A program made the translations under genes and the position numbers. A stretch of 64,000 nucleotides of DNA, taken from IMG/VR virus record IMGVR_UViG_3300035502_000737. One strand, written 5' to 3'. The notes under the pieces are model-generated. The model saw only the letters and a list, made by a program, of their open reading frames with translations, made no database searches and was not told the DNA's origin. Source of the stretch: a virus. Lineage: Duplodnaviria > Heunggongvirae > Uroviricota > Caudoviricetes. Below are positions 1-64,000 of this stretch, piece by piece (the first letter of the stretch is position 1; the number at the start of each line of letters is the position of its first letter).

Positions 1-26
1 CGAATTTTTCAAGTTACTCGTTTGAG

Positions 27-1292
27 TTGGAGAATCCATTGTTCGATGAGAGTGTGTTGGAAAACATGCCTACGGTGGACAAGGAATTGTTTGGAGTGGA
101 GTATACTATATACAAACCGATTTCTAATATCAACATTCCATTGAGGATTGGAACCGTGTCTGCAAACAATTTGCATCAAGAGTTTGCTTGCGAGGAAGTG
201 TATTTCAGCCAAGAGCAAGACAAGGCGGTGAATAGGATTGTGGACATGGAGAAGGACGTGTATTACCCAGCCTACTACAAGTGGCCGTCCGACAATGACA
301 ATTCCGCCGACACTTTTGAAACCGTGGATGAGATTGTGTTTGACCTACACTTTAGGAGCAGAGATTTGAACACATGGAAAATCAATGAGGATGAGTATAT
401 GGGAAAAGACAAGGTGAAGAAGTGTGATTGGAATATCCTTGACTACTACACGTACAATGGGGATACCAAGAGCAATACGAACTTCTATCCAAAGATTTCA
501 TTTGACAACGGATATTACCTCCCTCCCGACTTGCTGTATTTCTTGAACTTCACGGATGATGACGTGTTCTATCAGAAAAGCAAGGTGGGAAAGTCGTTCT
601 TGAGGCTGTCATACTATGATTCCATGGACCCAAGGAACCAAAGCTTGCTCCATACGGCCACTGTGTTCTTGAATGAGGGGAATTTGTTCAAGACTTACAT
701 CGACAATATGAAGTACGAGGGGAACTACATCGGAGTGCAAGAGATTGAGGACTTGTCCAAGAGAGTGGTCAGCAAGAACATCAGCGTAGCCTATGACACT
801 TGTGACGGAGACACCACCGCATCCACTGTGACGGCAGAGGACGATTCAAGGTTGGCTTGCAAGTTCACCGTCAACAATATGTTCGAGGCAAGCGAGTCTT
901 CGGAAGGGTTCTACTTGTATATGTTCAGAGAATTCAGTACCGATTTGCGCCCTCAGACTATTTATCTGAAGGTGGAGTTTAACCACGCTGGAGTCGGACG
1001 TACCATCAATTTCATGCAACCCTTCAGCGGCAACAGTCTTCTTTCCGACGGAGAGATGCTTGACCTATCCACTTCCAAGGGACGAGAGCTTCTTTGCGAG
1101 GGAGTTCCAATGAGCGATTTGTTCTCTAGGATGTATATCCCTTTGCGTGTAAAGTACTGCCTCAAGGATAACAAGTATTACTATTACTTGCCGAAATCCC
1201 TCACCAAGAACAACGAGAACAAACATCAGATGAGGTTCAGCTTGTACGAGGTGAAAATAAAAGACGAATCTAACATTTTGGGGAATCTGTAA
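27..1292 (+). CDS. hypothetical protein (possible virion protein); frame open to window start so may be 5' truncated; TTG start in ORF track
   Basis: 421-aa ORF, stop overlaps next start (ATGA at 1289-1292), first of 4 co-directional large genes. Confidence 0.5.
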   Translation: MENPLFDESVLENMPTVDKELFGVEYTIYKPISNINIPLRIGTVSANNLHQEFACEEVYFSQEQDKAVNRIVDMEKDVYYPAYYKWPSDNDNSADTFETVDEIVFDLHFRSRDLNTWKINEDEYMGKDKVKKCDWNILDYYTYNGDTKSNTNFYPKISFDNGYYLPPDLLYFLNFTDDDVFYQKSKVGKSFLRLSYYDSMDPRNQSLLHTATVFLNEGNLFKTYIDNMKYEGNYIGVQEIEDLSKRVVSKNISVAYDTCDGDTTASTVTAEDDSRLACKFTVNNMFEASESSEGFYLYMFREFSTDLRPQTIYLKVEFNHAGVGRTINFMQPFSGNSLLSDGEMLDLSTSKGRELLCEGVPMSDLFSRMYIPLRVKYCLKDNKYYYYLPKSLTKNNENKHQMRFSLYEVKIKDESNILGNL

Positions 1293-3832
1293 TGAGACAC
1301 ATTCAAAAGAAACTGTATTTGGACGAGTTCAAGTCAAGGATGCCGAGCGTCATTGAGTCTTACTTTGTGAATGAGTTCGAAGTGAGCGGAAGCAACGTGG
1401 CCAATGAGTTCAGTGCTAGTTGCGCCACTTACAAGACAAGTTACGGACTTGTTCCAAAATCCATTTGTGATTGGACGTACGGGAAGTATGCAAACAAGCT
1501 CATCTCGTACCATACATTTGTCTCTTGGTATCATTTCCTAAAGTTCTATATTAGGCTGCTGCAACCATCCGACTGTGACTTTACTTTCACTTACGCAAAT
1601 GCGGTGGAATACTACGAAAAACATGATGATGGAAAATATTCCGATGATGAATGCCTTGACTTTGACGAGAAAGTGGATATAATATCCAATGGAGTTGGTG
1701 GAGAAACCTTGTTGGAGCAAGCTCAGAAATGCGTTTCCATCATGGATTCCACCTATTTTCCCATGTTTGAGATTCCGACAGAGTTTCAAGAATATTGGAA
1801 CTGCAAGAAACTCGCCATAACGGATGTGAAGAAGTGGATTGGTTGGTTTGAAGGGAATGGTGAGTTCAGCGGAAAAACTCTTGAGACTTGCAAGGATTCT
1901 GACAATTGCTGCCTTTGTTCGGAATATGTGCAAAGGGGTGGCACGACGATACTTGCCAAGATGAAGGAGTTCTTGAACGGAATCAAGTATGTTGGAGGAT
2001 GTGACGCATACGCTGAAATAAAAGTGTTGCTCACCAATAGAATCGACGACCTTGGCGAGGAATCCGTATTCGCGGAGGAATGGGAAGGAGGAATCGACTA
2101 CAGTGTGACGAATTATGAGAATTCGCATATCACTTCACACAGTCCAATCATTTCATATAATGACAATGATTACATGCTGAAGAGTGGGAAGGGATTCTCA
2201 TTTGATTCCACCTTCAAGGAGTACACCTTCTCTGACAGCGGATATACGAGGTATATCGATGTATTGTTCAATAAGGACAATCAGTCATTCTACCCTCAAA
2301 CTGACAATGGGACGGAAGTGCTTACATATGCGGCCAATTCTGAAGGGAAGATTGTCTTCAACCCTACCAATGACAAGATGGCCGAGAAGTACGACATCAT
2401 TACCAACGGGAATAACGGATTCTTATATGCGGACGGTACTTGCTATGAGGTTGAGGTTCATGACATCATCAAGGTAAACAATGCTCCGTATATCGTATAT
2501 GAGGATGAATCTTCCAACTACTATGCGTTTGTCAATGGGAACAAATATTATAGTTCGTTGAGCAATAAGGGAACAGATGTCATCAAGATTGGTTCTACTT
2601 CCTATAACATACTTCCTTCCAAGAGTGTTTGCAATGTAAAGGGAAAAATTGTAATGGCGGATGGGCTGATTGTCAAGTCGTATGCGGAAGTTGGCAATGA
2701 GATTATACTGTTGAGCGGTGATACCATCGTGCAAGAGAACAACGGAACGTTGATAGCAAATGACACCATATTGGGAAAGAAATTGGAATCCGATTCTTCC
2801 ACTATCATCTCAGAATGTTATAAGGTGAAGGATAACATACTTTATAGTTATTATCCATTTACCATATACAACGCGAAGAGAGTGAGCGGATATACAGAAT
2901 CAAAGCTGTCTTCCTTCTTGTCTACGGTGGATGAGGCATACGACGATATGGGAAATAAGCTGAATGGGCTGTACAAGCTACAGTCCGACGGGACAATTGA
3001 GGAGCCAAAGGCAAATGGTTGGTTAGAGATGTTTTACAAGCCCGATTTGGCTGTGAGACTCAGTGAGGAGGAAGAGGGTGACAATTATGCCACATATTGG
3101 TGTGATTACCTTTCCGACATGACCGTTTATTACTTGGATTCCAATGGTAACAAGCACTGCGAGAAGCATCTTCCCACGAGTGGCGCTTTGGATACGATTT
3201 CTGAGTGCAAGGAAGAATTCTTGAAAGAATCTTCCGACGAGACATTCGCCAATACATACGGAACCGTTGTAGGATTGATGTGTGACATTACCTATCACAT
3301 GGGATGCGTTGTGAGAAGGGATTTTACCGTATCCAATGACAAGTATACATACAGCACCTATAATAGGAATGGGATTGACGGATTCGGATACAGCATTGTG
3401 AATAGCGGAGTCACCTATGTGGACACCGTTCAGCTTACAGAGGCGCAATGCCCTTATTATACGAATGATACCGATTTCTTTATGCTGAACTATTATGAGA
3501 TGACATGGGATGAGAACTATTACTATAACGAGGATTACAATTATGCCTCAAGTGTGAACAAGTCTTGGTTCAGCTATGACATCTACGATATCGGTTCAGA
3601 CTTGAGCGAATCGGACGGCTCGAAGAGGGCGTACAACGGATTCGTCGCATTCCCGACCATTAGGGAGGAATATAGGCTTGGCTCTTCCTCCAAGGAAAAC
3701 ATAGACCAAGATATTTATATAAGCCGAGGCACTGCAAGGTCTTTCGACAGCCACTTGAAACTGTTGGAGGTGAATTCAATGGAAGCGTTGGAGCAGTACG
3801 GAAACGGCTATTTCAACATAATAGAAAACTAA
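1292..3832 (+). CDS. large hypothetical protein (846 aa), Y/N/D/S/T-rich, structural/tail-fibre-like
   Basis: long ORF, translationally coupled to upstream gene; no recognisable catalytic motifs. Confidence 0.5.
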   Translation: MRHIQKKLYLDEFKSRMPSVIESYFVNEFEVSGSNVANEFSASCATYKTSYGLVPKSICDWTYGKYANKLISYHTFVSWYHFLKFYIRLLQPSDCDFTFTYANAVEYYEKHDDGKYSDDECLDFDEKVDIISNGVGGETLLEQAQKCVSIMDSTYFPMFEIPTEFQEYWNCKKLAITDVKKWIGWFEGNGEFSGKTLETCKDSDNCCLCSEYVQRGGTTILAKMKEFLNGIKYVGGCDAYAEIKVLLTNRIDDLGEESVFAEEWEGGIDYSVTNYENSHITSHSPIISYNDNDYMLKSGKGFSFDSTFKEYTFSDSGYTRYIDVLFNKDNQSFYPQTDNGTEVLTYAANSEGKIVFNPTNDKMAEKYDIITNGNNGFLYADGTCYEVEVHDIIKVNNAPYIVYEDESSNYYAFVNGNKYYSSLSNKGTDVIKIGSTSYNILPSKSVCNVKGKIVMADGLIVKSYAEVGNEIILLSGDTIVQENNGTLIANDTILGKKLESDSSTIISECYKVKDNILYSYYPFTIYNAKRVSGYTESKLSSFLSTVDEAYDDMGNKLNGLYKLQSDGTIEEPKANGWLEMFYKPDLAVRLSEEEEGDNYATYWCDYLSDMTVYYLDSNGNKHCEKHLPTSGALDTISECKEEFLKESSDETFANTYGTVVGLMCDITYHMGCVVRRDFTVSNDKYTYSTYNRNGIDGFGYSIVNSGVTYVDTVQLTEAQCPYYTNDTDFFMLNYYEMTWDENYYYNEDYNYASSVNKSWFSYDIYDIGSDLSESDGSKRAYNGFVAFPTIREEYRLGSSSKENIDQDIYISRGTARSFDSHLKLLEVNSMEALEQYGNGYFNIIEN

Positions 3833-3842
3833 AGGAAAAGAG

Positions 3843-4766
3843 ATGTCAGCAAACGGAGTATACGGAACGAGTGTGGGAGCCACTCTCACGCCATCGAGCG
3901 ATGTGGAGGTTTACTACTCATACAGTCCGACGAGGAATTCGGATGACGTGAACAATGCCAAGTTCACTAAGATTGAGTCTTCCCTTCTCACGCAAGCCTA
4001 CATTGACGAGGACAGTGTGGATGAGAAATATGACAACGTGCTTGAGGGATTGTACAACCTCAAGCTTCCCTTGTCATACTTTAACCAAAAGGGATATTAC
4101 ACAGTTTATCTTAAGCCGAAGGAGTATATGGCGGTTCTGTCCGATGTGGGCGTTCTTTCCTCTTATCCAGACGTGAAGGGAATCGTGATTGACGCCGAGA
4201 GCACGGTGCTTGACAGTTCCATCGCAAAACTGCTGAAGGAGAACAATGCATTGGTGGGATACCGAATCATATACTATGACGAGAATTACAAGAGACAGCC
4301 GTACTATCGCATTGTGACGAGCAACAACAAATGCGAACCCGTGATTCAGAACTTGACGGACGTGAACCAAAAGGCGGTGAGGTACAGATACAATGAGAAC
4401 TCTTCCCTTGTGTTCTTGACTCTGTCTCCTTCAGTGGCAACCACTTACAAACCGAACGCGACACCTTATATCGGAGTTTCCATGCAGAAGGTTGGAATCG
4501 TGAATACCAAGTTCGAACCGACACTGATTGAAATCGAGATGGTTGACCATGACATCGAATCAATCAGCACGATGCTTGAGGGTTCTCAACTGAGGGATTT
4601 GGAGAACGGTTTGGTCACTACCTTCAACGGGGATAACGAGATTTACGCCCAACACGAGCACTATACGCTTAAGGATGAGTACAGTGGGAACCCCATCTAC
4701 GAGGTAAAGAAAAACAAGGAAGATTCAATCGACTTTACGCAGACGATTGAGGATAAGTTAGATTAG
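3843..4766 (+). CDS. hypothetical protein (307 aa)
   Basis: ORF in same co-directional block. Confidence 0.5.
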   Translation: MSANGVYGTSVGATLTPSSDVEVYYSYSPTRNSDDVNNAKFTKIESSLLTQAYIDEDSVDEKYDNVLEGLYNLKLPLSYFNQKGYYTVYLKPKEYMAVLSDVGVLSSYPDVKGIVIDAESTVLDSSIAKLLKENNALVGYRIIYYDENYKRQPYYRIVTSNNKCEPVIQNLTDVNQKAVRYRYNENSSLVFLTLSPSVATTYKPNATPYIGVSMQKVGIVNTKFEPTLIEIEMVDHDIESISTMLEGSQLRDLENGLVTTFNGDNEIYAQHEHYTLKDEYSGNPIYEVKKNKEDSIDFTQTIEDKLD

Positions 4767-4774
4767 GGCAGAAA

Positions 4775-7700
4775 ATGGCATACATCAAGTCATACAGTAA
4801 TTATACGCTGAAGAAAAAGCATCAGCTCACGAGTGGTGGTACGGTCTACGAAAGGGACTTTACCACCATCGGTGGCTTGAACCAATTCTCAAAGGATATG
4901 GTTCCCATCTATCGGAGTGGGAACTATATCATATCCGTGAGGAAAGGTACGGAAGGGACGAACAGTTACACAAGCTACGGATGGGAGAAAAACGGAGACA
5001 GCGAGGTGTGGACATTGGATTCTCTGAGCGGAGTTACGAACGAGACGGAGGATACAATGAAGATTGTGCTGAAGCAAGACTACTATAATTTGAGGGACTT
5101 CGCATACTACGGGTCATGTACGGAACTGATTAGGGCTTCGCTGACGGACATCATTACGAGATTTCCTGGGGAGCTGTACATTACCGACAAGACCTTTTAT
5201 GCTACCGACGACGATGTTACATCCGCCTTCAATGGTAAGTACGTAGACAATCCATTCAGCATTAATATCCATACCGAGCGCTTGTCAAACCGTGAGATTG
5301 ACGACCCTTTGCGCTATTTCTGCAATGAAGGATACAAGAATTTCCAACTTGTTTCTAGTGGAGGGACTGTCAGTGACGTAACATCTTGGAGCGTTACGAA
5401 GAAGGGGGACAATGATTGCCCTCTTATCGCAGTGGTAAAAATCAACAGCATTGAAATCAACGTATACAAGAGCAAGGGGAACGTAATCTATACCGCAGCG
5501 AATGATTCATCGGTAGGATACCATATACGTCCAAAGAACTCGTTTTACTTGGATTTCTTCGATACATTGGATTCCTTTGAGAGGGTTTTGCTGAACAAGG
5601 ATACCACTCCAAAGTACAGTGCAACCTTCGAGGTATTGAAGGAGAATGATTTCGGCTATTTCACAGAGATGAAAAAATTCATCTTTCCCACCACTTATGG
5701 GGGATATAATTTGGCAGTAAACGATTCATCCTATTCGTCATATCTTGATTCGTTGGTGACGATATCCGAGTTCTATGACGAGTATTTCTGCGATAACCTA
5801 TACCGCTCCATGACCCATGAGGCCATCAAAAACTTCGATTGGAGTTACAAGAAGGAATATCAAGACGGAGACTCGGATGATTATGTGGAGGGAGGACAGA
5901 AGATTCAGAAGGTGATAAGACTGTTCGGTAGGGAGTTTGACGAAATCAAGTACTACATTGACGGAATCGCCAATTCCAACACGCTGTCATACGGAGAGGG
6001 TAGCAATATGCCCGACTATTTCTTGACGGACAGCAATGAGAACATCGGATGGGACTTGGTGAATGTGTACCCGTACAGCGGAAACGAGAAATCGTTCTTC
6101 ATTGACACCGTGTCCAAGGTGTCTCCATACTCGTACTCTTCCAATAAGGACAGCCTTTACCAATACGGATACTATGTCAATTCATCTTGCGAGAAAGGAT
6201 TCGTGGGATATAGCGCATGCACCTCGTCGAGCATGAACATAGTTTATCTCAACGGAGCGCTGAGGCAGAGAATTCATTCCTACATGAGTGACAAGGAATA
6301 TTCCATGAACGAGGTGAACAACCAATTCTTGAAGATGTTGAGACTGAATTCTTATGCAATCTTCTCCCACAAGGGAACCGTGGAAGGGATGGAGATGCTG
6401 CTTGGCTTGTTCGGTTTGAAAAGCAAGAGATGGGTTGACTTGATGAAAAGCAGCGGAAACACAAGAACGTACAAGAAGGAATTGAGTAACGGAACAACCT
6501 CCTATTCAGAGAATACAATACTCTATGACTATGAGATTAAGGAGTATGTGGAGTCTGTGGAAAGCTATATCGACGATTCGAGCGAGAAACTTGACAAAAT
6601 CAATCAGACTAAAACAATAGCTTATGACACAGACGATTACAGAAACTGTATCTATGAGAAGTATAGAGGACTTCCCGTAAGACAGTTCAACGGAAAGCTC
6701 TTCCCCTATTATTCCACTGAAAAAATCATTGACGGAAACCCTTGGTATCAGATGTACGGAGGATGGATGTGGAAAAACATCCAATTCAACAAGAATGACG
6801 AGAAGGTAACAAGCGCATATACGGAGACCGTCAAGGAGATTCCTTCCGTAAGGAATGTGAAGGAATTGATTGAAATCCCTTATAATAGACTGTATGACAA
6901 TGTAATATATGAGGTTCAGAATACGAAGGAGAAACTCATCATTGTAGACGGTAGAGTTTATGAGCTGCACCAAGAATATATCAACGGAGCCACGTATGAC
7001 TATTTTTCGTGCACGGTGAACAATAACGGAGTGAGGATTGGGGGGAACACCTTCATAGACGATGTATATGTATCCGACCCTTGCGGAGACGAAAACAGCG
7101 AGATGTTCCACGACTTGTCTGATTATGAAAACGGTAGTGAGATAAGGGTATACATTCTCAAGGATGCGAGCGGAAGCCAATTCGTGTCGGCTAGAAGTTC
7201 CTTTACGGACGAGAGTTTGAAAAAGCTGAATGCTGTCATTCTCCCCATTGCAAGTGAAAGCGGAGAGACGTATACGGACTATTATATATTGACGAAGAAG
7301 GAGTACAAGAACAATTACGTGACTCCATCCAATTCGATTACTGAAGGTTGGAAAAGGTTGCAGACAAGCGATTCCGAGTATAAGAGGCTTTCTTCCGTGG
7401 AGAACTACTTCAAGGGTAACAACCCTCACAACGGGGCGTCCAAGTATGATTTCGGAGCGGAATACTTGAACTACTTCAAGAACATCTTCAAGTACGCTTG
7501 CGAGAACAAGCTGTTCGACGAAAGGAAATACACCGACAACCCCATCGATACTATCGTGGAGGAAGCCACAACGGGATTCACCTTTAACGGTGAGGAAGCT
7601 TCTTCCAAGGTCAAGTTCTATGGAGTGGTTGAGAACAAGGACGGAACGGTAACGGACATGAACACAGACTATATCTCAGAAAGGACGGTGAACATCAAGA

Positions 7701-7825
7701 GGATGGACATCACTTTCTATGTAGGAACGTCCGATTCTGTGGTCAAGTTCTTTGATGCGGTGGTATTGAAATACCTTGGACAGATGATACCTTCCAATAC
7801 CATTGTAAAAGTAATATATCAGTGA
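4775..7825 (+). CDS. large hypothetical protein (1016 aa), structural-like
   Basis: long uninterrupted ORF followed by hairpin terminator. Confidence 0.55.
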   Translation: MAYIKSYSNYTLKKKHQLTSGGTVYERDFTTIGGLNQFSKDMVPIYRSGNYIISVRKGTEGTNSYTSYGWEKNGDSEVWTLDSLSGVTNETEDTMKIVLKQDYYNLRDFAYYGSCTELIRASLTDIITRFPGELYITDKTFYATDDDVTSAFNGKYVDNPFSINIHTERLSNREIDDPLRYFCNEGYKNFQLVSSGGTVSDVTSWSVTKKGDNDCPLIAVVKINSIEINVYKSKGNVIYTAANDSSVGYHIRPKNSFYLDFFDTLDSFERVLLNKDTTPKYSATFEVLKENDFGYFTEMKKFIFPTTYGGYNLAVNDSSYSSYLDSLVTISEFYDEYFCDNLYRSMTHEAIKNFDWSYKKEYQDGDSDDYVEGGQKIQKVIRLFGREFDEIKYYIDGIANSNTLSYGEGSNMPDYFLTDSNENIGWDLVNVYPYSGNEKSFFIDTVSKVSPYSYSSNKDSLYQYGYYVNSSCEKGFVGYSACTSSSMNIVYLNGALRQRIHSYMSDKEYSMNEVNNQFLKMLRLNSYAIFSHKGTVEGMEMLLGLFGLKSKRWVDLMKSSGNTRTYKKELSNGTTSYSENTILYDYEIKEYVESVESYIDDSSEKLDKINQTKTIAYDTDDYRNCIYEKYRGLPVRQFNGKLFPYYSTEKIIDGNPWYQMYGGWMWKNIQFNKNDEKVTSAYTETVKEIPSVRNVKELIEIPYNRLYDNVIYEVQNTKEKLIIVDGRVYELHQEYINGATYDYFSCTVNNNGVRIGGNTFIDDVYVSDPCGDENSEMFHDLSDYENGSEIRVYILKDASGSQFVSARSSFTDESLKKLNAVILPIASESGETYTDYYILTKKEYKNNYVTPSNSITEGWKRLQTSDSEYKRLSSVENYFKGNNPHNGASKYDFGAEYLNYFKNIFKYACENKLFDERKYTDNPIDTIVEEATTGFTFNGEEASSKVKFYGVVENKDGTVTDMNTDYISERTVNIKRMDITFYVGTSDSVVKFFDAVVLKYLGQMIPSNTIVKVIYQ

Positions 7826-7836
7826 CAAAAAAGATA

Positions 7837-7870
7837 AGCTCGGCTGCTTTCACAAGTGGCCGAGCTTTGT
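7837..7870. terminator. stem-loop (agctcggc...gccgagct) + T-run between convergent genes
   Basis: 8-bp perfect inverted repeat 7837-7844/7859-7866 followed by tttgtt. Confidence 0.6.
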
Positions 7871-7897
7871 TAAATCTAAAAATTAATATTATGACCT

Positions 7898-8722
7898 TTA
7901 GTAATTCCTTATAATCTCTTTATCGTTGTCGATATCCGCAATGTCGTTTATTTCCACGTCATACAATCCGTATTCCGTTTCCAAGTCCACGAACTTGTGC
8001 TTCATCGTCTCAATGTTCCAAACGGAAAATCCATGTTGAGTGGTCGTTTCCCCGTATGTTTGTTGAATCAACGAGCCGCAGTATACGATTGGAACCCCTC
8101 CTCTTTTCAGTTCTTGACGCTTATGGATGTGTCCGCACATAACGCAGTCGCACCCTCCGAAAATGTCGCCGTCTACGCCGTTGTCCACAATCTGACCGTT
8201 GTCAAGAGCTGCGCCAACAATCATTCCGTGGTATAACCCGATTATCTTCGATTGGGGGTGATTCAACTTTGCCGTGGCAATATCGGGCTTCATGTAATCG
8301 TCGTAGATGGAATACACGGCCCATACAATATTGTCGTCCTCCACGCAACCGCTTCGGTAATCCAATTCCTTGTCAAGGAGGAAGGAGTTTTGGAACTGAG
8401 CGGTGTCGAAGATACTGCTGATGGCGTCCTTGCGAGATTGGTTGTTTTCGAGGAGGTCATGATTTCCAGCAATCAAGATGACCTTTGCAATCTCTTCCAA
8501 CTGTCTTATGAAGGCGGATACCAAAGTGATGAGTTCGGGACTGATGTTGTTCTTCTGATGAAGGATATCACCCACAATCACGATTCTCACCTCATCCTTC
8601 TCGTAAGGTTCGGAAAGTTCGATGCATTTCTCGATGAACTTTGTCAATTGCTCTCCGAACTCCTCTTGTCGGACAAAGTTGCGGATATGGATGTCTCCGC
8701 AAGTTATCACTAATTTTACCAT
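7898..8722 (-). CDS. SbcD/Mre11-like calcineurin-type metallophosphoesterase nuclease
   Basis: motifs GDIH (N-term), GDILH, GNHD in order typical of Mre11/SbcD phosphoesterases. Confidence 0.65.
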   Translation of the reverse strand: MVKLVITCGDIHIRNFVRQEEFGEQLTKFIEKCIELSEPYEKDEVRIVIVGDILHQKNNISPELITLVSAFIRQLEEIAKVILIAGNHDLLENNQSRKDAISSIFDTAQFQNSFLLDKELDYRSGCVEDDNIVWAVYSIYDDYMKPDIATAKLNHPQSKIIGLYHGMIVGAALDNGQIVDNGVDGDIFGGCDCVMCGHIHKRQELKRGGVPIVYCGSLIQQTYGETTTQHGFSVWNIETMKHKFVDLETEYGLYDVEINDIADIDNDKEIIRNY

Positions 8723-8737
8723 TTTGTCATTCTTTTC

Positions 8738-8752
8738 GCAAAGATATGAAAA
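8738..8752 (-). promoter_or_regulatory. Bacteroidetes-type -7 promoter element (rc of ttcatatctttgc)
   Basis: gcaaagatatgaa on + strand 16 nt upstream of minus-strand start at 8722. Confidence 0.45.
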
Positions 8753-8891
8753 GAATTTGGAATAAACAAATGGATTAGGTTAAATTTTCTAAATTCGTTA
8801 AAATTGCTTATTATTCATGATGTTGTATATGCTTTATGATTAAATATCAACGTATAGGCTATTTTAAGACGGTTTAAGCCACTTTCTCCTT

Positions 8892-9911
8892 TCAGATGAG
8901 TAACACTTCATCTATCTGTTGAGAGTTGCTTAAAAAGGCTGAAATTCCTTTCTTCCCGTAAAGCTCAAATATCTTGGAAGGGTCAAGGTCTCCGTCGGAC
9001 GGAATGTACCGAATCTTGTTGTACAGTCTGTCGTGGTTGAGGAGCGAGTATATCTTCTTGATGTCCTCGAAAGCGTCCGCGTCAAGGAAGATGTTGATAT
9101 TGGCATTGGCTTTCTTAATCAATGTTTGGTACAGCTTGAAGTCTGTCTTCAGCACCTTACCGAGCAAAGGGATGGAATTGGGGACCACGATATGGTCAAA
9201 CGGGCCTTCCACCAATGTGATGTCAGCGTCCCAATCAATCATGTCCTCGTTGAATATGATGTCCTTCCTCTCCACAATGGGGTTGTAGTACTTCTGCCTT
9301 CCTTTCAATGCCGTGAAGTCCCTACCCGTCCAATAGTTCAATTCTCCGTACTTATTATAGGATGGAATCACGATGCGTGATGAAAGTTGCTTGTGCTGTT
9401 CGTTGTAGACTGTGAACCCAATCTTGTATCTCTCTATGATGTCCCAAGTGATTCCTCGGTGCGCCAAGTAATATAAGGCTTTTCTTGAGTTGAACCCGAA
9501 ATGCTCGAATTGGATGAAGTTGGGAGGCAGTTCCACTTCCTTCTTTTCCACTGCATTCGCCTCGATGTCGAAATCACCCCTCTTGAAGTAAAGGTTGTAC
9601 AGTCGGCTCTGCTTAAAGGAACGTACCGTCTCCTTGTATTCCTTCAATACGGAGTCGTTTCCGAATATCTTGATGAGCTTGACAATGGAACCGTGCATGT
9701 CATCATTGTATTGGGCACAAGACCAACATTGGAAGACACCTTTCTGAAGGTTGACCTCCAAGTTGAACTTTCTCCTTTCGCCCTCTCCTTTTGTCTCCAC
9801 GCACATGGGGCACGGGAACTGCAATTGGAAGGAATCATCCAACTCCCTCTTGCTCTCCCCTAGGAAGGAAACCAACAAGTCCTTTAACTTATGAATTTCT
9901 GACGGAACCAC
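8892..9911 (-). CDS. DNA primase (zinc-ribbon + TOPRIM, DnaG-like)
   Basis: CPMC...CWSC zinc ribbon near N-term; LVEGPFD TOPRIM-like motif; RGITWDIIERYKIGF primase-like segment. Confidence 0.6.
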   Translation of the reverse strand: MVPSEIHKLKDLLVSFLGESKRELDDSFQLQFPCPMCVETKGEGERRKFNLEVNLQKGVFQCWSCAQYNDDMHGSIVKLIKIFGNDSVLKEYKETVRSFKQSRLYNLYFKRGDFDIEANAVEKKEVELPPNFIQFEHFGFNSRKALYYLAHRGITWDIIERYKIGFTVYNEQHKQLSSRIVIPSYNKYGELNYWTGRDFTALKGRQKYYNPIVERKDIIFNEDMIDWDADITLVEGPFDHIVVPNSIPLLGKVLKTDFKLYQTLIKKANANINIFLDADAFEDIKKIYSLLNHDRLYNKIRYIPSDGDLDPSKIFELYGKKGISAFLSNSQQIDEVLLI

Positions 9912-9961
9912 TGCCTTTTACTTTCTTATTCTTTTTTTTGAATTCTTGCAAAAAATATATT

Positions 9962-9976
9962 GCAAAGATATGAAAA
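9962..9976 (-). promoter_or_regulatory. Bacteroidetes-type -7 promoter element for primase gene
   Basis: gcaaagatatgaaaa on + strand (rc = ttttcatatctttgc) upstream of 9911. Confidence 0.45.
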
Positions 9977-10188
9977 TTCAAGTAAAGAAACAAGTTTTTC
10001 AAGATATTTATTAGAAAATCAAATTTCAAATGGCTGAGATTACTGACACAGACATACTGAACAAGTTCATCGAGGAAACGCAAACCGACTACCAATGGAA
10101 CGGTGCATATACCGATTACAACGGCTTGGATGTTCAGAACTTGAAGAGCCCATTGGAACTCATGTCAAAATAACAAAGTGAACTATAT

Positions 10189-10767
10189 ATGAAAAAGCAA
10201 ATCATAAAGCTGACCGAGCAAGACATCCACAACATCATTGTGGAGACGGCTCAAAGGATGTTGAACGAACTTGATTGGAAGACATACCACAACGCCTATA
10301 TGAAGGACAAGAACCCTAGGAGGTTCAACAAGTTTGGATATGCGGCCAATGACGCATTCAACCGTGATTACGGGTATTCCGACGGAGAGGGATACCAATA
10401 TACAAGGATGAATCACGCTGCCACGAATTCCGATTTCGGAAAATACGGTCATCTTACATCTGCAGATAATGGAGAAAGAACTTCGAATACTTTTGCAACG
10501 AGAGTTGGTGATAACCCAGACGGAGACACGAGATTCAATCAGAGAGGAAGCGGAGGAGACAGTGATTCATACGTTAACAGACCTTTTTCCCGTGATAATA
10601 AGTTCGCAAGGAAGCTCGCAAAGGCGCACGGAGAGGTAGATGATTTCAACAAGGGTAACTATGAGTACCAAAAAGGGCAAGGTTGGGTGAATAAAAACCA
10701 AGACGGCCACGATTGGCATAATTATCTTGACTACAATAACACAGTCAATAAAAGAAAGAATCTTTAG
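10189..10767 (+). CDS. hypothetical basic protein; member of small paralogous family (with 10787 and 17914 ORFs)
   Basis: N-terminal L-T-E...I-E-S/T helix shared with 10787 and 17914 products. Confidence 0.45.
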   Translation: MKKQIIKLTEQDIHNIIVETAQRMLNELDWKTYHNAYMKDKNPRRFNKFGYAANDAFNRDYGYSDGEGYQYTRMNHAATNSDFGKYGHLTSADNGERTSNTFATRVGDNPDGDTRFNQRGSGGDSDSYVNRPFSRDNKFARKLAKAHGEVDDFNKGNYEYQKGQGWVNKNQDGHDWHNYLDYNNTVNKRKNL

Positions 10768-10786
10768 TTAAAAAATATATCAAAAT

Positions 10787-11149
10787 ATGAGATACAGACT
10801 TACAGAAGCCGAATTTCATAAGTTTATCGAGGAGTCCGTAAAGGCGGCGCTTGATGAGATTTCAATGAACACCGTTGATAGCGCAATCGAGCAATCATAT
10901 AGAAAGATGCAAAACGCAAATTCTGATGCGGCTCGCGCTCAAGCCAACAAGCAGCATGACAGTCTTACGAAAGAAAGGTCAAGAAGGATGGGATATAACC
11001 CGTATGACAAGCAAGAGGCGAGCAAGGATTCCAACATCGCAAAGCAAGCTCGTTGGGTGAAAAACAACAATGACCGTAGAAGCGGTGAGCTTCGTTATGA
11101 GAAGGGCAAAGGTTGGAAGCATGGCAATCGGCCATTTTCTGAATCATAA
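10787..11149 (+). CDS. hypothetical protein, paralog of upstream gene
   Basis: similar N-terminus (RLTEAEFHKFIEESVKAALDEI). Confidence 0.4.
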   Translation: MRYRLTEAEFHKFIEESVKAALDEISMNTVDSAIEQSYRKMQNANSDAARAQANKQHDSLTKERSRRMGYNPYDKQEASKDSNIAKQARWVKNNNDRRSGELRYEKGKGWKHGNRPFSES

Positions 11150-11162
11150 ATTGGAAGCATAA

Positions 11163-11205
11163 AAAAAGGGGAGGCGGATTTCAAGTTCGCTTCCCCTTTT
11201 TCTGT
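11163..11205. terminator. rho-independent terminator (aggggaggcg...cgcttcccct + T-run)
   Basis: 10-bp inverted repeat followed by ttttctgtctttt. Confidence 0.65.
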
Positions 11206-11208
11206 CTT

Positions 11209-11976
11209 TTATAGTGTGATAACCCTTTGTTCCGTTTTCCCCCAATATGATACGTTGAATGTGACCTTGTCCTTTTCCACCTCAATCTCGCTTGCGGTTG
11301 GATTTACATCCCCATAATGTTCCTTGTTCAACGCTCCAAGGCAAGCCACATATGCGTCACAAGCGTCGAAATTCTCCTTCTTCAGCTCCCCTCCCTTGTC
11401 CAAAATCCAAGGTATGTCGGGAAACAGCTCGGCGACCTTTGCTTGAATCAGTGACTTCTTGTCAATGTCCCAAACGTATCCTCCGAACAATACGAAGTGG
11501 TTTCCCTTAACGGCGTTCACAATCTTCTCTTTGGAATATTGTTCCCCATCCTTTCCGAACTTCCTAATGGACATGAATTCGGGAAATGAGTACTTTCTCG
11601 CATCGTAGGATGATATGTAATCGGGAACGATTCCCAACACGTTATATACGGAGTCGGATACCATTCCGTTGAATTGGAGTAGTGTTCCTACCGTATTGAC
11701 GTTGTTGCTCCTCAGCAAGGGGCTTTCAATGACGACTCTCTTTATTCCCTTACCCTTCCAATTAATAAGGAACTCCTCGGTGAATATCTTTTTCTTAATA
11801 AACAAGGATTCCACTCCCTTTATCTTGCTTGAGACTTTTGGATTGACATGCGTCAGTTCCAATATCTTTCCATAAGGGGCGGTTGATTCATCATATTCCA
11901 TCAAGCATATTCCGATGCAAGTCGTGCTTATGTCAAGCCCCATGATGAGGTCCTTTTTGTCGGATGTGTCTTCCAT
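11209..11976 (-). CDS. RuvC-fold Holliday-junction resolvase-like protein
   Basis: N-terminal MGLDISTTCIGI resembles RuvC-I motif (GLDIG.....G) of RuvC/YqgF-fold nucleases. Confidence 0.45.
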   Translation of the reverse strand: MEDTSDKKDLIMGLDISTTCIGICLMEYDESTAPYGKILELTHVNPKVSSKIKGVESLFIKKKIFTEEFLINWKGKGIKRVVIESPLLRSNNVNTVGTLLQFNGMVSDSVYNVLGIVPDYISSYDARKYSFPEFMSIRKFGKDGEQYSKEKIVNAVKGNHFVLFGGYVWDIDKKSLIQAKVAELFPDIPWILDKGGELKKENFDACDAYVACLGALNKEHYGDVNPTASEIEVEKDKVTFNVSYWGKTEQRVITL

Positions 11977-11979
11977 TTG

Positions 11980-12356
11980 TAAAAATTTTTCGGCTATATA
12001 TTATATTATAATAATATTATATAATATTGCGTTAGCAAATAAACTAGCGTTAGCTATATTATTATATATAATATAAAATATTTTTTTTTATTTAAATTAA
12101 ACTACCGTAGGTTAGTTTAATAATATTAATTTTTAAATTTATTAATAATATATATTAATTATAATATTATATTAAATAATAAATTTAAAAATAAATTTTA
12201 ATTTAACTAACGTTAGTAAACTTAACAGACGTAACATTATATAAATATATTATATGATATAAAATAGGAATTTCAAGTTTTTCTCGCAATTTTTTTCATC
12301 ATAAAATTTGTTAAATCGAAAAAAGTTTTATATCTTTGCGAAAAGGAAGAGAGTAA
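11980..12356. other. extremely AT-rich (~90%) divergent intergenic region with short palindromes and direct repeats; candidate replication origin / divergent promoter hub
   Basis: gcgttagc x2 (12029-12054), palindromes ttaaacta..tagtttaa (12097-12120) and aactaacgttagt (12204-12216). Confidence 0.4.
12326..12340 (+). promoter_or_regulatory. -7 promoter element ttttatatctttgcg
   Basis: TAnnTTTG motif 17 nt upstream of ATG 12357. Confidence 0.45.
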
Positions 12357-12656
12357 ATGATTGACGAGAGTCTGTACAAGGAGATTGAGAAGTACTGCAA
12401 TTTGAATGAGATTCAAGATGTGGATGGCGAGATTAATTCCATGCTGAGAATCGGATTCAATGTATCAAGATACGGTACATCTCCCATGGATATAGCATGG
12501 AGACAGAAAGAGCAAAGACCGAGTGTAAGTTTATCGCAATTCACTGCGGAGGAAAGGGATGATGCCCCTCAAACCCAAGCGGTAGATACAAAGACAAACA
12601 GAGTTGTTAACCAACCTCAACATAAGAAAAAAATAAGGATAATAAAAGCCGATTAA
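12357..12656 (+). CDS. small hypothetical protein (99 aa)
   Basis: ORF following promoter motif. Confidence 0.35.
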   Translation: MIDESLYKEIEKYCNLNEIQDVDGEINSMLRIGFNVSRYGTSPMDIAWRQKEQRPSVSLSQFTAEERDDAPQTQAVDTKTNRVVNQPQHKKKIRIIKAD

Positions 12657-12676
12657 TTTAATACGAAAGGAAAAGC

Positions 12677-15067
12677 ATGTTAACAATAGGAAACAAAGCG
12701 AAGATGAAGGTTCATTGGAAGGTTTCTCCCTATGATTTCTCCCAAGACAAGATGAAGACAATTGTTGGAAAGATGAGTGCCAAGTACTCCATTCCGAAGG
12801 ACAATGTGAAGGTAATTCCCGATTTTGTCTTGCTAAACGAGAAGGGCGAGAATGTCTCAGTTTCCCATGATGTCATCAACAACATTCAGAATCCCGAATT
12901 CCAACTTTCCTTGTTCAAGGAGTTCTTGGAGGAGAACAAGGTTCAAGAGTATGATTTCGATTATATAAAGAGGATTGACGCTGAAATCAACAGCAAAATC
13001 AACTACGAGGTATATGACAAGTATAGAAGATATGCCATCAAGTGGATAAGGTGGAATAACTTCTTGTCATACGGGGAGGGGAATTACTTCGATTTCTCGG
13101 CGTTGAAGGGATTGGTGCTGTTGAATGGGGAGCCAGCCAACCAATCGGGAAAAACGACATTTGCAATTGACCTTATCCATTTCTTACTGTTTGGAAGGAC
13201 GGAAAAGTCAGCCACGCAAGACAAGATATTCAACAAGCACCTTCCCGAAGCTACGGAAGTCGTGGTGGAAGGATGCATTTCAGTGGACGGAGAGGATTAC
13301 ATTATCAAGAGACGTCTTACGCGACCTTCCTTGCTGAAGAGGAATGCAAGGAGCAAGACCGTTCAGAAGGTGGAATATTATAAGATGGTAGGGGATTCCA
13401 TGGAAGAGCTTTCAGATTATGTGGAAGACAAGCAAGAGGAGAACTCCGCACAGACTAACAAAGCCATCAAGGAGGTGATTGGAAACGAGGAGGATTTTGA
13501 CATGATTATCTGTACCACCTCTTCCAACCTTGATGACTTGATTGAGAAGAAGGAAACGGAGAGGGGAAGGTTGCTCAGCCGTTGGATTGGGCTTCTTCCC
13601 ATCGAACAGAAGGACTCCATAGCAAGGGATATGTTCAACTCATCTGTCAGAAAGGCTTTCAAGGGCAATATTTACGATTCTCAGACCCTACAAGACGAGA
13701 TTAAGGGGTTGAACGTATCAACTACCGTCTACAAGGGAGAAATCGCGAAATACGCCTCGGAAATCGATAAATTGGATAGGGAATACACTTCCCTTGAGGA
13801 GGAGAAGAGCAATCTGCTCCTTGCCAAATCGAAAATTGACGAAGACGTGCTGAAGATTGACATCCATACCTTGCAGCAGAAGATTGAGACATGCAAGGAC
13901 AGAGGAATCAAGAAGGCGCAAGAAAAGGCTGAGTTGGAGGAGAGATTGAAACAGCTTTCGGACATTGACTTCTCCATTACGGAATACAATAAGTTGGTGG
14001 ACTTGAAATCAAGCATAACCGTTGAACTGAACAACTTGAGGCATCAGTTTTATGTAAACAAGGAGCAGATTTCATCCTTGAAGAACGGTGAGTACTGCCC
14101 CACATGCGGAAGGAAGTACGACAACATTGACAATTCCTCTAAGATAAAGGAGTTCGAGGACAAGAACAAGGAGCTTTCTATTAAGGGTACGGAACTATCA
14201 GAACAGTTGAAATTGATTTCAGCCAATGTGGAGAAAATGAGCTCTGATTCCGAAAAATACAAGGAAAAAAGCAAGTTGGAAGCCATGATTCCAAGCCTTT
14301 CTGTCACCATATCCAACTTGAGGAACGAGTATAGGGAACTGAGCCAAATGCTCACGGATTACAATTCAAACAAGGAAGCGATTGACCGAAACAACAAGCT
14401 TGACATCAGCATCAACAACATCAAGGTGAAGATTCAGAACAACCGAAACACCAAGGACACGGACTTGAACTTCATCAACACCAACAAGGCGAGAATCGAG
14501 GAGAATGAGAAGAACGTCAAGCTACGAGAAAATCTCATCGATGAAATCAAGAATGAACAGATGGTGGAGAAGAATTGGAAAATCTACCTTGACATGGTTG
14601 GGAAGAACGGCATTTCAAAGATGGTGCTTAGGAAGACACTTCCCATAATCAACGCTCAGATTGCAAGACTGCTCAACGGGGTATGTGACTTTGACGTGGT
14701 AATTGAGATAACGGAAAGGAACGACGTGATGTTCTACCTCATCAAGGACGGAGTGAAGTCCGACCTTACAAGCGGAAGCGGATTCGAAAAAACTGCTGCC
14801 GCGCTTGCCATCCGTTCAGTGCTCGGAAACATCTCCACGCTTCCGAAGAGCAATATCTTCGTGGTGGACGAAATCTTGGGAAGGGTGGCCAAGGAGAATT
14901 TCGAGAACATGAGGACACTGTATGAGAAGATTCTAGAGAACTTCGATGCGGTCATCCAAATCTCACACCTTGAGGAAATCAAGGATTGGCATTCCACCAT
15001 CATCACGGTGAAGAAGGAGAACGATGTCTCCAAAATAGTAGTTTCAAAGGAGACAATGCTACAATAA
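12677..15067 (+). CDS. SbcC/Rad50-like SMC-type ATPase
   Basis: Walker A NGEPANQSGKTT, long coiled coil, zinc-hook CPTCGRKY at mid-coil, Walker B/D-loop FVVDEILG near C-term. Confidence 0.7.
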   Translation: MLTIGNKAKMKVHWKVSPYDFSQDKMKTIVGKMSAKYSIPKDNVKVIPDFVLLNEKGENVSVSHDVINNIQNPEFQLSLFKEFLEENKVQEYDFDYIKRIDAEINSKINYEVYDKYRRYAIKWIRWNNFLSYGEGNYFDFSALKGLVLLNGEPANQSGKTTFAIDLIHFLLFGRTEKSATQDKIFNKHLPEATEVVVEGCISVDGEDYIIKRRLTRPSLLKRNARSKTVQKVEYYKMVGDSMEELSDYVEDKQEENSAQTNKAIKEVIGNEEDFDMIICTTSSNLDDLIEKKETERGRLLSRWIGLLPIEQKDSIARDMFNSSVRKAFKGNIYDSQTLQDEIKGLNVSTTVYKGEIAKYASEIDKLDREYTSLEEEKSNLLLAKSKIDEDVLKIDIHTLQQKIETCKDRGIKKAQEKAELEERLKQLSDIDFSITEYNKLVDLKSSITVELNNLRHQFYVNKEQISSLKNGEYCPTCGRKYDNIDNSSKIKEFEDKNKELSIKGTELSEQLKLISANVEKMSSDSEKYKEKSKLEAMIPSLSVTISNLRNEYRELSQMLTDYNSNKEAIDRNNKLDISINNIKVKIQNNRNTKDTDLNFINTNKARIEENEKNVKLRENLIDEIKNEQMVEKNWKIYLDMVGKNGISKMVLRKTLPIINAQIARLLNGVCDFDVVIEITERNDVMFYLIKDGVKSDLTSGSGFEKTAAALAIRSVLGNISTLPKSNIFVVDEILGRVAKENFENMRTLYEKILENFDAVIQISHLEEIKDWHSTIITVKKENDVSKIVVSKETMLQ

Positions 15068-15108
15068 AGAACAAAACATACATTACCTATTCCAACACGA
15101 CCATTATA

Positions 15109-15876
15109 ATGGAAAATTATAGTGAACAAGGCGGAAACAGAACCGCCTTACAGACATATTACGGAACGATTGTGAAATACAATCCGCTCCCAAAGAAGAG
15201 GGAATTGGAGCTTCTCAAGATTGCCAAGACCGACCAAAATGCCAAGGACTTGATTATTCTGTCCAACTTGAAGTTCGTCCTCAGTGTAGCCAAAAAGTAC
15301 AAGGATTACGGATACCCCATGGAAGACCTCATTTCCGAGGGTAATTACGGCTTGATTCTCGCCATCGACAAGTTCGACGAGAAGAAGAACGTAAGGTTTA
15401 TCACATTTGCCATGTATTGGATTCGATTCGCAATACAGAGATATATTTCAAAGGAGGGAATTGAACGTCGAAGAGAGGCCGAAAATCATCATTCTCCATC
15501 CTATCATGAATTGAATGGAGAAACAGACACGGAAGATGAGTATGAACGTTATGGCTACATTGACGAAGAGGAATACGATGACATTGAAATGGGAAATACC
15601 GATGAGGAAGATGACAACTTATTCGCCAAAATATCAGCCATTCAGAAGAAAATCTTGCTTTCCTTGATAGGAAAGCTGTCAGAAAAGGAACGCTCTGTGT
15701 TACTTTCTTACTTCGGTGTGGGAGAAAACGGAAAGGAGAACCTATTGGATATCGGCTCCAAACTCGGAATCTCTAAAGAAAGAGCGAGGCAGCTCAAGGA
15801 CCAAGCGCTTAGCAAGCTGAGAATAGAAGTGATGAAGAACAAACATTTTTCATCCTTCTTTGAACCGAAATATTAA
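15109..15876 (+). CDS. sigma-70 family RNA polymerase sigma factor (phage-encoded); start chosen at ATG 15109 rather than overlapping ORF-track start 14986
   Basis: region 2 LISEGNYGLILAIDKFDEKKNVRFITFAMYWIRFAIQRYI; region 4 HTH LLDIGSKLGISKERARQLKDQALSKLR. Confidence 0.75.
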   Translation: MENYSEQGGNRTALQTYYGTIVKYNPLPKKRELELLKIAKTDQNAKDLIILSNLKFVLSVAKKYKDYGYPMEDLISEGNYGLILAIDKFDEKKNVRFITFAMYWIRFAIQRYISKEGIERRREAENHHSPSYHELNGETDTEDEYERYGYIDEEEYDDIEMGNTDEEDDNLFAKISAIQKKILLSLIGKLSEKERSVLLSYFGVGENGKENLLDIGSKLGISKERARQLKDQALSKLRIEVMKNKHFSSFFEPKY

Positions 15877-15911
15877 AAGCAAGATATTTATAACCAAATA
15901 CATTCTGAGAA

Positions 15912-16196
15912 ATGGCAAAAAGAAAAAATAACCAAGAGGAAGAAACCAAGATGGAAGTCGTAGAACTTAATAATACAGTGGAGGCGGTAGTGGAAGAATC
16001 CGTCAAAGAGGCAGTTGATGTGAAGGATGAACCCGTGGAAGAGGAACTTGTGGACACCGTTGACGAACAGCCCAAGGAAGAGGTAAAGGAAGCTCCCAAG
16101 GCAAAGAAGGGACAGCCTAAGAAAACCGTTGAGCCAAAGAAGCTTGTGAACCATACATACGGATACTCTTGGAACGGACAAGAGTTCGTCATCTAA
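15912..16196 (+). CDS. small highly acidic protein with basic tail (94 aa)
   Basis: E/D/V-rich N-terminal two thirds, KAKKGQPKK tail; immediately downstream of sigma factor. Confidence 0.4.
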   Translation: MAKRKNNQEEETKMEVVELNNTVEAVVEESVKEAVDVKDEPVEEELVDTVDEQPKEEVKEAPKAKKGQPKKTVEPKKLVNHTYGYSWNGQEFVI

Positions 16197-16222
16197 CAAC
16201 CAATCAGAAAGAAAGGAAATAT

Positions 16223-16726
16223 ATGCAGATGAAGGAAGATTTGGTCACAAGAAGAATCCTTGAGAGGACAAGGGAACTGAGGGAAGAGAAAGAGCGTAGG
16301 ACGGATAAGAAACCTCTTAACGAAGGAGTCTCTTCCGCCATGCAAGACTTGGACGGAAAGAAAAGCTTCGTCATCAAGAAGAACGACTCGAAGTTCGCCG
16401 ACGTAAGGCAGACGCAAGAAAGCTCTATCGTGAAGACTGTGGGGGAGGGAGTGGAGTTCGATGAAAACGCGTTGGTATATTACCCAGAAAACAAGGACTT
16501 GGTGCTGACGGGGAAAGTCGGTTCCCTCAACCTCGTATTCCAATTCCGATACAATGACCCAAGCGGTGATGGATGTTACATTTGGGCTTCCGCCTTGCAA
16601 CTGACGGAGACGAATAACAGAACCCTAGGAAAGGTGCGTGACGCATTCCTCAATTGGAAGAATGCGCTCATCCAAGACGGGGACCTCATGTCCATGATGC
16701 AGCGAGAGAGCTCGGAGAACAGATAA
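16223..16726 (+). CDS. hypothetical protein
   Basis: ORF-track 16169-16726; internal ATG 16223 avoids overlap. Confidence 0.4.
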   Translation: MQMKEDLVTRRILERTRELREEKERRTDKKPLNEGVSSAMQDLDGKKSFVIKKNDSKFADVRQTQESSIVKTVGEGVEFDENALVYYPENKDLVLTGKVGSLNLVFQFRYNDPSGDGCYIWASALQLTETNNRTLGKVRDAFLNWKNALIQDGDLMSMMQRESSENR

Positions 16727-16766
16727 CAATCGAAATTATATTCATTCACAGCAATTTAACAACATC

Positions 16767-16812
16767 CTCCCATGGCTTTGAAAATTATTTAAGGCTGTGG
16801 GAGTCTTTTTGT
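16767..16812 (+). terminator. possible terminator hairpin (ctccca...tgggag) + T-run
   Basis: 6-bp stem with long loop then tcttttt. Confidence 0.3.
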
Positions 16813-16862
16813 TTGCTCCGTACTATTTATAATTATACTTTAATTAAAGACGAAAATATTCA

Positions 16863-17072
16863 ATGGCAAGGAATCTGAACCTATACAGAATAATCAACGA
16901 GGAACTCACGAAGAACGAGGTAGCCTCTCTGATAAACTCAAAGATTGACTCCAACTTGGATTCCAAGGAATTCGAGAAGAGGGTCAAGGAGATTTCGGCT
17001 TCTGTGATTGAAGAGCTGTTCAAGACGCTTTACCAAAGGGACTCCTTGTGGAAGAGCGCCATCAAGCGGTAA
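16863..17072 (+). CDS. small hypothetical protein (69 aa)
   Basis: ORF. Confidence 0.3.
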   Translation: MARNLNLYRIINEELTKNEVASLINSKIDSNLDSKEFEKRVKEISASVIEELFKTLYQRDSLWKSAIKR

Positions 17073-17091
17073 TTTTTGGAGGGATTTGAAG

Positions 17092-17664
17092 GTGAAAAAG
17101 ATATACATCAACGAAAACCAAGCGAAGTCGCTCATGAACTTCGTGAGGGAAGGGAAGGAAGAGGTCACGTTCAACGAGTTCGTGGTAAGCGTCAAGCAGT
17201 TCTTGAAGGACTTGCTCCACAAGCCGAAGGAAGCCAAGCCTTCCGAACTGTTCTCCAACAACGGGATAGGAAAGAACGAGCTCATTTCCAAGATGAAGGA
17301 ATTGGGACTTGTAAAAAGTTCCGAGAGAATCGACGAGATACCCATCGAGGAGGGAGGCAAGAAGGTGGCCAAGCGGTTTGTCACCTACAAGATTCCAAAG
17401 GCACGCTTCAAGGACAAGGTAAAACAGCTATACCGTGACATCTTCGTGGAAGGGAACGAGCCGCAGATGGTTATAGAGGACGGAGAAGGCGGAGGTGGAG
17501 CCACATCGTGCGGAAGCGTGATGCAAGGCGGAGGAAGCAACCCTTACGCTGGCCAATACGACGCCCCCTTCGGACAGCTACAACGCCGAAAGTTCTACTC
17601 CGATACTCTTAAACGAAACAAGGACGAGAAGAACGGTTCCATCTCCATGAACCGAATGAAGTGA
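17092..17664 (+). CDS. hypothetical protein (possible GTG start at 17092 in frame of ORF 17008-17664)
   Basis: ORF-track protein; G-rich linker GGGGATSCGSVMQGGGSNPY. Confidence 0.35.
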   Translation: MKKIYINENQAKSLMNFVREGKEEVTFNEFVVSVKQFLKDLLHKPKEAKPSELFSNNGIGKNELISKMKELGLVKSSERIDEIPIEEGGKKVAKRFVTYKIPKARFKDKVKQLYRDIFVEGNEPQMVIEDGEGGGGATSCGSVMQGGGSNPYAGQYDAPFGQLQRRKFYSDTLKRNKDEKNGSISMNRMK

Positions 17665-17913
17665 CAAATACACATTGATTATGCCATACCAAGCGGAAAC
17701 GGAATCGGAAATACTCGGAGACTTGTACAAGGCCAACGAGAGGTTGGAAAATGAACTGAGCAAGGAAGACGATGTTGACAAGGAAAAGCTCATGAAGCTA
17801 TACTTCGCACAACTTGACAAGGGACTGAAACTCCAACTGTTGGGTTATCCCATCGTTCGGTGAAAAAAAAAACAACTAAAAAAAAGAAATACCTAATTTT
17901 CATATATACCAAG

Positions 17914-18711
17914 ATGAAAACAAGACAATACACAGTGCGCGAATTGAAAAACATTGTCAAGGAAAGTGCGCAAGAGTTCAAGCCGAAGTTCGGTACGAAT
18001 GTGCAAGATGACAACAAGAAAATCAACGACAAGGCGTACAAGGAAATGGCCCAAGCCACCAAGGACTACGATGGCGGAGCGAGGAATGAGTCCAAGAAGA
18101 AGCCCGTCACTCCCAAGGACGACAACCGTGGGATGGAGAACTTGGAATACAACAACATGACTGACGAGTTCAAGAACAAGGTCAATTCGCAGATGAAGGG
18201 ATATACCTCTTCCGACGCAGAGAAGGCGCACAAGAACGACCCATACGGGAATGCAGAGTTCAACGGAATCGAAGGGCTTGACGACAAGGCCAAGGAAATC
18301 AAGAAGGGACGTGATGTCGCCAAGGAAATCGGTCTTACAAGCAGAGAAATTGACAAGAAGGACTTTGAAAACCAAAAGAAGACTGTCTACCACGAGGGAA
18401 AGATGCCGAGGCTGAAGGTCAAGAGCACGGCGTTCGTATCCGAGGGGCACATGCTTTCAAAAGTTCCCGACGACTACAAGGTGGACGGGAAGAAATTCTC
18501 CTTCCGAGACAAGAACGACGACGAGTACATCGTGGAATGGAGTGAAAAACCGAAAGTGACCCATGTCACCAAAATCAACGAGCAGAAGAATCGAATCATG
18601 GAACTCTTCAACTACAAGAGAAAGGATTCCAACACGACTCTCAGCGGAAGGCTAACGGAGGACAAGAAGGTGGAGGACATGATGGACAAGGCTCGGAAGC
18701 TCATGAAGTGA
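17914..18711 (+). CDS. hypothetical basic protein, paralog family with 10189/10787
   Basis: YTVRELKNIVKESAQEF N-terminus; K/D-rich. Confidence 0.45.
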   Translation: MKTRQYTVRELKNIVKESAQEFKPKFGTNVQDDNKKINDKAYKEMAQATKDYDGGARNESKKKPVTPKDDNRGMENLEYNNMTDEFKNKVNSQMKGYTSSDAEKAHKNDPYGNAEFNGIEGLDDKAKEIKKGRDVAKEIGLTSREIDKKDFENQKKTVYHEGKMPRLKVKSTAFVSEGHMLSKVPDDYKVDGKKFSFRDKNDDEYIVEWSEKPKVTHVTKINEQKNRIMELFNYKRKDSNTTLSGRLTEDKKVEDMMDKARKLMK

Positions 18712-18748
18712 CACATCGGCTAATCCTTTGGCCGACACTCTCTTTTTT
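18712..18748 (+). terminator. hairpin tcggc..gccga + ctctctttttt
   Basis: inverted repeat then T-run. Confidence 0.5.
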
Positions 18749-18786
18749 AAGATTTTAACCAAACCTACATAAACCTTAATTGACAA

Positions 18787-19575
18787 GTGGCACTCGATTT
18801 AGAAAATACAAAGGAGCTTGTTGAATCTCAAGTGGAATCCAACAACGGGAATGTCTGTCACCATGCCGACAATAAAAAGATTGTCTTCGTGGAGGACGGA
18901 GCGAAAGCCGTCGGATGGCTCGAAAGGGTCGTCTCTATGGTACATGACTACGGGATGAAGACCATCATCCTTGCGCTCTTCGTTGTGGCTGCGTTCATCG
19001 GCATGCTAATGTTCGCAAACGCCCTCAACAACCAACAAGTCATCGAGAAATGGCTCATAAAGTCAGAGAGCGAAAGCAAGATAGGAGCGGAAATACGAAA
19101 AACGGTGAACCCGAAAATCACCAAGTCCATGCTCAAGCTGATGTATAAGACAGACGCGGATAGGGTGTGCGTCTTCGAGATGCATAACGGAAAGGACAAT
19201 CCAACCTCATTACCCTTCATCTACTGCGACATGACCTACGAGGAGACCAAGGAGGATGTGGAGTACATCTCCGACGAGTATGAGAACTTGAACATGTCCA
19301 AGTACAGCCTACCAAGCTACATCTACGAGAACCGATATTTCATCGGCTCCGTCAAGGAACTTGAGGGTATCGACAAGAAAATCGCAAGGAGACTTGAGGA
19401 TGACAACGTACAGTATCTCGCAGCCATCATCATACACTCAAAGGTGGACATCGGGTTCCTAATGCTGCTTTATGACAATGAGCAAGACGGAAATGACGAA
19501 ATCCTAAAGCAACTTAGCTATTACGTGCAAGAGATTAGCCTATACCTTGACTACAAGAGCCAAGTCAAGGATTAG
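18787..19575 (+). CDS. membrane protein (single N-terminal TM)
   Basis: hydrophobic segment MKTIILALFVVAAFIGMLMFANAL. Confidence 0.45.
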   Translation: MALDLENTKELVESQVESNNGNVCHHADNKKIVFVEDGAKAVGWLERVVSMVHDYGMKTIILALFVVAAFIGMLMFANALNNQQVIEKWLIKSESESKIGAEIRKTVNPKITKSMLKLMYKTDADRVCVFEMHNGKDNPTSLPFIYCDMTYEETKEDVEYISDEYENLNMSKYSLPSYIYENRYFIGSVKELEGIDKKIARRLEDDNVQYLAAIIIHSKVDIGFLMLLYDNEQDGNDEILKQLSYYVQEISLYLDYKSQVKD

Positions 19576-19620
19576 GCAATAACCCCCTAAACCCTATTAA
19601 TAGTAACGAAGAAAGAGAAG

Positions 19621-20271
19621 ATGGTGAAGATTGATAAACATGTGGTGATTTATAGCGTGCTGTTTGCGATAATCGCATTCTTGTCATTGCAATTCTATTT
19701 TATCAATAACAAGATGAAGTCTGACCTAGTAAGGATTCAGACGGTTGCCTCCGATGGCCTTTCCACGTCCATCTACTACGACCAAACGATAGCCTCACTC
19801 AAGAAGGAGAACAAGGAACTATACGATTCCATCAAGTCCTTCAAGTCGGAGATAGACTATCTTGTGCAGTTCAAGTACAAGAAACGCTACAAGACGGACA
19901 CCGTGTTCATCGACACCGCAAGGGTCAAGGACACCACCGTCTATGAGTACAAGAACTCGGATAACGACTCGATTAACTACCGCCTTGAGATTGCGAGCAG
20001 AGAGGAACCGTCGTGGTACAAGCTCGACTTGGAGGTGTCTGACAAGTTCACCATCGTCAATAAGAGGGACGACGGAATCAACATCACCGACATCAAGTCT
20101 GACAACGGAGGGGAATTCTCAAGCATAGTGACCGTCAAGAAAAAGAGTTCTTGGAAAGAGAATTTCTCGTTCGGGCCTTCTGTCAACGTGGGATACGACC
20201 CTCTGAACAAGAACATGGGCGTTATGGTGGGCTTCGGACTTTCCTACAAGATTCCGCTCTCTAGGAAGTGA
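19621..20271 (+). CDS. membrane-anchored hypothetical protein
   Basis: N-terminal TM VVIYSVLFAIIAFLSLQFYFI. Confidence 0.45.
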   Translation: MVKIDKHVVIYSVLFAIIAFLSLQFYFINNKMKSDLVRIQTVASDGLSTSIYYDQTIASLKKENKELYDSIKSFKSEIDYLVQFKYKKRYKTDTVFIDTARVKDTTVYEYKNSDNDSINYRLEIASREEPSWYKLDLEVSDKFTIVNKRDDGINITDIKSDNGGEFSSIVTVKKKSSWKENFSFGPSVNVGYDPLNKNMGVMVGFGLSYKIPLSRK

Positions 20272-20392
20272 ATCGACAATTAGCTATCATTTCAGAACAT
20301 ATTTTTTTGCATTTTCTTTCTTTTCAGCCGTGATTTCACTTGATTTCACGGCTGCTTTCACTATATTGCAGTAAAAGAAATTATTTTACCAC

Positions 20393-20599
20393 ATGACAAT
20401 CGCACTGCTCATCGATATAATCGTATTTGTGAAGGTGTTCCTCATCTTCATGTGCTCGCTCAACGTCATCAAGAACGTATACAACCTATCCAAGGTACTC
20501 TACGAAAAGAGCGGAAAGTTCGAGCTGAAAGGAAACAGCCAACTCCTATTGGCAATGTCTATATCCTACTTACTCTCCATCATCGTTATGGGAATCTGA
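20393..20599 (+). CDS. small two-TM membrane protein (holin-like candidate)
   Basis: 68 aa, two hydrophobic helices; no adjacent recognisable endolysin. Confidence 0.3.
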   Translation: MTIALLIDIIVFVKVFLIFMCSLNVIKNVYNLSKVLYEKSGKFELKGNSQLLLAMSISYLLSIIVMGI

Positions 20600-20645
20600 A
20601 TGGATTGACAAAACAAAACAAAAAAATTATATATTCAGAAACAAA

Positions 20646-21317
20646 ATGATACAAGAAAGAATCATGAAGAACATGCAGTACTTCCTCGGCATCGACGTGG
20701 TGAACGACTACATGATTCTCAAGGTGAAATTCCCCAACACATGGGGAGTGTTCGAATCCAAGGAACCCGATATCAACGTCACCAAGGAAGACGGCACACA
20801 AGGAAACTACTCTTCATACTATTACTACGGAAAGGTGAATGAAGTGACCGTGGACGACCTCTTCGACCTCTTCGAGAACACTGTAGAGATGAACCTCAAC
20901 GCTGAGAAGAAGGTGGAAATATTCAACAAGAAATTCGACGAGCTCAAGGATTTATTCTCCAAGAATAACGACATTTGGAGCCTTGAACACCTACAGTTCG
21001 AATTCCCACAATTGCCCTCTGAATCGGAATATGGAAAGAAGGGAAAGAAGACAACAAAACGCAAGTACACCAAGAAAAAGGACAAACAAACGCAACAATC
21101 CGTCGTGAAGAATGAAAATAACGTCCAAAAGCCATCCGAACTCTTCTTCGGCGGATGCCAACAGTCCGACACGAGAAAACCCGTAGAGACGGAAGTGACC
21201 GTCCTACCATTGGAGCCAAAGACCCCCGTGGAAAAGGCAAAGGACGATTGGAAGAAAAAGATGATGGCGGACAAGGAGGCGGAGGAGCAAGAATACCTCA
21301 AAGAGGAGCAAGAATAG
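20646..21317 (+). CDS. hypothetical protein with K/E-rich C-terminus
   Basis: ORF. Confidence 0.45.
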   Translation: MIQERIMKNMQYFLGIDVVNDYMILKVKFPNTWGVFESKEPDINVTKEDGTQGNYSSYYYYGKVNEVTVDDLFDLFENTVEMNLNAEKKVEIFNKKFDELKDLFSKNNDIWSLEHLQFEFPQLPSESEYGKKGKKTTKRKYTKKKDKQTQQSVVKNENNVQKPSELFFGGCQQSDTRKPVETEVTVLPLEPKTPVEKAKDDWKKKMMADKEAEEQEYLKEEQE

Positions 21318-21351
21318 CCAAGAAAAAACGAATGACAAATATACATACATT

Positions 21352-21765
21352 ATGCTCACACTCAAGATAATCGCATACGTGCTCGCCATGTACGGACTGT
21401 CAAACCTACTCGTCTTCGGAAGCGGTCCATACAACATCCTTGGCAAGTTCAGAAATTTGGCGAAATCAAGATTCCCACAAATAGGCAACATGCTCGACTG
21501 CATGATGTGCACACCCACCAACATAGGATTCCTTATGTCCATCGTGGACACAGTCCTTGTCACCGTGTCATTCACCCCCTTCAACCTACTCATAGGGGAC
21601 GCCACACTGTGGTTCTTGATTATACCCATGGACGGATTCCTAACAAGCTCGACCACTTGGCTCATTCACACCCTACAAGAGTGCCTTGAGTCATTTACCG
21701 AGAAAAACAACGTGGAAACGGAAATCATTCAAGATTCAAGCATCGTGGAGGAGGAAAACCTATGA
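21352..21765 (+). CDS. multi-pass membrane protein
   Basis: several hydrophobic segments. Confidence 0.4.
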   Translation: MLTLKIIAYVLAMYGLSNLLVFGSGPYNILGKFRNLAKSRFPQIGNMLDCMMCTPTNIGFLMSIVDTVLVTVSFTPFNLLIGDATLWFLIIPMDGFLTSSTTWLIHTLQECLESFTEKNNVETEIIQDSSIVEEENL

Positions 21766-22010
21766 CGGAAGACGAACACACCTATCAAAGAGACCTTTCC
21801 AAGGAATTGGAAGGGCTTGAGAAGGACAAGGCCATATCCGAATACGAACTAGGACTCCAAAGGAACAAGATAGCGCTCCAACTGCAAGGGGGAATGGGAA
21901 CGGATATCGACAACGTCCTCAGTGGGAAGGAAAAAATCGCCCTCTCAACCAAGGAAAAAATAAATTACAAGATAAAAAACTTTTTTTCAAGGTTTTTTTC
22001 CACTTTTTAA
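21762..22010 (+). CDS. small hypothetical protein
   Basis: overlapping start/stop ATGA. Confidence 0.3.
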   Translation: MTEDEHTYQRDLSKELEGLEKDKAISEYELGLQRNKIALQLQGGMGTDIDNVLSGKEKIALSTKEKINYKIKNFFSRFFSTF

Positions 22011-22409
22011 ACATATCCCACTATTTATTGAACGTGGAGGGTAGAATAAGACGCACAGAGCCGATTTCTCCCACCATACCCACGTTTTGCGAACAAGACT
22101 AGCTTCTTAGCCGTGTCTTCCACTATCCTCTCAGAATGTCCCATACTTGGGAGAGAGAGAACTTTGAAAGGATATAATTTTGTGTCATTTGAATATATTT
22201 CTTTTTTTCTAGTGACGGCAAGACTATCCGAATGCAAGAAGACGGACAATGGAAACGAAGAAGCCGAATCATTGCAAGAGGATACGAAAGCCGTCGCTAG
22301 TTTTTTTATGCCCTTCGGAAAGGGAGAGAAAAACAAGTGAGGCCCTATTCTCAAGACGGGGAGAGAAAATGAAACCAACAAATAAAATAAAAAAAACAGT
22401 TTTTAGCAT

Positions 22410-24527
22410 ATGCCTAATACCGTTTACCTAAAGAAAAGCTCGGTGAAGGACAAGGCTCCTTCCGCAGCGGACTTGAATTATGGCGAATTGGCCATCAATT
22501 ACAACTCGGAGAGCACAGCCCTCTACTTCAAGGACAGTGACAACAAGGTCATCAAGACAAAACTCGGACCACTCGACACAGCCCTCGACGAGACTTCCAC
22601 CAACGGGGTGGAAAACCAAGCCATCTACGCTTCCATCTCGGAACTTGAGACGCAGCTCAACACCATCTCGCAGATGTACTCCATCTACGGATTCGCTCGC
22701 GTCAACGGAGACTCCTCACCCGACGGAACCATCTTCTTCGGAAAGGAGGAAAATCTCGACGGCATTAAGTCCAATATTCATATTGGACTAGTCAAAGACG
22801 GAAAATTGTACAAGCGTTGTGCCAATGGTCGTATAGACCTAGCTATCGACGGAACGGAACTCCTCATCGACGGTTCGGATGGTGATGTCATGATTTACAC
22901 ACAGCGTGACCTCTACCTCTTGAAGGCAACGACTTCCGTGGAAGGAATCGGAGAGGTCAATGTCATCGCCATCGGACTCGCACCGTTCACCATCTATGGT
23001 GTCAATGCCAAGAAGGTGGAGCCCTTTGCGTTCAACCCTCAGTACACCGTGAACGCAAAGCTCACTGAAACCAACAATACGAAGGGAGTCACGGACTACA
23101 GAAGCTGCGCACACTCTATCTACAACAAGAATGTGGCTGGACAGTACTCCGCTCCCAACGGTATGTTCGGAACCAAGTTCAAATCCAACGGAAATGGATA
23201 CTTCCATCAGTATATAAATTCCATGCAGTCCGTTTGGTATGCTCAGTGCAAGAACGAGGACTCTCAGACGAACTCGCCCTACATGGGACTGTACTATGAG
23301 TTCATGGAAATCGCCCTCGGACTGATGTTCATGGAATTGGGTTCTGTCTACCACCAAGGGCTCGATTCCTTCGGCGTGGGATGTACACAGACAAATATTG
23401 TAAACGCATCCACATTTTATGATGCTAAAATGAGCGCCAACAGCGGTTTGAAGATTTTCCGTCAAGACACTGATACGTTGGATTATTCGAACGCATATTG
23501 GGGACTGATGGCAAGTAATGCTCTGCAAACAATTGTCGGAACTTGCTATTATTCCTTCACGGAATGTTTGGAGCCTCAGCGCATCTTGAACGACATCGCG
23601 AAGGCTGGGCTCATTGACAAGATTTGGAAGGGTACGGAGGAGGATTCCGCGAATCAGTCCGTTATCTTCACTTACGCCACCGACGAGGAGACAAGCGAAG
23701 AGTACATGACCGTTGTCGAAACTGACACCGTGGATTTGAGTACGGGAGAAGGAATGGAGGACAACAAGAAGTACTACAAGGTAAGGAATGTGCCTAAATG
23801 TGACGGCATGGACAGCGGTTCCATGACCGCTGTAGTGAACATCTACGTAAGGTTGAACGTGGAAAAGGACATCACGTTTAACAATCTTGAATTCCATGCT
23901 TACTCAGCGGCCACTTATGACGAGGAAAGCGGCGATGAGCTTACCGCAGCGGCTGGAGACTACGCCATTTGGAAGTTCTCTCACCCCGTCTACCGTGGAA
24001 TTTCAATCCAAGACGGAATGTTCAAGCAGCTGCAAGGCTTTAACCACGTAAGAGCCAACCACGAGGGCACAATCCAAAGCACGTACATCTACGCGGAAAG
24101 TCCAGACGACATTCCAGCTTACACTGGAGCGTCTATCCAATACTTCGGCGATGAGGACGCAGAGCTCGAAATCGAGCGTGGGCTGAACCAAGGCGTTTCA
24201 TACACCGAAAGCGGATATAGTGGTTGGGCTAGCAAGGCAAACTATAATGCATCAATCTTTGCATATACGGCTACTAGCGGAGCGGCCATAACCTCACACG
24301 AGGCGGCGTATACTTGGCAAGCTGCAAGTTACGGAAATGGTGACAGTGGAACACTTAATTCCAACGGAACGCCTCGTGAGGGTCGTAAGTGTGTCAACGC
24401 CTCGGTGTTGGGCTGCTATGCGGTCAACAGCTATGCGTCTGCGCGTTCGCTGATTGCTTACCGTGCTGTGAGCTTCAGCCATGGCCACTACGCTGGGGCT
24501 TTTGCTATCAGCCATCTCAGCTTGTAA
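22410..24527 (+). CDS. DGR target protein (tail-fibre/receptor-binding-like) with C-terminal variable repeat
   Basis: last ~40 codons (24397-24508) are VR matching TR; C-terminal VR placement typical of C-type-lectin-fold DGR targets. Confidence 0.8.
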   Translation: MPNTVYLKKSSVKDKAPSAADLNYGELAINYNSESTALYFKDSDNKVIKTKLGPLDTALDETSTNGVENQAIYASISELETQLNTISQMYSIYGFARVNGDSSPDGTIFFGKEENLDGIKSNIHIGLVKDGKLYKRCANGRIDLAIDGTELLIDGSDGDVMIYTQRDLYLLKATTSVEGIGEVNVIAIGLAPFTIYGVNAKKVEPFAFNPQYTVNAKLTETNNTKGVTDYRSCAHSIYNKNVAGQYSAPNGMFGTKFKSNGNGYFHQYINSMQSVWYAQCKNEDSQTNSPYMGLYYEFMEIALGLMFMELGSVYHQGLDSFGVGCTQTNIVNASTFYDAKMSANSGLKIFRQDTDTLDYSNAYWGLMASNALQTIVGTCYYSFTECLEPQRILNDIAKAGLIDKIWKGTEEDSANQSVIFTYATDEETSEEYMTVVETDTVDLSTGEGMEDNKKYYKVRNVPKCDGMDSGSMTAVVNIYVRLNVEKDITFNNLEFHAYSAATYDEESGDELTAAAGDYAIWKFSHPVYRGISIQDGMFKQLQGFNHVRANHEGTIQSTYIYAESPDDIPAYTGASIQYFGDEDAELEIERGLNQGVSYTESGYSGWASKANYNASIFAYTATSGAAITSHEAAYTWQAASYGNGDSGTLNSNGTPREGRKCVNASVLGCYAVNSYASARSLIAYRAVSFSHGHYAGAFAISHLSL
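24397..24508 (+). repeat. DGR variable repeat (VR)
   Basis: 112-nt alignment to TR with 12 mismatches, every one at a TR adenine. Confidence 0.85.
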
Positions 24528-24590
24528 GCCCAGTGAAAACTGGCGGGGGCGGGGCCAGGAACGGCTCAGTGACTGGCCTTCCCCCCACCC
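24528..24590 (+). other. GC-rich element with two hairpins immediately 3' of VR (ccag..ctgg; ggccag..ctggcc), candidate DGR homing hairpin/terminator
   Basis: ggcgggggcggggcc island; inverted repeats 24529-24542 and 24553-24578 in otherwise AT-rich DNA. Confidence 0.5.
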
Positions 24591-24899
24591 TTTTTCACCA
24601 TGTCATGAAAAAAAAGTTTGTATTTTTGTTGTTTTTTTAAGTATTGTGATATTTATATAAAGTGACGATAAAAAAGTTGTTGAACTTAATGAGTTAGACG
24701 AGATTATTGTTTTTATCGTGTTTGAGAATGAATTTGTGTCTCTTTACGAGACGTAGGTGTTTGGGTTTATTAGTTCCTTTCGCTTGCTTGTGAAAGTAGG
24801 TGTTTGGAGTTGTTTCGGAGGGCTCCGCTCGTGAGCCCTCCATTTTTAGCGAAGTTATACCTTATTAATAAAATATACCATATTATATATATAGGAATT

Positions 24900-25760
24900 T
24901 GAAGAGATGATGAATGAAAAAAGGAATTTGAAGTATTTATGAAAAAAAAGTTGTGAGAAGTGTTGTCAATTTGAAAAGTTTTATATATCTTTGCATCGGC
25001 AAAGCAAAAGGAGTTGCAGGAGCCAGAAAGCGGACCAGTAGTTTGGTAAAAATTCCAGCTATGAGTAAAGTTAGAATGGTTATGTAACTTGTAAAGTTCT
25101 GAAAAACAGATATAAATAAAAAAGTTGAAAATATTTATTAAAATATTTGGTGATTAAGAAAACTTTATATATCTTTGCAATGTGAAACGGAGACAGTCAC
25201 AAATGAAGAGGATGATTCTTAAAGGGCTTTCCGATTGGGTTTGGATGTCTCTATGAACAAAGCGACCATTGTTTTATTGAACGAAAAAAAATAAAAAAAG
25301 TTTGAAAAAACTTTGCAAAAGATTTGGAAGTTTAAAAAACTTTGTATATCTTTGCAATGTGAAAGCAAAACAACAGAAGTTGATGATAGAGGTTCTTCTG
25401 AGCTGATTGAAAGGTTTCGGTTGTGAGTTTGAACGAAGAGTTTTTTGAATTTTTGCTTGCGGAAAAAAGATTGAAAAAAAGTTTGCAAATTATTTGGAAG
25501 TTTGAAAAACTTTTTATATCTTTGCAATGTGAAAGAAATGTTCACGAAGGTTGATTGATGATTGTACGGGACGGATGAGGTGAACGTTTCCTTGGTTATG
25601 GTTTCTACAACGATTTGAACTATATATAATTAAATAAATCGGCTTGTTCGTGATGAATCGGTACGATTCGGAGAGAAAGGAATGTAACGGTATTGATAAA
25701 CACCTTTTATATGAATCACGGCTTTTTGTTTTGTCGTTGCATTCCTTCTCTTTTTTTAGA
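24900..25760 (+). repeat. four tandem ~170-bp units each carrying the phage consensus promoter (aaaactttatatatctttgcaatgtgaaa) and an upstream gtttgaaaaaactttgcaaa element, no ORFs
   Basis: promoter cores at 24978-24994, 25161-25185, 25338-25362, 25508-25532; downstream 100-150 nt unique, non-coding. Confidence 0.6.
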
Positions 25761-26556
25761 CCGCAAGTTCTTGATTTATAAAGTTTATAATCATTTATTG
25801 AAAATAATTTTATAATTTGAGAGAAAAGTTCGATAAACATTGCTTTTTTTTATATTAAAACTATATTTATAAATATGAAAACGTAAAGGAATTTGAACGG
25901 ATATGGAAAGAGCCATAAACATATATCCTTTGTGTGCGTCGGTGCAACGCTAACATTCGCATGCAGTTCTGAATGGCTTGCATTCTTAAGGCAAAAAAAA
26001 TAACACTCTTTCGCTTAAGTTTTAAGAATGTGTGATATTTATAAATAAAGAAGAATGCGTCATACTTTTAACGACGCTATAGCCTAATTCTTCTTTCTTT
26101 ATAACATCAGTCATTTCTGCCGAGATATATGATGTTTGGGCATCTTTTAGAAGTTGCCGTTCTAGGGCGGAGAGTTTTGAAACTCCTAAATTTTTCTCTC
26201 CGCCTTCTTTTTGCCGAGTGCAAGTGAGAGGGGTTGAAGTGGGCTGCGCACACAGCTTGGTACTCCGCTGAAGACTTGCGGTTTGATGTGGGCGTTGTTC
26301 CATTTCATCCTTTTCTCATTCACTCGGTGTTTTTTTAAGTTTGGGAGACATTAAGTTAATGCTTAAATTAAGATTAACACAATGAAATTTTTAGAAACCA
26401 AAAATATCATTGACCGAAAGGTTGATTTAACGGCATCAACGGATGGTGGTGACATCATTCGAGGATTGAGTTCATCGAGTTACGCCTTGGCTGCATCACT
26501 AGAGTTTAAATCAGAAGGTGGTGAAGGTACGGTGAACGATAACGTTGGGGTAGAGC

Positions 26557-26668
26557 ACGCCTCGGTGTTGGGCTGCAATGCGAACAACAGCAATGCGTCT
26601 GCGCGTTCGCTGAATGCTAACCATGCTGTGAGCAACAGCAATGACAACTACGCTGGGGCTTTTGCTAC
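26557..26668 (+). repeat. DGR template repeat (TR)
   Basis: matches VR; AAC/AAT-rich (N codons) as expected for TR. Confidence 0.85.
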
Positions 26669-26732
26669 TAAACAATGTGACTCTAGGAACCTACCCGACG
26701 TGCTCATCAAGAGCGAATATGACAGAGAAGCA

Positions 26733-27881
26733 ATGGATGTGCTTGATGCAGTCAAGCTCATGGAATTGCCACAGTGCGATTATGGCGTCCCCTTCATGGA
26801 CAATGAGGGTTCCGACGTGGCAGAAAGCAATGTGAATTTATCACTGCTCCAAGAGCTTCATGTGGCGAATAGCAAAAGGAAGCTCAAGAACATGAGACGT
26901 TTCCTCGTCAGTAGGGAGATTGTTGAAATGGGCGTGGAGCGATGCCTTTCTAAGGCGTCAGATTCTCCGCAGAAGCGTGAGGCTTTGAAGCATAGGGAGG
27001 ATATTGTTAACCGAATCATTTATGAGTTGGAGACCAATACCTACCATGTGGAGAAGCCCACTTCTCGGACAATCAAGCGGAGGCATAAGGATGGAAAGGA
27101 CAGAAATGCCGACATTTTTTCGATATATGACCGTTGCGTTCAGAATGTGGTTCTCATTGTCATAAAGGAGAAGTTCACGAATATGATTACGCGGAACATA
27201 TACAGTGGGATTGAGGGCCGTTCTGTTTACAGCAACAACAAGACTTACTGCATGCTTTATCAGCTTCGAAAGTTTTGCAGTTCTCATCCGAATGCTTACG
27301 TAATGATGACAGATATACATCACTTTTATGAGACCGCGAGAAGCGAGGTTGTCTTGAAAATTCTTTCGAAGACCATCAAGGACCGTTTCCTCATGGGATT
27401 GTTGAGTGACATATTGATGTCATTGCCACACTTGCCGATTGGGGGCACTTTGTCGCAGCTCCTATCGGCGGTTATGCTGAACGAATGCGACAGAGAAATA
27501 TTAATTCGTTTCAAGCCAAAGATTTATTGCGGTTTCGGAGACAATAGAATCTACGGTGACGACGACAAGCAGAAGTTAATTGAAATCAGAAATTTCCAAC
27601 GTGACTTTTATCATAACAAGTTGGGGATTGAGATGAAGAAAGACTACAAGCTTGCCAAGGTGAAGGACGGTTTCAGTTTTTGCCGAACGATTTACAAGGA
27701 ATCCTATGTGAAGATTCGTGGCGAATTGAAGAGAAGAACCATTAGGGCTGCATTGAAAGGTTGGACCTATTATGCGTCTTATCGAGGCTTCTTAATGAAA
27801 ACGGACAGCAAGCACTTGAAAAAAGAAATCGAAAAAAGACTTCGTTGGCTTAAGAAACGAATAAAAATCGTTAATGCTTAA
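26733..27881 (+). CDS. DGR reverse transcriptase (ORF-track start 26382 includes TR; likely true start ATG 26733)
   Basis: RT motifs: RRHKDGKDR (motif 1/2), DIHHFYET (A), IGGTLSQLLSAVML (DGR-type IGxxxSQ motif B), RIYGDD (C, YxDD). Confidence 0.8.
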   Translation: MDVLDAVKLMELPQCDYGVPFMDNEGSDVAESNVNLSLLQELHVANSKRKLKNMRRFLVSREIVEMGVERCLSKASDSPQKREALKHREDIVNRIIYELETNTYHVEKPTSRTIKRRHKDGKDRNADIFSIYDRCVQNVVLIVIKEKFTNMITRNIYSGIEGRSVYSNNKTYCMLYQLRKFCSSHPNAYVMMTDIHHFYETARSEVVLKILSKTIKDRFLMGLLSDILMSLPHLPIGGTLSQLLSAVMLNECDREILIRFKPKIYCGFGDNRIYGDDDKQKLIEIRNFQRDFYHNKLGIEMKKDYKLAKVKDGFSFCRTIYKESYVKIRGELKRRTIRAALKGWTYYASYRGFLMKTDSKHLKKEIEKRLRWLKKRIKIVNA

Positions 27882-27892
27882 ATTTTTAATTA

Positions 27893-28378
27893 TTGTTAAT
27901 TATGGCCGAATCAAATAAAGTAGACATAAATGTCTCATGGACGGCAGAAGAGCCAAAATCCGAATACAGCGATGTGATAAAGGACTCAATCAAGTCGATT
28001 AAGAAGGGTGATGTTCTCGCTGGCGTCAAGATGAAACTTGACGAACTTGTTGATAAGACAATTATTGTTAAAGGTTTTATCAAAACCGCTTCATTGAAAG
28101 ATGACTGCGATTATTACTACCGTTTTAGCGGTTTTGCAGCAATCATCGAGAATGGAGAGAAGAAAATCATCGCGTTTAATACTCACAACGCAAGTAAGAA
28201 CATCACATTATTCTTCGACAGAGTTTTGGGCGGTGTACTTAAGATGCCCCCTAAATTGGTCGTAAGAAAAAGAGGAAACACTTTCTTTTTTGACGGTTAT
28301 GACGATTATGACCGTTTGAGAATTGAGATGGAAATCGGCACTTGCGAGGGTGTATTTGAGGACTCTGACTTCGCTTAG
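27893..28378 (+). CDS. hypothetical protein (161 aa)
   Basis: ORF immediately after RT. Confidence 0.4.
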   Translation: MLIMAESNKVDINVSWTAEEPKSEYSDVIKDSIKSIKKGDVLAGVKMKLDELVDKTIIVKGFIKTASLKDDCDYYYRFSGFAAIIENGEKKIIAFNTHNASKNITLFFDRVLGGVLKMPPKLVVRKRGNTFFFDGYDDYDRLRIEMEIGTCEGVFEDSDFA

Positions 28379-28401
28379 CGTTTAAAGGCTCTTCATTTTG
28401 G

Positions 28402-28438
28402 GTGGCTCTGCATAAACATTATGCGGAGCCACTTTTTT
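28402..28438. terminator. strong bidirectional terminator hairpin
   Basis: gtggctctgcataa/ttatgcggagccac 14-bp stem then tttttt. Confidence 0.7.
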
Positions 28439-29126
28439 ATGGTTTTGTTGAGTATCTTCTTATTTTCATGTCATTCCAATTGGTGAGGTTCTTTATCTTT
28501 TGTACAGCTTCTTCCCTTTTCTTTGGGGATAGGTTCCAATCTCCACTGAAAAGGATGTGTTTCAGTCTTTGTTTCTGTGATTCCCTCTCTATGGTGTTGT
28601 ATAGCCTCACGCAATCGGAGTGGTTCTTGCATATCACCAAGTCCATGGTGTCTCCACAGTCAAGCATTAGTTTATTTCTGAAAAGAATCAAGTTCACTAT
28701 GTTGTGCTTGTCATTGACTTTTGGTTTGACTAATTCATTGAAGATGAAGTTGAAGTCTTTCCTTTGTATGATAGGGTGGAATCCATATACCCAAAACGTA
28801 TCCTCTATGCAATAAGGTGATTTGTCGTATACAATCCAATCCTCATGAGATGTCTCGTGTTCAATGTACTGTCCGTATTGGTTTCTGAGTGAGGTCGTCC
28901 TTGACTCTCCGTCCTCCCTTCGCTTGATGATGACAAGCTCGTAGTTGGACGGTTGTATGTGTTTCCCCATGTTCACGTTCAGTGTGGGGAACATGACCTT
29001 TTTGGATTCGTTAATCAGCTTGTTGAACATTCTGTTGGCCTTTGCTGCCGTGTCATAGGTTCCTATATATTCAATCTGCTTGTTATTGTTGGTTATAATT
29101 ATCTGATATATAATGCGTTTGCTCAT
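28437..29126 (-). CDS. hypothetical protein (229 aa)
   Basis: long minus-strand ORF converging on terminator. Confidence 0.4.
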   Translation of the reverse strand: MSKRIIYQIIITNNNKQIEYIGTYDTAAKANRMFNKLINESKKVMFPTLNVNMGKHIQPSNYELVIIKRREDGESRTTSLRNQYGQYIEHETSHEDWIVYDKSPYCIEDTFWVYGFHPIIQRKDFNFIFNELVKPKVNDKHNIVNLILFRNKLMLDCGDTMDLVICKNHSDCVRLYNTIERESQKQRLKHILFSGDWNLSPKKREEAVQKIKNLTNWNDMKIRRYSTKP

Positions 29127-29187
29127 AAATGAAATGGTTGGATGAAAATTTTTCTAAAAATAAATACCTTGGAATTTGGTTTTTGAA

Positions 29188-29212
29188 AAACATTTTGTAT
29201 ATCTTTGCGATG
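29188..29212 (+). promoter_or_regulatory. phage consensus promoter (ttttgtatatctttgcgatg)
   Basis: motif upstream of 29260. Confidence 0.45.
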
Positions 29213-29259
29213 TTGGAAAACGAATTGATTTATTAACCTTTTAATATAAAAGAAAAGCT

Positions 29260-29724
29260 ATGGCAAAGTTATTCGAGACGTCATCGGACGTAAAGGAGAC
29301 GATTGTTAACAAGTTCGAGGAAACGGGACTTTCACGTGTTGTGAATCTGAAGATTATCTCCACTTCAAAGGGAAAATCCATTTTCAAGGTTACAAAGGCG
29401 AGTGCCACAACAGAGTTCATTGCGAACAAGGACTCATTGGTGCAGATTCTCGTGTATGAGGAGGCGTTTGACAGATTGGACGATGAGTCCAAGGAATTGC
29501 TCACCGAGATGGTGCTTTCCAATGTATCCTACGACGGAGAGAAGGACAAGGTGGTAGTGGAGACCAATCCTTTCAAGCAAGTATATGGGATGAGAAAGAA
29601 GTACGGAGACACCATCCTTGACAAGATGGAGGCTGCGTCATTGGTCATCGAGGAAATCGAGGAGGAGGAAAAAGAAAAGAAGCAAGCCGAGAAGGAGGCC
29701 AAGAAAGCCAAGAAGAAGCATTGA
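29260..29724 (+). CDS. hypothetical protein with EEKEKK-rich C-terminus
   Basis: ORF after promoter. Confidence 0.45.
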   Translation: MAKLFETSSDVKETIVNKFEETGLSRVVNLKIISTSKGKSIFKVTKASATTEFIANKDSLVQILVYEEAFDRLDDESKELLTEMVLSNVSYDGEKDKVVVETNPFKQVYGMRKKYGDTILDKMEAASLVIEEIEEEEKEKKQAEKEAKKAKKKH

Positions 29725-29894
29725 TTGGATGAGGAGGAGATTCGCCGTTAACGAGAAAAAGGGAAGATTTCTGTAAGCATTAAGCATATTCATTAATATC
29801 AAAAAATATTCAAGCATACTCATATTTTTTTTCACTTTTATGACTTTTTTTTATAAAAATAGATAGAAACAATAGAAACAAAAAGGTAAATAAG

Positions 29895-31514
29895 ATGTTA
29901 ATACAGAGTAAGTATACAAAGGCATTCAAGTCGAATGATATGACCCGTTTGAAATATAACGAGTTGTATGACTTCGCTGTGCTTATTCGTAACCATAAAA
30001 ACACCGTTTCTAAATACGTCAATAACAATCTTCTACATTTTCTTGAATATAGTAAATTTTCCTTCTTGACGGAAATGAGAGAATTGTATAAAGGTTGCAT
30101 CTCAAGTTCATTTGACGCTCAGTTATATACTGACGTACTCATATCCTACCAAAACAAATTCGAGGCTGTTCAAAGGAGATTAAAATTTGAAGTCGTCACC
30201 TATAAAGGTTATGATGTTTATAAGCATAAGACAAAGAAACATAACAAGGGAGATTTCAAAAAGATAACCACTGAAAGGAAACAGACGTTGCTTTCTAATT
30301 GTCTAACTTATCTTGCAAGATATGGAAACGATAATACGATTGAATATATCAACAAGCAACTTCCATCTTGTGACGAGAAGAAGAAATCGTACTACTTAAA
30401 CATCCTTAATTGCTGTCGTAAGTATGGGTTTGAACGCTTATACAGACTCGCTCTCTCTAAAAGAGAAAGGATTGTCAAACAATATAGCGAACATCCAATA
30501 GAGTTTAAGTCTTTGACCTTTCGTGGTAGAAGTAGAAAAACAAGAATTATTGACTTTAACCACAAATTTGGTTCGAAAATTAACGCATTCATAAGCTTGT
30601 CTGGATTTGATAGAAAGTCATTTTACATACCCATCAAGTTCAATAAGAATTGGCATGGGAATATGAGAGATTACTATAAGGATATCCCAAGCTATGAATA
30701 CACATTAACATTCAACGAAAAGGAACATCAAGTTAATATACTTTTATGTAAAGATGGCGAAAGATACCTACCGCAAGCTGGCAGTAATACCATAGGCATT
30801 GATGTGAATTGCAAGCACAACTTGTTCAGCTTGTCAAACCGAACGACCTATGACTACAACCGAAAGCTCGTCAATGATTTCTGTAAGCTGTCTACCGAAA
30901 TAGATACATTCAAAACAAACAAGAGTTATTCGGTTGGCAAACGCAAACAAAGGAAACTTGATACGCTGAAAAACAAAGTGGTTAAGTCCGAGCAACAGCT
31001 TATTGCTCTTATGTGCAAAGAGTTAAAAATTCAAGGATACAATCATATCGTTATGGAGGATTTGGATAATGGTTTTGGTAAATGTTATGTTAAAGATGGA
31101 GAAAACTCATGCATCAACTACAACCGCAAGGTTAAGTTTCTTGGTTTGAGTAGTTTAAAGCAAGAGGTCGAGCACATCGCGAGGAAATATGACATTGCAG
31201 TGTCAACCGTGCATGCGAGTTATACCTCCAAGATGTGTCCAATTTGTGGTTGTATTGAAGATGGGAACAGACCGAACCAAGAGACGTTTGAATGTGTTGA
31301 GTGTGGTCATAAAGATAGTGCAGACTTTAATGCTGCAATTAATATAAGGAATAGAGTGGACGTAACCGTGTTGCGTCTGCTCTTAAAACAACTTGACAAT
31401 GGTGCTTATGAGCCCAAGAAACTTCACAGAGAAAAGGTGAAAGAGGTACTATTGTCGTTTCGAAGAAACTTGCAAGAAATTGCAAGGCGTGAATGTAGCC
31501 AAAAAGTAGTATGA
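29895..31514 (+). CDS. TnpB/Cas12-like RuvC nuclease (539 aa), OMEGA-type RNA-guided endonuclease candidate
   Basis: RuvC-I IGIDVN, RuvC-II IVMEDLDN, zinc finger CPICGC...CVECGH, RuvC-III DSADFNAAINIRNR. Confidence 0.75.
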   Translation: MLIQSKYTKAFKSNDMTRLKYNELYDFAVLIRNHKNTVSKYVNNNLLHFLEYSKFSFLTEMRELYKGCISSSFDAQLYTDVLISYQNKFEAVQRRLKFEVVTYKGYDVYKHKTKKHNKGDFKKITTERKQTLLSNCLTYLARYGNDNTIEYINKQLPSCDEKKKSYYLNILNCCRKYGFERLYRLALSKRERIVKQYSEHPIEFKSLTFRGRSRKTRIIDFNHKFGSKINAFISLSGFDRKSFYIPIKFNKNWHGNMRDYYKDIPSYEYTLTFNEKEHQVNILLCKDGERYLPQAGSNTIGIDVNCKHNLFSLSNRTTYDYNRKLVNDFCKLSTEIDTFKTNKSYSVGKRKQRKLDTLKNKVVKSEQQLIALMCKELKIQGYNHIVMEDLDNGFGKCYVKDGENSCINYNRKVKFLGLSSLKQEVEHIARKYDIAVSTVHASYTSKMCPICGCIEDGNRPNQETFECVECGHKDSADFNAAINIRNRVDVTVLRLLLKQLDNGAYEPKKLHREKVKEVLLSFRRNLQEIARRECSQKVV

Positions 31515-31622
31515 CTGCTTTTGACTATGCTTAATTCTTCGAATCTTCATTCTAGTTCTCAATGTGCTTGTGATGTATAAAACAAAATTATTTACAAAGT
31601 TAAACATAAAAGTTATCGATTT

Positions 31623-32423
31623 ATGAAATTAAGAAATGTTGCTGCCGTTTGTGCCATCTTGCTCTCGGCATCGTTTATGAGTTCTTGTTGCGAGCGTATT
31701 GACGCTGGTTGTGAAGGCATCCGTGTGAACCTCTATGGCGATGACAAGGGAATTGGTGAAGTGGCCATGTGTACTGGAATGGTTTGGTACAATCCCATGT
31801 TCACAGCAGTGTATGAATACCCCACGTATGTCCAAACGGTTGACTACGCTCCGTTCAGCATCAATGCAAAGGACGGCTCAGAATTCATCGTGGACCCTAC
31901 AATCTCACTGAAAATCATCGATGGTAAATCTCCTACGGTATTCAAGAAGTACAGAAAGGAGCTTAAGGACGTGATTAATACCACATTGTACAACTATGTG
32001 AAGAATGCTTTCAGAATCCAATTGAACAGTTTTACGACGGATTACATTGTAAGCAATCGAGACAGTATTGAAAGGGCGATTGAACAGTATTTGGCGGATG
32101 ATTTGCTGAAGGAGAACTTTCACTTGGAGCAAATGACATCGGGGCTGAAATATCCAGAAAACATTGTGAAGGCGGTTAACGATAAGAACAAGGCAATACA
32201 AGATGCACAACGAGCGGCCAACGAGGTGAAGGTAGCTGAGGCAAATGCCCAGAAGTTGTTGGTTCAAGCGCAAGCAGAAGCCGAAGCAAATAAGTTGAAA
32301 CAGCAATCCTTGACGAAGGAGATTCTTCAGAAGATGTGGATTGATAAGTGGAATGGTGTTGTTCCCAATGCAATCACTGGAGGTAATACATCCGCGTTTC
32401 TCGACCTTAATAAATTGAATTGA
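31623..32423 (+). CDS. SPFH/band-7 domain lipoprotein
   Basis: lipobox LSASFMSSC; SPFH-like core and A/E/Q-rich coiled tail (AQRAANEVKVAEANAQKLLVQAQAEAEANKLKQQ). Confidence 0.55.
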   Translation: MKLRNVAAVCAILLSASFMSSCCERIDAGCEGIRVNLYGDDKGIGEVAMCTGMVWYNPMFTAVYEYPTYVQTVDYAPFSINAKDGSEFIVDPTISLKIIDGKSPTVFKKYRKELKDVINTTLYNYVKNAFRIQLNSFTTDYIVSNRDSIERAIEQYLADDLLKENFHLEQMTSGLKYPENIVKAVNDKNKAIQDAQRAANEVKVAEANAQKLLVQAQAEAEANKLKQQSLTKEILQKMWIDKWNGVVPNAITGGNTSAFLDLNKLN

Positions 32424-32455
32424 AATAAATTCAATATGATTACTCAATTTAGTAC

Positions 32456-33130
32456 ATGGATAACAACGAACAGAAAATCAACTATAGAAGCATAAAGAAA
32501 AATGCACTGAAACGTCCCGTTCACGTTGGAGAGGTATATGGTGTATACGAAGTGATTGAAGAAGTCCTTATTCCAACTGAAAAATGCGTACGCGTTAAAT
32601 ATAAATGCCGAAATATAAATACGGGAAAAGAGTTTCTTTACGGAGCTGCTTATATTCACAGATTAGGCGAAAGAACTCGCGAGAAGTTTGAAAAACTGAA
32701 TCAATACGGCCTAAGAAATTACTTGTACCGTGCAAATCGGAGAAACGCAAGAAACCGTCATCACGGTTTTTATTTGACATTTGATGAGTATAATAACATA
32801 ATATCACAGCCATGCTATTATTGTGGAGATGAGCCAAAAGAAGCGACGAAAGAACTCATTGTAAAAAGAGGAGACACACACCAACCTACAATTAGATATA
32901 ACGGTGTTGACAGAATTGACCCATTAGGTGACTACACTGTTGATAATTGTGTCCCTTGTTGTTCCATTTGTAATTATATGAAGCATGTTCTGACAAAAGA
33001 TGCATTCTTTGAGCAAATCAAGAAGATTTACAATCATTCTATTAAAGATAGTATTAATTCTGATTCAACTGAAAATCCTATTACTAATGAGGTAAAGACG
33101 GAAGAAGACACGCAAATTTTAACAAATTGA
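32456..33130 (+). CDS. HNH endonuclease (homing-endonuclease-like)
   Basis: CYYCGDEP...NGVDRIDPLGDYTVDNCVPCCSICNYMKH. Confidence 0.55.
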   Translation: MDNNEQKINYRSIKKNALKRPVHVGEVYGVYEVIEEVLIPTEKCVRVKYKCRNINTGKEFLYGAAYIHRLGERTREKFEKLNQYGLRNYLYRANRRNARNRHHGFYLTFDEYNNIISQPCYYCGDEPKEATKELIVKRGDTHQPTIRYNGVDRIDPLGDYTVDNCVPCCSICNYMKHVLTKDAFFEQIKKIYNHSIKDSINSDSTENPITNEVKTEEDTQILTN

Positions 33131-33134
33131 ATTG

Positions 33135-33806
33135 ATGGACAGTTTAAAGAAAGATTTTCGCTTGTTCGCATTGGACAAGAAAGTGAAGGCGAGCGTATTT
33201 GACGACGTCGTGAAGAAGACGGAGAACACCTTGTCACGTTCGATTCTTGAAGAGCGTCAACTTAACGTTGCTACAATGGACGTTTATTCCCGTCTCTTGT
33301 TTGACAGAATCATGTATTTCGGTGAGGAATTCGATTCGGAGACTTGCAATCTTGCCATTGCGCAGTTGTTGTTCTTGAGCTCGACGAGTGAAGAGGATAT
33401 TAACATATACATCAACAGTCCTGGAGGTTCTGTCATCGACGGCCTCGGACTTATCGACACCATCCACTACATCAAGAATAAGATTTCAACCATCTGCATC
33501 GGAATGGCGGCTTCCATGGGGGCAGTACTTTTGTCTTGCGGAACGAAGGGGCAAAGGTACATACTTCCTCATGGCCGTGTCATGATTCACCAAGTCAGCA
33601 GCGGTTCTAAGGGAACCTTTTCCGACATGAAGATTGAGCTTGCCATGGTTGAGAGGCTAAGAAATGATATTTATTCCATCCTTGCCAAGAATATCGGAAA
33701 GGAGTTTGATGAGGTGGAGAGACTTTGTGAGAGAGACAATTGGTTCGTCGGACAAGAGGCCATTGACCTTGGAATCGTGGACAAGATGCTTGAAACCCAA
33801 GAATAA
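33135..33806 (+). CDS. clpP: ClpP-family serine protease
   Basis: INSPGGSV, GMAASMGA (Ser), MIHQ (His), typical ClpP length. Confidence 0.75.
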   Translation: MDSLKKDFRLFALDKKVKASVFDDVVKKTENTLSRSILEERQLNVATMDVYSRLLFDRIMYFGEEFDSETCNLAIAQLLFLSSTSEEDINIYINSPGGSVIDGLGLIDTIHYIKNKISTICIGMAASMGAVLLSCGTKGQRYILPHGRVMIHQVSSGSKGTFSDMKIELAMVERLRNDIYSILAKNIGKEFDEVERLCERDNWFVGQEAIDLGIVDKMLETQE

Positions 33807-33849
33807 ACAATTAAGACGAATACATAAATGAAATTTACAGCAAAAAAGA

Positions 33850-34779
33850 ATGAAGATTACAAGATTAGAATGTGTCCTTCCCAATTGGATTCGTGTGGTA
33901 AATGCTGCAAGAAGGACGGTTGGAAAGAAGTCTATCAGCCATGAGCCTAGCGGTGAGTTCAAGAAGAAGATTCTGCTCGCCGAGCATAGCCCAATACGTC
34001 TTCTTGAGTATGACTTTACATGGGAGGATATCAAGCAGTGGGTCACGGTCCATTTGGTAAGACACCATGAGGGGTGTGAGAAATTCGTACATACACAACG
34101 GGAGGACAGAAGGAAACTTGATGTTCCAAGGGACGAGCTCCCACAAGGTTCGTTGAATGATATGGACATGACTTGCAATGCACAAGCATTCATCAATATA
34201 TCAAGGAAAAGGCTGTGCTCTTGCGCTTCATTAGAGACCCGTAGAGCGTGGGAAAATGTCAAGCAGTATGTCAGTACATTTGACCCATCGTTAGCGTCTG
34301 TAATGGTCCGAGAATGCGTCTACAGAGGCTTCTGCCCAGAGTATGGAAGGTGTTGTGGATATGTCAACTCCTTGGAGTATAAGAGAGAGATTGCTTGGTA
34401 TAGAGCTCCATTTTCCGAGGAGTGGAAGGAGTTCGTTCCTTATGATTTTTTCGGAATGAATGAGAATCAAATAGACGCTGAGCATGTACATGAAAGGCAT
34501 GAGGTATCCAATTATGGAAGGATAAGAAGGGTCGTTGACGAAGAGAACAAGGTGTATGAGTATACGCATATACACCGCTATCTAAGCAGTCGATTCGACA
34601 AGGACTGTATCATTTTCGCCCATAATTCTTTTGACAGTGAAATATACGAGGTCGCTAAGATTGTATACATCAAGTTTGTGGACGAAACGAAATCGTGGGA
34701 GGACATGAAACAGTGTACGATTGCATATGCCAATGAGAACAATTATGACAATACGTACAAGAATTTGCGTATTGCGTGA
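33850..34779 (+). CDS. ThyX-like (flavin-dependent thymidylate synthase family) protein, divergent
   Basis: EHSPIRLLEYDFTWEDIKQWVTVHLVRHHEG..HTQRE resembles ThyX HxSVxE..FTF....R.....RHR core. Confidence 0.35.
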   Translation: MKITRLECVLPNWIRVVNAARRTVGKKSISHEPSGEFKKKILLAEHSPIRLLEYDFTWEDIKQWVTVHLVRHHEGCEKFVHTQREDRRKLDVPRDELPQGSLNDMDMTCNAQAFINISRKRLCSCASLETRRAWENVKQYVSTFDPSLASVMVRECVYRGFCPEYGRCCGYVNSLEYKREIAWYRAPFSEEWKEFVPYDFFGMNENQIDAEHVHERHEVSNYGRIRRVVDEENKVYEYTHIHRYLSSRFDKDCIIFAHNSFDSEIYEVAKIVYIKFVDETKSWEDMKQCTIAYANENNYDNTYKNLRIA

Positions 34780-35008
34780 TATTTATCAGTATAAATTACG
34801 TAATTGACTTATGGCATGTTCATGTAAAGCGAAGAAAAATGTCGGTGCTAGTAAGGTTGTGACACGAAGGACATCGGCGAACGGTAGAACGGCCACCTCA
34901 TCCAACAAGCGCATTGTAAGGCGCGAGATAAAATGAATGACCAATTTCTACGAGCAAGATTAAATGAAATGGAATTTTTTGCGGAAAAGGATGGAATCTG
35001 TGACGGTT

Positions 35009-35395
35009 TCATCCTTTTTTCTTTTTGTTGAAGAACGGATTATCTTTCAACGATTGGCATATCATCTCATATTTGTCGCATGTATCCTTGAAAGCTTTTA
35101 CTTCTTCTTCATCCAATTCGAACCATTCGTTGATAAGTCGGTGCGAGTTGAAATGTCTATGGAGCATTTTCTCTATAATGAATGGATATTCGGTTGGATG
35201 AGAGTTACATAGATACAAGGATTCCGAATTTCCCGTCTGAAGTTCCGAGAGTCTGCTTTCCACGTCCTTCTTGTTTGTCACTCCAATCTTGAATCTGCTT
35301 GGGTTGTCAAGTTCCCCTATTAAATAAACGAATCCCATATGCGTGATATAATGTAATCTTTTATTGTTATATATGAGAAACGGTTGAAAAATCAA
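35009..35395 (-). CDS. T5orf172 (GIY-YIG superfamily) domain protein
   Basis: GFVYLIGELDNPSRFKIGVT...RLSELQTGNSESLYL...EKMLHRHF...INEWFELD. Confidence 0.5.
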   Translation of the reverse strand: MIFQPFLIYNNKRLHYITHMGFVYLIGELDNPSRFKIGVTNKKDVESRLSELQTGNSESLYLCNSHPTEYPFIIEKMLHRHFNSHRLINEWFELDEEEVKAFKDTCDKYEMICQSLKDNPFFNKKKKG

Positions 35396-35419
35396 CGCAA
35401 AATAATTTGGAATTCTGAA

Positions 35420-35445
35420 TTATTTTGTATATCTTTGCACTGTAA
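35420..35445 (+). promoter_or_regulatory. phage consensus promoter (tattttgtatatctttgcactgtaaag)
   Basis: upstream of 35461. Confidence 0.45.
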
Positions 35446-35460
35446 AGCCGATTTAATACA

Positions 35461-36333
35461 ATGTTAAACATAGAGGATATTGAGAAAAGATTGAGGGACA
35501 ACCCCGAACCTCCGTTTGTGAAGGAGGTGAGAGAAAACATCAGAAAGAGCTTCTCTCGCCTTGAGTTCATCGAGGAGGGACATAAGTATTTTGTCCACAA
35601 TGATGATGGCACACAGACTGAGTTGCCAAGTGTTTCCCATGTTTGCCATCAGTTTCAGAACGAGACTGATTGGGATTGGGTTGCCAATAACAAGGCGAAG
35701 AAGATGGGCATTGACGTGAAAGACTTGAAAAGGCAGTGGAAGGAGGCTAATATCAGAAGCACCTCTAACGGTACGAAGACTCACTTATTCGGGGAGTCAT
35801 ATATGTATTTCTTCAGAGGGAAACCCGACCTTATGCCGCAATCAGTCAAGGAAACCCAATACGAGGAAGGGTTCTTGATTCCTTACGGAACCAAGGAGGA
35901 GGCCATTGCCAAGTTCTATGAGGACGCCTTTTCGGTAAAGAACTTCTACCCCGTTATGGCGGAGGCGAAGATTTATACGGGAATCAACGAAACGTTGAAG
36001 CTGAGACAGAACTATAGCGGAACATTTGATATGCTTTTCGCTTATCAACTAAGAAACCGTTGGAAGTTGGCAATCTTCGATTGGAAGACAAACAAAGAAC
36101 TTGAAAACTCTTATAACAGAGATTTCGGGAATGGGTTAAAACAACCTTTCGGTCATTTGATTGACGAGCCTCTTTCTCTATATACCTTGCAGCTGTCTTC
36201 TTACCAATTGGGATTGATGCAGCTTGGGTATGAGATTGCAGATAGAAAGATTGTATGGCTGAAAGATGACACTTCGTATGAGAAGATTCAGACGAAGGAT
36301 GTAACCAAACAATTAATTAAAGCGCTGAGTTGA
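35461..36333 (+). CDS. PD-(D/E)XK-like nuclease candidate
   Basis: GTFDMLFAY...WKLAIFDWKTNK resembles D...(E/D)xK core. Confidence 0.35.
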   Translation: MLNIEDIEKRLRDNPEPPFVKEVRENIRKSFSRLEFIEEGHKYFVHNDDGTQTELPSVSHVCHQFQNETDWDWVANNKAKKMGIDVKDLKRQWKEANIRSTSNGTKTHLFGESYMYFFRGKPDLMPQSVKETQYEEGFLIPYGTKEEAIAKFYEDAFSVKNFYPVMAEAKIYTGINETLKLRQNYSGTFDMLFAYQLRNRWKLAIFDWKTNKELENSYNRDFGNGLKQPFGHLIDEPLSLYTLQLSSYQLGLMQLGYEIADRKIVWLKDDTSYEKIQTKDVTKQLIKALS

Positions 36334-36334
36334 T

Positions 36335-36838
36335 ATGGGCGAAAAGAGAAAAGTATGCGTCCTCTCAAAGATAGTTTTTGACAAGTTTTGCGAAGAGAGA
36401 AGGTTGAATGACATGAATGTGGAGGAAGTCGGAAAGGATTACGCCTTCATATCCATCATCTGCGAGAAGGACGCCAATGAGAGATACATCAAGGATAGAG
36501 AAGAACATTGGTTCAATGAAAACCATGCGAATGTTCTGAACCTTGAGTTTGATGACGTGGAAAACGAATGCGAAATGCGTGGTGTTCCATTCTTCCCCAT
36601 CAGCGAAAAGCAAGCCAAGGAAACGGTGGAATTCATCGAACGGAACTTGGATAAGAATTTCATCATCCACTGTAGGGCTGGAATTTCACGTTCACAAGCT
36701 GTCGGACAGTTCTTGCTTGAGAATTATGACGGCCATTTCGTTGAAAGTGAGCTCTCCAACCCTCATATCTTGCACAACAAGAGAGTGATGAAGGAATTGC
36801 TGAAAGCCAAATATGGGCCAATGGTTAAAGAACAATAA
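36335..36838 (+). CDS. dual-specificity / tyrosine protein phosphatase
   Basis: CX5R P-loop IIHCRAGISRSQAV. Confidence 0.65.
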   Translation: MGEKRKVCVLSKIVFDKFCEERRLNDMNVEEVGKDYAFISIICEKDANERYIKDREEHWFNENHANVLNLEFDDVENECEMRGVPFFPISEKQAKETVEFIERNLDKNFIIHCRAGISRSQAVGQFLLENYDGHFVESELSNPHILHNKRVMKELLKAKYGPMVKEQ

Positions 36839-36851
36839 ATAAAAATAGGAT

Positions 36852-37253
36852 ATGAAAAGTTTTAAAGCGGTAAAATCAGTTTATACAGCGTTCAAAAAGT
36901 TATCCGATAAAGGGATTAGCAGTGACGTGATGAAAGTGACATCTCGTATTACAAAAGAGGAAGAGAAGATGATGATGGAACTTATTAACAAGTACAAGAT
37001 GTTTCATGCCGTTCTGTGGAAAGATGAAGATAAAAGTCCAAGAATTACGTTCATTGTACAAGGCGGAACTAATGGAAGGGAAGGCTCAATCAAGAACTCT
37101 CTACTTGAAGTGTATAACTTGTTGTATGAATTGGATAATGAAGATAAGGTTAAATGGAGCCAGGTCTTGGATGTTTACATTGACAACGCTGATGACTTAT
37201 ACGATTTTCTTATTACATTAGAACTGAAAAAAGAAAGAAGTATTAGAATATGA
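36852..37253 (+). CDS. hypothetical protein
   Basis: ORF. Confidence 0.4.
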   Translation: MKSFKAVKSVYTAFKKLSDKGISSDVMKVTSRITKEEEKMMMELINKYKMFHAVLWKDEDKSPRITFIVQGGTNGREGSIKNSLLEVYNLLYELDNEDKVKWSQVLDVYIDNADDLYDFLITLELKKERSIRI

Positions 37254-37645
37254 AAAACAAGGTATTTCACATCTACGGAACAGCCGTAGACAAGGACGGC
37301 GAAGAGCATGTGGTTACAATGGTAGGCGAGCTTACCAAGTCAAAAGAGAAAGCTTTGGAAGAAAGCGAGAATCACGGTGACAGCATTACATTGAAATGCA
37401 AGACTCGTTGGACAAGAACTCTCAAGTATGGTTTTTCCATCTGTCATACCTCTGATTTGAAAGATTTCAATGAGGAGCTTGGCGTTCAGATTGGATTGAG
37501 AAGAGCAAGGACATCTCCACTTGGAGAGCTTACCACCACAAGAGTCACCACACTTTGTGACGAGCAAGTAAAAATAATTTTGTTCGGAGAACTTCAATAT
37601 GTAATCAAGAATATTGACAAGTATATCAAAAAGGATAAGGCATGA
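37250..37645 (+). CDS. hypothetical protein
   Basis: ORF, ATGA overlap. Confidence 0.4.
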   Translation: MKNKVFHIYGTAVDKDGEEHVVTMVGELTKSKEKALEESENHGDSITLKCKTRWTRTLKYGFSICHTSDLKDFNEELGVQIGLRRARTSPLGELTTTRVTTLCDEQVKIILFGELQYVIKNIDKYIKKDKA

Positions 37646-38124
37646 ATGAATTTTTGAAGGCTGCTTATGATGAAAAGTTGCTGTCAATCTTGCCAAATAT
37701 ATGGAGTTTCTACGCTATACTTGATAGGGCTGACGGCTACAAAAGAAGTCATGATATAACTGATAAACATTTTGTTATGCCGAAAGACGAGGAGTTTTTC
37801 AATGCATTGTCGAAAGCATCAATTGAAGTTTACTCAAAATTCTATGGTAATAAACGTCTAACTTACGAATTTATAGCTGCTATCCGTTATATAGCCGATT
37901 ATTATTGTACAATGAAGATTTTCGTCGAAGAACGTGTTGATGACAACGGAGCCGTTGTCGGTTTTTTATTTAAATCTCGTTCTGACGATAATCTAAATTT
38001 CACAATTGGCGAAAGCGGCGAAAGGAGCAGACTTACGATAGCTAATCTTCCATTTAACATTGAAGGCATCGAGAAGAAGATGGAATTCTTGGTCATCAAG
38101 AAAAAAATTATTGAAAGAGATTGA
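37642..38124 (+). CDS. hypothetical protein
   Basis: ORF, ATGA overlap. Confidence 0.4.
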   Translation: MNEFLKAAYDEKLLSILPNIWSFYAILDRADGYKRSHDITDKHFVMPKDEEFFNALSKASIEVYSKFYGNKRLTYEFIAAIRYIADYYCTMKIFVEERVDDNGAVVGFLFKSRSDDNLNFTIGESGERSRLTIANLPFNIEGIEKKMEFLVIKKKIIERD

Positions 38125-38266
38125 TAGAAGATTAAAATACAGCCATTAAAAGGGGTGAAAGGGGCCTATCGTTTTTTAAGAAAGATTAACGGTAGGTTCC
38201 TTGTTTTTCTTCTAACTATTTCATATCTTTGCGTCAGAAAGTGAAACAATATTCAAAACTTTAAAG

Positions 38267-39346
38267 ATGAACAAAAGCAGCAAGGATTATTATAAGATAC
38301 TAGGACTTTCTGAGGAGGATAAGAAACTTCAAGTGGAGGACTTCAAAAAGAAGCTCAAGGCCAACTACAGAAAGCTGTGCATTGAGTTCCATCCCGACAA
38401 GCAGCAAGGGAAAACCGATAAGGAGAAAGAGGAGGCGGAGAATAAGTTCAAGGAAATTGCCGAGGCTTATGACGTTCTTTCTGACGACAAGAAACGCAAT
38501 GAGTACAATTCTCCCACTCCAAATCCTTTTGAAGGTTTCGGAGGCGTCAATTGGGAGGATGGATTCGGATTCGCAGACATATTCAGCGGTTTCAAAAATG
38601 GCAGGCCTCAAAATTTCAAGGGGCAGTCCATGAGACTTCGTCTTGGACTGACATTGGAGGAACTTTACTACGGAGTTTCGAAGGATTTGAAGTTCAAGAG
38701 AAACGGGAAGTGCCCACATTGTAACGGAAGTGGGGAGACATCCTCTTCTAGATGGGAAACTTGTCCCACTTGCGGAGGATGCGGAAGCGAGTTCTTCAGC
38801 TTTAGAAATATGCAGCAGCTCAGGACTTGTTCACGTTGCGGAGGCTCATGCAAGATATTGACGAATCCTTGCCCATACTGCAATGGAAGCGGTTTGACTG
38901 AGGAAGAGGCTACCGTTCATGTGGATGTTCCAAGAGGCGCGTTTGATGGATATGAGATGGAGTTCAGAGGATACGGAAGCTCTACAAAGAACAACAAGGG
39001 AGAGAACGGAGACTTGTACATCATAGTTCATGAGCTTCCTCACAAGAAATTCAAGAAGGATGTGCATGACCTCTACTTCCAACTTGATGTCCCCATATTG
39101 GATGCCATACTTGGAGGTAACGTGGCGGTTGAGACCATTGATGGGAAAAAGTTTCAAACGAAGATTCCCCAAGGTGTAAAGGACGGACAGAAGATTCGCT
39201 TCAAGAAAAATGGTATGCCAATCTATAATACCGACCGTTACGGTGACTTGTATGGAGTAGTGAATTTCAAGTTACCAACCTCCATCACGGATGAGGAGAG
39301 ACAGAAACTTCAAGAACTTCAAGGAAAAGGCAGTTTTGCGTCATGA
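38267..39346 (+). CDS. dnaJ: DnaJ-family co-chaperone
   Basis: J-domain with HPD (CIEFHPDKQ), four CxxCxGxG zinc-finger repeats, C-terminal domain. Confidence 0.85.
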   Translation: MNKSSKDYYKILGLSEEDKKLQVEDFKKKLKANYRKLCIEFHPDKQQGKTDKEKEEAENKFKEIAEAYDVLSDDKKRNEYNSPTPNPFEGFGGVNWEDGFGFADIFSGFKNGRPQNFKGQSMRLRLGLTLEELYYGVSKDLKFKRNGKCPHCNGSGETSSSRWETCPTCGGCGSEFFSFRNMQQLRTCSRCGGSCKILTNPCPYCNGSGLTEEEATVHVDVPRGAFDGYEMEFRGYGSSTKNNKGENGDLYIIVHELPHKKFKKDVHDLYFQLDVPILDAILGGNVAVETIDGKKFQTKIPQGVKDGQKIRFKKNGMPIYNTDRYGDLYGVVNFKLPTSITDEERQKLQELQGKGSFAS

Positions 39347-39954
39347 TAAAGGTTATAGAGGATGTGGACATCATCAAGGAGATTCCGAATTTTGACTTGA
39401 CGCTCATAGGTACGAACATCTATTGCACTATGAGCCAAGGGGTGCAGCGTGAGATAGCCTTGAACTATTCCTACGTCAAGGAGGATAACTTGAAGACGAA
39501 GTATGGTGACATCGCCAAATTGGGTACATTCATTGAATGCGTGAGGCCCAATGAGCCGAAGATTGCGCTTCTTTTCATCTACAGAGGGTATTTCAACAAG
39601 AAGAAATACAAGGATGACGAGACGTGTGATTATGAGGCGATTTCCAATTGCTTGAAGCAAATAAACCACACATACAGAGGACTGAATGTTGCCACCACGT
39701 TGCTCGGATGCAGTAGGTTTGACGGGAATGGTAAGAAGGAACTCGTTCTTCCAATTATGGAAGAGTGTCTTACAGACGTGAACGTGACCGTCTTCGACTA
39801 TTACCAAAAGAGCAAGGCGGAGAAGCTAAAGGAATTCTATCTCAAGGAAAAAGAGGTGAAGAAGGTGGATTACCTTGCTTATAGGGAAATGGTCAGAAAG
39901 AGAAAGGAAGAGGCCAATGAGCGTTTCAGAAGGAATGGGATTGGTCGATATTAA
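39343..39954 (+). CDS. hypothetical protein
   Basis: ORF, ATGA overlap with dnaJ. Confidence 0.45.
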   Translation: MIKVIEDVDIIKEIPNFDLTLIGTNIYCTMSQGVQREIALNYSYVKEDNLKTKYGDIAKLGTFIECVRPNEPKIALLFIYRGYFNKKKYKDDETCDYEAISNCLKQINHTYRGLNVATTLLGCSRFDGNGKKELVLPIMEECLTDVNVTVFDYYQKSKAEKLKEFYLKEKEVKKVDYLAYREMVRKRKEEANERFRRNGIGRY

Positions 39955-39995
39955 AAGAAAAGAAGGAAAACGTAATTACTTTACCTTATTATATT

Positions 39996-40366
39996 TTATG
40001 AAGAAAACAATCACTTTGACGGAAGACATGCTGAAACTGATTCCGTTCTTTTACATCCAAGAGTTCGATGATTCCAAGGTAGGTGTGGACAAGCAAATCT
40101 TGTTTAACCTCGGTTCCCACTTAATGGAGGATATGGCTATGATTCTTGGGAAGATAGACCATGTGATTCCGAACACAGCGGAGGACGGTGACGGAAGGGC
40201 GTTCGATGACGAGACCACCGATTACATGTTGGAAATCTTCAATTACTTGTCTGAGAACATCGTGTACATTGAATCCTTGGTACACCAATACGCATGCATG
40301 GGAGGACTGAAGGCAACCACCTACAAATGCTTGACAAATGAGATGATTTGGAGTGAAGAAGACTAA
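39996..40366 (+). CDS. hypothetical protein (ORF-track 39875; internal ATG 39996 avoids overlap)
   Basis: ORF. Confidence 0.35.
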
Positions 40367-40539
40367 CAGTTTGTCAATCAAAACATAGTACTTTGTTAAT
40401 TGAACATCCATTTTTAACACGAATTTGTAATTTATGTTAATTGTGGAAATTTTAACGCCAAACCCTTTGTTTTCCGAATTACTTTACATACATTTGCAGT
40501 GTGAAAACAAAGATTGAATCTGATATTAAAAGATTTTAA

Positions 40540-41061
40540 ATGAACAAACCAATCAAAAGCAACAAGTTCTCGTTCAAGGTGAACGAGGATATCCGAGGGT
40601 ACGAGAGTGTTCGACTTGTGGGTGAAGGAACTGAATCCAAGGTCATCTCCCTATCCGAGGCTAATGAGATAGCTAACAAGAGTGGATTGGACTTGGTTCT
40701 TATCAACGAGAAGTCTAGTCCGCCCATTGTGAGGATTGTCAAGTATGACAAGTTCATATATGACTTGAAGCGCAATGGGAAACTGAATAAGAAGCCCACG
40801 AGCCAATTGAAGGAGGTGCAGCTGACGGTTAACATCGCTCAGCACGACATCGACACGAAGTCCAAGCAAGCGGCCCAATTCCTAGAGAAAGGAAACAAGG
40901 TAAAGGTAGTCCTTACGATGAAGGGGCGCCAGCTTGGAAGAAGGGAGGAAAGCAAGAAGTCATTGTTCTTGTTTCTCACAAGTCTTGAGGACGTGGCTAA
41001 GATTGAGTCCTTGAAAGACGAGGGGAACAAAACGATAGCGATTTTGACGAAGAAAGGTTGA
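40540..41061 (+). CDS. infC: translation initiation factor IF-3
   Basis: N-domain INEDIRGYESVRLVGEGTESKVISLSEANEIANKSGLDLVLI, linker PIVRIVKYDKFIYD, C-domain LKEVQLTVNIAQHDIDTKSKQAAQFLEKGNKVKVVLTMKGRQ. Confidence 0.75.
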   Translation: MNKPIKSNKFSFKVNEDIRGYESVRLVGEGTESKVISLSEANEIANKSGLDLVLINEKSSPPIVRIVKYDKFIYDLKRNGKLNKKPTSQLKEVQLTVNIAQHDIDTKSKQAAQFLEKGNKVKVVLTMKGRQLGRREESKKSLFLFLTSLEDVAKIESLKDEGNKTIAILTKKG

Positions 41062-41127
41062 CTGAGAGAGAAGGAATTGTTAGATGTAATAAGCCTATAA
41101 TAACAAGAAACAACACACGATTGTTAC

Positions 41128-42018
41128 ATGATTGTCAATCTCAAAACTGGTCACTCTGATTATTTCGAACGCACTGATACGTTCATCAGATACCAAGAAG
41201 AAATCCGACGTTATCGCCTTTTGTCAGACTCCGACACCATGGAGTGTTTCCAAAAGATTAGGCACGGGACCAAAGAGGAAAAGGAATCCGCAAAGAGGAA
41301 GCTTGTGAACGCAAACCAACGCTTCATCCTTGCCATGGCCAAAAAGTACGGCACGAACGAAAACTACCTCGACCTTGTGGAAGAGGGGAACATCGGTCTG
41401 CTTGAGGCCATCGAGAAGTACGACACGGAAGACGGGTCAAAATTCCTTTCCTTTGCGGTATGGTACGTGAGGAGGGCGATGAACCACTTTAGCTCACGGT
41501 ACGGAAGTGTGGTCAGAAAGACAAACATCTCGAAGACATGGCACTACATATCGAGGGCTACGAACAAGTTCCTACAGAAGGAACAGCGTCAGCCGACATT
41601 GGACGAGCTGATTGAAGTCCTTAACAATGACTACAACGTCGACATTAAGGACGCGAACGATGTGATAGAGACGAAAATGATTTCCATCGACCAAACCATT
41701 GACGGGTTCGAGGAAGGAGCGAGAGAGACTTCCGACGACTACGCATTACTTTCAGAGGCGTCTTCTTTCGACAACCTTTACAACGAGGAAATCGAAAGAG
41801 AGTTCCAAGGCATGTTGGTCGGGAAGGTTTTGGAGACACTCTCCAAGAGGGAGAGGGAAATCATCACATTGTACTTTGGAATAGGATATGACAGAGCTTA
41901 TGAGCTCGGTGAAATATCAGAAAAGCTTGGACTGACAAAGGAACGAGTCCGACAAATTAGAAACACGGTTGTATCAAAACTAAAGGAAGAGTGCGTGGAA
42001 GCACTCAAGGAAACTTAA
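41128..42018 (+). CDS. second sigma-70 family sigma factor
   Basis: region 2 LVEEGNIGLLEAIEKYDTEDGSKFLSFAVWYVRRAM; region 4 LGEISEKLGLTKERVRQIRNTVVSKLK. Confidence 0.75.
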   Translation: MIVNLKTGHSDYFERTDTFIRYQEEIRRYRLLSDSDTMECFQKIRHGTKEEKESAKRKLVNANQRFILAMAKKYGTNENYLDLVEEGNIGLLEAIEKYDTEDGSKFLSFAVWYVRRAMNHFSSRYGSVVRKTNISKTWHYISRATNKFLQKEQRQPTLDELIEVLNNDYNVDIKDANDVIETKMISIDQTIDGFEEGARETSDDYALLSEASSFDNLYNEEIEREFQGMLVGKVLETLSKREREIITLYFGIGYDRAYELGEISEKLGLTKERVRQIRNTVVSKLKEECVEALKET

Positions 42019-42108
42019 AAGGAAACTAGTGAAGAAATCAAGAAAGCCAAGGAAGTGGAGCGTTTCGATTCTCCAAGTCCTTGGCTTTTCTCTTCTATTC
42101 ATGAGCAA

Positions 42109-42519
42109 TTATAGGTCTTCCAATGCCTTGCGGATGACGGATGCCTCACGGGATTTGATGTGGTATTCAGAACCCGTGTCATTCTTCAGTCCCTTCAGCT
42201 TTTTCCTAAGCTGTGACTGGGCGCCTTCGGGAGTATGGTCGGGATACACCTTTCTTGCCAATGCCGCCACGTTAATCATGTCGTCCTTTGTGGCGTCCCT
42301 ACGGATTTGGTTCTCATCTCCGTGGCTGATGTTGTTTCCGTCACGCCTTTCCGCTTTGTCACTTTGAATCTTCGATTTTGAGTTTCCGTATCCGTTATCT
42401 TCTTCGGATTCCTCTCCGAAGACATTCTCTTGTATGTATTTTCTAATAGACTCCGTTACAATCTTGTCGATATTCATCTTGATACAATCTTTATTGATAA
42501 ATATCTGAAAAAACTTCAA
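42109..42519 (-). CDS. hypothetical protein (minus strand)
   Basis: ORF only. Confidence 0.3.
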   Translation of the reverse strand: MKFFQIFINKDCIKMNIDKIVTESIRKYIQENVFGEESEEDNGYGNSKSKIQSDKAERRDGNNISHGDENQIRRDATKDDMINVAALARKVYPDHTPEGAQSQLRKKLKGLKNDTGSEYHIKSREASVIRKALEDL

Positions 42520-42540
42520 ATTTCATTTGGCGTTTAATTT

Positions 42541-42565
42541 TATTTTTTATATCTTTGCGACGTGA
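42541..42565 (+). promoter_or_regulatory. phage consensus promoter (tattttttatatctttgcgacgtgaaa)
   Basis: motif; implies start at ATG 42605. Confidence 0.45.
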
Positions 42566-42604
42566 AACATATTGTCAAACAATCAATCGAAACATATAAC
42601 AGAC

Positions 42605-44173
42605 ATGGAAAACGAATTTATAGGGCATGACGCTCTTACGGAAAACGGAGCGGTGTCCAATTCCACAAGCGGTTCTCATTTGGTAGACCAATTCGGAAAG
42701 GCTTCCACGCAGAGAGGTAGAAGTTATGATGAAGTTGCCAAAGACCAAGAGGCAATTTGGAACGAGGACAAGGAATTGTCAATTCGTTTCATATTCTATC
42801 TGCGTATGGTGACTCGAAAGGTCAAGATAAGAAGCAATAGCGTCACGGAAACTGTTCAGAACGGACAAGGAGTTAAGGACGAGTCTTTCAAGAGACTCCT
42901 TTGGCTTGCCTACAACCACCCAAAAGAATTTTATAAGAATGTATGGCTGCTTCCCGTCGTGGGTTCTTGGAAGGACTTATTTACCCTCTTGCTGTATGAC
43001 TTCAAGCACGAGAAGAAGATTGACCGTCATAAGATTTATGACATTCTTAACAAGGGACTTACGGACGATACGCAGTGTGACCTTATCAAGAAGTACATGC
43101 CGAGAATCGTGTCGGCGAAGAAGAGAAAGACAGAACGTGAGCTTATGCTGAACGGCATCGCTTGCTCCTTCGCAAGATACAACGGTTGGAACATCGTGAA
43201 ATATAACAAGCTGAAGGTAAGCGGTACGGCGCATGACTTTCAGAAGAAGATATGCGCGAGGGAGTACGAGAAATTGGAATGGGGAAAGATTCCTGGCCGT
43301 GCGCTCTCCATCCTCGTTTCCTCCAACTTCATCAAGAATCACAGCCTCGGAGAATCCTACGAGAAATGGCTGATGGCACAACCCGTCGCCAAGTTCACTG
43401 GTTATCCCTTTGAGCTTGGAGCAAGACTTCGACGAGGCAGTGACATCCCTTATGTGCGCCATACCATTGACAAGCAGTTTGAATCGCTCATCCAAACTTC
43501 CAAGCAAGGAGGGGCTATCCAAGGTAATGTATGGTGCGCGTTGGATACAAGCGGCTCGATGAGTTGGAGTGGCAATCTCAGTTATGGAGGGAATCTAATT
43601 TCGGCGCTTACCATCTGCAAGTCTTTGGGTATTTTCTTCTCTACGCTGAATCAAGGAGCGTTTCACAAGAATGTCATCATGTTCGATGACGAATCCTATG
43701 TGAAACAGCTGAGCGGTACGTTCTGTGAGATGTGGAAACAGATTCCAGATAACGCATGGGGAGGAACGGACTTTATCAGTGTGGTAAACACCATTTGTGA
43801 GATTAGGGAGAAGCATCCCGAAATCCCTTTGAAGGACTATCCATCTACTCTCCTTGTGGTAAGTGATATGCAGTTCAACGGAAATTCAAGCGGAATGACG
43901 AATCAAGAGCACGCTTTGGCATTGCTTTCGGAATATTTTCCAAGAGAGTTTGTGGACGAATTCAAGTTCATTTGGTGGAATGTAACATCTAGAGCTGAGG
44001 ATGTCCCCACAAAGAAGAATGACAACAATACCTTCTTTATCGGAGGATTCGATGGCTCTATTATCACCATGCTGCTCGGAGGCGATGAAAAAAAGAAGAA
44101 GACTCCCGTGAATTCCGAGGAACTTATGAGGTCTGCACTGAGTCAAGAGGTTTTGAATTTAGTACAAGTATGA
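42605..44173 (+). CDS. von Willebrand factor A (vWA) domain protein
   Basis: MIDAS motif LDTSGSMS; ~300-aa N-terminal domain. Confidence 0.55.
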   Translation: MENEFIGHDALTENGAVSNSTSGSHLVDQFGKASTQRGRSYDEVAKDQEAIWNEDKELSIRFIFYLRMVTRKVKIRSNSVTETVQNGQGVKDESFKRLLWLAYNHPKEFYKNVWLLPVVGSWKDLFTLLLYDFKHEKKIDRHKIYDILNKGLTDDTQCDLIKKYMPRIVSAKKRKTERELMLNGIACSFARYNGWNIVKYNKLKVSGTAHDFQKKICAREYEKLEWGKIPGRALSILVSSNFIKNHSLGESYEKWLMAQPVAKFTGYPFELGARLRRGSDIPYVRHTIDKQFESLIQTSKQGGAIQGNVWCALDTSGSMSWSGNLSYGGNLISALTICKSLGIFFSTLNQGAFHKNVIMFDDESYVKQLSGTFCEMWKQIPDNAWGGTDFISVVNTICEIREKHPEIPLKDYPSTLLVVSDMQFNGNSSGMTNQEHALALLSEYFPREFVDEFKFIWWNVTSRAEDVPTKKNDNNTFFIGGFDGSIITMLLGGDEKKKKTPVNSEELMRSALSQEVLNLVQV

Positions 44174-44409
44174 CACAAGAGGAATATGAATATTGGTCTT
44201 CCAAACTCTTGCAAGCTAGATTGAAGCATGACGATTGCATAAGTTTATACAAGTCATTGTATCATCAGCTTCAAGATACTAATATCAGTCTTGAGGCTTG
44301 GGATAGAAAATGCGACGAGTATGAAAGACTTGAAAAATCAAGATTCAAACTGATTGAAGACATAGAGCTAAAATTAAGAGGCTACAGACCTCCGAATGAC
44401 ATCCGTTAA
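44170..44409 (+). CDS. small hypothetical protein
   Basis: ORF. Confidence 0.3.
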   Translation: MTQEEYEYWSSKLLQARLKHDDCISLYKSLYHQLQDTNISLEAWDRKCDEYERLEKSRFKLIEDIELKLRGYRPPNDIR

Positions 44410-44632
44410 AAACAGTGCTATGCTGACACAAGAAGATTTTGATTTCATAAATGAAAATTGCGACCGAGTAAGCAAGAAGTACGGAAGAACCAAGGATGAC
44501 ATAAAGTGGGAAATCCTTGAGAAAAGGTATGACGCGTATAAAAGAGGTGACATTAGCTTTATGGACTATTTATGCGGAGGTTCCAATTCGGTAGAGATTT
44601 CAAATAATGAAGTTGAACAAGACAAAAGATAA
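44396..44632 (+). CDS. small hypothetical protein
   Basis: ORF. Confidence 0.3.
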   Translation: MTSVKNSAMLTQEDFDFINENCDRVSKKYGRTKDDIKWEILEKRYDAYKRGDISFMDYLCGGSNSVEISNNEVEQDKR

Positions 44633-44636
44633 AATC

Positions 44637-45077
44637 ATGCTGATAGATACGATAGATAAGGAGATTTCTTCTGCCATGCACGAGCAGAAGAAATCACGGT
44701 TGAATACATTGAGACTGATTAAGAAGGAATTGGTTGATAAGTCAAAGGACGGTACTCCTTTGACGGAAGAGATTGAAGGAAAGATTCTCTTGAAGATGAA
44801 AGCTCAGAGAGAGGAATCTATAAAGATTTACAAGGATGCGAAGAGAGAAGACCTTGCAGGACAAGAAAACGAGGAACTTCTTGTTATAAATGAGTTCGCT
44901 CCAAAGCTCGCTTCTGACAACGATGTGAGAAAAGAGGCCGAGAAGGTAATCAACGAGGTGTATTATGGCAATGTGTCGATGAAGGATATGAAGAATATCC
45001 TTAACATTGTGAAGAGCGTTTATCCTACCGCAAACGGAAAGGTTGTTTCTGATACGGTGAAGTCTTACATTAAATGA
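44637..45077 (+). CDS. YqeY/GatB C-terminal-domain-like protein
   Basis: MLIDTIDKEISSAMHEQKKSRLNTLRLIKKEL...KAQREESIKIYKDAKREDLAGQENEELLVINEF...GKVVSDTVKSYI. Confidence 0.6.
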   Translation: MLIDTIDKEISSAMHEQKKSRLNTLRLIKKELVDKSKDGTPLTEEIEGKILLKMKAQREESIKIYKDAKREDLAGQENEELLVINEFAPKLASDNDVRKEAEKVINEVYYGNVSMKDMKNILNIVKSVYPTANGKVVSDTVKSYIK

Positions 45078-46384
45078 ATAATGGCGTTATGAACTTGATT
45101 GAGGAATTGAAATGGAGAGGACTTATCTCCAATATGGTGGGAGGAACCGCAGATGAGCTTTTGAATGGCAAGGTTACATTTTATGTGGGAACTGACCCAA
45201 CGGGACCTTCTTTGCATGTTGGACATCTTCTCGCCTTCATCGTTGCAAGACTATTGCAGTCACACGGTCATACGCCCATCATATTGGTAGGTGGCGCTAC
45301 TGCATCACTCGGAGACCCTTCCTTCAAGGCGGAGGAAAGAAAACTTCTTTCCATCGAGCAGATTAACTCCAATGCGGAGAATATCAAGAAGCAGCTCTCC
45401 CATATCATCGACTTCGACAGTGATAAGGAGAACAAGGCAGTCATGGTGAACAACTATGAATGGATGAAGGATTTCTCCTTCCTTGACTTTGCGAGGGAGA
45501 TTGGTAAATACATTACAGTCAATTACATGATGGCCAAGGAATCAGTCAAGATGAGACTTGAAAGGGAAGGAAGCGGACTGAGTTTCACGGAATTCACTTA
45601 CCAACTCTTGCAAGGATACGATTTCTTGCACTTGTATGAGACTTATAACTGCAAGATGCAGATTGGAGGCTCTGACCAATGGGGGAACATCATGACGGGA
45701 ACGGAACTTGTCAGAAAGAAACTTCAGAAGGACGATACTTTCGCACTTGTATGGCCCCTTGCCACACGAGCCGATGGAACCAAATTTGGAAAGTCTGAGG
45801 GAGGAAAGAACGTTTGGCTTGACCCTTCAATGACGACTCCGTTCGATTTCTATCAGTTCTGGGTTAACCAAACCGACGAGGATGCCGAGAAGTACATCAA
45901 GATGTTCACCTTGCTCCCCGTGGAGGATATCAAGACTCTCATCCTCAAGCATAGAGAGAACCCAAGCCAACGGAAACTTCAGAAGGTTCTTGCGTTTGAG
46001 GTGACTTCCATGGTACACTCAATGGAGGATGCAGAGGTTGCAATGGCAAGTTCGGATGCCATGTATGACAAGAATGTCAACAAGGAAACACTGAAAGCAA
46101 TCCCTTGTTCCAACATGGTTTCCATGCTCCAAGATACTAATGTATACAAGGCGCACCGAAGTGATATCAAGAACGGAATCAAGCTGACAGAACTCGGCGT
46201 TAAACTGAATATATACAAATCCAAGGGAGAACTGAGAAAACTCATCAGTGGAGGAGGGATTTCCATTAACACGGAGAAAATCAGCGATGACATCACCATC
46301 GACGAATCCACATTGGTGAGAAATGAATACATTCTACTTAAGCAAGGGAAGAAAGTGTTCAAGTTGATAACCGTTGAAAACTGA
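45074..46384 (+). CDS. tyrS: tyrosyl-tRNA synthetase
   Basis: HIGH motif GPSLHVGHL, KMSKS motif TKFGKSEG, C-terminal S4-like domain. Confidence 0.9.
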   Translation: MNNGVMNLIEELKWRGLISNMVGGTADELLNGKVTFYVGTDPTGPSLHVGHLLAFIVARLLQSHGHTPIILVGGATASLGDPSFKAEERKLLSIEQINSNAENIKKQLSHIIDFDSDKENKAVMVNNYEWMKDFSFLDFAREIGKYITVNYMMAKESVKMRLEREGSGLSFTEFTYQLLQGYDFLHLYETYNCKMQIGGSDQWGNIMTGTELVRKKLQKDDTFALVWPLATRADGTKFGKSEGGKNVWLDPSMTTPFDFYQFWVNQTDEDAEKYIKMFTLLPVEDIKTLILKHRENPSQRKLQKVLAFEVTSMVHSMEDAEVAMASSDAMYDKNVNKETLKAIPCSNMVSMLQDTNVYKAHRSDIKNGIKLTELGVKLNIYKSKGELRKLISGGGISINTEKISDDITIDESTLVRNEYILLKQGKKVFKLITVEN

Positions 46385-46512
46385 TGAAAGTATGGAAAAG
46401 GATAAAGATTCGATACCTTGTTGGAAATATCAAACAAGCTGAGCAAAATAGAAACCTTGATTGACATCTTCATCAAGCATTTGCAAAGAATCGATTAAGC
46501 AAAAAAAAGAAT

Positions 46513-46767
46513 ATGAACAAACTCATATTTGACGAAATCATGAAGCTTCCTTCCGACAAAGAGGGAAGCGTCATGGCTTCAATCGGAAACTTGTCAAAAT
46601 ATGCCGATGTGAAACTCTTGACAAACGAGAAGAACGAGCTATATTACCAAGCGGACGTGAACGACATCTTGGAATCAGAAATGGATGAGGAGGATATGAT
46701 TGGCTTGAGGGATGTCGGTTGGGAGTATAGCCAAGACAAGAAATCCGTTGTGTATAAATTAAGTTAG
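46513..46767 (+). CDS. small hypothetical protein
   Basis: ORF. Confidence 0.35.
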   Translation: MNKLIFDEIMKLPSDKEGSVMASIGNLSKYADVKLLTNEKNELYYQADVNDILESEMDEEDMIGLRDVGWEYSQDKKSVVYKLS

Positions 46768-46792
46768 AATAATAAAAATAGAAACAATAACC

Positions 46793-47314
46793 ATGTCAAT
46801 CCATGTAAATTTTATCGGCCATTTGGCCAAGGATGCGGAACCGAAAATATCCAAGAACGGTCAAAGAGAATACCTTTCTTATACCGTTGCAGTGAATGAG
46901 TTTGTCAGAGGAGAAACCAAAACGAGTTGGATGAGAGTGACCGACTTGTCAGAAAGCGGAAAACAAATCAAGAATTACCTCAAGAAAGGCGCACACATTG
47001 TAGTATATGGCACTGAGACGGTTAACCCGTATTTGGACAAGGAAGGGAAAATGCAAGTGAGCCGAGACATCATGGCCGACCGAGTGGAATTCGTCGGAGG
47101 AGGAAAGAAAAACGATAATGCGAATGGAACTCAGCAGCAAGCACAAGTTCCCTCTTATACCAATTCACCCTCGGCAGAACCATCTTTTCCGCCTTCCAAC
47201 TTTCAATGTGGAAACCAACTGAACAGAACGCCACAGCAGTCATCTGCTCTTAGCTATCAGCAGCAGCCGCTTCCGTTCAGTCCCAAAGATTCTGATGATG
47301 ACTTGCCTTTCTGA
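46793..47314 (+). CDS. ssb: single-stranded DNA-binding protein
   Basis: OB-fold-length N-domain, G/Q/P-rich linker, acidic tail DSDDDLPF. Confidence 0.75.
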   Translation: MSIHVNFIGHLAKDAEPKISKNGQREYLSYTVAVNEFVRGETKTSWMRVTDLSESGKQIKNYLKKGAHIVVYGTETVNPYLDKEGKMQVSRDIMADRVEFVGGGKKNDNANGTQQQAQVPSYTNSPSAEPSFPPSNFQCGNQLNRTPQQSSALSYQQQPLPFSPKDSDDDLPF

Positions 47315-47367
47315 TTGAATGTTTAAAGAAGCTTAAAAATTGTCATGAAATTTGGCTGTTATGATTT

Positions 47368-47392
47368 TATTTCATATCTTTGCACTGTGAAA
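47368..47392 (+). promoter_or_regulatory. phage consensus promoter (ttatttcatatctttgcactgtgaaa)
   Basis: motif; implies start ATG 47413. Confidence 0.45.
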
Positions 47393-47412
47393 CAATAAAA
47401 ATAACGAAGATT

Positions 47413-48603
47413 ATGGAAATGCCAAAAACCCAAACAGTGGAGACTCCCATCATGGACTTATCTGTCTTTGACACAAAGTTCGAAACGAAAGTGGCAAAGT
47501 CTTCCAATTCAATCATTGACGAGAATGGTAACGTGGACCTCGAAAGACTTACTGATGAGGATAAGCAGAAATGCGCCCAACTCACAAGAAACATCAAGTC
47601 CAACGACGTTAACTCCATCACCAATTACGGAAGTGACTTGCAAGGCGCTATGAACAAGTGCAGCAGTGACTTGATTTCCCATGTGCGTGCACCAAAATGC
47701 GGAGATATGGGAACCTTAATTACAAACTTGCTTGCTGAGCTTGATTACATTGACGCGGATGAGCTTGAACCTTCTGAATTTAAGAAATTCATGCGGAAGG
47801 TTCCCGTCCTCAAAATGTTTGTCAGCAGCGTGGAGAAGGTCATGAAGAAGTATGACACCATCGAGAAGAACGTGATTGACATTTCCAACAAAATCAAGGC
47901 CACCTCTTTGAAGGCACAATCGGACAACAACGCCTTGGAGGACATGTTCAAGAACAACAAGATTTTCGTCAGACAAGCGAGACAGTATGTTATCGCTGGA
48001 AAGCTGAAACTCTCCGAATACCAACAACAACTCTCCATCATGCGTGCCAACTCCGACAAGTACGAACCCTATGAGGTGAGTGACATGGAAAGTTTCATCA
48101 ATACATTCGACAGAAAGTTGACAGACCTACATACATTGTGCTATGTGGCGGAAATGACCATTCCGCAGATTCGTATGATTCAGCAGAACAACATTTCCAT
48201 CTGTCAGAAGGCGGACACTATCGTTTCAACCACCATTCCGCTTTGGAAACAACAGCTATCCTTGGCAGTGGCACTTCAAAGTCAGCAAGAGAACATCAAG
48301 GCGCAGAGAAAGGTCACTGAGACAACCAACCAACTTCTGAAGAAGAACGCTGAAAGGCTCTATCAGAACAGTGTGGAAGTCGCAAGAGAGAACGAGAGAG
48401 CCATCATTGATGTGGAAGTGCTGAAGGAAACAACCGCCAAGCTCATCGACACTGTCAACGAGGTGAGAAAGATTCACGAAGAAGCTGCAGTTAACAGACG
48501 GAATGCGGAATCAGCACTTACCGAACTTGAGGCATCACTGAGCGACCGAATGAGAAGTGGAGCGGATAGTTCCACTTCAAGCCAATTCATTGCCATACCA
48601 TAA
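47413..48603 (+). CDS. TelA/KlaA-like (toxic anion resistance family) protein
   Basis: length and helical pattern; ...TIPQIRMIQQNN...TTIPLWKQQ...TNQLLKKNAERL... resembles TelA core. Confidence 0.45.
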   Translation: MEMPKTQTVETPIMDLSVFDTKFETKVAKSSNSIIDENGNVDLERLTDEDKQKCAQLTRNIKSNDVNSITNYGSDLQGAMNKCSSDLISHVRAPKCGDMGTLITNLLAELDYIDADELEPSEFKKFMRKVPVLKMFVSSVEKVMKKYDTIEKNVIDISNKIKATSLKAQSDNNALEDMFKNNKIFVRQARQYVIAGKLKLSEYQQQLSIMRANSDKYEPYEVSDMESFINTFDRKLTDLHTLCYVAEMTIPQIRMIQQNNISICQKADTIVSTTIPLWKQQLSLAVALQSQQENIKAQRKVTETTNQLLKKNAERLYQNSVEVARENERAIIDVEVLKETTAKLIDTVNEVRKIHEEAAVNRRNAESALTELEASLSDRMRSGADSSTSSQFIAIP

Positions 48604-48616
48604 ACATTAAGAAGAA

Positions 48617-49432
48617 ATGCAGTACCGACTACTTGACAGTGCATATATTATCCCATACTTCAACAAGAAGGAATACTTGGAAAGTCTCAAGGAAAAGGAG
48701 GATAAAACCGAGGAAGAACCGAAGGAGGAAGATAGAAGACACTTCGAAATCGGAGCGAACTACACGCTTTCTTCCGAGGAAAATGAGGATTTCGATACTG
48801 AAAAGTCTTTGTATAATGTGGTTGCAACCGTAGGAACAATCGCCGACATACCCGTTGACGCTGTAGTGGTCAAGCAACTTGAAGGAGAGGAAGGGAAAAT
48901 GTTCACTCTCACAAAGAATGATTGCAAATACCTTGGAATCCCCTTCCAAGAACGCTTGATGCTGTTCCCAAAAGGTATGAATTGGGAGAAGGCGCTTACT
49001 GATGATGAGAAAAGAAAGCATTTGGAACAGATGATTAACCAACCTACAGAAGTACAGAGAAAACCGTTCAATCCCGAAGCATTCGACCCGATGGACTTGT
49101 CCACCTATCCGTTCAATGAGGCAGACAAGCAAACGGACACTTTGGTCCTCAAGATTGCCCCACTCAAGATTAACGGAGGAACATTCAAAGTAGGAAAGAT
49201 GTACGGGCCAATCAGTTCAAACCCCCAAGTTTACGCTAGGAACGACGTCTTCGGAGTAGACAAGCAATGCTATATGAAGATTGACAACGATTGCGTTAAA
49301 GTTGTATCGGATGACGATAGAAGGTCTTTGCTTCTATTCATAAAATTGCCCTTGTCAGCAAAACTAATCGATTTCAAGGACAAGGAATTCAGTTACTACT
49401 TCAAGATTTATTTTTGGAGCGAACTAATGTAA
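48617..49432 (+). CDS. hypothetical protein
   Basis: ORF. Confidence 0.45.
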   Translation: MQYRLLDSAYIIPYFNKKEYLESLKEKEDKTEEEPKEEDRRHFEIGANYTLSSEENEDFDTEKSLYNVVATVGTIADIPVDAVVVKQLEGEEGKMFTLTKNDCKYLGIPFQERLMLFPKGMNWEKALTDDEKRKHLEQMINQPTEVQRKPFNPEAFDPMDLSTYPFNEADKQTDTLVLKIAPLKINGGTFKVGKMYGPISSNPQVYARNDVFGVDKQCYMKIDNDCVKVVSDDDRRSLLLFIKLPLSAKLIDFKDKEFSYYFKIYFWSELM

Positions 49433-49450
49433 ACAAAAGAAAAGAAGAAT

Positions 49451-49912
49451 ATGGATTTTAAAGAAATAGCTGAACAGTGTGGGATGGAAATAAAAGGATA
49501 CATCCCACTCATCGATTCTCCGAAAGAATTGGATTTGGGATTCGGAGAGGTTATCCAAGTCATACAAGACCCCAAGGAAGCCGCAGAAGAGCTAAAGAAA
49601 GGACATAAGGTGGCTCGTTTTGAATACGGAGACAGTATGATGCCAATCTTCTACAGCGGTGAATATGCGGTATTGACGCCGAAGATTTCACCATTTGACA
49701 TCCATATCGGTGACGCTGTGTTTTGCGAGCTGAATGGATATTATATGACGCACATGGTGCTGAACGTATCCGATTCAGCCGCGAATGAGAAGTACTACTT
49801 GATTGGAAACACCGCCCTACAGCCTTATGGATGGGTCCCGTACAGTAAGGTTTACGCCAAGGCAAAAGGAACAAGAATCTTGAAGGAGTGGGATACACAT
49901 ACCGATGAATAG
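49451..49912 (+). CDS. S24-family (LexA/UmuD-like) serine peptidase domain protein
   Basis: GDSMMPIFYSGEYAVL Ser-nucleophile motif, downstream Lys. Confidence 0.55.
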   Translation: MDFKEIAEQCGMEIKGYIPLIDSPKELDLGFGEVIQVIQDPKEAAEELKKGHKVARFEYGDSMMPIFYSGEYAVLTPKISPFDIHIGDAVFCELNGYYMTHMVLNVSDSAANEKYYLIGNTALQPYGWVPYSKVYAKAKGTRILKEWDTHTDE

Positions 49913-50023
49913 GAAATAACTTTATATCCATTGATATTTTTCTCATTTCCTAGATATTTATAGCAGATGATTTGAGACAAAGAAAAAAAGTTTGAAAAAA
50001 GTTTCATAAACATTTGGTTCTTC

Positions 50024-50052
50024 TGAAAACTTTATATATCTTTGCAATGTGA
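50024..50052 (+). promoter_or_regulatory. phage consensus promoter driving tRNA array
   Basis: aaaactttatatatctttgcaatgtgaga 30 nt upstream of first tRNA. Confidence 0.5.
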
Positions 50053-50080
50053 GACAGAAACAGTGATGATGAAAATAGTT

Positions 50081-50152
50081 AGTCCCTTGGTGTAACGGTT
50101 AGCACAGCAGATTTTGATTCTGCTAGTAAAAGTTCGAATCTTTTAGGAACTA
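50081..50152 (+). tRNA. tRNA-Gln (anticodon TTG)
   Basis: cloverleaf: AC arm gcaga-ttTTGat-tctgc, T-arm aaaag-ttcgaat-ctttt. Confidence 0.7.
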
Positions 50153-50161
50153 CAAAAAGAC

Positions 50162-50244
50162 TGAGAGATACCAGAGTGGTCAAATGGGGCGGACTGTAAA
50201 TCCGCTGCTTTACAGCTTCAGAAGTTCGAATCTTCTTCTCTCAA
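50162..50244 (+). tRNA. tRNA-Tyr (anticodon GTA), long variable arm
   Basis: acceptor tgagaga/tctctca, AC loop ctGTAaa, T-arm agaag-ttcgaat-cttct. Confidence 0.7.
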
Positions 50245-50327
50245 CTATATTCGGAAACTTACAGCAAGATTTTCTAGACAAAGCATCTTATATGATTAGA
50301 AGCAAACAGCAAGTTTCCTACTCCATC

Positions 50328-50400
50328 GCGAAGAGTAGCACAATTGGTAGTGCAGCGACAATCCTGTCGTAAAATGTGGGTTCGATTCCCACCTCTCGCT
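50328..50400 (+). pseudogene. degenerate tRNA-like element (tRNA pseudogene?)
   Basis: good D-arm (gcac-aattggta-gtgc) and T-arm (gtggg-ttcgatt-cccac) but anticodon arm cannot form 5-bp stem/7-nt loop; extra nt in 5' acceptor strand. Confidence 0.35.
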
Positions 50401-50465
50401 CAATGGAAGAAAAAAAATAACAAGAATTTTTATCAAAACTAATCACATTCCATATACTTATTGAT

Positions 50466-50747
50466 ATGGAAAGAACTAAGAAAAAGAAAAACAAATCAAC
50501 CAAGAATAAGAAAATCGGCAATTTCGCTGAAAATCTGCAAAGGGAAGGATTACTTAATCTTTACCTTGTGGCACTGTTCAGCGCTGATTCACTCCAAGAC
50601 AAGGAAGACTGCGAAAGGTCACTCAAACACTTGGAGGAACTGAAATCGGAAACCGAGAAATCCAAATTAGAGAACAAAGATTACTATCTCGATATGATTG
50701 AGAAAGGAAAGGATATCGTCATGAAAGAGATGGAAAACATGAAATAA
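50466..50747 (+). CDS. small hypothetical K/E-rich protein
   Basis: ORF between tRNAs. Confidence 0.3.
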   Translation: MERTKKKKNKSTKNKKIGNFAENLQREGLLNLYLVALFSADSLQDKEDCERSLKHLEELKSETEKSKLENKDYYLDMIEKGKDIVMKEMENMK

Positions 50748-50756
50748 TTAAATATC

Positions 50757-50827
50757 GCGGAGTAGTGTAAAAGGTTAAAATACAAGTCTCATAAGCTTGT
50801 GATTTGGGTTCGAGTCCCAACTCCGCA
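50757..50827 (+). tRNA. tRNA-Met (anticodon CAT)
   Basis: acceptor gcggagt/actccgc, AC arm caagt-ctCATaa-gcttg. Confidence 0.65.
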
Positions 50828-50852
50828 ACTCTTTTCCCACACACATTCACCC

Positions 50853-51200
50853 ATGCAAAGAACGCTTGAAACGGTCATGAAGGAATGCCCTCGGCACGGA
50901 CTTACCGAGCATTTCGTACAGAAGAACGGAACGCCACGGTGCAAGAAATGCCGCATGATGTACATGGACGAGACCCGTGAGCGCAACAAGCGTTATCTGT
51001 TGGACTTGAAAGGAGGAAAATGTGAAATCTGCGGATATGACGAATGTGTCGACGCCTTGGAATTTCATCACATTAATCCGAATGACAAGAGTTTCAACAT
51101 CGGTGACAAATTGCTTTGGAACAGAGAAACGTTGGCTGAGGAAGCGAAGAAGTGCATGCTCCTTTGCTGTAACTGCCATCGGGAACTTCACTCCAAATAA
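50853..51200 (+). CDS. HNH endonuclease (start at ATG 50853 after tRNA-Met)
   Basis: CEICGYDECVDALEFHHINPNDKSFNI...CMLLCCNCHRELH. Confidence 0.6.
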   Translation: MQRTLETVMKECPRHGLTEHFVQKNGTPRCKKCRMMYMDETRERNKRYLLDLKGGKCEICGYDECVDALEFHHINPNDKSFNIGDKLLWNRETLAEEAKKCMLLCCNCHRELHSK

Positions 51201-51201
51201 T

Positions 51202-51274
51202 CTAGACGTAGCTCAGTAGGTAGAGTGCTTGCTTTGGGAGCAAGATGTCGCGTGTTCGAACCACGCCGCCTAGA
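51202..51274 (+). tRNA. tRNA-Pro (anticodon TGG)
   Basis: D-arm gctc-agtaggta-gagt, AC arm cttgc-ttTGGga-gcaag, T-arm gcgtg-ttcgaac-cacgc. Confidence 0.7.
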
Positions 51275-51294
51275 CAATAAATCTAGTACTTTTT

Positions 51295-52002
51295 GTGGAA
51301 GAAGAACTTGAAGTTCTCTCCAAGAATGAACTGAGGAATATTCAGAACAAGAATTTAAGGAGAGAACACAAACTCGCATTGATAGCATATAAGGGAGGAA
51401 AATGCGAAAGATGCGGATACGACAAATGTATTGATGCCTTGGAATTCCATCACGTGAATCCGAACGAGAAGTCATTTGACATAGCACAAAAGATTCTCAT
51501 GAACGAGGAAGCGCTGAAGAAAGAGGCTGACAAGTGCATCTTGGTTTGTTCCAACTGTCATAGAAAAATACATTATGACTTGGTGCAAGAAAAGAAAAGG
51601 TTGAACAAGATTGAGGAGGAGGAAAACATAAGGAAATGGAATGATACACATGACATCAAGTTCCACTCGGAAAGAATCATGGACTTCTTGACAAAGGAGA
51701 TTCTTGAGGAGGACGAGTCGGAAGGGATATCTATCAAGGAAGCAGCAAGACGGCATGGAGTTAGCGAGCCTCACTACAAGAGGTTGAGACGGATGAACGG
51801 ATTGACCGAAGAGGCTGAATGCAAGCTGAAGGATGTCACCGTAAAGGAAGTGCTTGACGCTTTCAAGGAGTTGGGTTCTTTCCTTGCGGTAGGAAGAAAG
51901 TTCCAAGTGAGTGACAAGGCAATCGCCAAGTTCTTGAAAAGGAACGGACTTCCGTATGGCAAGAAAGGTGTTATGGACTACATTAAGGATTTGAAATGTT
52001 AA
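51295..52002 (+). CDS. HNH endonuclease paralog with C-terminal extension
   Basis: CERCGYDKCIDALEFHHVNPNEKSFDI...CILVCSNCHRKIH. Confidence 0.6.
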   Translation: MEEELEVLSKNELRNIQNKNLRREHKLALIAYKGGKCERCGYDKCIDALEFHHVNPNEKSFDIAQKILMNEEALKKEADKCILVCSNCHRKIHYDLVQEKKRLNKIEEEENIRKWNDTHDIKFHSERIMDFLTKEILEEDESEGISIKEAARRHGVSEPHYKRLRRMNGLTEEAECKLKDVTVKEVLDAFKELGSFLAVGRKFQVSDKAIAKFLKRNGLPYGKKGVMDYIKDLKC

Positions 52003-52060
52003 GTTTTACGATATTTTGTTGTTGTTCTAATTTTATATCTAATGCTATGAAACACACACA

Positions 52061-52133
52061 TGCAAGCGTAGCACAATTGGTAGTGTACTGCTCTCCAAAA
52101 GCAGTGGTTGAACGTTCGAGTCGTTCCGCTTGT
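52061..52133 (+). tRNA. tRNA-Trp (anticodon CCA)
   Basis: AC arm ctgct-ctCCAaa-agcag, T-arm gaacg-ttcgagt-cgttc. Confidence 0.7.
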
Positions 52134-52167
52134 GCAAAAGATTATTACTAAATAAACAATTGAAACC

Positions 52168-52419
52168 ATGAACGAAGTATTGAAAAAATCAGTGGACTTG
52201 ATGCTGTCCGAAGACTACAAGGAAAGAGTCATAGCAGAGCATATGCAGCTAAAGAATAGAATAGAAGGACTAGAGGGAATGTTAGGCAAGTGGAATGAAG
52301 GGACCCTTCCGTTCGTTCCGAAATCATCCAAGTCAACCTTTGAAATCCAACTCAAGGCGATGAAATTGTATCTTGAGTGCCTTGAAGATAGAATGAAGGA
52401 TGACGAAATTAAAATTTGA
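52168..52419 (+). CDS. small hypothetical protein
   Basis: ORF. Confidence 0.3.
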   Translation: MNEVLKKSVDLMLSEDYKERVIAEHMQLKNRIEGLEGMLGKWNEGTLPFVPKSSKSTFEIQLKAMKLYLECLEDRMKDDEIKI

Positions 52420-52522
52420 GTATCTCTCATGATATTTATATTCGGAAACGTACAGCAAGCAATTTAAATTTTATTTTCATGAAAAAAAAAAAATAAACTA
52501 GAACAAACGTTTCCTACTTTTC

Positions 52523-52594
52523 GCGGATGTAGCACAATGGGTAGTGCAACAGACTTCCACTCTGTTGATGACAGTTCGATTCTGTTCATCCGCT
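52523..52594 (+). tRNA. tRNA-Gly (anticodon TCC)
   Basis: acceptor gcggatg/catccgc, AC arm acaga-ctTCCac-tctgt. Confidence 0.7.
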
Positions 52595-52598
52595 CTTT

Positions 52599-52680
52599 GC
52601 TCGATTGGCGAAATTGGAATACGCGCCACATTTAGGATGTGGTTCCGAAAGGAGTGTCGGTTCGATTCCGACATCGAGCA
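52599..52680 (+). tRNA. tRNA-Leu (anticodon TAG), class II with variable arm
   Basis: acceptor gctcgat/atcgagc, AC arm ccaca-ttTAGga-tgtgg, variable hairpin ttccgaaaggag. Confidence 0.7.
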
Positions 52681-52736
52681 CGCATTTTTCTTTTAATGAA
52701 ATTTGGCCAATATGCAAAAATGCAAAAACTGCGCAT

Positions 52737-52802
52737 GCTCTATAGTTTAATAAGAACGCGGACTGAAAATCCGAGATGTGAGGTGTAAATCCCACTAGAG
52801 CT
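52737..52802 (+). ncRNA. 66-nt truncated tRNA-like element (possible anticodon GAA/Phe; reduced D- and T-arms)
   Basis: 6-bp acceptor gctcta/tagagc, AC arm cgga-ctGAAaa-tccg, non-canonical T region. Confidence 0.3.
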
Positions 52803-52806
52803 ATTT

Positions 52807-52878
52807 GCCCTTGTAGTTCAATGGATAGAACTACGCACTCCTAACGCGTCGATTTGGGTTCGATTCCCAACGGGGGTA
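52807..52878 (+). tRNA. tRNA-Arg (anticodon CCT)
   Basis: acceptor gcccttg/cgggggt (three G-U), D gttc-aatggata-gaac, AC loop ctCCTaa, T ttggg-ttcgatt-cccaa. Confidence 0.6.
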
Positions 52879-52912
52879 CAAAATTGCACTTATTTAATTA
52901 AAAAAAAACGAT

Positions 52913-54154
52913 ATGATTTTCAGAGCCATAAAAATACGGTTATACCCGAATCGAGAGCAGCAAGTGTCGATGAACAAGACGCTTGGCTGTTACCGCTTTG
53001 TATATAACCAAATGTTGGCTCGGAAAATCAACGCCTACGAGGAAGATAAAACAAACTTGGGACTGTGCGAACTGTCGAAATTCTTTCACGGCGAACTTCT
53101 CAAACAAGAGGATTGCGTATGGCTGAACGAGCAGAATACAAAGGTCATGAATCAAGCTATTAGGCAGATGCTCGTTGCATTCAAGAACTTCTTTGAAGGA
53201 CGAGGATTTCCTCACTTCAAACGGAAGTCTGACGCGCAGACTGCACTCTTCCCGTATGGCGCAATTTCGAAAAAGAATACCTTCACAAAGAAAACAATAT
53301 CCCTTACAACCGCGTTGAAAGACGTTAAGTTCCGTTGCTCGAACAAGATGTTCGAGCGCTTGCAACGATACAAGGACCACATCAAGAGTGCTACATTGTC
53401 GAAAACCAAGACACGTAAGTACGAATTGTCTGTCCTCATTGAAATGGAAGAATCGGAACTTGCTCGCTATCAGCACACGGGAAAGAGTGTTGGCATTGAC
53501 CTCGGCGTCAAGGATTTAGTTGTCACTTCTGACGGCAAGCGCTTTGAGAACAAGCACTTCAGCAAGGCAGAGAAGCGCAAGGTGGCTAAGCTCTCGAAGC
53601 AGTTGTCCAAGAAGCAAAAAGGTTCTAACAACCGCGAGAAGGCACGCTTGAGGCTTGCCAAGGTCTACGAGAAGATTGCCAACAGACGCAAGGATTACCT
53701 TCATCAGATTGTGAACGCCTTGCTTCGTGAGTACGACACGGTGTTCATGGAGAACTTGAACGTAAGTGGCATGCTTAAGAATCACAAGTTGGCTTATGCC
53801 ATCCAAGAGCTTGGGTTGTCTTTGTTCAAGGCCTTGCTAAAAGACAAGGCTGCGCTCAACGGGAAAGCCGTTGTCGAGATTGGACGTTTCTTCCCGTCGA
53901 GCCAACTGTGCAGTCAATGCGGTTACAGATATCGTAACCTACGTCTTTCAGAGCGTCAGTGGCACTGTCCACAGTGTGACAGTGACCTTGACCGTGATGT
54001 CAATGCAGCGAGGAATATCTTGCGTGAAGGTGAAAGAAATGTAGGCGCCCGTAGCGCCGAATTAACGCTTGTGGACTACCCTCCCATGGATGAACGTTCT
54101 GCCTTGCAGAATCTAAAAAGTGGTGGTAGGATGAAGCAAGAAGCGAAAGACTAA
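52913..54154 (+). CDS. tnpB: IS200/IS605-family TnpB (OrfB) RNA-guided nuclease
   Basis: N-term MIFRAIKIRLYPNREQ, RuvC motifs, C-terminal zinc finger CSQCGYRY...CPQCDSDLDRDVNAARNI. Confidence 0.8.
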   Translation: MIFRAIKIRLYPNREQQVSMNKTLGCYRFVYNQMLARKINAYEEDKTNLGLCELSKFFHGELLKQEDCVWLNEQNTKVMNQAIRQMLVAFKNFFEGRGFPHFKRKSDAQTALFPYGAISKKNTFTKKTISLTTALKDVKFRCSNKMFERLQRYKDHIKSATLSKTKTRKYELSVLIEMEESELARYQHTGKSVGIDLGVKDLVVTSDGKRFENKHFSKAEKRKVAKLSKQLSKKQKGSNNREKARLRLAKVYEKIANRRKDYLHQIVNALLREYDTVFMENLNVSGMLKNHKLAYAIQELGLSLFKALLKDKAALNGKAVVEIGRFFPSSQLCSQCGYRYRNLRLSERQWHCPQCDSDLDRDVNAARNILREGERNVGARSAELTLVDYPPMDERSALQNLKSGGRMKQEAKD

Positions 54155-54400
54155 GTTTTTCTTAGAGTTTTGCATATGATGACATCGTGAATATTTCGTT
54201 TACATGGAGCGATACTAAAGAAGGGAAACAATATTGGCAAAGGTTGAATGAAAAATTAATCGAGCGAACTGCAAAATATTACTTACATTCCAACAAAGAC
54301 GACAGAAATTCAATAATTAGTAAAGGCAAACTTTTAGAAGCTTTACGCCATCGTTGCCGTTTGGGTGAATTTCTTTATGAAAAAGTGAAATATAACTGAA
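52913..54400 (+). mobile_element. tnpB-only IS605-like element inserted in tRNA array (ends not determined; no tnpA)
   Basis: solo TnpB between tRNA-Arg and tRNA-His. Confidence 0.4.
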
Positions 54401-54433
54401 TAATACATACGCTAAAATTTGGTTTTACCAATA

Positions 54434-54458
54434 TTTTAGTATATCTTTGCGATGTAGA
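54434..54458 (+). promoter_or_regulatory. phage consensus promoter upstream of second tRNA group
   Basis: ttttagtatatctttgcgatgtagaag. Confidence 0.45.
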
Positions 54459-54490
54459 AGTTTCAGACCGTACATTGCAAGAGTGTACAT

Positions 54491-54562
54491 GGAGTTACTA
54501 GTTTAACGGCAAAACCTCTGTTTGTGGTTCAGATGTTGTAGGTTCGACTCCTGCGTAGCTCC
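54491..54562 (+). tRNA. tRNA-His (anticodon GTG) with encoded G-1
   Basis: extra 5' G pairing with discriminator C; AC loop ttGTGgt; T-arm gtagg-ttcgact-cctgc. Confidence 0.55.
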
Positions 54563-54573
54563 CAAATGGATTT

Positions 54574-54645
54574 CTTTTCGTCATCTAATGGTAAGGATAC
54601 ATATCTTATACATATGTTATCGAGGTTCAAGTCCTCGCGAAAAGA
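54574..54645 (+). tRNA. tRNA-Ile (anticodon TAT) or similar
   Basis: acceptor cttttcg/cgaaaag, AC arm catat-ctTATac-atatg, T-arm cgagg-ttcaagt-cctcg. Confidence 0.5.
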
Positions 54646-54937
54646 CAATTTTTTATAAAATATATTTTATATTATGAAATATAAGGCAATTTTTGAACGG
54701 AACCAAGACAGAGAAGTTCTCGGAACATTTAATGACAAGAAGACGGCAATTGACAAGCTCATCGAGCGTGGAGAAGATGACTATTGTCTAGATAAGAAGG
54801 AGATTCGGATTGCAGCGCTTGAGGAGCGTGGATTCTGCCTATGCGGATGCGGTCCAAGTATGCTCATGATTGAAGAGATTGAGTGAACGTGTTAATAAAT
54901 TTCTTAATATTTTTTGAGGGCCGTTATGTGTTATGTA

Positions 54938-55008
54938 GGCGGAATAGTTTAATGGTAAAACGCTTGATTTGTAATCATGAGTTCAGAGTTCGAGTCTCTG
55001 TTTTGCCT
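54938..55008 (+). tRNA. tRNA-Thr (anticodon TGT), CCA encoded
   Basis: acceptor ggcggaa/ttttgcc (G-U pairs), AC loop ttTGTaa, T-arm cagag-ttcgagt-ctctg, followed by cca. Confidence 0.55.
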
Positions 55009-55338
55009 CCATTTCATTCTAGGCAATGAGCTATCCAAGTAGTTTGTTGCTTATTTTTTGTATATGAGGTGTTTTAAGAAAAATTAACAGCTATAATTTG
55101 TTCTAATCAATTTATTTTAATATATTTGCATTTTGAAATCAAAACTTAAAAACATTTAAAGACATGAGAGGCGAAAAAGATTTTAATGTTGGAGGTGTGG
55201 ATTATCACCTTCAATTTTACAATGGCTACAATGGCCATGATTACGTCACGGTGTATGGAAACGGAAATTACATGGGGCAGATGGTTGATGTTTGCATCGG
55301 AGATTCCAATATTCTTATACATTTAAAGAAATTCATCG

Positions 55339-55992
55339 ATGAGAACTCTTGATGCTTTCAGTGAATCAAGACTCTTACATTATTATATTATTTATAACGA
55401 TTATATGCTTTTCAAATTTTTACTTTTCATTATATTGGTTGGCGTTGTCGCCTACTTGTGTTATACCGAGTTCAGAAACAAGAAGTTTGCCAAACAGCCT
55501 CTTCGAAACTTCCCGTTCATCTATCGAGGAAGGGAGTTTTGGTATTCAAGAGCATGTGCTGTGACTAGTTTTGTATTCTGTCAGAATAAGGAAGGGAAAT
55601 GGTGTGTCCTTGCCAACAAGAGAGGAAGCGGAACACCCGATTTCCAAGGCTATTGGAACTGTCCTTGCGGTTATCTTGACTTCAACGAGGACGGTGAGGG
55701 AGCTGCAATCAGAGAGACATTCGAGGAATGTGGCATCAAGATAGACAGAAGTGAGATTCACTTTGTGGGAGTCAATTCTCTTCCGACGCAGAACAAGCAG
55801 AATGTAAGTCTCCGTTATGTGACGATGATTAACGGCATTGCGGAGAACTTTGACTTGAATGACAAGGCGTCTGAGAAGAATGAGGTGAAGGAAATAAAGT
55901 GGATTCCCCTTGATGAGATTGAAAACTACAAGTGGGCGTTCGGTCACGACGAGCTTGTGGATGAAATGTATGCGTACGGTGAAAAGTTGTAA
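55339..55992 (+). CDS. NUDIX hydrolase with N-terminal TM segment
   Basis: Nudix box GYLDFNEDGEGAAIRETFEECGI (Gx5Ex7REUxEExGU). Confidence 0.6.
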   Translation: MRTLDAFSESRLLHYYIIYNDYMLFKFLLFIILVGVVAYLCYTEFRNKKFAKQPLRNFPFIYRGREFWYSRACAVTSFVFCQNKEGKWCVLANKRGSGTPDFQGYWNCPCGYLDFNEDGEGAAIRETFEECGIKIDRSEIHFVGVNSLPTQNKQNVSLRYVTMINGIAENFDLNDKASEKNEVKEIKWIPLDEIENYKWAFGHDELVDEMYAYGEKL

Positions 55993-55997
55993 GAGTC

Positions 55998-56822
55998 ATG
56001 GGAAAGGCATTATTATTCTTGGCCGCATTGTTGGCTTATGACGCGGTTGATGCGCAGATTATAGAGAACGCTCCTTTTACGGACAATATGTTTATCAGCG
56101 TTCAGAGCGGCGTGGACGGTTCTTTGAAACCTATCTCCAATGGATATGGAAACTTTGGAAAGTCCATTCAGAATTATACAACCGTGAGATTGGGTAAGTG
56201 GGTGAATCCTTGCCTTGGGTTTGAGCTTGACGGAAGTATGGGATTTCAGAAGAGTCCCACCTTTGTGGAGCATTCCAATATTGGACTCAACGCCTTGGTG
56301 AATGTGAACAACTTGTGCCATCCTTTCAGAGGAGAGTGTGACAAGACGGAGTTTGTTCCTTTCATTGGCATTGGTTGGCATCATACCTATGATTATGTTT
56401 CCAACAACATTTCTTGCAAGTTCGGTGGTCAAGTGAACTTCAATTTCGGAAGTGAGAAGCAGTGGCAGTTCAACATTATTCCTTCCTTCTGTTATGTGTT
56501 GACCAACAACAAGGCGAATAGGGTGACGGCATCAAAGGTGGGTTTCGATTCGAAGAGGGCCATTGTTGCCTTGCAAGTCGGCTTCACCTATAAGTTCAAG
56601 AACAAGAGCGGTTCGAGAAACTTTGACGTATCACCCTACTTCTATACCCAAGACGAGTTCGATGACTTGAGCAATGAGGTGACGAGGCGTGACAAGGTAA
56701 TTATTTCGCAAGAAAACGAGATAAAAGCGTTGAAGCAGATAATTAGTGATAAGGACAAGAAACTCAGCGAGCATAATCGAGTGATTAAGGAAACCTTGAT
56801 ATATAAAGAACCTAACAAATAA
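55998..56822 (+). CDS. secreted protein with signal peptide, OMP/beta-barrel-like N-domain and C-terminal coiled coil
   Basis: signal peptide MGKALLFLAALLAYDAVDAQ. Confidence 0.4.
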   Translation: MGKALLFLAALLAYDAVDAQIIENAPFTDNMFISVQSGVDGSLKPISNGYGNFGKSIQNYTTVRLGKWVNPCLGFELDGSMGFQKSPTFVEHSNIGLNALVNVNNLCHPFRGECDKTEFVPFIGIGWHHTYDYVSNNISCKFGGQVNFNFGSEKQWQFNIIPSFCYVLTNNKANRVTASKVGFDSKRAIVALQVGFTYKFKNKSGSRNFDVSPYFYTQDEFDDLSNEVTRRDKVIISQENEIKALKQIISDKDKKLSEHNRVIKETLIYKEPNK

Positions 56823-56850
56823 TTTTATATTTTATATTTTAAAAACAACG

Positions 56851-57021
56851 ATGAAAAAGTTATTTTTGATTGCCACTATTGCAATGGTTTGCGGTATGGC
56901 TGCTTGCACAAGCAAGGTAAACAACGAATCTGCTGATGCTGCTACAGATTCCATCGAGGCACAATTAGATTCTGTTGACATTCAGCCGACTGACTCACTT
57001 GCATTAGAATGCGAAGATTGA
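56851..57021 (+). CDS. small lipoprotein (56 aa), not in ORF track (<60 aa)
   Basis: MKKLFLIATIAMVCGMAACTS lipobox; followed by terminator. Confidence 0.4.
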   Translation: MKKLFLIATIAMVCGMAACTSKVNNESADAATDSIEAQLDSVDIQPTDSLALECED

Positions 57022-57045
57022 TGGTTAATCTTTGTTAAGCAAAAG

Positions 57046-57088
57046 GAAATAACGGAACTATTATTTGGTGGTTCCGTTATTTTTTTTG
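57046..57088 (+). terminator. rho-independent terminator
   Basis: aataacggaac/gttccgttatt stem + tttttttt. Confidence 0.7.
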
Positions 57089-57137
57089 TAGTTTTGCGTA
57101 TGAATAATAGAATTTTATAATTAAATGTGAAACTGTA

Positions 57138-57770
57138 ATGAAAAGGTGTTTGATTTTATTATTAGTGTTGGTTGGGATTTGCATGGAAAGCTATTCACAA
57201 TGCTTTCCGCATCACCATCATTTTCCAATGTTCCCCACGTTCTTCTTCCATAGGACAGTGGTAATGGAAGCTCCCGTGCAATATGTATATGTGGAACATC
57301 CGCATCCACAAGTGCAAGTGATTGTGGAAAGGAGAAGGGTTCAGCAACCCAATGTGGTATATGTAAATGCCGAGGAGAGTATAAGGTCTTCTCAAGATGA
57401 GGTAATCAATCCCAACGATTATGCCAATACGGTATCTTACTCGGAAATGTGGAAGGAATCTGTATGGTTCAATGAGGATTGCTATAAAATTGACAAGACG
57501 TACAACAAGCTTACCCTTGACAATGTGGCCCAATTCTTAAAGGAGCACATGGATGCGGAAATCACCATCCATGGATACGCGAGCAAGAAGCACGGCACTT
57601 ATGAGTACAACAAGAGATTGTCTTCGAAAAGATGCGTGGAGACAAGGAACTACTTGGTTTCCACCTACGGGATAAGCAAGGAAAGAATCGGGCTTGAGGT
57701 TCTTGGTACAGACAATCCTCAGTACTACGCTGACAATTGGAATCAATGTGTGGTAATCACATGCGAATGA
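57138..57770 (+). CDS. secreted His-rich protein with C-terminal OmpA-like domain
   Basis: signal peptide; HHHH segment; TIHGYASKKHGTYEYNKRLSSKRCVETRNYL OmpA-C-like. Confidence 0.45.
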   Translation: MKRCLILLLVLVGICMESYSQCFPHHHHFPMFPTFFFHRTVVMEAPVQYVYVEHPHPQVQVIVERRRVQQPNVVYVNAEESIRSSQDEVINPNDYANTVSYSEMWKESVWFNEDCYKIDKTYNKLTLDNVAQFLKEHMDAEITIHGYASKKHGTYEYNKRLSSKRCVETRNYLVSTYGISKERIGLEVLGTDNPQYYADNWNQCVVITCE

Positions 57771-57814
57771 AATAAAACCGCTGCTTTCTATCATAAGTAA
57801 CACTTTCATTTTCA

Positions 57815-57853
57815 CCTCCGAAGGTACATGACAATATCTTCGGAGGTTTTTTG
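57815..57853 (+). terminator. rho-independent terminator
   Basis: cctccgaag/cttcggagg stem + ttttttg. Confidence 0.7.
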
Positions 57854-57926
57854 TTATCTGTTGATTAAATGTTAATAAACGCTAAATATTAAAGAAAGTT
57901 ACCTTCCTCCCTTGATACCCAAAATA

Positions 57927-57950
57927 ACTTTGTATATCTTTGCGGTGTAT
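57927..57950 (+). promoter_or_regulatory. phage consensus promoter (aactttgtatatctttgcggtg)
   Basis: motif; implies start ATG 57979. Confidence 0.45.
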
Positions 57951-57978
57951 GAAAGACAGAAATAAAGAAATCAACCTA

Positions 57979-58224
57979 ATGGCACTCGGAGAGGTGTTCG
58001 TAGATTCCATCAAGGATGACATCGGCAAGGTATCCGAAATCTTGGTTAGGTTGAAGCACAAGGACAAGACAGTCCTTGACTCGGTTATAAAGACAAATCC
58101 TAAAGATTTAGGCAACACCCTTGTGGAAGTGTTCGGAAAGTCGCTTGCGGATGTAAGCGACGTGGAGGTTTCGTACATTGCCGAAGGGGTTGAAAAGAGA
58201 ATTAATGGAATCAGCATTGTTTAA
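57979..58224 (+). CDS. small hypothetical protein
   Basis: ORF after promoter. Confidence 0.35.
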   Translation: MALGEVFVDSIKDDIGKVSEILVRLKHKDKTVLDSVIKTNPKDLGNTLVEVFGKSLADVSDVEVSYIAEGVEKRINGISIV

Positions 58225-58247
58225 CAATTTTATCAAAACAAACAAAC

Positions 58248-59594
58248 ATGGATAGCTCGGTTATCATCACCAACACAGCGACAGATGTGATTGATGCACA
58301 AGTGGAGACCGTAGTCGAAGAGAAGGGGGAGGACAAGGTGAAAGCCAATGAAAGTTCTGAAAAGCAGAAGACTGATGAAACAAAGCCGAAGGCAAGTACC
58401 GATGACGGTATCAAGCTTGACTGCTTGGACAAGGAGTTGGCTTATGAAATGATGTCCATGCCCACATACAGCGGACACGAGTCAAGATTTGTCACCTATC
58501 TTGTACTGTGGGCTAGGAAGCATGGGATTTCCTATCAATTCGACGATTACGGGAATCTCTATTTCAAAAAGGGAGAGGTTAATGAAGGGGAATTCTACCC
58601 GTGTGTGACTTCCCACCTAGACACAGTTCAAGACAGACAAGGAACCTATGCGTTGGCTGGACAACCTCTTGAAATCAAGACGCGTGTTTCCAAGGGAAAA
58701 CATGAGATGTATCTTGACGATTGCGGTATCGGAGCGGACTGCAAGACGGGCGTTCTCATCTGTCTTACTATCTTTGACCACGCGGATGTCCTCAAGGGAT
58801 GTTTCTTCCTCCAAGAGGAAACTGGAATGCAAGGTTCTCGTGAGCTTGACGTCAATTGGTTCAATGACGTTGGCTATGTGATTGGATTCGATTCTCCCGA
58901 CTTCAACAGAGCGGCATACGCGTGCAGCGGAACGCTCTTGTTTGACACGGAGTTCTTCGAGAGTAACATTCGAGACATTTGCAAGAGTTTCGGAGTGGAT
59001 GACTTTAGGTCAGAGCCGTTTACGGATGTGGTGCAGATTCGCGATAAGACGGATATCATATGCATGAACTTCGGAAACGGAGGATACTTGGCCCACAGCA
59101 AGTCTGAGTATATGGTCATTGAAGAGACGAACGAAGTCTGCAAGATGGGTATTGCACTCGTGAAGCATCTTGGATTCAAACAGTTCAAACTGTCTTCAAA
59201 GACTATTGGAGCATATACGCAATCCGCCTATTATTCCAAGTGGCACAATCCCTCATATTTAACGCCGTCGAGCAAATACAGCCTCAATTCGGTTTATGGA
59301 TATTACGGCGGAGGAACGAGCTATGATGAGGATGGCATGTTCTATGAGGAATACTACAGTCCCACCAAAAAGAATAAGGAGGAATCGAAGTCTGCATTTG
59401 CCAACTCGAAGGCTATCGGAGCCGACAAGAAGGATAATACCAATTTTGTATCCTTTGACGTGTTCGAATATGCGCTTGAAAAATACAAGAAGCACTGCGA
59501 CGGATTGAAGGAGGGAGTTGAAAAGCGCTGCAAGGAGCTTGGAGTTGACTTCAAAAAGTTCGAGGACTTGTTTGACATCGACATCAAATTTTAA
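58248..59594 (+). CDS. M20/M42-family metallopeptidase-like protein
   Basis: SHLDTV (H-x-D), GIGADCKTGV (GxxDxKxG), LQEETG (EE) metal-ligand motifs in canonical order. Confidence 0.5.
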   Translation: MDSSVIITNTATDVIDAQVETVVEEKGEDKVKANESSEKQKTDETKPKASTDDGIKLDCLDKELAYEMMSMPTYSGHESRFVTYLVLWARKHGISYQFDDYGNLYFKKGEVNEGEFYPCVTSHLDTVQDRQGTYALAGQPLEIKTRVSKGKHEMYLDDCGIGADCKTGVLICLTIFDHADVLKGCFFLQEETGMQGSRELDVNWFNDVGYVIGFDSPDFNRAAYACSGTLLFDTEFFESNIRDICKSFGVDDFRSEPFTDVVQIRDKTDIICMNFGNGGYLAHSKSEYMVIEETNEVCKMGIALVKHLGFKQFKLSSKTIGAYTQSAYYSKWHNPSYLTPSSKYSLNSVYGYYGGGTSYDEDGMFYEEYYSPTKKNKEESKSAFANSKAIGADKKDNTNFVSFDVFEYALEKYKKHCDGLKEGVEKRCKELGVDFKKFEDLFDIDIKF

Positions 59595-59604
59595 TTGGAT
59601 TTTT

Positions 59605-62064
59605 ATGTTAGGAAAAGAAATAAGAAGCTACCACCATCTGAACAGACTGACGAATTATGAGAAGGCCATCAAGATGCTCTACATAGCCAACGGAAGAGTG
59701 GACTATGCAAAGGCTATCAAGTGCAATTCTCGTGACTATGACGGGGAACCTTTCTGTACCATTATGTTCTTCAACAATAGGGTCGGTACGCCTTACTCCA
59801 AGATGTGCCGTGTAGAGGAAGAAAAAGCAAGGGACATATATGAGGACTTGATGAAAAATGAGTTTTCCCGTTGCTTGTGGATTTACAACTTCGAAGACGG
59901 TTTCGGTTCAATACAAGGCAGATTAATCCTTATTGACGAGGATATGGAAAAGGAGTATGCGGAGTTCAAGAAACAGAACCCGAAGATTTTCGGTTCCATC
60001 TTCGAAAAGTATTCTGTATCTGATAGTCCCACCTTGCTCTATTTCTACATTGTGTGCGAAGGCTCTCCCAACCTCTTCAATTGGATGTGCATCAATAGGT
60101 ACAAACATCGCATAATAAGAAGTGCGATTTCCATTGCCACAAATTGGTGTGTGAACAACAAAGAACTACTCAAAAAACTCTCTAGAGGCACTCCTACCGC
60201 TTATAACGGTGATGATGGTATAACCCTACTCATGGAGGAATTTACTGTCTTAAAACGCCTTAAAAGGGCTAGCATGACGATTTCTAAGTTCAATACCGCG
60301 CAGAAGAAACTCTTAAAGGAAGCTACACTTGGAGATAACGACATTCTCACGTTGAGCCGTTTCCTCAAACTGAGCGAAACGAAGCAGTTGAATTTCGTTA
60401 GAAAGATGTCTACGGTTGACAGCGCGGATGAAATCTTACACAATATGGAACTGCTCACCATGTCGAAGTTCCAATGGTCCAAGGAATCTTTGTTTGCTTA
60501 TATGGAGGCCAATTCAGACAACTTCAATATAGAAATCGTATATGACAATGGGGATGTGGTTGTTATCATGGTGAAGGACTTCGAGACTATCAAGCATCTT
60601 GCCAAGACGACGAATTGGTGCATATCCAAGAACAAAAGGTATTGGGACGATTATCTTGACAATTATGGCGATACCCATAACAAAATAAGACAGTACATGA
60701 TGTTCGATTTCTCCAAAAATGAGGATGACGAACTTTCCATTGTTGGATTCACCACGAAAACCAATTATGGAATCACGCATGCCCATTCATTCACCAACAA
60801 GAACATGATTCGTGACACCATGCTTGTGGATGGCGTGAATTCATTCCGAAGGAAAACGGAACTTGAGATTGTTAGCGAGCTTGAGGATAGAAACATTCCC
60901 GTGGACAAGTTCTTCGAAATTTCGAAATACTTGTTCGATTGGAACAAGGATGCGTTCCTTAAGTTCTTGGAGAAAAATTTCAATGACTCTTACTATGACA
61001 TCTTGTACGATGAGGGGAATGAGTTGTTCATATCAGTATCTGTCGATTACGTTAAATATATCGTCGGAGAGGGATTCTACAAGTCCATACGGTATGATAT
61101 GGATGACGTTTCCGATAGGGCTCTTATCGCATTTGACTTCAGCAAGTCACTTGTCGACCCCGACCACATGCTGTATATGGCAGCTGGAAAGATGTACGGC
61201 GATGATTCCGAGTGCCAACGAAAGGTATACAATTCCTTATATCAATCCACTTCGCTAAGCGTGAATGCCCTATTGAAAAAGTACGGTCTTCCCTTTAATA
61301 CCTTGAAAAGGGCTGACAGCTTGGAAAATAAGTTCAGAACGGCGTTGTATGACTTCAATGTCTCTGAGCTTGATTCCATCTTAAAGAGCAAGGAGTTCAA
61401 GAAATACGTAAAGGAGGGAAAATGCCACAAGTACTGCTCGGACATATACAGTCCTATACAGCGTTCTATCTATGACGTAAAGACAATGGATGTGTTGGAC
61501 TGCCTCATTCGGAACAATATCGAGCTGAAGGACTTGATTGTTCCCGTGTACATTGATAACTTGGTGTCAGACCTCGCTTATTCGGTGAAGGATTACTACA
61601 ACGAGAAGATGTTCATTCCGACAGAGAAAGACTTGGAACATCTGTTCGACGATTCATTGGATGAAATCTCAACCGACCTCATCGGATATTACTTCTCGTT
61701 CAAGAAATTGCTTGAAACCATCAAAGACCATTCCCTTGATGCCCCTCTCACGAATACCATCGAGTGTTTTTCAAGGAACAACGATAACAAGTGCATGAAA
61801 GAGCTTGCGGTCTTATTGGCAAGAAAGTTCATTTACAATGACTCCCTATACGAGGCGAATGATTTGGGAATGATTAGGTCTTTCCTCACATACTTGGCCT
61901 ATTCAAGGAATGAAGAGGCGGTTAAAGAGCTGTTGGATGCCAATATGTCAAAGGCACTCGTGAAACATGTATTTGACGTACTCCCAAGCGATTGGATGGA
62001 GATGAAGGAGAAGTTTCAAAAGAAATTAGAATCTTTGTCAGAAAATCAGGAAGAAAAAGTTTAG
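59605..62064 (+). CDS. large hypothetical protein (start ATG 59605; ORF-track 59518)
   Basis: 820-aa ORF, no recognised motifs. Confidence 0.5.
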   Translation: MLGKEIRSYHHLNRLTNYEKAIKMLYIANGRVDYAKAIKCNSRDYDGEPFCTIMFFNNRVGTPYSKMCRVEEEKARDIYEDLMKNEFSRCLWIYNFEDGFGSIQGRLILIDEDMEKEYAEFKKQNPKIFGSIFEKYSVSDSPTLLYFYIVCEGSPNLFNWMCINRYKHRIIRSAISIATNWCVNNKELLKKLSRGTPTAYNGDDGITLLMEEFTVLKRLKRASMTISKFNTAQKKLLKEATLGDNDILTLSRFLKLSETKQLNFVRKMSTVDSADEILHNMELLTMSKFQWSKESLFAYMEANSDNFNIEIVYDNGDVVVIMVKDFETIKHLAKTTNWCISKNKRYWDDYLDNYGDTHNKIRQYMMFDFSKNEDDELSIVGFTTKTNYGITHAHSFTNKNMIRDTMLVDGVNSFRRKTELEIVSELEDRNIPVDKFFEISKYLFDWNKDAFLKFLEKNFNDSYYDILYDEGNELFISVSVDYVKYIVGEGFYKSIRYDMDDVSDRALIAFDFSKSLVDPDHMLYMAAGKMYGDDSECQRKVYNSLYQSTSLSVNALLKKYGLPFNTLKRADSLENKFRTALYDFNVSELDSILKSKEFKKYVKEGKCHKYCSDIYSPIQRSIYDVKTMDVLDCLIRNNIELKDLIVPVYIDNLVSDLAYSVKDYYNEKMFIPTEKDLEHLFDDSLDEISTDLIGYYFSFKKLLETIKDHSLDAPLTNTIECFSRNNDNKCMKELAVLLARKFIYNDSLYEANDLGMIRSFLTYLAYSRNEEAVKELLDANMSKALVKHVFDVLPSDWMEMKEKFQKKLESLSENQEEKV

Positions 62065-62117
62065 CCTCCCTTGTTTGTTAACATTATTTAGTACTTCCAA
62101 CTTGATATTAAAAAAAC

Positions 62118-62140
62118 CTTTGTATATCTTTGCGATGTTG
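62118..62140 (+). promoter_or_regulatory. phage consensus promoter (aacctttgtatatctttgcgatg)
   Basis: motif upstream of 62149. Confidence 0.45.
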
Positions 62141-62148
62141 GAAGACGA

Positions 62149-62367
62149 GTGAAAAAAACACGATTAACAATCTTTACTATGATATTCGTAAAGTCATTCT
62201 TCCTTTTCCTTAGTGTGCTCTTCAGCGCACTTTACCTCGACATGAAAGTAAGCAGTATTGTTAAGCTTTTGGCATTGAGAGAGGAAGAGGATAAGAAATC
62301 CACAAAGACCATATTGATTACAATGCTCCTTGCAGCGGTTTGTATCGCTGTGACGTCCGTGCTGTGA
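62149..62367 (+). CDS. small membrane protein
   Basis: two hydrophobic segments. Confidence 0.3.
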   Translation: MKKTRLTIFTMIFVKSFFLFLSVLFSALYLDMKVSSIVKLLALREEEDKKSTKTILITMLLAAVCIAVTSVL

Positions 62368-62445
62368 CCGATATTGGTATTTATCAAAACTTTTAACAAA
62401 TTGAGAACGACACGTTATTAAAAACAATTTTAATGAAAAACAACA

Positions 62446-64000
62446 ATGTCAGAAGTTAACTATTCAAAAAAGCAACTCAGTCCGCTGATTGCTAAGTACA
62501 AGATTGACGAGGAAACGAGTGAGGTGTTCAAGGGTATCATCACGATGTTCGAAGGGCAGACCAACTATCAGCTGTGGGCTATTAAGTTGGTGTACAGCGG
62601 AACTTGCACCTTCGACACGTTGAAGCAGATTCAAGCGTGGGCTGATGCGAACCAAACGATGATTCAGCGTCTTTCCAAGAAAAACATCACATCATACACA
62701 TCCAAACGTGATATCGGCATCTTGTTTGAGGAGATGGAAGGTCTTACGATGGTTTCTGAAACGAAGCACGTCATCGACACCTTCAACACCGCTCAAAGAA
62801 AGATGATGGAAGCCGTCTTGCCGAAGGATGGTGCGTCTGCGCTTAAGTCGCCATTATTTAAACGCTGGAACGGCCTTCTCATGAAAATGAATATGTTGCC
62901 TCAACATAAGAAGGATAACCTTATCCGTACATCAAGCGCATTGTATGACCTCGACGAGCTGTTTGACCATATTTCCGTGGCTTTGAAGAAGTCATACGTA
63001 TGGAACAGAGAGGATATGCTTTCCTATTTGTCCATCAACGCTTCCGATTGCGAAGTGGTGTTTGACAAGGATAATGTGGTGGTTGTCAAGGTTCCTAGCT
63101 TTGCTTCAAGCGAGGCACTTTGCGGTGGCGGACGTACGGGTTGGTGTTTGACTCGTGGCGAAAGCTACTTCCGCCAATACGTGACAGAGCCGAAACATGC
63201 CTCTCAGTTCTTCCTTTTCAACTTCAACTTGGCTGAGAAAGATAATTTGGCACATATCGGATTCACCGTGCAAGGCGGACGCGGAATCACAAATGCGCAT
63301 GCCACCAACAACAACTCCATGATTGGAGGCATAGATTATGTCGACAAGAACGGAAATAAGTCAAGAATTGATATCTTCAAGGCATTGAGAGATTTCAACG
63401 TTCCTAGCAAGGTGTACATCAGCCTCGAAAAGCTTGTCAACTTCAAGTGGGACATGGAGGATATCTTGAAGATGTTGGAAAAGAACAATGAGAAATATTC
63501 CATTGCATACGCAAAGGACAACATCATTATCATCAATCTGCTTGCAGCTGATTCTTACAGAAAGCTTCTTGGCCACACATATATTGACGAAAGTTTTTTG
63601 AGCAACACTCAAGAGATGAAGATATATGCCGTATTCAATCTTGCAAAGGAATATGATGGCGAGAACGCTGCCTTTGTGCTGCGCTTCAAGAAGGACCGAT
63701 ATGGCATTGAGTCACTTGTCGACGCGAAGTCTTCGTTTGGCAACAGAATCGAAGGGCTCGAAGTGCTTGGCGAGGTTGGCCTTGCAATCAGCGATTTCTT
63801 GAACCGTGAACAGATTGACCCGAAGGTGATGCTGCATAAGCTCATCGACGAGAAGGACGAGAAGGCTGCCGTCGAATTGATTGAGAAGGAAGGCGACAAG
63901 TTCGACGTGAACTATGAGTTCGAGAACAACGTTCCCGTATTCTGCGCCATTGAGAATAAGATGTTCAAACTATTTGACAAGATTGTCAAACACAAGAACT
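62446..64000 (+). CDS. large hypothetical protein, 3' end beyond window (absent from ORF track because no stop)
   Basis: frame open from ATG 62446 to window end (>518 codons, manually translated). Confidence 0.5.
   Translation, partial: MSEVNYSKKQLSPLIAKYKIDEETSEVFKGIITMFEGQTNYQLWAIKLVYSGTCTFDTLKQIQAWADANQTMIQRLSKKNITSYTSKRDIGILFEEMEGLTMVSETKHVIDTFNTAQRKMMEAVLPKDGASALKSPLFKRWNGLLMKMNMLPQHKKDNLIRTSSALYDLDELFDHISVALKKSYVWNREDMLSYLSINASDCEVVFDKDNVVVVKVPSFASSEALCGGGRTGWCLTRGESYFRQYVTEPKHASQFFLFNFNLAEKDNLAHIGFTVQGGRGITNAHATNNNSMIGGIDYVDKNGNKSRIDIFKALRDFNVPSKVYISLEKLVNFKWDMEDILKMLEKNNEKYSIAYAKDNIIIINLLAADSYRKLLGHTYIDESFLSNTQEMKIYAVFNLAKEYDGENAAFVLRFKKDRYGIESLVDAKSSFGNRIEGLEVLGEVGLAISDFLNREQIDPKVMLHKLIDEKDEKAAVELIEKEGDKFDVNYEFENNVPVFCAIENKMFKLFDKIVKHKN

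Follow-up and report, generated by a model that had tools for sequence, protein, structure and literature searches.

Four tandem copies of a phage promoter, presumably its strongest, were found with no gene behind them between the variable repeat (VR) and the template repeat (TR) of a diversity-generating retroelement (DGR) in the window, as we call the whole stretch of 64,000 nucleotides of Caudoviricetes DNA, from an uncultivated Bacteroidota phage, that was analysed (IMG/VR record IMGVR_UViG_3300035502_000737). The array lies inside a non-coding insertion of ~1.7-1.85 kb, here called the island, that splits the DGR and is present in this lineage only. We give an even chance to the reading that the four units are a tandemly duplicated bank of strong promoters, from which nested, sequence-tolerant non-coding transcripts would run to one terminator. 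Such a bank is unusual, yet it has a precedent, and it is not a DGR part.

The DGR and its insertion

The DGR is marked by two features:

24397..24507, + strand: DGR variable repeat VR, at the 3' end of a 705-aa target ORF (22410-24527)
26382..27881, + strand: DGR reverse transcriptase (RT) ORF, with TR (26557-26667) embedded in its N-terminal part

VR and TR are a 111-nt repeat with 89% identity, in which 12 out of 12 mismatches were located at TR adenines. When the window was compared with contig L007, 11 of 13,500 positions differed, and all 11 were VR sites opposite TR adenines. Additionally, in L144, a diverged variant of the same phage, a non-adenine change in TR was mirrored in its own VR. 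Judging from these sequence variants the DGR is active with the island in place, and VR varies between samples at TR-adenine sites only.

The VR-TR gap is 2050 nt here in comparison to ~330-550 nt in 22 related DGRs, and neither promoter motifs nor similarity to the island were found in the gaps of these relatives. In relatives the target gene and the RT are separated by ~150 nt that contain no promoter. As the gaps of the 22 relatives are short and promoter-free, the array is a lineage-specific insertion and not a DGR component. This agrees with a preliminary description of the array, which had stated that the arrangement is not standard for a DGR; the array was lacking in 22/22 related DGRs. 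A normal ORF at this place in homologous phages would have spoken against that description, and the relatives show neither such an ORF nor the long spacer. It had also pointed out that the spacer contains no avd-like ORF, which is true, yet the whole RT family lacks one too. The ORF after the RT was rejected as an Avd candidate, as it had no Pfam or PDB sequence match and shares its homology with the extended C-terminus found in longer RT homologues.

A blastn search with the spacer as query gave no match among 50,697 phage records, and a metagenome scan for the array gave 0 matches. When viral contigs were scanned by pattern for pairs of tandem promoters and for the GTAGGTGTTTGG repeat, only coding repeats or chance matches came up. 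With blastn against all fetched loci the island showed promoter-level similarity only; similarly, within the rest of the window it matched promoters only, and VR and TR matched each other only. The VR-TR spacer can thus absorb an insertion of ~1.7-1.85 kb that is dense in predicted promoters and terminators while the DGR keeps diversifying its target. Since the DGR tolerates the insertion, the content of a VR-TR spacer should not be presumed to be DGR machinery.

Promoter cassettes

The cassettes and the related sites were located as follows:

24893..24946, + strand: two AGGAATTTGAA copies upstream of unit 1, a possible regulator site
24932..25007, + strand: cassette P1, the most diverged copy; -7 box TATCTTTG at 24986-24993; 0.027 substitutions per site compared to L144
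25116..25191, + strand: cassette P2; ATTTGG, 20 nt, TATCTTTG, then ATGTGAAA at the predicted start; core window identical in L144
25293..25368, + strand: cassette P3; 11-nt phased A-tract upstream element (AAAAAAGTTTG repeated); 0.013 substitutions per site compared to L144
25463..25538, + strand: cassette P4, based on the repeat search, the promoter geometry and the L144 comparison
49975..50064, + strand: promoter of the tRNA operon; the cassette is the same down to its A-tract upstream element, with leader motif TGATGAT; 78-82% identical to units 2-4

Based on the repeat search, P1 to P4 are four direct copies of one 76-nt repeat family, with start-to-start distances of 184, 177 and 170 nt and 64-87% identity to the reference copy. 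The exact 12-mer TATATCTTTGCA occurs once per cassette (at 24984, 25168, 25345 and 25515), which confirms the earlier claim of four tandem units with an exact consensus promoter. Six exact copies of TATATCTTTGCA were found in the window, and 14 with at most one mismatch, compared to 0.54 expected from shuffles; four of the six exact copies fall within one 540-nt stretch, the array. The promoter consensus of Bacteroidota consists of TAnnTTTG at -7 and TTTG near -33 (PMC7366714). TATATCTTTGCA fits this -7 box, and the box TATCTTTG was found in all four units. P2, P3 and P4 share the geometry of ATTTGG, 20 nt and TATCTTTG, with the TTTG motif near -33, whereas the -33 element of P1 is reduced to TTG. 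At the expected start site ATGTGAAA is conserved, which is common to other promoters in the window. All four promoters face rightward, toward TR-RT.

An upstream element had been ascribed to each unit. This holds for AAAAAAGTTTG-type variants of a phased A-tract motif, which are present throughout, but the element quoted, gtttgaaaaaactttgcaaa, is exact in unit 3 only (25300-25319). By their sequence, the array units are copies of the phage consensus promoter and contain a promoter only. As two proteins of the sigma-70 family are encoded by the phage, it is not certain which sigma factor recognizes the array promoters. A third AGGAATTTGAA copy is present at 25887 and the near-identical AGGAATTTCAA at 12266. 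A CRISPR array or solitary repeat unit, with 25-50-nt repeats and spacers of similar length, was rejected, since the repeats here are 76 nt long with a period of 170-184 nt and the repeat is a promoter.

The tRNA-operon promoter, behind which tRNA-Gln begins at 50081, has the same cassette as the array, and exact copies of the upstream AAAAAAGTTTG are confined to it and the island. The homology to the tRNA-operon promoter and its leader covers the cassette and ~35 nt at the beginning of the transcribed part. The TGATGAT motif of this leader is common to units 2-4, and the unit 2 copy is missing from L144. The unit 2 spacer has a weak similarity to the leader and tRNA-Gln (z 3.0). Such an extended and highly conserved cassette with a phased A-tract element could serve as a strong Bacteroidota promoter.

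Transcribed spacers and a probable shared terminator

Behind the promoters the array consists of four spacers and a hairpin:

25008..25115, + strand: unit 1 transcribed spacer; ORFs of at most 8 aa; possible conserved long hairpin
25192..25292, + strand: unit 2 transcribed spacer; C-poor, unstructured, neutral drift
25369..25462, + strand: unit 3 transcribed spacer, based on folding, pairwise similarity and the L144 comparison
25539..25667, + strand: unit 4 transcribed spacer, more variable than any other segment, with indels and 0.16 substitutions per site compared to L144
25668..25757, + strand: long hairpin followed by U7 (T1); -27.1 kcal/mol, z -4.2; 0.045 substitutions per site compared to L144

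That the downstream sequence is non-coding was borne out, as the longest ATG-initiated ORF from a promoter to the next cassette was 17 aa when the sequence was read by eye. Longer ORFs on both strands start upstream of the promoters or give AT-rich junk translations. Minus-strand ORFs of 93-108 aa were rejected as genes because of their junk-like translations, the 93-aa ORF having no credible tblastn match in phages, and a 42-aa plus-strand ORF was rejected as it overlaps the terminator hairpin. The downstream sequences had also been called unique, which is largely correct, with a pairwise identity of 50-58% compared to ~50% in shuffles; however, a weak residual likeness was detected between neighbours only (units 2 and 3, z 3.4; units 3 and 4, z 2.8). 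Enrichment of k-mers within the spacers was modest (TGAAC, GATGA). The predicted spacer transcripts are rich in G and contain little C (9-14%).

The proposal that the units encode small RNAs was not supported for units 2-4. Their single-sequence fold z-scores were -0.4, +0.4 and +0.4, no consensus structure was found across the four spacers, and their L144 substitutions, at a neutral rate, were not structure-preserving. In the folding predictions only unit 1 gave a weak hint of a conserved hairpin (fold z -3.4), and none of its 10 substitutions compared to L144 breaks a predicted pair (P 0.018). It has no terminator of its own. No Rfam family was detected in the island, whether at gathering score or with E values of up to 10. 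ARAGORN found no tRNA or tmRNA in the island, and its relaxed matches occurred at the shuffled-sequence rate. For antisense targets within the window, the longest complements were no better than in shuffles.

No hairpin with a U-tract was found between units 1-3, and the sole one of the array is T1. As units 1-3 are without a terminator, nested transcripts are expected, with predicted lengths of ~760, 580, 400 and 230 nt. These would be untranslated and C-poor, and would all end at 25668-25757. Two stem changes in T1 that were traced in L144 retain the pairing in the alignment read by eye, and T1 is probably the shared intrinsic terminator for all four promoters. The sites of initiation, the strength of the promoters and the end of transcription at 25757 are all predicted from the sequence.

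Other parts of the island

The island has a GC content of 0.31-0.34, compared to 0.42 for the window, of which it is the largest non-coding region. Its promoter-like sites number six or more, and its predicted terminators four or five. Outside the array the following parts were recognized:

24542..24600, + strand: GC-rich hairpin and U-tract just past VR; -33.3 kcal/mol, z -3.1; an analogous hairpin is present in relatives
24645..24848, + strand: second-class promoter-like motif TGTGATATTTATA, then a structured non-coding 'RNA A'; fold z -3.9
25758..25900, no strand assigned: AT-rich stretch, of which 25774-25893 (GC 0.15) ranks second in the window for AT-richness over 120 nt
25887..26030, + strand: degenerate fifth promoter-like site, TATATCCTTTGTG near 25935, based on sequence and the L144 alignment
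26031..26160, + strand: second TGTGATATTTATA copy with a long AT hairpin, whose arms are at 26039-26056 and 26087-26104; a paralogue of the first part of 'RNA A'
26164..26212, + strand: terminator-like hairpin T2, GGGCGGAGAG...CTCTCCGCC then UUCUUUUU; -18.4 kcal/mol, z -3.0; 0.038 substitutions per site compared to L144
26213..26337, + strand: T3, a 116-nt long hairpin then a U-tract, 45 nt before the RT start codon; -52.8 kcal/mol, z -5.1

The hairpin past VR is the usual DGR target-side hairpin and may act as a transcription terminator as well. 'RNA A' ends with an intrinsic terminator (24817-24848) in which 0/32 positions were substituted compared to L144. The AT-rich stretch varies in sequence and length in L144 and by inspection its AT-richness appears to be kept, the 88-nt block 25943-26030 has zero substitutions, and the substitutions within 26031..26160 keep the predicted structure (P 0.007). 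T1, T2 and T3, which separate promoter 4 from the RT start, are all kept in L144; T1 and T2 change slower than neutral, whereas T3 does not. The second-class promoter-like motif, searched as GATATTTATA, was found 6 times on the + strand compared to 0.1 expected. A mobile element with terminal repeats was rejected, as the 13-nt TGTGATATTTATA copies (24645 and 26031) belong to a motif seen 6 times in the window and are not target-site duplications.

Conservation of the array

L144 retains all four units. The substitutions compared to L144 amounted to 10/303 in the cassettes (0.033 per site), 43/422 in the spacers (0.10) and 34/371 at fourfold-degenerate sites (0.09). The cassettes differed from the spacers (Fisher, p 4e-4) and the spacers did not differ from the fourfold sites (p 0.72), in a comparison with one diverged variant at ~9% neutral divergence, which leaves room for mild constraint on the spacers. 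The core windows of P2, P3 and P4 had 0/144 changes. The substitution pattern indicates purifying selection on the promoters and the terminator and not on the RNA between them. The array is thereby a clean natural case of conserved promoters and terminator with a drifting transcribed sequence, which suggests that the function lies in transcription itself or in a sequence-tolerant RNA.

Possible functions of the array

In the preferred reading, a promoter bank, tandem duplication would have given rise to the four cassettes, each with a putative primary-sigma -33 element (TTTG), a -7 element (TAnnTTTG) and a helically phased upstream A-tract, and the island would be a 'moron'-like insert without a gene that was inserted into the VR-TR spacer. 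As the promoters and the terminator are under selection and the spacers are not, the function would be in high-rate initiation or in a sequence-tolerant RNA rather than in four specific small RNAs. It is not obvious what the phage would gain from an unconstrained RNA output, and the bank may thus have its real target elsewhere, such as in TR-RT read-through, DNA topology or replication. The topological variant of the promoter bank, which we regard as a long shot, is that the bank acts via transcription itself: firing away from VR and stopping at a fixed terminator would leave the DNA behind in an underwound state, which would extend over the VR-side hairpin located 400-950 nt upstream. If a hairpin or cruciform were then extruded at the DGR target, or its strands opened, retrohoming could be boosted, and the same logic could extend to nearby replication initiation. 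If true, this would be the first known accessory DNA element tuning DGR activity via local topology.

It had been suggested earlier that stacked promoters feed the TR-RT transcript. For this, polymerase from P1-P4 would have to pass the hairpins, perhaps by antitermination, and would supply abundant template RNA as well as mRNA for the RT, in place of the joint transcription with the target gene on which compact relatives apparently rely. The orientation of all four promoters is right for it. The insertion also cuts the RT off from upstream transcription, given the ~150-nt promoter-free distance in relatives, only a weak TAAGTTTG site precedes the RT start (26338), and the TGATGAT motif could be an antitermination signal. 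However, three stable U-tract hairpins ending at 25757, 26212 and 26337 intervene, all present in L144 and two of them slower than neutral, the promoter-like motif at 26031 is better placed for the RT, and L144 has lost the TGATGAT of unit 2, so that we consider this role doubtful. A transcription-activated replication origin, with tandem promoters beside an AT-rich unwinding element, is by analogy similarly improbable. It would fit selection on promoters without selection on RNA sequence, the location in the largest non-coding stretch of the window, the stretch of GC 0.15 that directly follows the array and by inspection again looks AT-rich in L144, and the G-rich, C-poor composition of the predicted transcripts, which favours RNA-DNA hybrids. 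The conserved terminator between the promoters and the AT-rich stretch argues against it, as transcripts should not enter that stretch; moreover, the cumulative GC skew climbs steadily through the region with no inflection, related phages do without the island, and the divergent intergenic region 11977-12356 is far more AT-rich (GC 0.06 over 120 nt) and a better candidate.

Four independent sibling genes, each promoter giving its own processed functional RNA of ~100 nt with a different target, would be in line with a consensus promoter per unit, with a cassette of the stable-RNA (tRNA operon) type and with the hairpin signal of unit 1. We find this unlikely, as units 2-4 fold no better than shuffles, share no consensus structure and drift at the neutral rate without preserving structure; units 1-3 have no terminator, Rfam gave no match, and tRNA-like and antisense matches within the window were at chance level. 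The homology to the tRNA-operon promoter and leader could also reflect evolutionary debris, meaning decayed duplicates of a 'promoter + leader + tRNA' module with no present function. A unit length of 170-184 nt is about that of a cassette, leader and one tRNA, the unit 2 spacer weakly resembles the leader and tRNA-Gln, and the spacers drift neutrally. Such decay is hard to reconcile with the purifying selection on the cassettes and the unchanged P2-P4 cores, with the conserved shared terminator and with exactly four units in both diverged lineages, and has little probability in our view. Finally, UG27 arrays of Bacteroidota phages consist of sequence-diverse units of ~150 nt that are copied into short cDNAs; the units share a hairpin and conserved motifs and come with an RT of 380-450 aa and two accessory proteins (bioRxiv 10.64898/2026.09.22.753630). 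With this precedent, a Bacteroidota host and sequence-diverse units of ~175 nt adjoining an RT gene, the array might by analogy be an RT-linked array of non-coding template RNAs. This is very improbable, since the unit motif AUCN7UANAG is missing from both strands of the island, tblastn with one probe protein (the candidate second RT of L005, 423 aa) found no second RT in the window, the shared hairpin architecture is absent, the conserved part of the units is an untranscribed promoter and not RNA, and the spacers evolve neutrally.

Comparison with known systems

Tandem promoters are known from stable-RNA and early operons, such as rrn P1/P2 of E. coli with UP elements, the four promoters of rrnD in Streptomyces coelicolor, and A1-A2-A3 of phage T7. 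Like these banks, the array has several same-direction promoters of the host-polymerase type, presumably strong, with 100-200-nt spacing, non-coding intervals and A/T-rich upstream activating elements, and the same cassette heads the tRNA operon of this phage. Those banks feed a defined operon, whereas in the array the conserved feature that comes next is a terminator, with neither a gene nor a recognisable RNA gene behind it, and the four copies are located within a DGR spacer. The precedent for duplication of the same promoter type comes from the Bacteroidota phage contigs L124, L125 and L140, in which the whole cassette with the same consensus (ATTTGG...TATATCTTTGCAATGTGA) is duplicated head to tail with a 103-nt period and a non-coding interval. 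However, these have two copies only, directly before a small protein-coding gene with its own terminator.

The primary origin of T7 consists of two tandem promoters and an AT-rich region, and oriF and oriG of T4 of a promoter and an unwinding element. Similarly, a very AT-rich segment comes after the array promoters and the sequence of the RNA is under no requirement, but unlike in these origins a conserved terminator lies between promoters and segment, and there is no GC-skew or other replication signal. The UG27 arrays resemble this one in having sequence-diverse units of ~150-170 nt beside an RT gene in Bacteroidota phages, and differ in that the conserved element here is a promoter and that the UG27 unit motif and shared hairpin were not found. 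Phage 'morons' are inserted promoter-gene-terminator modules between conserved genes. Unlike them, the island has no protein-coding cargo and consists of promoters, terminators and non-coding sequence only; like them, it is lineage-specific, separates two genes that are neighbours in relatives, brings promoters and terminators of its own, and is lower in GC.

The DGR and the insertion in it

The diversity-generating retroelement (DGR) around the four promoter units is genuine: a 111-nt variable repeat (VR, 24397-24507) is at the end of a 705-aa ORF, the template repeat (TR, 26557-26667) lies in the N-terminal part of the reverse transcriptase (RT) ORF (26382-27881), and 12 of the 12 mismatches between TR and VR are at TR adenines. 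Apart from its own cluster (at least 90% identity), homologues were at most 52% identical to the RT of the window. In 22 of 22 related DGR loci the RT ORF with its embedded TR came within about 150-180 nt of the target gene, and their VR-TR gap was about 330-550 nt, compared to 2050 nt in the window. Neither the promoter motif nor similarity to the non-coding island that holds the array was found in the gap of these 22 loci. An avd gene was absent from the VR-TR gap of all related DGRs examined; what this RT family has is an extra domain, either as a C-terminal part of the RT or as an ORF immediately 3' of it (27893-28378 in the window). The preliminary description was correct that the spacer holds no avd-like ORF; this absence is therefore a trait of the family, and the 1854-nt spacer (24528-26381) is an insertion. 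Judged from these comparisons, the array is part of a lineage-specific insertion and not a DGR component, in agreement with the earlier remark that it is not standard in DGRs.

Direct evidence was obtained that the DGR works with the insertion in place and is active in nature. Between the window and L007, another metagenome copy of the phage, 11 of 13,500 positions differed, each of them a VR site opposite a TR adenine. In L144, a diverged variant of this phage, a non-adenine TR change was mirrored in the VR.

Throughout the RT family avd is lacking and the TR is inside the RT ORF; the peptide that the TR encodes (VLGCNANNxNASAR...NSNDNYAG) shows conservation across 17 aligned homologues. The domain of about 150 aa is a C-terminal fusion in long RT homologues (600-670 aa) and a separate downstream ORF in the window. 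A related phage (L005, 73-1344) carries a second RVT_1 reverse transcriptase (423 aa) and a 153-aa ORF directly 5' of its DGR target gene, for which no counterpart was found in the window. The closest viral-contig relative, the 279-kb contig L096, has two VR copies (2029-2144 and 4524-4639) for one TR, and therefore two DGR targets.

The four promoter units

Within 24900-25760 a block of about 76 nt was found in four direct copies, starting at 24932, 25116, 25293 and 25463 (spacing 184, 177 and 170 nt; 64-87% identity to the reference copy), each ending with the exact 12-mer TATATCTTTGCA. With at most one mismatch this 12-mer occurs 14 times in the 64-kb window against 0.54 expected, and four of its six exact copies are inside the array. 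All promoter sites have a long consensus in common, namely an A-tract element, ATTTGG, about 20 nt, TATATCTTTGC(A/G) and ATGTGAAA, which fits the Bacteroidota primary-sigma promoter with TAnnTTTG at -7 and TTTG near -33 (PMC7366714). The promoter sites of the window are, except for two, on the + strand and usually 20-60 nt 5' of an ORF or tRNA.

Reading the sequence by eye, we found no ATG-initiated ORF longer than 17 aa between an array promoter and the next cassette; the longer ORFs around the array, on either strand, begin 5' of the promoters or give AT-rich junk translations. The four promoter units without a gene were therefore confirmed. The upstream element previously assigned to every unit was exact in unit 3 only, with variants in the other units. 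The downstream sequence, described as unique, was near random between units (50-58% identity, where shuffles gave about 50%), and only neighbouring units retained a weak similarity.

The best array matches elsewhere in the window were other promoters. The closest (49975-50064; 78-82% identity over about 85 nt) heads the tRNA array and is as similar to units 2-4 as these are among themselves. The phased A-tract motif AAAAAAGTTTG (11-nt period by TRF) had exact copies in the island and at the tRNA promoter only; with one-mismatch copies counted there were 11 matches, 6 in the island and 2 at the tRNA promoter. TGATGAT, about 25-35 nt into the transcript, is likewise common to units 2-4 and the tRNA leader; past it the segments of the units are near random to one another. 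This pattern fits a tandem duplication of promoter and leader, after which all but the promoter decayed.

Selection on promoters and terminators

L144 is the contig of the single non-identical full-length member of the RT 90% cluster, and its island (1916 nt vs 1854 nt) has the four units in unchanged order. No island homologue was found in the phage, viral-contig and metagenome collections searched.

Substitutions between the window and L144
Promoter cassettes P1-P4: 10 of 303, 0.033 per site
Transcribed spacers u1-u4: 43 of 422, 0.10 per site
Fourfold-degenerate sites of five flanking ORFs: 34 of 371, 0.092 per site
Core windows of P2-P4: 0 of 144, 0 per site
Terminator A (24817-24848): 0 of 32, 0 per site
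Terminator T1 (25668-25757): 0.045 per site
Terminator T2 (26164-26212): 0.038 per site

Cassettes differed from spacers (p 4e-4), whereas spacers did not differ from fourfold sites (p 0.72). Two L144 changes traced in the T1 stem both kept the pairing. In a permutation test of whether L144 substitutions avoid breaking predicted pairs, none of the 10 substitutions in unit 1 broke a pair (P 0.018), and units 2-4 gave P 0.25, 0.69 and 0.83. The fold z-scores of units 2-4 were near zero, and we found no consensus structure across the four spacers, no Rfam or tRNA match in the island and no antisense target above chance in the window. Together these results show, for a single variant whose neutral divergence is about 9%, that selection retains promoters and terminators and leaves the intervening RNA free to drift, with unit 1 as a possible exception.

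Other elements of the island and the genome

Features of the island, with all window copies of its second motif core
24645 and 26031, + strand: second motif TGTGATATTTATA, two copies in the island
3710, 15883, 24648, 26034, 49953 and 52431, + strand: GATATTTATA, mostly intergenic
24655-24852: 'RNA A', fold z -3.9
26090-26345: structured region, fold z -4.5
Ends at about 24600, 24848, 25757, 26212 and 26337, + strand: five hairpins with U-tracts, all folding far better than shuffles
25774-25893: AT-rich 120 nt, second most AT-rich in the window

The window has six copies of GATATTTATA, the core of TGTGATATTTATA, against 0.1 expected. All are on the + strand, most are 5' of an ORF, of tRNAs or of structured non-coding DNA, and the motif may be a second promoter class. 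Each island copy of TGTGATATTTATA precedes a long AT hairpin together with a structured segment that has terminators at its end. Two proteins of the sigma-70 family (14986-15876 and 41128-42018; regions 2 and 4, Pfam E-values 1e-11 to 1e-15) are phage-encoded and could account for there being two promoter classes.

An 88-nt block (25943-26030) has zero substitutions compared to L144, and 3' of it lies a hairpin region (26040-26337) with structure-preserving substitutions (P 0.007); a 116-nt hairpin just 5' of the RT start folds at -52.8 kcal/mol (z -5.1). The block and hairpins (25943-26337) could form a regulatory leader for TR-RT. AGGAATTTGAA is present in three exact copies (24893, 24922 and 25887), with a near-copy AGGAATTTCAA at 12266, each in AT-rich non-coding DNA 48-95 nt 5' of a promoter-like site, and may be a regulator binding site.

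Elsewhere, TnpB/Cas12f-like ORFs with a TNB domain were found at 29895-31514 and 52913-54154, the second also with OrfB_IS605 and HTH domains; in L144 the place of the first is taken by two ORFs of 296 aa, which suggests recent mobility. The large-phage features of the region 33132-55011 are ClpP protease, DnaJ, tyrosyl-tRNA synthetase, TelA and an array of 12-13 tRNA genes interrupted by ORFs; one ARAGORN tRNA call (50328-50401) has an odd anticodon loop.

Interpretation of the array

The best-supported reading is that tandem duplication of a strong promoter of the stable-RNA type gave rise to a promoter bank, which is unrelated to DGR mechanics and is carried by a moron-like insertion with no gene. 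Units 1-3 have no terminator, and the four promoters are therefore predicted to give nested transcripts ending together at 25757. Such transcripts (C content 9-14%) would be untranslated and C-poor, and would halt at a single conserved terminator.

The preliminary description had proposed four small RNAs or stacked promoters feeding TR-RT. Four sibling small RNAs are improbable, given the lack of consensus structure, the near-zero z-scores of units 2-4 and the neutral rate of the spacers; a hint of them came from unit 1 only. Read-through into TR-RT probably does not occur, as three retained terminator-like hairpins (T1, T2 and T3, the last at 26213-26337) separate promoter 4 from the RT start. 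Decaying relics are argued against by the conservation of the promoters.

The AT-rich neighbour would suit a transcription-activated origin; however, a terminator intervenes, there is no skew signal, and 11977-12356 is a better candidate replication origin. This divergent intergenic region is extremely AT-rich (GC 0.06 over 12087-12206, the window minimum); it holds a consensus promoter at 12331 and AT repeats that are palindromic. Another improbable reading would be an array of RT-templated RNAs, as in the UG27 arrays described recently: the UG27 motif was not found in the island, the units share no consensus structure, and a search with one candidate second RT (L005, 423 aa) found no match in the window.

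As a promoter bank, whose function may lie in transcription itself, the array is odd in that nothing recognisable is driven by its promoters. Tandem promoters are a classical arrangement in rRNA operons and at the early genes of T7. Promoter duplication of a similar kind, with the same consensus, was found in three other Bacteroidota phage contigs (L124, L125 and L140), where it lies 5' of a small protein gene.
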